NCBI GenBank assembly: GCA_030265395.1
Contig: JARFYF010000053.1
Location: 24,213,876 to 24,277,875 of the forward strand
Direction of reading: 5' to 3'
DNA length: 64,000 nucleotides
Source of the DNA: Rhina ancylostomus
Taxonomy: Eukaryota
Shown: positions 1 through 64,000 of the stretch, one piece after another
How the letters are laid out: every line of letters starts with the position of its first letter
How positions within the stretch are numbered: the first letter of the stretch is position 1
The notes under the pieces: generated by a model
The model's input: the letters and a program-made list of their open reading frames with translations, nothing else
What the model was told of the DNA's origin: nothing
The model's database searches: none
Position numbers and translations under genes: made by a program

Positions 1-158
1 TGTTGAGTATAAAGTGAGGGAGTTATGCTGCAGCTATAGAAAGCTTTAGACCACACTTGGAGTATTGTGTGTGGTTCTGGTCACCCCAATTTGGAAGGAT
101 GTGGAAACTGTGGAAAGGGTGCAGAAGAGGTTTACCAGGATGCTGCCTGGATTAGAGA
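1..158 (+). mobile_element. CR1-type LINE ORF2 3' fragment
   Basis: Decayed coding sequence for RPHLEYCV.FWSP...ERVQKRFTRMLPGLE. Confidence 0.8.
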
Positions 159-1904
159 GAATGAATATGCATATGTGCAGAAGTCAGAAGTCAGGAATGA
201 GCTGGACTGTAAAATGAACCATCAATGGTGTGTTACGGAGCATGCAATCTAGCTCAGTACTTTTTCTCCATAAAGTGGAGAAAATTCTTAATGTTAAGAC
301 ATGGAAGTTGTAAGAATTATAACATTTTCTGAAGATTTTGTGAAAATTTTCAACAATTGCTTTGTCTCCCAGGAGCTGAAAATTTGTTTGCAGCTGAAAG
401 TAAGCACACAGTGGGAAGGACATGAACCCTTAGCTCCTGTTCACGTGGAAACTAGAACAATATACAATCTTTACAGTCAATTCATAATAAATGAGTGTCA
501 AGGAATTCATCCCCAGTCAGTAGTGCTAAACACTATCACATCAGCCTTTACTATTATACTCTGTCTTTATTGACTACAATAGAACTTAGCACTGAGCTCA
601 GCAGTGGAGCAGTGACATGCTGAGAGGAGCCAGGTGCATTTCACATGTGGTCAGATCAATGATAGAGCTATCAACTGTTCTGACTCCACCAATCCCATTC
701 AAGGAGTTGTTCTTACAATAAAGTAGCACTGGATTAATTTTATTTCAGCACCTGGGCTTGTCATGGTTCTGAGTTCTGGGCCTCAATTTGGCTCCATTAA
801 TGCCTTGTTGTCCAGCACATGGATTCCATGCTGGNNNNNNNNNNNNNNNNNNNNNNNNNNNNNNNNNNNNNNNNNNNNNNNNNNNNNNNNNNNNNNNNNN
901 NNNNNNNNNNNNNNNNNNNNNNNNNNNNNNNNNNAACATTGTGACATGGCTCTATTGTGTCTGTTTTATTCCCAAGGTCCAATTTCTAACCTATCTAAAG
1001 TAAAATTCCCTAAGCTAAAAGAAAATGGCTGGGTTTCTTTCCCCCTTATGTCAGCAAAATACTCTTGAGACTGGTGTGTATAATCCCTGATACATGATAG
1101 ATACACAATAGAATCATGTTTAAATATCCAAATCCAATTCCATAATTCAATAAATATCATGAAATCAAAAAATAAATTAATACAATAGTCTGTACAAATA
1201 AAGACTCAGCAAAGCACATTGTATGAACAGTAACAATAATATTAAGGGTTTTATACAATTGGGAAGTATATATTATAAAATAATAAAACATGTCATATTC
1301 TCCTGCTAATACTTTTAATTGTAAAAAAAATCCACAGAAGTTATGTTTGTGATATTCATCAGTGTAACTGTTAATCTAAAAATTGTATACTGATTTTGTT
1401 CCTCGATTAAAAATGGTTACTGCAAAAATCTAATTTTATATGAACCATTCCTTCTGATAATTTGTTATAGATTTAGTATTCAATATTTTAGAGGGTTCGG
1501 AGAGAATTAACCCTTTTTTTATAATTCTAGATATGGAGTTAAAATTGAAACCAGAGAAAGATGTACTTTGCCACTCATTCATTCTGCGTCAGCACTAAGT
1601 GATCCATAATAGTTGCTGCAGTTGCTATTTACGAGTAAATCTACAACTACTGGAATTAGAGAAAACATTCTGGTGTAGAGGTTACAGCTGTATAGAAGGA
1701 CAATGATTATAATTTGGATTTACATTCCAGTTTTCATACTGGAATCACCATGTTCATGGATTCAAAAACTGTAACCAGCCATTTATATGGTGAAACAAAT
1801 TGTGTGCATGTAACTTTCCTTTTCTGATGTATTTAGATGCATTTTACTACGTCATAACTGATTGCTTTTGGTTTAACGATTTGTGCATTTTGTACAGGTA
1901 TGAA

Positions 1905-2378
1905 TGACTTGCATTTCTATTGTACTTTTCAAATCCCTTTCAGGACGTCCCAAAGTACAACACAGCCAATGAATGTCTTTTGAAGTTGAGACACTACTGT
2001 TATGTAGGAAACCTGGCAACAAATTCATGCACAATGAGCTCCCACAGCCTGAAAAATGTTAATATCCAGGTAAATAGCATAGATTCATCCTTGATTGAAA
2101 CACTGTCCATTGTCGTCACACCAGATTTCAGTTTCAGTGCCTTATGTGGAACTTAATTTGGAAGCAAAGTGCAACAATACTTCAGGTTGTACCCATGCAA
2201 CTAAGGACAATTTTATTTCCTTTGGTTTCAGTAGTGCATAATGGGGGATAAATTTTGGGTAGGACCTTGGGGATAATTTGCCACGGGATCTGATCTTTTA
2301 CGTTTACCTATGAAAGCAAATGGCTTCACTACTTAACATCATGACCAGGAGGCAAGAACTGTACAGCACTCCCTCTGT
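1905..2378 (-). mobile_element. Deu-domain SINE (SacSINE1-like), degenerate
   Basis: caggacgtcccaaag..cagccaatgaa..gtaggaaac and gccacgggatc..ttttacgt..cagcactccctc blocks; a + strand piece lies at about 9860-9915. Confidence 0.55.
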
Positions 2379-3775
2379 TCAATGGATTTTGTTCTTTTGA
2401 ACAAACAAATTTGAAAAAAACTGGGGCAGTATATGTCAAGACTGAGGGTGTCGAGAGAGGGACAGACAGAAAGTAATCACCATCCACCAATAGCTGGAAG
2501 AAATGTGATAACCTATTGCTTCATACCTCTGACAGATTTGTTGGCAAGGTCCATGAAACACTGGTGTTTACTGCAGACTAAAATATGAAACTCTCAGGGA
2601 TAAAGCACATTCATCTACTAAGGTTCGAGCTGAGCACTTCATATGGAAAAGTATGTACAAGATTATTAATGTATAATGTATTTATGTCTTTCAAACATCT
2701 GTGGCAAAGTAAAAAAGCTGTGATGTCAAGAGGTAACTTGTGGTTTGTGATAGTCATATTTATTTTTCAGTTTCATTGTAGATCTTGGAAGGTCTATTTA
2801 GTGGTTTGCTTTAACAAGTAGTTGTTTTGGATAATGTGAATGTCCTTTCGCTATAAAAGATAATTGATATTGGTATTATAGTACAGATAATGTGCTTTTC
2901 TGAGATGGAACAGAATATGAGCTTGTGTGAGAAATGGGAAAACATTCATAAAGTGGGTAACTACTGTAAGCTACATTTAAAGTATTTCATTTGTGCAAAA
3001 TCTTAGAAGTGCATTGCCGAAAAGGCACAGTTAAAATTAAAAGCTAAACTGCCATTATTCAACTTACTTNNNNNNNNNNACATGTAATAACATAAGGAAC
3101 TTTGATAATGAACAAATAAGCATGATGGAGTATAGTTTCTGTCTTTGGCACATCCAGCAATCCAGGTAGAAATTGCACCGAGAGTACCTCTAGCTTTGAG
3201 AACTGATTTTATTGTTCCCTCTAGAAACCGCTCAGATTTATTTCTGTATTAACAAAGTCAAAACTGGTTCTGATTGGGCAGCATGTTATATGCAATTTTT
3301 TTTCAAAAATTACTTTAACAATGAGCTCTATTAGTTTTAAAAATAAAAATGGCAGAGTTTGATTAATACAGTGGAATTTTTTTAAAGGAAGTACTTTAAT
3401 GGCAGTCTGGAACACTATGAGTCACCTGATTTTAAACAACTAAAAATTACCTCGGAGATCTATATTGAACCTTTTGTCAGTTACTTTATGCATACTAGCC
3501 AATTTCTGAAGAAGCCTTTAAAAAATTTGCACTTGCGTTCCACAGTATTACCATGATTTTGTCTGATATAGGTGAATTACACTAACGAATATAAATGACC
3601 AGAAATTTCAATATATCAATATTGTTAAATATAAACTGGACCAAGTAAACCAAGAACGTATGTTAATATCAGGTTATTTTATTGAAAAATATATTGAAAG
3701 TGACAATATCTGGGTCAGACTATTGAGAAACTGCTCAATGCAGTCTCTGAGAGACCTCTTCAAGATATCATCTTA

Positions 3776-4272
3776 CAGGCCATCCCTGGGTTACAAACAG
3801 GTTCTGTTCATATAGGCATCCATAAGTCAATTTTGTCCATAAGATAGAAAATAAATAAAATCACTTGATATGGTACCATACATATCATTTATGAGGGACA
3901 ATTAAAATGGACATTTATTTAATGTCTTCCCCTTCTACTTATAATGGCACAGGATCAACATATCCCATTCTTAGTGGCTGGTTTCGATGGGATTGAAGTA
4001 TCAGTGCAGGTTACATTGTTTAATAGATACTATTGCAAAGTATCAACAGAAACAATTGCTTGTCAGTTTCCAAAACAACTCTCTTAAGTGGCCTCTCACA
4101 ATGAAACAGGCAGCCCATCTTATTAAGAAACAATTTTGTCTGATTAATTCCAGGGAGTTACATGTAAACGTTTTTTTTTCAAGACTGGTTGCATTTGAAT
4201 TTATTCATACTTACAGGAGCTCGCTAGTATGGGTGTCCATAAATCGGCCGTTCATAATCCAGGAAGATCCTG
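3776..4272. mobile_element. Tigger/pogo-like non-autonomous DNA transposon (MITE) remnant
   Basis: Imperfect terminal inverted repeats ta|caggccatccctgggttacaaac ... gttcataatccaggaagatcctg|ca. Confidence 0.5.
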
Positions 4273-5554
4273 CATACTTATTTTACAAATTTGACCAGCT
4301 GTGATATGACTTTATATTTTTCAGACCAGTGCTTCACTCTCTCAGATTCCAAGCCATTACTCTTGTTTTAAGTGGTTGTTCTTTTGGAGTGCATTACAGC
4401 TGGCAAACACTGATCTTAATCAGTAACCTCCAGTACATGTTTTATGCCGTGCTCCTAATGAGTGATTTACCATAATCACTAGCTGGCAAGTAGAGACAAA
4501 AGTCTGTGATTATGCAATAAATTAATCTCAGGAAGAAAATACAATTTTATATGCATGATAAAGCAATGGGTAACTATGGTAATTGAAAAATAGAACTGCA
4601 AATGCTGGAAACCTGAAATTAAAAAAAAACAAATATGTTGGAAATACTCAGCAGGTCAGGCAACATCAATGTAAAGAAATACCATTTTAGATTGAAGACC
4701 CTTCCTCTGGCTTCAATTTTAGCCATGAACAATGTGTACTCCTGTTGGGAAGTTGTTAAATTCTCATTTGGGTCAACAGATTTCTAGATATTAAAAGATA
4801 CAAGGGATGGGAGAATAGTTCAGGGAAATGGTGCTGAAGTAGAATGTTGCCAGGATTTTGTTAAATAGCAGAGACTGGAGAGGCTGAACGTCCTCAATCT
4901 GCTCCTGCCTCTTGTATCCTTTTCACTGTTCAGTAAATACACAATTTTGTAAAAGTTTTGGTAAAGAAATTTGAATTTAAGAAAACATCGGTAGGTATTG
5001 TGCTGGTAATGTAGGTTCCACCGCTTTTAACTGATTTAACTATGTAGAAAAGTAAAGCTTCCATGCAGATCACATAAGTTAAAACAGGTTGGTGTTTTGT
5101 GTTTGGTTGCTGCCATCTAGTGGATTTTGTCCTTATTCAGTTCATATTATAAATTGAACCAATATTACTGAGCTGAATTTGACGAAGTGGGTAAATGTTT
5201 TATCTGGTTTCTGTTACTAGGACACATCCTCAAATAGAAAAGGACAGTATTAAACTAAGTTAAGTGTACAAGGTGTCAGGGGCATTGACCTTCAGAAATT
5301 ACAGAAAGTAATTGCAATTTGCAGTTTTATTACATCAAAAGATTCCTGTACAGGATAATAAGGTCTATTAACAATTTGTCTCTGAATACATACCTCCAAA
5401 CAACTGCCTTCACTTTAGGTCTCCACTATTGTACTGAAATAGTAGTCAGCACATGGTTAAAGAGCTTTTGTTGTATAAATGGCTTGCTATATTAATCTGA
5501 TGCAATCCACTTTAAGATTTCAAGATTAGATACATGATTAGTTAGATTAGCTGA

Positions 5555-5605
5555 GTAGATAGAGACACAAATAGAGAGACAGCTGGACAGATAGATAGAC
5601 AGATA
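5555..5605. repeat. Degenerate (AGAT/AGAC)n microsatellite
   Basis: agatagagacac..acagatagatagacagata. Confidence 0.5.
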
Positions 5606-5607
5606 AC

Positions 5608-5950
5608 AGTGGCAGCATAGTGGCTCATCTGCTGCTTCACAGCTCCAGTGACCCAAGTTCAATCTTGAACTCAACTGCTGTCTGTGTGCAGTTTGCTTGT
5701 TCTCTATATGTCTGTGAGAGTTTCCTCTGGGTGCTCCAGTTTCCTCTGACATCCCAAACACTTGCAGGTCAGGAGACTAATTAGCCTGTGTAAATTGCCC
5801 CTAGTTTGTAGGTGAGTGGTTGAACCTGGGGAGAGTTTAAGGAAATGTGGGGAGATTAGATTACAAGGAAAATTAGTGAGAAATGGACTTACTCAGTGAG
5901 CTAGCATAGACTTGATGGGCCAAAGAGTCTACCATCTATGTCATAAAGAA
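5608..5950 (+). mobile_element. tRNA-derived V-SINE (HE1-like)
   Basis: tRNA-like head with gttcaatc B-box, V-domain gtttcctctgggtgctccagtttcctc, LINE-like tail gatgggccaaag. Confidence 0.75.
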
Positions 5951-7596
5951 ATATTAAAATTGAAGGTAGGATCCTATTTTACTGCAGTTTTATTGCCTGC
6001 ATATCATCAGAAGATTCCTGTACAACATAATAAAATCTACTGACAATTTGCAATATTAAAATGGTTAGTATCCCAATGCTACTGAATGTTTTTATCATGC
6101 AGAAGAGTTTCTAGTCATCTGGACGAGTTGAACAAGCGTTCAAAATTATTCATGTATTCAGTTCCTTGATGTAAATTGAAACAGCAGATCACTGAATGTT
6201 GTGGTAATATGAACTTGTAGTTTGCAAGGTTTAAAATTGTACATTATTAAAAATGCTAAATACCTGCATTTTAAGTTCTTTTTTTATTGCTTTGATTGTT
6301 TCTAATTTGATACCTTTTATCTGACACAAAGATGATGGACTTAGTGGCCTTACTCTGCTACAAGATTTTCTTCAGTTAGGCCAATTACTCACACTGGAAA
6401 CAGATTATCTTCATGAACAGATACTTACAAAATAGTGGAGCAATTTACTAACATCATTACTCTTCAAAAACATGTTAAAATTCCCAATTACTCCCAACTA
6501 TTCATAACTTCAACATACCATGTAGATTTAAGTTATTATCTGTATTTCACCAAATTCAAATATGTCAATAAAAAATCTTTTAAGTGATATGTATTTTGGC
6601 ACATTTCAGTATCTTTTAATTTTACACTTGCAAATAAATTAACTTGGTTCATTTTGTATAAAAGTCATGTTGAAATGTTATATTTAGTACCCTCAAATTT
6701 TGGACCAAGGGTCTTGTGTTACTCTCCTGTTGCTTGAAAAGGATTATAAGTTTTACAAGCAGGTAAAATGAAAAGATTAGCCAAAGTATGCGTGTATCTC
6801 AGAAGCAGAGTAGGAAGATACCATAATGGGGAATAAACAAGTGCCGGGGCAAAGGCCTAAGCATTGTTGGAGTGGTTTCTCAGGCACACTTCACTCTTAC
6901 TCTGGGTCCCTAGTTAGTTCCAATCTGATTGGCAAGGTCGAAAACTACACAGGGCTTTGCAATTGTAAATCTATAAGGAATGTCCTTGAGCTGAACTGGA
7001 TGTCAAAACTGTCAAGAACTTGAATTGTCATAAATATCTCTGACATGTGAATGTCTTTGGTACAAGCAAAGATAGTGTAAAGCATGGTGATGCCACAAAG
7101 CTAGGTGGAAAAAGTAACTGAGAGGAAGACATAAAAAGGCTTCCGAAAGAATGTAAACTGGTGAAGTAGATTCTCAAGTCCATAATCTTTTCTCAATAAA
7201 GTTTCTTAATTCACATCCATCCTTTCTGTGTTCTAAATTTGTCACAATATTTAAGAGGGAATTAGATAAACAGAAAGAGAAATGAGTTTAAATAGCTCAA
7301 ACATGAACCTGGAAAGTGAATGAAGTTATTTCTTTGTGTAATGAAACTTCAGTCTTTTGATCTGTGATTGTTTATGGATTAAGGAAAACCCATCGTGATT
7401 CAAATACATTGAATGACCTGAAGTTCCTGCACTTGTAATCTAGATACAGAGTAAATTTGCCAGAAAATGTCATTTCAAGTATCCTTTCAATGATGTGGCA
7501 AGTGTTGATTACTGTCAGTCTGGCACTAAAAGTGATCCATTGCAAGACGAGTCTCTTTCATTATCATAGAAACAATGAGACAGGAGAAGGTCATTG

Positions 7597-7898
7597 GAAT
7601 TTAATATTAAGTATGATACAGAAAGAGAAATAGAAAGAGAAATAAAATGTGAATTTGAAGTGACGAATGATAACTGTCACAGCCATAATGTGCAGGTCTA
7701 TTGTATATCATGTAGCAGGTACATGTAGCATTAATCTCCCGTCTAATTTTGGTTAGCAGATTAATGCTACATATACCTGCTACATAATATATGATAGACC
7801 TGCACATTATGGCTGTGACAGTTATCATTCATCACTTCGAAATCACATTTTATTTCTCTTTCTATTTCTCTCTCTGTATCTTATTTAACATTAAATTC
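7597..7898. repeat. Long inverted repeat: 141-bp arms (7597-7737 and 7758-7898), 20-nt spacer
   Basis: Arm-to-arm comparison by eye gives about 11 mismatches and no indels. Confidence 0.95.
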
Positions 7899-8329
7899 AT
7901 CCTTCACCCTTAGTCATTGTGTGGCCAGTTTCATGATCCTTTGATCTAATTGGTTGAGAAGTTGCAGCCCTGTTTACACAGATCATTGGTTTATTCCAGA
8001 ATGTAGAATGATGTTTCTATCTTTCCCCTCCAGCAAATTCTAGTGGAAAATATTATGGCTGTTAAACAGACAAGCTTACTCCTAAAAGTTCAAATGTCCA
8101 GTTATACCTTTGATCCATTTTACATCAAAAATGTGCTAAAAGAATGTCTAAATTCTAATGCTTACCACATGTGTTCAAAGAGCATTATAGTTAAACAAAT
8201 CTTAGCACCCCAGACTAATATGCTCAGCAGTGATTACAAATTGCTGAATTTCAGGCAACCTTGAGGAAATAGTAATATGACAGACAAAATTCAACAGGTC
8301 TTGACTTTTTAAAATGCTGGTGTGGCCTC

Positions 8330-9120
8330 ATCCAGAATATTATGTTCAGTGCTGATAGCCTCATGAAAGGAAGAGTGCGGAATCATTGGAGAGAGTTCAG
8401 AGGAGCTTTCCAGGAATGGTTCCTGGGATGAAGGACTACAGTTACAAGGATAAATGGGAGAGGCTGGGACTTACTTTAGGTAAGGTTAAGAAAGATTTGA
8501 ATGTGCTATATAAAATAATGCAGATACTGGACTGAGTGGACAATAGAAAGTTGTTCCCATTGATGTAACAATTGAGGACTATGATCACAAGTAAAAAGAA
8601 ATAAGAGTATAACTTTTATGCAGCATTTGGTTGGAATCTGGATTGCACTGCTTACATCTGAGGTGAGGCAGCATCTATCATTAAGGACCCTCACCACTCA
8701 GGACATGCCCTCTTCACGTTACTGCCATTGGGGAGGTACAAGAACAAGAAAACTCACACTCAACAATTCAAAAACAGCTTCTTCCCCTCCACCATCAGAT
8801 TTCTGAATGGTCCATGAACACTACTTCATTATCCCTCTTTTGCACCATTTATTTATTTTAGTGACTTACAGTATGTTTTGCACTGTACTGGTGCCACAAA
8901 ACAAATTTTGCAACCTATGTCAGTGATAATAAACCTGATTCTGATTCCACAGTGACCTTTAAAAGGGAATTAAATAAATATATGATGAAAAAATATTTGC
9001 AAGGCCCTGAAGAAGGGTTCAGGGGAGCACTAGGCAATGGAACTAGTGAGCTGCTGTGGTAGAGCTGGCATGGACACTGCGTTGAATGACCTTCTCCTGT
9101 GCTGTAACCATTCTTTGATT
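8330..9120 (+). mobile_element. CR1-type LINE 3' fragment interrupted by a Rex1/Babar-like insertion
   Basis: ggagagagttcagaggagctttccaggaatggttcctggg ... gaatgaccttctcctgtgctgtaa. Confidence 0.65.
8665..8948 (+). mobile_element. Rex1/Babar-like LINE 3' end
   Basis: Decayed KDPHHSGHALFTLLP...FKNSFFPSTIRFLN and tail aataaacctgattctgattc; minus-strand tails at about 47914-48060 and 56205-56470. Confidence 0.65.
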
Positions 9121-10101
9121 CAATAATTTGTTCTACGATTCTTCTGTAATATAAATAGAAAACATTTCATTCATGAGGGACTGCTTGCAATTACTTCACT
9201 AAGGTCCTGGATGCATAAAGGTGTGGGTGTCATATGACCTCCAACAGGAAAACAGGGAACCTCTCAACCTTGCAAAATATGTTGTTCAATCAATAGGCAC
9301 ATAGCTCCTAAAATGAGTCATATAAGTATTTGTATTACCCAATGCACTACATATTAATGATTTCTGATATAACCTTAAAGTGTCATTCTCTGAGATTAAA
9401 TTAAAATGGATCACTGTTTGTATTGAAGATATCAGTGTTTTGATAATTGTGCATTAAGAACAAGGATTTCCCTTTGTTCAAAACATCAGTCCTCTTAGTG
9501 GTGCTTATACTCAAAGAATGTTCTGTTACTCTTACAACTTCCATGTCTTAACATTAAGAATAAATGTCAACAGTAACAATGAGGAAGTTATCTGACATGT
9601 CTCGTTTGAGAACAGGCCCATGAATTGTAATCCCAACTTTCAGTCCTGGCCCAGTATAAGTAAGAAGTGGAGAGGACTGAGAACAACAAAGTTTAAAAAG
9701 ATGTTAAGCAGATTTGGTGGTTTTGCACCTGTGACAATGACTGGCATATGATTGCAAAAGAGTTTGCCATTGCTCAGTTGGTAACACTCCTCCCACACCC
9801 ACCCCACCCCACCCCCCCGACTCAATCCCATTCCAGAACATAGAAATCTTGCCAAAACTCAGTGCAATGATGAGAGAGTGTAGCATTGTTGGAGAGGTGC
9901 TGTCCTTCAAATACTTAAGTGTATGTGCAATTATCGAAACAATAACATTCTTCAATGCAAACACAGTGATCCATTTAAAATTATTCTTCAAGGCTTTATC
10001 GGAAATAGTTTCATAAAATCTGATAGTAAATATATTACTTTCTTTCAATTAACAGCTTTGAACTATAATCTTTTGAGGAAGTTGAAAACGAGAGACAAAC
10101 C

Positions 10102-51214
<41,113 letters not shown>

Positions 51215-51499
51215 AGCAGCTTTGCAGAGAGCTTTGATGTTTTTAAAAAGGCTAACTGGATGGAAAAGACATTAGGCCACATCATTACCACAGGTCATTT
51301 CTGAGTATTATATAACAGTATGACAAATTGTGAGTTGTTCATCAATTCAACTGCAAAAAGCATAAAGAAATAAGCAAGAAATAAATTGCACTGGAAGAAT
51401 TGTAAAATGTGCATTCAAGATAAGCACAAAACTTTGTTTTACACTTTGTTGTGTCATCTTTTGACTAATGATTATTTTGTCAAAGTTGTTCTTTATTCC

Positions 51500-51546
51500 A
51501 ATAAACAATATTTCATTTTCAGTAGTATTAAGATAGCAAAAATAAA
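51500..51546 (+). terminator. Candidate IGFN1 polyadenylation signals (AATAAA at 51500 and 51541)
   Basis: Hexamers about 300 nt after the predicted stop; which one is used cannot be determined. Confidence 0.35.
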
Positions 51547-52364
51547 TTCTGTTATTAGTCACCAATGTTTCCTTCAAGCTGTGCACTGCCAATTCCATGA
51601 TTGTGTTTCTTCAAACCAGAGATATATGCAGACCTACACTTGAGAATACTTTATTATACTTTGCTGCATTAAATAGTGAAGCTTAGTATATTTAATGGTT
51701 ATAAAGCTAGAAGTGTGTTCACCTTTGTTCATAAAACGAGCCATTTCATTTCACCATGTCACAAGGCTGAAAAGAAGGCAGTTCCTGTTAATTGGACTGT
51801 GTTGCGCTACTGATATTGTCCTTGCTTGTGAGAAAAGAACAAATTTAAATACAAATGTGCAAAATAGTTAAAACTTATTCAGACTTCATGAAAATATGCT
51901 TTTATGTTGTTTATTGTGGTGTGCAAATTGTTCTAAGTTAAATCTTCCAAGAGTGATCATTATTGCTAGAAATATTATTTTCACATGAATTTAAATTCTG
52001 CTGTTACACTTCAAGTTTAAAGTTCTGTTTATGTTCTTAATTTCTCTTTGCTGAATCATAGAAATAAAACATTTCAACCTGCAATGTTGATATTCATGAC
52101 CCATACAATACTTTAATTTTGTATTACATTTTTCTAGTATTAGTAGTTTTGTGTTAAGATGACCCAGGTAACCTGTTTATTTTCTTTAGTTTCCATTAAT
52201 ATTCTATACAAGTGCTGTTATAACGTGATGTTATAGTCAGAGTGACTTGTATTTGGTGTGTGCCAGATGCAAGGCATGTTTATGGTTACAAATAACTCAA
52301 AGTTAGAGGTCAAAATTTCTAAAAATAATCAATAACTCTGAAGTGGAATAGGAATAAATAGACA

Positions 52365-54270
52365 CCGAAGCAGGAATAGACCATTCAGCCTGTTCTGCAT
52401 GTTTTCCATTTGATAAGATTACAGCTGATTTCTTATTTCAGTGCCATTTTCCTGTGCTTACCCCATATCCCTTGATTCCATTCATTTCCAAAACTCCATC
52501 CAACTCAATATTGAATATACTCAACAACAGGCTTCATAGCTGTTACAGGTGGAAAATCCCAAAGATTCATGATTTGTTGAGTGATTTTTTTTTTCACATC
52601 TGCCAAATATTGCTGACTTTGAGAATGTGACACCTGGTTCTAGATAACTTAGCCAGGGGAAACAACATCTCTGCATCCATCCCATTGAGCCATGTAAGAA
52701 CTTCATTTGTTTCAGTGAGATTGTCTCTCATTCGTCTAAACCCTGGAGAGTATAGACCCAGTCTGTTTAACCTTACAGGACAATCCTGCCCACCATTCTA
52801 AGAATCAATCTGCTTATCCTTCAGTATGCTCCCTCTGCTGCAACTGTATAATTCTATGAGTAGGGAGAACAGACCTGCACACAATATTGCAGGTACTCTA
52901 TCTAATTGCAGTCGGACATATTGGAAGAGGATTTGAGCACAAGAATAAATAAAGGCCGAATGCCATTTGTGTTTCCAATTGCTTATTTACCTGCATGCTA
53001 ATTTTCAGTGATTTGTGTACAAGGACGCCAACATCTCCCTTTGCAGTAACACTTTTCAATCCCTCACCATTGAAAAATCAAATTTCTATTTTTTCCATCA
53101 AAGTAAATAACATTTTCTCACATGATATTCCAGCTTTCATGTCCTCAAGCATTCACAGCCCATCTCTAACCCTTTGAAGCCTCTCTGGATCCTCCTCACA
53201 TCCCATGTTGCCACCCAAATTTGTATCATCAGTAAACTTGGAGATACTTTGCAAAAGGCAAAGACAACCTGCAGCTGCTGGAAGTCTGAAATTAAAACAG
53301 AAAGAGCCAGAGATACTCAGCAGGTCTGTAGACACAGAAGCAAGAGTTAATGTTTCAAGTTAACAACCTTTCATCAGAACCCTTTTGTTCCCTAACCTAC
53401 TGAGTATATATACCATTTTCTCTTTCTACTTCTGATATATTACACATGGTCCTCTTGAGGACTGGACTTAACTGAGTTGTTTGATGAAGTGATCAAGAAG
53501 GTCGATAAGGGTAAGGTGGTAGATGTAGTCTACAGTTAAGGCCTTTAATAGGGTTCCACTTCATTTAAATAAATGTTTGCTTTATGATTTTACCTTCCAA
53601 AGTGGATAAACTCACATCTTGCCACATTATATTCCACATGTCAACTTCTTGCCTGTTCACTTAACATGTCTATATTTATTTGCAAGCTCTTTGCATCACA
53701 ACTTGCTAACTCACCTATTTATGTTGGAATGTTGGGTTAAATTTCTGGTTTTCCAACCCCTCTGAACGTCTCCAGAATCTAATTAATTTTGGCAGAGTAC
53801 AACCAATGCATTTACTATCCCTGCAGCTAATGAAGACCCTAGCGTGCAGCCCACCAGAGCCAAGGGATCTCAGACAATAGTAGTTTGGCCTGTACTTCTC
53901 TACCGTTAGAGGTTGCTTTAAATTTCTATTCCCTATTAATCTCCTTGATTATCTATTACTTGGATGTTTATAATGAAGAACAAAACAAAATAATTACTTA
54001 GAATCTCTGCCATTTCTCCATTCACTATTATTAATTCCCAGTCTCATCCTCTAAGAAATTAACTTTAGTTAATCTCGTCCTTTTTACCTACTCTGGAAGC
54101 GCTTCCTGCTTGTTTTTATATTGTTAGTTTAGTCTCACACACTTGTTTTCCCAGCTATATTGGTTTCTTTCAGTCCTCCTTTGCAGATTACTAAAATCGT
54201 CCCACTCCTCTGGCCTACCCCTGCTCTTCACAGAATTTTGCCTTTTCTTTCCATGTAACACCATTCTCGC
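52365..54270 (-). mobile_element. Degenerate CR1-type LINE(s) with a nested Penelope hairpin (53252-53435)
   Basis: ORF track SISKFTDDTNLGGNMGCEEDPERLQR at 53153..53335. Confidence 0.75.
53342..53384 (-). ncRNA. Minimal type I hammerhead ribozyme motif with an intact CUGAUGA/GAAA core
   Basis: AAGGGUU-CUGAUGA-AAGGUUGUUAACUU-GAAAC-AUU-AACUCUU: 7-bp stem I, stem II, NUH triplet. Confidence 0.62.
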
Positions 54271-54439
54271 GTGTTGATTCCTTCAGCACACAGGCTGCGT
54301 TGGCAATTTTGCATTTTACATTGATTTAATTCTATTTTACTCATTGTTTCCGCCGTGATTTCAACCTGGTTTCAGCAAGAATCGTATAAGAGTTAAAACA
54401 CATGTGGAGAACGTTCTGATTTTTATTATTTGTAGCGTC

Positions 54440-54955
54440 ACAATTCAGGTTTGTGATTGGTTCGTGTAAAACTGGGTGTCCTCGCATGATTGGCAGAGGT
54501 AGCTGTCAAACAGTGTCTTGCCTCTGACTGGGCGCTCCCCGTGGTTCCGCCTCCTACCGACTTGGAATCGGCTGTCAATCAGGTTAATTTCCAATCCACG
54601 GGCGAAATAGTTGGAAAAGTTTTAGAGAAGTTTGTAACAATGAGAAGTCGGAAGGGGAAAAGCGGCCAGCGGGGCGAAGATAACTCTGTCCGGGCTGATG
54701 GTAAGGATGTGTCCGACTCTGCCCCCGCCTCGGCCGGACTGGCCATTCTGTGGGCTCTCCTGCTGTTCTTGGTGGTCGCTTGTGGGGTTGGCGGCTGGTA
54801 CATTCAGCAGCAGCTCGGCACCATCGGCAGCCTGGATCAGACCATTCAAATCCTGCAGAAGAAGCTCTCTCAGCTCGAAACGATCCATTCTCAAGTGAAT
54901 GAGCTGAACGAGAAGGTACGTCCCGACCTGGGGCCTCGGGGGGGGGGGGGGGGGG
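54440..54955 (+). promoter_or_regulatory. CpG-rich promoter and first-exon region with CCAAT boxes and a GC-box-like motif
   Basis: Local CpG enrichment in an otherwise CpG-depleted window; ATTGG at 54456 and 54489, CCAAT at 54591, CCGCCT at 54547. Confidence 0.7.
54640..54915 (+). CDS. IKBIP/CKAP4-like type II membrane coiled-coil protein, exon 1 (basic N-tail, transmembrane helix, start of coiled coil)
   Basis: acaATGa start; MRSRKGK...LAILWALLLFLVVACGVGGWYIQQQ...VNELNEK|gtacgt. TM-W-xx-QQ followed by an exon ending in EK resembles IKBIP exon 1 as recalled. Confidence 0.8.
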
Positions 54956-55168
54956 NNNNNNNNNNNNNNNNNNNNNNNNNNNNNNNNNNNNNNNNNNNNN
55001 NNNNNNNNNNNNNNNNNNNNNNNNNNNNNNNNNNNNNNNNNNNNNNNNNNNNNNNNNNGATTTCTAGACAAACCTGCCCAATATCTGACCAATAAACTGA
55101 CTTCAGATATGATGTGAAAGTCACTGCCATTGACTTCAAAGCAGGAGTTGATTTACTATAGGATTAAT

Positions 55169-55318
55169 AAACGTTGGAAACACTCAGCAAGTCAGGCAGT
55201 ATCTACAGAAATTGAAACAGCGTTAACGTTTCAGGTGGGAAAACTTTCGACCTGAAACATTAACTGTTTCTCTTTCCACAGATGCCGCCTGACTTGCTGA
55301 ATGTTTCCAGCATAGTTT
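55169..55318. mobile_element. Penelope-derived fold-back element with the ribozyme core deleted at the apex
   Basis: gaaacagcgttaacgtttcaggt-[13 nt]-acctgaaacattaactgtttc inside longer inverted arms. Confidence 0.75.
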
Positions 55319-55531
55319 GTTTTTATCTCCGATTTTGAGCATAGAATCATTAAATACCGAAACAGCACTTCGAGGTCAAAGCTATTTTAGTCTCCTCGTA
55401 TTCCCATTAATTTCTTCTCCATCCACTCCTTGATTCTACCCCGCACCGACTGCAGTTTTTTTTATTGACTGAGCATGGCATTGGGGAAAATCGAACTTAA
55501 TGGAAATCAAAGGGAAAGTTTAGATCAAGTC

Positions 55532-55622
55532 AAAAAACAAACTGCTGGAGGAAGTCAGTGGGCCAGGCAGCATCTGTGGAGTGAAATGGACAGTCGGCGT
55601 TTCAGGTTGAGACCCTTCATCC
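55532..55622 (-). mobile_element. Penelope terminal fragment with a truncated hammerhead motif
   Basis: Reverse complement reads GAUGA-AGGGUCUCAACCU-GAAAC-GCC-GACUG...acagatgctgcctggccc. Confidence 0.7.
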
Positions 55623-58600
55623 GCGTTTCCATTAGATCAAGTCAATCATAGCATGAAGGATTTGTTTGCTTCAGACTTATCTCCAAGCTGCAGGAGTTCC
55701 TTAATGCAGTGTCCTAGGTCCAGTCACGTGAAGTTGCTTTGTCATTGACCTTCCCTCTGTATGTAAGAAGGTGGGAATTTATGATGATACCATAGGGTTC
55801 AATTTTGACCCTCAGTGTTATGAAGCAGACTTGCCCTCGTACAGGAAGACACGGATGTTATTCAGACCTACAGACTCTCGCAATGGTTATAGTTCAGAAG
55901 AATACCATTCAGCTCATCAGGTCTGTACTTGCACTACATGTGTTGAACATAAAATGTTTCCTTGTGTCATTTTGATCAACATAATCTATGACCCCCTAGT
56001 ACTTGATCTCTCAGCCAATGGGGACAGTGTTTCTCTATCTATTCCTCATGATTTTTAAATACATTCATCAGTTCTCCTTGTAATTTATTCTGTTTCAAGG
56101 AGATCAGCCCCCATTTCTCCAATCCATCCACATAGCCAAGGTCCAACATCCTCTGGAATCTTGTTGGTAAATCCCTTCTAGGCCTTCCTCAAAGCACACT
56201 TAAATTGATAATTGATTTATTATTGTCACATGTACTGAGATACAGTGAAAAACATTGTCTTGCATGCCATCCATACAGATCATTTCAAAACATAAGTATG
56301 TCGAGGTAGTACAAAGGGAAAAATGATAATGATGCAGAATATAGTGTTACAGTTACATAGAAAGTGCGGTGTAGGTAGACGATAAGGTGCAAGGGCCATG
56401 ATGATGTAGATGTGAGATCAACAGTTCATCTTTATCACATAAGAGGTCCATTCAAGAGTCTTATACCAATGGGCCTTTTAACCAATCCAGGCTGGCTTTT
56501 CTCTATCCACCCATACTTGTCAAAATTACTGCTGATCCTATCCTTGCTTATTGCTTGTACTTCTCAGGTTTATCCCTGCGTGATTCATTTGAAAAGAGTC
56601 ATTTTGAAAAGATTCATTTGAAAAGAGTTAAAAGATTCATTTGAAAACCTGGAATTTTCCAGTCTGTGGACACCCTCCCTATAGATGTTTGGAAGATTGT
56701 GGAAGAGTTACTTCTCTTACTTTTCTCAGCAATCTGGACCAGATGATTTAACCAATTAAATGTGGCTAGCCTTTCTAGTACCACCACCCTATTAAATTTT
56801 TACCCCACCAGAATCTCAATTGCATCATCTTTGCTGAGACTTCATTGGCATTTTCATTGGTAAAGGCTGATGTAAATTACTTATTTAGTACCTAAGACAT
56901 GCACTCAGCTTTCACAAGTAAATTTTCTTCTTGGTCTCTCACTGGCCATTCCTCTCCTTTTACAACCCTTTTCCTGTACACATGCCTGTAGTTTGCTGCT
57001 TAACGGTACTATACACAAGAGAGAGGGAGAAGACAAAGGAAACTGACAACTAAGGAAGATTCGGACAACATCCTTGTGTAGCAGATGTGTCTCTGGGTCA
57101 TATCTTTCTACTTTAAAGAGTAATATATGCTATCTTGTTTTGGAGTTTTAAAAGAAAAATAACTGAAGAAAACGTTTACAGAAATAAAATGGACATTCAC
57201 AATTACTGCTATAAATGGAAGTTGTTCATCAGTCATTATAGAGTTTGATGTTGTCTTCTGGATCTCTAATCATTTGGATGTTGTTATTTAATTTGGAGAA
57301 CAATGCTAGTAATCTGTATTTCAGAAGTGTCCTTAAGCTCTGGAGTATTGCTTACATGTGTTTCATCTGTTTAAATAAGACAATGCTGAATACAGTGTCT
57401 TAGTGAACTTCCTACTTCCACATTAGACTCTAGCACCTGTAACTCTTGTTAGTGCAGCAGCACTCCAAATATTCCTTCCAATAAGCTCCACCTGGATGTA
57501 TCATTTGAAGTAGTCTTGTAGTGATACTGTGCATGATACTTCATACTGGTAAGAGCATATGCATTTTCCTCAATTGAATATTGAGGTAAAGGTAATGGTG
57601 TCTTGCACTTTCATCCTTTGAGTCTCTATGCAGTTCATCTACACTACATCTTCATTTGCCAGTCTTAACACAGCTAGAAACTTTTGATCCTACTCCTTGT
57701 CTTTCTGATATTGTTTCAGAGTTTTTCTCACATTTTCAATTTTGTCATTGGACTGCGGTGAGTAAAGTGATTGTGTCACATGCTTAAATTCCATAAATAT
57801 GCATGTTAATATTTTCACAAACACCACAGATTTTTCAGATGTAAACATCAGAATGTTTGACGACACAAATCTGGCATGAATCTATCGTAAGTTTTGAAAT
57901 GTATACAGAAAATACAAAACTCAGCATGTCAGGCAGCATCTGTGTGGAGAAAAGCAGTAAACATTTCAAATCGATGGCTTTTCTTCAGAATGGGACCAAC
58001 ATATTCCAAGTTGCAGAGGATGTGGATGACTGCAGAGGACAAAGGGAAATGTAAGAGCGTGAAGACCCAGAAAGACTGAAATGTAAATGATAGTACAGAT
58101 GGCTGAGAGAGGGTGGTGAAGTTGTCTTAGGATAGTGCATAACAAATGAAATAAAGCTGGTTATGGTATAAAGTTACTGAAATAATCACATGCAGGAAGC
58201 AGTTTAAGGTCACACAACTGGAAAGATCAATTTTAACCTCTGACTAAAGCCCAACAACTGTGTCATGATGCAATACTTTATTTTTACTTGGTGAATCAAA
58301 GATAAGTCAAATAAATATGACAATATTGTAATGTATATTTTAAGGTCTGCTAATATTTTGGGCCAATAGATTTAACCCTTTGAGCTATCAATGTTCATCA
58401 CTTACCTAATATAGGGATTCCTCAATTTATGAACAATGTACAAATTTTTGCCATAGTGCCATTGACTTTTTTGACTCTCTGTCTTCAACTTATTCAATTT
58501 TTCATTATAGTGAATAGTGAACCACTCTCCGCTACTGCGCCCAAAAAACCATAATGCATTTACGTAGCCAAATTATGTTCAGAAAGTTGGTTTGATGAAC

Positions 58601-59205
58601 AAGTCCCTTTTGTAAATTAAGAATGAGTTTATGGTTAATGGAAAAAGCACCTGACCTTTAAACATTAAACCCCTTCACTATGTTTCATCCCAATAAAATC
58701 ACTTGCCAATGACTTGCATTTAGGGTGTGCATGCCCTTAATCTCTCACGAGAAGATGGAGATCCTTTTTGCTGTTAATAGAATCCCACTATTCTGTTGTT
58801 CCCAGATGCATGGATAGCTTGGGACCATTGCTATAATGAAGAAGTGAAATGGAAAACATACTGTTCAGCCACAAAATTATGTTTTGCTTTTATTTCTCTG
58901 CTAGTTCGCTGCAGGTTTCTTTGAAGCTGATTTGAATTTTAATCATTTGGTGGTTGACAATGAATGAGGTTAAGGAAAACTGATATAGACTAATTTATAA
59001 ATATTTCACTATATTGATTATTTTTGAGAAATACATTGAGAATCATTGAGAAATTACAAAGTAAATGAAGCAAAAATATGTACAAAGTGGAAAAATATTC
59101 TACTTTTTATCAGTCAGTGCCTCCTTTATGGAGAACAAACAAGCTTAGTAAACTCATTTGTATTATTTCCCTCCTCTGAAAAAGATATTTCTCCTTTTAT
59201 TTCAG

Positions 59206-59831
59206 TTGTTGATCACAGAAGCTCACGAACAAAGGTTGCAGGATCTCGAGGTTACGTGGGCTGATTCTAAAAGGAAAATGGAAATGACAATGGAGGCCAT
59301 GGCACAGATCGAGTCAGCTAACCTAAATAGTAAGGTGGCTGTGCTTCAGTCAGAGATGGGTAAAAGCCTGAGTGAGCTCAGGAAGGACTTGCTCACAAAG
59401 AGCGACCTGGAGCACCTGGAGGATATGGTTGAAGTTCTTCGAGAAGTTGAGTTTGCTCGGGCAGAGCAGGAAGTTGCAAGTATGAAGGCTGCAACCTCCA
59501 AACTTGAAGAAAGTGTATATTCACTTTCTGCTTCATTTCCAGCTTTAACAGGTCGAGTTACAAGCCTAGAAGCAGAAAGGCAGGACCTTCAGTCTCTTCA
59601 GCAAAGTGCTGAGGACATCAACACAGTCAAAGAGTTAATGGACCATAGTCTGCCCTCCCTCTCCAATGGTGTGATTGCATTGTCAAAACAAGTAAACCAG
59701 ACTACCCAGGTGACTGATGTTATTCAGTCACAGTTAGCTCAGCATAGCAAAGAATTATCAGCCCTGAAAGACTTTGCATCTGATCAGCAAGTTGAGCACC
59801 TGTCCAGAAAAGAGGAACTGGAAAACATCAG
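59206..59831 (+). CDS. IKBIP/CKAP4-like protein, exon 2 (long coiled coil)
   Basis: ORF 59158..59892 with heptad character; acceptor ttttatttcag, donor ag|gtttat; phase 0-2. Confidence 0.85.
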
Positions 59832-60036
59832 GTTTATAAATGGTTTTTGCCGAGACAATTGGAAATTTGTGACTGAATACACTCAAAAGTGAAATATAAT
59901 GTTGAGAAGGAATATAGCACCGATGCTTAGTACTTTTGATGTATTTGATATTTTTGGATGCATTTGAGATCTTTGCGTTCTGCATAAAATGAGTACTGCT
60001 CAGGTAATGTCTTATTCCTTGCTGTCTCCATTCCAG

Positions 60037-60190
60037 GAAAATGGCCAATCAGTTGCAAGTGGAGAAGATCTCTATGGAAGAGCTGGAGAATGCTGTTCGA
60101 AGCATAATAACCAGTGATATCAGCGAGCTGCAAAGGAGAACTAGCAAAATGGATGAAATATTAGCCACTCTGCAGAATTATGTCACGAAG
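60037..60190 (+). CDS. IKBIP/CKAP4-like protein, exon 3 (KMANQLQVEK...LQNYVTK)
   Basis: ttccag|G AAA ATG...aag|gta; phase 2-0 fits both neighbours. Confidence 0.8.
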
Positions 60191-63100
60191 GTANNNNNNN
60201 NNNNNNNNNNNNNNNNNNNNNGTTTCTCAACTTGATCAGTTCTGATTAAAAACCTATTTCAAATTTGTCAGCATGTTTATTTTGGTACTGCTTTGGGATT
60301 GCTGATCTTCAGTTGACTATTGTCTGATCCAGGGTACATTGAGTATCTTCGGTGCAGTACAAAGTAAGCCGACTGAAACTGAGCCAACCTGGGCTTTTTG
60401 TCACCTAATTCTTAAAGATTTTGGATCAATGACTGAAAAACAAGTTGTGTGCACCTACTTAACTGGTAGTGGTCACTTCAAGAATTGTTCATAAATTGGT
60501 TGAGAAATGTAATCCCATAGTAACTAAAATGCCACAATATTTAAAAGCTGATATTTTGCCTAGTTATTTCAGACAGTGGAAGTGGCATTTGACCATTAGA
60601 TTCTGACAACCAATTTTCCAAATTAATTCAAATTTATATCTATTCTTAAAATACCAATTCTTTTCTACAGAGCATGCATGTCTGCAGTTCACCAATACTG
60701 ATTTGAATGCTGTAGATTCAGATCAGTGAGGCTTGTGTCTTGCTTTACATTTGACAGGTAGTCTCAGAAAAACCAGAAACTACCATGTGGTGACTATAAA
60801 TTTCCAAACTTGTAATTTGATAGATGGCAATGATTTGGTATTTTCTTGAATTTTAATGCTTTTAAAAAAAAGATTGAAATATGGTCCTTGATCAGTAGTT
60901 TCAAAAAACTTAGTATTGTAGCGCTGAGCATCATGTTCCTCTTTCAAAATTCAGTTCCATTAACGTCAATAGAACTAATTCTAAGTAGCAGGGCACATTA
61001 GCTAGCCACTATTACATTGCACATTTGACACAACCCAACTAGGATAAATTTATTCTTTAGAAATTATTTTCTGAAATGAAATTCTTATTCTCTTTTAACT
61101 TGAAAACCCGTGCTTTGAAGTTCAAATGTGTGAAAGTGGAAATTTGTATGTCGTATTAATTTCAGAGAGGCTTTCATTGTGAGAAATTCCTGGTTTGATT
61201 CAACAATGTGTTTTTAAAAAAACAAATCATCCTTCTGTCCTTAAGCTCACTGGAAGAGATATTCACTTCCTGATTCTTCACAAGTCAATGGACAAACTGC
61301 CACAAGGCAGTTTTGATAGTAGAGGCCATCGCATGGAATTCTTCGTGATGGAATTCACGATGGAAAGCATCGTGATGGAATTCTTCACTGTGCTTGTTTG
61401 TTGTGCTTTTTGCTTCTTAGAATTGCAAACTATTGTTTGGTTGCAGGACCTCAATTAATGTGTAGCTTGAGCAAAATGGCTGCTGGCTCTAGGTCTTCAA
61501 TAAGTTTTGGGTCTCTTCCATCAGTTTTTCCATCATTTCAATTAACTATTTGGAGGGTTTCAAACTTCTTTGAAGTAATTTTTTGGGTTCTTTGAGGCAA
61601 CATAATAGCATGGTAATCAATCTAAGAAGAATTCAGTTGATGTGCTCAACGCTTTGAGTTCAGCCAAGTTATTTCAATGAGAATTCTATCAATAAGGAAT
61701 GCATAATCAATGATCAATAATCAGCATTTAAAATTTATCTATAAGAAATGTAATTGTATGGAATTTACATAGATTGTTTAACATTTTATCAAATGTGATT
61801 CCCTAGAACTTTTATTTCCATGCCAGTGTTAAAAACAGGGATTTGCCAATTTCCCCATGAAAATCCCAGTTCCCAACACTGGCGTAGGCTTAATCTATTG
61901 GCAGCACCTGCCCCCCATCCTCCTGCTGCCAAATGGCTCTATGCTACATGGAGTGCAACTGGGCAGTGCAAACCTCTGCAGACTTTCTAGCTCTCAGACT
62001 GGGAAGCTTGCCCTCTGAGCTTAGTATGAGCATAGCAGCACCCATTAAAGTAACTGGGGAGTGTGGGTTGCTGATGAAAAGTAAGTAGATGTTGATGACG
62101 TCTGTTTTTTATTTGGTTTTTAATGTTTTTAACACTATTATAAAACAAGGAGCTTTGAACAAATTCATTCTTCCATTCACTATATTATCTTCTCAGTAAA
62201 CCTGGCACTGCAGTGTGCTTAGAATGAATTTACCTGGTTAATGTAATTTGGCATTATATGAGTTTGATAGACTGTTTGAATGGCCTCAGTGCACATTATT
62301 AAACAACACACAATATAAGAGCAAAACTGCAAAGCAAAGGTTTTCAAATAAAAACAATACAGACATTGCACTAAACTGTGGTTTCATACTGAATGTCTTT
62401 TTTGTGGATTTTTTGTTGTACAGGACGTAAGTCATATTACAGCAACTGCATTTAGATGCATATTTTGGTGATTCACTGCCAGGATTGAGATTCCTCCCAC
62501 TGACAATGAAGATGACTCTGTCCAAATGTGTTTGTGCAAGCATGTGGAACATTTTCCATTTGAGTCCAAGCCAACCACAATCTGAGTTTTTAATTTTCTT
62601 TAGCTTTCACATGAACTGTGCAAGTTATTGTCATGGTTGGCTTCACTCTGGACGTGAATAAGATGAGACAAGATAAATAGTACTTTCAGACACTTGCAGT
62701 CTTTGCTGATTTTACTAAAACCCTCTAGATTAGCATCTAATTTCACTCAAACTTCATNNNNNNNNNNTTTTCTATGACTTTAACACAATGGAACTAAGGC
62801 GTGGACCTGCATGTTAATTAGAACATTTCTTGGCAGTGACAGTGCAATATCAAACAACGACACTTCAAGCTACATAGCAACAGCATAATGTTGGAATTGT
62901 AGAAGTTAAGATAAACTATTAAAATCTAAATAGGAAATCATTAAAGAAAACTGAAATGACTGTGTATAATATAACTAACACCATCCAAACGAAACACACT
63001 CATGCTAATAATGACAAATCAGAAATCTTTTGCATCATCACTAGGTCATGCAGCCTTGAAATGTATAGCTCCACGTGTATAATATCTTGGCCCCTAAACA

Positions 63101-63235
63101 TGTTAGCACATTCAAACAAAGTAATCATGGAAGTGAGAGCAGAAGAAAATAGCACAAGTTGCGAGTAATGATTATTTGCATGCAAGTTCTTACAAACTAA
63201 ATGTATTGAAGCATTTATATTCTGTCTCTCTTAAG

Positions 63236-63356
63236 GTTGAAAGTAATGGGGCCAATCAAAATAAACAATTAGCAGATGCATTGAATCAAACCTTTCATAC
63301 TCTGCAAAAAACCTTGGGAAAAATTGAAACAAATCTCAAGAAGACTGTAGAGCAAT
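63236..63356 (+). CDS. IKBIP/CKAP4-like protein, exon 4 (VESNGANQNKQLADALNQTFHTLQKTLGKIETNLKKTVEQ); gene continues beyond the window
   Basis: tctctcttaag|...t|gtaagt; coiled-coil character. Confidence 0.75.
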
Positions 63357-64000
63357 GTAAGTATTGCCATATCACAGAGTATAATGAGTGCTACTGGCCA
63401 TAAGTAATCCATTTATCTCATTTTTGTCACCTTGGTTTTAAGTAAATATCTCTGCTAATTTTCTCCTCTTCTGCTGAAAGTACATTCAACGTGGATCCAT
63501 GGTTCCATTCTCCCTTCACTACCTTATCTACGTGCTTATTTTTATGTGTGGATCTTTGATAACCTATTCAACTCAGATGACTTTAATTTCATTCTCATCC
63601 CCACCACCTATTCAGTTTTTTCCATTATGACATAATTCAGAGGCTGTGAAGGCAATTGTAACAACCAAACATTGCACTGCCTGTGCTTAACCATTAGCAC
63701 AAGAGTTGATTTTTTTTTTGTTTGGCACATGTGGGGAGCTATTCTTCAGTCACTGGGGGAGCTTGCATTTGTGATTTCTTTTCAAATGAAACAGTCTCAT
63801 CCACACTGTTGTCTAACAAATTGAGATTCTTTTTAAATTAAGTGATATTAATTGCACAGAAAATTAGTTGAAAAGTATTTTTCCTAATAGGGAGCATAAT
63901 TATATTGTAGCTTTTGTAGCAGAAGTGAAGTGATGCTTTCAGGAGGAGAGGGGACAGCACATAAGTGGCTGAAAATAATGCGTAGCACTTATGTTTCAAA

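Follow-up and report, generated by a model that had tools for sequence, protein, structure and literature searches.

Head-to-head Penelope-like 3' ends in a stretch of the Rhina ancylostomus genome end mostly at the 5' edge of a minimal hammerhead motif

We analysed a 64,000-nt stretch of DNA from Rhina ancylostomus (contig JARFYF010000053.1, positions 24,213,876 to 24,277,875, forward strand), referred to here as the window. A profile search of the window revealed a repeat of about 100–135 nt at 16 loci, with 24 arms that form eight head-to-head pairs and eight singles. The profile, built from 11 arms picked by hand, gave 31 matches, 24 of them at E<=0.08; 13 of these 24 were not seeds, 12 of the 13 were at E<=2e-5, and the reversed window gave two matches, the best at E 5.8. 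The original prediction had a repeat block in both orientations at 15 ranges, many copies being head-to-head inverted pairs, and was borne out on both points, with a profile match in 15 of 15 ranges. One range (41860-42620) contains two loci, hence 16 loci in 15 ranges. Their density is about one per 4 kb (16 loci in 63 kb). The copies are 10–25% diverged and fall into at least two subfamilies (A and B); three copies, all of subfamily B (32480, 42506 and 57988), extend about 150 nt or more further upstream. We found no tandem arrays, and among the 24 profile hits no two hammerheads on one strand adjoin each other. No matches came from pattern scans of viral contigs or of metagenome contigs. 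The features are given below, with 5' ends relative to the hammerhead core.

4588..4709, minus strand: unpaired pLTR end of subfamily B, tailed, starting at about +1 (profile seed)
13228..13330, minus strand: unpaired pLTR end of subfamily B, starting at about -3 or possibly further (profile seed)
16816..16914, plus strand: single pLTR end, subfamily A, without tail (profile seed); a 7-nt flanking direct repeat overlaps both ends and is not significant
20958..21066, minus strand: inverted arm, subfamily A, without tail; 5' end about -3 (profile E 5.9e-12)
21066..21319, plus strand: Penelope-type RT relic from the inversion junction on (E 2.7e-21 for 21125-21319)
21306..21398, plus strand: pLTR 3' part and tail, subfamily A, one unit with the RT relic 21066..21319 (profile E 1.1e-12)
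26724..26846, plus strand: unpaired pLTR end of subfamily B, tailed, starting at about -2 (profile E 9.9e-13)
32378..32670, minus strand: single subfamily B copy with about 150-190 nt more upstream, into pyrimidine-rich UTR (profile match)
33879..34082, minus strand: the weaker of the two RT relics, covering later RT motifs and without a pLTR joined to it (E 0.0014)
36868..37090, both strands: subfamily B pair, head to head, joined at about 36968; the tailless arm starts at about -2 and the tailed arm at about +4 (profile)
39522..39695, both strands: head-to-head pair, subfamily B; junction about 39583; 5' ends about +30 and -15, the latter ambiguous (small deletion); partial tail on right arm (profile)
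41858..42066, both strands: head-to-head pair, subfamily A; junction 41935/41936; 5' ends -4 and +1; 3' part of left arm lost (profile)
42069..42622, plus strand: long 5'-truncated subfamily B copy with upstream UTR, hammerhead at 42506 and tail; partial duplicate of the core inside the upstream UTR (42203-42298) (profile)
45348..45505, both strands: subfamily A pair whose left arm, recognised by eye, is very short at about 22 nt; flanked by a 12-nt target-site duplication (45348-45359 / 45494-45505) that contains 1 mismatch (profile and eye)
47495..47737, both strands: subfamily A pair, head to head and the best preserved, joined at about 47600; the tailless arm starts at -3 and the tailed arm at +7; flanked by a perfect 13-nt target-site duplication (47495-47507 / 47725-47737) (profile)
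53252..53440, both strands: subfamily B pair, head to head; the left arm keeps its core intact, has the tail and starts at -3; right arm decayed, 5' end about +30 or later, profile E 0.08
55168..55343, both strands: head-to-head pair, subfamily B; junction within stem II; the tailless arm starts at about +6, the arm with partial tail at about +15 (profile)
55520..55645, minus strand: unpaired subfamily A arm starting at about +2, with 9 additional nt, flanked by a perfect 14-nt target-site duplication (55520-55533 / 55632-55645) (profile seed)
57895..58160, minus strand: single subfamily B copy, intact core, about 150-170 nt more upstream (profile match)

The repeats are very probably the 3' ends (pLTRs) of endonuclease-bearing (EN+) Penelope-like elements. 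The predicted Penelope origin and autonomous partner are supported by an RT relic physically joined to a pLTR end. This relic, proposed at 21137-21305, is solid (span 21119-21319, E 2.7e-21); it starts at the 21066 inversion junction, has a stop and a frameshift in its first part, and is joined (21066..21319) to the pLTR end by an internal deletion. The relic proposed at 33888-34090 is present but weaker (E 0.0014 at 33879-34082; best reversed control 2.4). Pfam assigned no family to either relic, and a word-based protein search with the RT relic gave six candidates, none significant. RVT_1 and GIY-YIG were found in 8 of the 12 relatives scanned. The full-length relatives P0013, P0014 and P0113, which are only 49–56% identical over about 50 residues, carry a Zn-finger-like CxxC linker between RT and EN, in a region that is absent from the window. 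A profile search of the window detected no significant endonuclease remnant. A by-eye likeness of 42069-42160 to an endonuclease C-terminus and ORF end was rejected, as neither profile detects it and it scores below reversed controls.

The consensus of 15–16 arms is a minimal type I hammerhead, consisting of CUGAUGA, a 4-bp stem II, GAAA, a palindromic 4-nt helix III position and a 3-bp stem I, so that the core expected in the terminal repeat is there in the consensus. It is intact in only 2 of 16 arms, at separate loci (the left arm of 53252..53440, and 57895..58160), and broken in 14. The hammerhead stems were paired in 69% of cells, versus 18–54% in slid controls. Rfam gave no hammerhead up to E=5, with only miRNA-like hairpin and snoRNA matches under the gathering score, and none of six arms folded better than shuffled sequence (z -0.66 to 0.47), which is no surprise for motifs this short and decayed. 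The two stem I variants, taken earlier for covariation, did not stand out significantly from shuffles (cells paired 96/500, covariation score 33/500); they reflect a single change between subfamilies that CpG decay has blurred. Core mismatches (18/150, 12%) were at the same level as in the subfamily A downstream block (34/281) and lower than in the subfamily B block (86/438, P=0.035), the core count mixing both subfamilies; this comparison gives no clear evidence of selection on the ribozyme in genomic copies. The minimal type I hammerheads of metazoan PLE pLTRs described in PMC4209133 match in CUGANGA, extra nucleotide, stem II and GAAA, in the palindromic positions 15.2–16.2, in the short helix I and in being mostly single truncated motifs. 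In contrast to them, the window copies align with a helix I of just about 3 bp, and nearly all of them are decayed.

The eight pairs have eight different junctions. The proposed placement of the inversion point at or near CUGANGA..GAAAC holds for seven, where at least one arm ends in or just before CUGANGA..stem II; at the eighth (39585) the two arms end close to the cleavage site and at about -15, respectively. Breakpoints are thus strongly non-uniform, yet no junction is shared, which leaves a refutation by uniform, unshared breakpoints with a mixed outcome. The tail is on exactly one arm in all seven informative pairs, and both arms belong to the same subfamily (assigned by eye) in 8 of 8, the partner arm being the best match in only two (ranks 1, 1, 2, 4, 4, 5, 7 and 21 of 23). 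Target-site duplications of 12–14 nt, above all 132 mismatched-flank controls, were observed at 3 of the 12 loci tested, two of them bounding whole pairs (45350 and 47505); the other nine had no significant duplication. The pairs are not an assembly artefact, as their arms are only 82–83% complementary and the left half of the 47505 locus occurs in contigs of the public runs X1, X3 and X7.

Duplications that flank whole palindromes, together with the hammerhead in the consensus, could point to a dedicated hairpin or retrozyme family whose centre is constant and which is amplified whole, possibly via circular RNA. Contigs of four public runs (X1, X2, X3 and X7) were aligned to the 47600-locus stretch (45,781–88,699 contigs per run). 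Direct 'goes back' joints, 6 of the 15 rows among the joints listed, would also suit such a family. However, depth in X1 fell across the 47600 junction from 54,021 to 212 to 18, with X2, X3 and X7 alike, so that this junction is at near single-copy depth in all four runs. The largest opposite-strand joint row among those listed comprised only 12 contigs; 8 of the 9 opposite-strand joints listed have one side at 47597-47598 (-2/-3) and the other spread over 47546-47566. These figures refer to the joints listed, which may enclose up to 40 unaligned letters and beyond which there are 63 more. Moreover, minimal hammerheads have to dimerise (PMC4209133), which the two of a pair cannot do, being on opposite strands, and most cores are broken. 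Metazoan non-LTR retrozymes, which have been reported in one chondrichthyan genome too, are likewise non-coding and pLTR-related with a type I hammerhead (PMC7229834, 10.64898/2026.07.22.740005), but they are head-to-tail tandem repeats with a hammerhead per unit, expressed as circular RNA, whereas the window has dispersed singles and inverted pairs with decayed minimal cores. Differing junctions, near-single-copy depth and the lack of tandem arrays leave a dedicated family unsupported. This part of the original prediction is largely refuted on these grounds and by the three longer copies, and we consider it very improbable.

The alternative offered in the original prediction, a recurrent product of Penelope reverse transcription, was essentially right, except for its literal form. 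A single cDNA (or antisense RNA) that folds back and primes itself, with the hammerhead stems as guide and later trimming, is compatible with the four pairs in which the tail sits on the arm reaching further 5' (21066, 39585, 45376 and 53380). Several junctions can be read with overlaps of 1–4 nt, the stem I triplet at 53380 being one such overlap, and head-to-head palindromes were read as self-priming on an antisense template in PMC3846280. However, at 36968, 47600 and 55245 the arm reaching further 5' is without tail and the other arm has it; neither arm contains the other, which makes folding back of one cDNA impossible there. The junctions also mostly lack the predicted pairing of stem strands. 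Self-priming is thus quite improbable, and the arm geometry of these three pairs is better fitted by two separately primed cDNAs.

The 5' ends of 15 of the 24 arms fall within -5..+8 of the hammerhead core (expected 0.79, P about 1e-17, or 5e-8 with the background raised five-fold), the ends being hand-placed on 10–25% diverged copies (about +/-3 nt) and the interval picked post hoc. Among arms fixed by partner or duplication, 11 of 17 fall there. The pile-up is at the ribozyme 5' edge, not at the cleavage site: only 2 of 24 arms end near the latter, which argues against cleavage-defined 5' ends and suggests that copying stops at the 5' foot of helix I. This stop point is probably the RNA's 5' end, and the transposing RNA appears to be mostly uncleaved. 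Purging of splice-acceptor copies in host introns was rejected as a cause of the pile-up: it would not gather the ends at a single position, and the minus strand, opposite to host exons, carries 9 of the 15 clustered arms. In the contigs, loose ends beyond 47598 agree least (0.34–0.38 versus 0.52–0.56 at 47553); the aligned stretch stops matching the family at 47598, so every contig reaching this position ends there. The loose-end consensus is purine-rich on the plus strand, and some copies thus do continue into the UTR. For subfamily A the window contains no upstream reference.

A 5' boundary common to 15 of 24 arms could also mark a monomeric, non-autonomous unit of about 130 nt (a solo pLTR from helix I), transcribed and mobilised in trans by Penelope RT in a SINE-like manner, with pairs forming at insertion. 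The abundance in contigs and in the window would be in keeping with this, and animal retrozymes have been proposed as pLTR-derived (10.64898/2026.07.22.740005). However, the boundary is shared by two divergent subfamilies, each of which also has long copies (the RT relic for A; the UTR-bearing 32480, 42506 and 57988 for B). Internal RT initiation on autonomous RNA would give an equal product, which the window cannot separate from such a unit. We regard a SINE-like unit as improbable.

Much of this architecture has precedents. Inverted pLTRs, a one-sided tail and palindromic junctions are described for Penelope-like elements, and the complex insertions of canonical EN+ elements (Penelope/Poseidon, Neptune, Nematis) contain an inverted 5'-truncated copy, a pLTR and a one-sided tail of 30–40 nt (PMC3846280, PMC8557442). 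The window copies share with them the head-to-head layout, the tail on one arm, target-site duplication, frequent 5' truncation, internal deletion, solo pLTRs and relatives with RT and C-terminal GIY-YIG; unlike them, they are nearly all pLTR-only, very dense (16 loci in 63 kb) and have 5' ends piled at the helix I foot, a pattern absent from the passages of these two papers that we consulted. Opposite-strand dual hammerhead motifs are already known in Schistosoma (PMC4209133). Inverted pLTRs, the one-arm tail and opposite-strand minimal hammerheads are therefore all previously published; the family architecture is known, and our description of it adds little beyond annotating a very abundant repeat. 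For the 5'-end pile-up, titles and abstract openings in the open literature yielded no description. The D. virilis intron end has been placed at the helix I 5' end (PMC4209133), a position that coincides with the pile-up.

Very probably, the loci are dead-on-arrival, neutrally decaying 3' ends (pLTR with optional tail) of EN+ Penelope-like elements of at least two subfamilies, the paired copies being twin-primed and joined head to head. The RT/GIY-YIG protein would nick both target strands 12–14 nt apart, and each nick would prime its own cDNA, one at a start site that includes the tail and the other at one that does not. Most cDNAs would pass through the uncleaved hammerhead and halt at the 5' foot of helix I, and the two cDNA 3' ends may then be joined head to head with little or no microhomology. 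In vitro, Poseidon from Anolis (PAc) cuts and extends both strands and has two internal RT start sites, which would account for tail versus no tail; its hammerhead cleavage is dispensable, the uncleaved RNA being the main template (PMC11167929). PAc is a Poseidon with an ORF starting in stem II, in contrast to the window element, whose relatives carry the Neptune-like CxxC linker. The sections of PMC11167929 covered here neither map genomic 5' ends nor model how copies are joined head to head.

Within the twin-priming model, the likeliest cause of the stop, which we slightly favour, is that the template RNA begins at the helix I foot; a structural or protein block is a weaker candidate, and stem-guided joining a somewhat weaker one again. 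It is possible, if doubtful, that the Penelope RNA of this lineage has a defined 5' end at the helix I foot, where reverse transcription started internally, within the tail, runs off, giving a fixed cDNA of about 130 nt that is integrated singly or as a twin-primed head-to-head pair. The RNA 5' end would then be the transcription start, or would be made at a 3'-splice-site-like CAG after a pyrimidine tract, the spot matching the D. virilis Penelope intron end. Such a cDNA would be comparable to retroviral strong-stop DNA, integrated unchanged.

The useful aspect is the position of the ends: with so many independent insertions in one genome, counting can test how Penelope-like elements come by inverted ends and what part their hammerhead plays. 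If run-off at a defined RNA end is true, the genome's very numerous junctions would record the 5' end of the Penelope RNA to the nucleotide, as a fossil map, and would count as in vivo evidence of a hammerhead left uncut during transposition. If the helix I pile-up holds with a full-length reference, it would locate the template 5' end, argue against cleavage-defined ends and favour twin priming over self-priming.

We searched the window with a profile of the Penelope-like element (PLE) end, built from 11 arms picked by hand (an arm being one repeat copy with its hammerhead region). The profile gave 31 matches, 24 of them at E≤0.08; 13 of these 24 were non-seed matches, 12 of which had E≤2e-5, and the best E in the reversed-window control was only 5.8, bearing out the predicted repeat family throughout the window. 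The matches group into 16 loci, namely eight head-to-head pairs and eight singles. The 24 arms used in the counts below leave out the match at 42203–42298 and seven matches with E≥0.21; a 22-nt arm at 45352–45374, found by eye, was added to this set. Membership of subfamilies A and B, two variants of the end of the terminal repeat forming the PLE 3′ end (pLTR), was judged by eye from alignments. The repeats are truncated 3′ ends of PLEs with a minimal hammerhead. The omitted match at 42203–42298 (E 1.9e-5) is a second, partial repeat core that lacks a hammerhead. It lies inside the UTR of the copy with the hammerhead at 42506, ∼200 nt upstream of that hammerhead and oriented alike, and is either a partial tandem or a duplication within the UTR.

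The window is eukaryotic (GC 36%, 919 N), from a host that we take to be a cartilaginous fish, and contains fibronectin-3 and I-set domain exons, presumably part of an IGFN1-like gene. Other features are:
28506–30314 (+): open frame of 602 codons between the Ig and Fn3 exons, with a 33-nt tandem repeat (11 residues, Gly/Lys/Asp/Met-rich); presumably a low-complexity exon of the IGFN1-like gene.
54490–63400 (+): open frames whose products would have a hydrophobic stretch and long segments like coiled coils; we take them to resemble CKAP4/CLIMP-63 (54.5–63 kb being presumably CKAP4-like); a Pfam search of the 59152 frame found no significant family.
7597–7898: inverted repeat (arms 141 nt, 92% complementary, spacer 20 nt) with no match to the Penelope-end profile; it may be a MITE, or some other element folded back.

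A reverse transcriptase (RT) profile built from 15 long relatives recovered both predicted RT relics, at 21125–21319 (E 2.7e-21) and 33879–34082 (E 0.0014), and the peptide from 21140–21307 matches 408 representative proteins at E≤0.001. By eye, the first relic, whose start is frame-shifted, can be aligned back to ∼21066, which is the inversion junction; the locus at 20958–21398 thus runs from an inverted pLTR through an RT fragment and an internal deletion to a tailed pLTR end. Three subfamily B singles extend upstream into a common pyrimidine-rich sequence, where the match between the copies at 32480 and 57988 was the sole one to beat its shuffle control, narrowly. The UTR-bearing subfamily B end at 32378–32670 and the weaker RT relic at 33879–34082 are both on the (−) strand, with 1.2 kb between them that includes LINE-like fragments and an assembly gap; they may be parts of a single element that has been interrupted.

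The consensus is that of a hammerhead, as predicted. A stem I triplet comes first, then CUGAUGA with one additional A, stem II (4 bp) and GAAA; a palindromic stretch of 4 nt at the helix III position leads to the cleavage nucleotide, and the stem I partner closes the motif. This core agrees with the minimal PLE hammerhead of PMC4209133, which describes PLE hammerheads as mostly single truncated motifs, with opposite-strand pairs also known. The named stem pairs were satisfied in 69% of 108 cells, versus 18–54% in slid controls. An Rfam search of the window found no hammerhead, the core is intact in just 2 of 16 arms, and its divergence equals that of the subfamily A downstream block (18/150 versus 34/281). 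Covariation between GUC/GAC and GUU/AAC in stem I, part of the original prediction, was weak when compared with shuffles (score 33/500, paired cells 96/500, pairs changed on both sides 15/500) and was not borne out; the two variants are at best a single change at the subfamily level. The inner pair is UA in five arms, UG in two, CG in one and unpaired in seven. In subfamily A arms, such as that at 41931, GUC stands opposite AAC, a mismatch that is CpG decay; CpG change reaches ∼25% at 47570–47571 in the sequencing runs.

Target-site duplications of 12–14 nt were found at 3 of the 12 loci tested (the other four had outer edges too unclear for the comparison), each above all 132 mismatched-flank controls, and two of the three enclose whole pairs. 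The tail, an optional extra 3′ stretch, is confined to one arm in 7/7 informative pairs. Both features are PLE hallmarks (PMC3846280, PMC8557442); PMC11167929 attributes the tail to the use of two internal start sites by RT, shows cleavage and extension of both target strands, and finds that in vitro the hammerhead need not cleave. In the pairs with junctions near 36968, 47600 and 55245, the arm extending further 5′ is the one without the tail, so neither arm was copied from the other, and simple cDNA fold-back is excluded there; these pairs would consist of two cDNAs, each separately primed. The remaining four informative pairs are compatible with both models. At 55623–55631, the arm 5′ end is separated from the target-site duplication by nine extra bases, which are similar, in direct orientation, to the GAAAC region of the element itself; they may stem from a template jump that returned to a point just short of the cleavage site.

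We placed contigs from four public sequencing runs (X1, X2, X3 and X7) on 47400–47630 at 80% likeness, giving 47,617, 45,781, 64,953 and 88,699 records; contigs break at repeats, depth is not copy number, and X1 is possibly the source of the window. Summed depth in X1 was 54,021 at 47592–47599, then 212 and 18 in the two following bins, approaching the flank level (8–35), and the other runs were similar, so the 47600 centre is not amplified. All eight pair junctions differ as well, and a dedicated ribozyme-bearing hairpin family with a common centre is not supported. Among the 15 joints listed (there are 63 further ones), each of which may hide up to 40 letters, nine change strand, the largest with 12 contigs, and six go back as partial tandems; in 8/9 of the listed strand-changing joints one side is at 47597–47598 and the other scattered over 47546–47566. 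Some of the joints that go back have their junction at 47597–47599, showing that partial tandems elsewhere in the run genomes use the helix I boundary too.

The layout of the loci, pLTR-end insertions, is already known for the PLE class. The repeats work like endonuclease-bearing PLE insertions and share the features tested; no significant endonuclease remnant was found in the window, nor does the window contain the region that would mark the clade. Non-LTR retrozymes, in contrast, are described in PMC7229834 and 10.64898/2026.07.22.740005 as tandem units with complete hammerheads, an arrangement that the repeats lack, which argues against the suggested retrozyme-like family. A monomeric non-autonomous pLTR may, alternatively, be the mobile unit.

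The original prediction placed the inversion point at or near the hammerhead. With C3 of CUGANGA as +1, 15 of the 24 arm 5′ ends fall between −5 and +8, four further downstream and five further upstream, and among arms fixed by a partner or duplication 11/17 start in this interval. At the stop rate seen further downstream, 0.79 ends would be expected there (P∼1e-17, or 5e-8 at a five-fold rate); these P values indicate scale only, because ends were placed by hand, the interval was picked after seeing the data and same-locus arms are not independent. The ends are, thus, strongly non-uniform, but not at the cleavage site itself, near which (+28 to +30) just 2/24 arms start. Genome-wide, in the run contigs, agreement of loose ends past −3 was lowest, 0.34–0.38 (X2, X3 and X7), versus 0.52–0.56 at a point past which a different subfamily carries on. 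Such values are in line with sequence that is mostly unrelated past −3, with the limit that the reference stops matching at the same point. On the sense strand the loose-end consensus is a pyrimidine run followed by CAG, which, set against the initiator and 3′-splice-site consensus motifs, could be read as either, both motifs being low in information; subfamily B copies in the window have no clear AG at that spot. The D. virilis Penelope intron terminates at the helix I 5′ end, according to PMC4209133. The pile-up may come from a block at helix I, or from stem-guided joining. Our literature search, which went by the titles and opening abstract lines of open papers, found no study of 5′-end positions relative to the hammerhead; the supplements of 10.64898/2026.07.22.740005 may hold relevant chondrichthyan consensus units. 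New relative to the published accounts found is that most copies start where the hammerhead has its 5′ foot rather than at the cleavage site; in our preferred reading, cDNA synthesis would run off at the RNA 5′ end, giving the pile-up of 5′ ends.

Follow-up and report, generated by a model that had tools for sequence, protein, structure and literature searches.

A very probably fossil minimal hammerhead motif of Penelope-like origin in the genome of the ray Rhina ancylostomus

Introduction

Minimal hammerhead ribozymes (min-HHRs) have been described in the ends of Penelope-like elements (PLEs) and as dispersed single copies in fishes, the coelacanth, Xenopus and reptiles, and the genomes of coelacanth and Xenopus are each reported to hold thousands of single, variable motifs (Cervera and de la Pena 2014, PMC4209133). 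Their traits are a bulged base, a G10.1-C11.1 pair, a short helix I and a palindromic 15.2-16.2 (PMC4209133). No cleavage has been reported for a single min-HHR and low cleavage for dimers (PMC4209133); the hammerhead of an anole PLE needed the protein of the element for cleavage (PMC11167929), and eight of nine Xenopus dimers did not cleave (10.64898/2026.07.22.740005). An inverted truncated terminal repeat (pLTR) and a tail of 30-40 bp have been described for PLEs (PMC8557442, PMC3846280), an architecture traced to two start sites of the reverse transcriptase (RT) (PMC11167929), and a CX2-5CxxC cysteine linker has been ascribed to Neptune and Nematis (PMC8557442). Retrozymes have been reported in one chondrichthyan genome (10.64898/2026.07.22.740005). 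The accessible text and two supplementary files of PMC4209133 name no shark or ray family, and our search, confined to the literature and the supplements open to searching, returned no paper describing the ray repeat family presented here.

In a stretch of 64,000 nt (the window, i.e. the whole of the DNA that was analysed) we have characterized a decayed hammerhead motif on the minus strand at 53342..53384. Like the metazoan PLE min-HHRs (PMC4209133), it has the type I order, intact boxes, a bulge between 9 and 10.1, a short helix I and no loop III, its inferred ancestor has the palindrome, and its relatives are mostly single, highly variable copies; unlike them, this copy has A-U at 10.1-11.1, has lost the palindrome and has a lengthened stem I. 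The insertions which carry such motifs in the ray resemble those of EN+ PLEs (PMC8557442, PMC3846280, PMC11167929) in the inverted 5'-truncated copy beside a forward copy, microhomology junctions, a tail of ~25-40 nt on one arm, a target duplication in two of seven pairs, and RT relatives with a C-terminal GIY-YIG and a cysteine linker. They differ in their extreme truncation (~200 bp, mostly without an ORF), in their density (24 arms in 64 kb) and in their duplications, which measure 13-14 bp as against 8-10 bp in the rotifer EN+ PLE examples. We consider it very probable that the motif is a fossil pLTR hammerhead of a PLE, probably of Neptune type, which has decayed neutrally and most likely does not cleave.

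Results

Anatomy of the motif

Re-reading of the minus strand from 53384 to 53342 gave the same letters from which the original prediction had derived a CUGAUGA box, a GAAA box and an NUH triplet. The parts of the motif are listed below, numbered by the usual hammerhead convention, which is also that of PMC4209133.

53342..53384, minus strand: decayed minimal type I hammerhead motif (sequence, fold and descriptor)
53378..53384, minus strand: stem I, 5' side, of which the inner 3 nt agree with the family and the rest most likely comes from the inverted short arm through a microhomology junction
53371..53377, minus strand: C3-A9 catalytic box, intact (sequence and arm alignment)
53370, minus strand: bulged A (fold prediction)
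53357..53369, minus strand: helix II, 5 bp with one G-U and a 3-nt loop; pair 10.1-11.1 is A-U, usually G-C
53353..53356, minus strand: G12-A15.1 (hammerhead numbering)
53352 to 53349, minus strand: C15.2 (53352), A16.2 (53351), ancestrally G, U16.1 (53350) and U17 (53349); palindrome broken
Between 53349 (U17) and 53348, minus strand: putative cleavage site (hammerhead numbering)
53342-53348, minus strand: 3' strand of stem I (hammerhead numbering)

All 11 invariant bases (the CUGANGA and GAAA boxes, U16.1 and H17, here U) are kept. The proposed 7-bp stem I with one G-U pair was recovered in the fold of the 43-mer, with pair probabilities of 0.49-1.0, and so was a foldable stem II, which forms 5 bp (0.57-0.85) if A53370, the base after A9, is bulged; helices I and II are both predicted to be able to form, with a bulged base before 10.1. 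The stability of the 43-mer is ordinary (z -0.94; 37 of 200 shuffles fold as well). Its fold with open boxes is predicted at -5.7 kcal/mol, compared with a minimum of -7.0 kcal/mol, and both catalytic boxes are free in ~6% of the predicted ensemble.

A minimal-hammerhead descriptor matched 53342..53384 and no other site in the window, the control for this descriptor (150 first-order Markov sequences) yielding one match with a stem I of at least 3 bp and none with at least 7 bp. Rfam gave no hammerhead match at E<=5 in the whole window or at E<=10 locally. The motif is real and is not a product of chance.

The repeat family

An iterated profile search (E<=0.01) revealed 24 arms of a dispersed inverted repeat in the window. 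The GAAA box is included in 21 of these, the remaining three (21310-21398 and two short arms, 39518-39633 and 53326-53454) being dropped for lack of the ribozyme part; both boxes are present in 17, after four truncated arms (G12 at 45391, 47615, 55232 and 55254) were set aside. The minimal type I architecture that had been proposed for the motif is supported, and the boxes and the helix register recur in these 17 arms. Summed contig depth reaches ~3,500 at 53293-53369, compared with ~6.5 in unique sequence, in both public DNA-like runs, a measure which shows that there are many similar copies and is not a copy number; one of the runs (X1) is possibly the source of the window itself and so not independent. 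No RNA run was listed among the sequencing runs with matching sequence, an outcome that does not bear on expression. Pattern scans of viral, metagenome and prokaryotic genome collections found no other copies, as expected for a vertebrate repeat, and neither an intact young copy nor a complete element came to light.

Fourteen arms form seven inverted pairs, all of them asymmetric: the short arm extends 35-74 nt beyond the cleavage site, its partner 79-99 nt. Target duplications flank two of the seven (13/13 and 13/14 bases), with scores of 13 and 11 that were reached by 0 and 2, respectively, of 272 control intervals; in the other five pairs, including the one at 53342..53384, flanking-duplication scores did not exceed those of the controls. 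The arm-arm junction is different in every pair, and six of the seven paired elements, ~200-250 bp in length, have no coding sequence. Two members of the family deserve separate mention:

47495..47737: the paired element that has decayed least, flanked by an exact 13-bp target duplication; ACGU is kept in its minus-strand arm, where U4 has changed to A
57951..57995, minus strand: another arm in which 11/11 invariant bases of the core are kept, with most of stems I and II disrupted

The claim that 53342..53384 holds the best-preserved core of the window can thus be kept in part: its 11/11 bases are tied by the arm with G12 at 57967, the stems of which are worse.

Relationship to Penelope-like elements

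One element ties the repeat family to PLEs:

20958..21398: inverted short arm with hammerhead remains, a PLE RT fragment at ~21057-21316 (plus strand) and the end of a tailed arm

The stretch 21057-21316 translates into an RT-like piece with 226 matches at E<=0.001, and six of eight scanned matches contain RVT_1 plus a C-terminal GIY-YIG (E<=0.01). A profile also matches 21125-21316 (E 4.5e-20), a value that is not independent since the profile was built from the matches of the piece itself. A cysteine linker is present in all four full-length relatives inspected (P0027, P0034, P0045 and P0119) and not in the window. The PLE was probably of Neptune type. No match to the RT piece came from a PDB search or, in the right frame, from a word-based search of proteins, and in the ESM Atlas the piece falls into unnamed eukaryotic clusters (DUF8422, on 21% of one of them, is a lead only).

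The link between arm and RT is provided by one element, which belongs to subfamily B (see below), while the motif at 53342..53384 belongs to subfamily A. No RT was found at the latter locus, and neither profile nor tblastn confirmed a GIY-YIG in the window. The proposed origin in a PLE terminal repeat is supported by the asymmetry of the arms in 7/7 pairs, the target duplications in 2/7 and the one RT fragment.

A second, weaker PLE RT fragment without an attached arm lies at 33882-34064 on the minus strand (profile E 1.3e-4, tblastn E 0.003); the idea that it continues into the arm at 32459 found no support. The broken frame at 42077-42160 (plus strand), which precedes two arms on the same strand (42217 and 42527, separated by 310 bp), looks at first sight like a GIY-YIG C-terminus, a reading for which neither profile nor tblastn offered support.

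Ancestral ribozyme and subfamilies

Positions 15.2/16.2 read CA in six, TA in five, TG in four, CG in four and other letters in two of the 21 arms. This spectrum points to a decaying ancestral CpG, as had been proposed for the AACGUU palindrome, whose DNA form AACGTT is indeed present at both 55225-55230 and 47568-47573. The ACGU palindrome together with U16.1 is kept in 2/21 arms. Pair 10.1-11.1 is G-C in six, A-U in five, G-U in five and unpaired in one of the 17 arms.

Three arm columns outside the ribozyme, picked by eye, divide the 21 arms into 12 of subfamily A, eight of subfamily B and one unassigned. The subfamilies differ in U17-A1.1 (9/12 A, 0/8 B; p 0.0014), U2.1 (8/10 A, 1/6 B; p 0.035), U11.1 (11/12 A, 3/8 B; p 0.018) and a spacer longer by one base (9/10 A, 0/6 B; p 0.0009), and A10.1 is partly fixed in A (5/9, compared with 0/5 in B; p 0.086). 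Pair 1.1-2.1 therefore reads A-U in subfamily A and, once CpG decay is taken into account, G-C in subfamily B, a pattern from which we infer a double change between active ancestors. Against this, covariation across the whole alignment does not exceed that of shuffles: 58.0% of the positions are paired, compared with 57.1% (185 of 500), and double changes number 20, compared with 15 (30 of 500). The hammerhead register surpasses all six slid controls (58% paired, compared with 22-41%), and RNAalifold applied to the arms returned no consensus pair.

The inferred ancestors show the min-HHR traits, except for A-U or G-U at 10.1-11.1 in subfamily A; judged from the aligned arms, the motif descends from the minimal hammerhead already known in PLEs.

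Structure and history of the insertion

The insertion and its surroundings are composed as follows:

53253..53377, minus strand: long tailed terminal-repeat arm with the hammerhead and an internal deletion of ~9-10 nt (end approximate)
53378..53430, plus strand: short inverted arm without hammerhead, forming a hairpin with the long arm (end approximate)
52950..53252, minus strand: decayed LINE-RT-like host sequence downstream of the insertion (translations, paralogs at 33109 and 42645; no Pfam match)
53431..53470, minus strand: upstream part of the interrupted LINE-RT-like sequence; possible decayed target duplication, not above control scores

The interrupted sequence is presumably of CR1 type. 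Several observations concern the origin of the long stem I. Its outer three pairs are unpaired in 8/15, 9/17 and 11/17 arms. The 15 nt upstream of C3, when reverse-complemented, match the starts of 10 arms at 6-11 of 15 positions (mean 7.8), whereas they match the native 5' flanks of seven arms at 2-6 (mean 3.4), and 53378-53431 aligns with the long arm of the element itself. Since, moreover, paralogous contigs leave the stretch at 53379/53380, the inverted arm appears to be joined directly to the core. Such an arm, being the reverse complement of the 3' side, would start with the letters of the 5' strand of stem I, so that a junction at this point would lengthen the stem; it would also explain the hairpin of the 131-nt region (z -2.70). 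The outer part of the 7-bp stem I was thus most likely derived from the element's own inverted arm, either when the element inserted or through a subsequent deletion.

In run X2, one contig connects 53240 with 53436. Positions 52992-54054 are covered by a 1,121-nt contig of another organism (organism B), which differs by 34 letters and one gap (~3%) and spans the insertion; this indicates that both insertion and junction predate the split of the species. At 53364, in loop II, another letter is found in 58-59% of the contig depth, as well as in an X2 contig far from its end, and we read it as that of the ortholog. Within the motif, ortholog bases are legible at this position only, the rest being swamped by paralogs, so that for this locus itself the absence of selection is probable.

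The tailed arms at 42499-42765 (plus strand) and 53080-53395 (minus strand) adjoin one and the same site of a LINE-RT-like sequence, and the LINE flanks of the two form a group apart from two other LINE pieces (nine informative columns, compared with one and two). This may reflect either a duplicated composite or a repeated target. The arm at 42527 has lost G12 and helix II and shares A16.2 with the arm at 53356.

Genomic setting

The motif lies between two genes, as had been stated, in so far as coding exons are concerned: on the upstream side no Ig-coding stretch was found beyond 50485, and the ATG of the downstream gene is at 54640, 1,256 bp from the motif. Both genes are on the plus strand, to which the hammerhead motif is antisense. 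In the upstream gene, which we take to be IGFN1-like, exons for Ig, THB and fn3 domains extend from 12300 to ~50485. The gene also has a glycine-rich exon and includes, at 28506-30314 (plus strand), a 602-codon frame with 33-nt glycine-rich repeats. The protein encoded by the downstream gene (54640-54900 and 59200-59890, plus strand) is uncharacterised and combines a single hydrophobic segment with a long helical part; its closest named relatives are ray proteins (78-79% identity), followed by those of other cartilaginous fishes (65-69%). In a search limited to longer proteins, its relatives came from cartilaginous fishes only and bore inconsistent names.

Among 285 stop-to-stop frames of the window (283 of the 297 of at least 55 aa, plus two further ones; the other 14 belong to the glycine-rich exon and to the large exon of the downstream gene), Pfam detected only Ig, THB and fn3 domains, with no RT or GIY-YIG. 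The observed/expected ratio of CpG across the window is 0.18. A long inverted repeat of another family occupies 7597-7898 (arms of 141 nt, 92% complementary, 20 nt apart).

Neutral decay and probable inactivity

The 11 invariant core positions match in 172 of 207 cells (83%), which does not differ from the non-ribozyme part of the arm, whether a block of 23 columns (376/458, 82%; p 0.83) or of 34 columns (544/683, 80%; p 0.32) is compared, even though placing the 5' box at its best offset favours core conservation. Intact cores (11/11) were observed in 2/17 arms (53356 and 57967), with 1.8-2.1 expected. G12, which serves as the general base (PMC6155905), is kept in 13/21 arms. As intact cores are as frequent as chance predicts, the good state of the core at 53342..53384 needs no selection; the copies of the family decay neutrally, and the idea of special preservation finds no support, core conservation being that of the background.

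Nor is it supported that the motif is near-intact in a functional sense: the palindrome of helix III is lost, and the base that changed is one of two that must pair in the dimer. C15.2 and A16.2 are adjacent in this copy, so no monomer helix III is possible, and a homodimer through ACAU would contain two C-A mismatches. The predicted energy of the hexamer self-duplex is +2.8 kcal/mol for the ACAU copy, compared with -3.5 kcal/mol for the two arms that keep the palindrome. The minus strand of the window has no complete hammerhead in tandem with 53342..53384, the nearest same-strand arm with a 3' box (55232) being ~1.9 kb away and devoid of a 5' box. Judged from these features and from the behaviour of described min-HHRs, the copy is inactive with high probability and most likely does not cleave.

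Discussion

The anatomy of the locus, the family alignment and the statistics of decay lead us to regard the motif as a PLE fossil, with the following probable history. A PLE would have left very many short insertions in the ray genome. By analogy with published PLEs, two tandem hammerheads of the active ancestor may have swapped strands, the 4-nt palindrome ACGU forming helix III, and its RNA may have been cut after GUU or GUC, perhaps with the help of the element's protein. The insertion, as its anatomy shows, consists of a 5'-truncated tailed arm and an inverted short arm which landed in an older LINE fragment; the inverted arm was probably joined to the core at a microhomology in stem I, the longer stem being a by-product. 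Helix III would then have been lost through a CpG transition at 16.2, and the 11 remaining bases of the core, according to the statistics, survived by chance.

It could be argued instead that the host has retained a functional ribozyme, carried on antisense RNA that starts at the downstream gene's promoter and runs upstream; this ribozyme would cut itself within the long hairpin or act as the enzyme strand on family transcripts with GU at 16.2/16.1. The distance of 1,256 bp between the motif and an ATG downstream of it, on the other strand, would suit such a role, and all 11 invariant bases are in place, but intact cores occur at chance frequency. Both helices can form, but the boxes are free together in only ~6% of the ensemble, no monomer helix III exists and the homodimer has two C-A mismatches. 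The short arm has no antisense hammerhead, which leaves the core unpaired by its complement; the intramolecular stem I, however, would compete with a partner in trans. The insertion is present in two species, yet its loop II base 53364 differs from that of the ortholog and of most aligned paralogs. We consider this explanation very improbable. Slightly less probable still is a more specific form of it, in which a microhomology junction at stem I removed the antisense hammerhead and enclosed one intact core in a long hairpin, 1.25 kb upstream of a host gene; retained by the host, this domesticated PLE min-HHR would act from upstream-antisense RNA, in trans or with the help of a protein, and cut the abundant transcripts of its own repeat family. 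If true, this would be a vertebrate PLE hammerhead that works without its own helix III palindrome.

We give equally little credence to a non-autonomous MITE-like or retrozyme-like family, which would have moved as a unit with ends borrowed from a PLE. The lack of coding sequence in 6/7 paired elements of ~200-250 bp agrees with such a family, and pLTR derivatives of this kind have been described (10.64898/2026.07.22.740005), but one element holds RT sequence, and junctions that differ in every pair are to be expected of independent truncations rather than of one master copy. With non-LTR retrozymes (10.64898/2026.07.22.740005; PMC7229834, in their accessible parts) the ray elements share their non-coding nature, their relation to pLTRs and the type I hammerhead; unlike retrozymes, which are head-to-tail tandems with two complete hammerheads, they are inverted pairs with one. 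This alternative, if true, would change the label of the family and not the verdict on the ribozyme. Finally, a chance resemblance to a hammerhead, with which the missing Rfam match and the ordinary folding energy would agree, is refuted by the family alignment (boxes and register recurring in 17 arms, 58% paired as against 22-41% in six slid controls) and by the single descriptor match in 150 controls, and we assign it practically no weight.

As a PLE fossil, the single motif matters little as it stands, given the thousands reported per genome (PMC4209133). The by-products of the analysis are a dense palindromic ray repeat, tied to PLEs and shown to bear hammerheads, a simple test by which an intact-looking core is expected by chance at such copy numbers, and a lead concerning the orientation of the arms. 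All nine tailed arms located in introns (12470-50273 and 54900-59200) are on the plus strand and so share the direction of their host gene (binomial p 0.004 for a pattern noticed post hoc; p 0.065 for all 11 tailed arms), and the two outside the span of known exons (G12 at 4688 and 53356) are on the minus strand. Our literature search on the orientation of intronic tailed arms found no paper. Beyond the cleavage site the arms of the family, e.g. 55254-55345 and 39612-39710 (both plus strand), carry a pair of pyrimidine tracts, each with a terminal YAG. We take these tracts to be splice-acceptor-like, and in subfamily A a presumably branch-point-like stretch overlaps the cleavage site.
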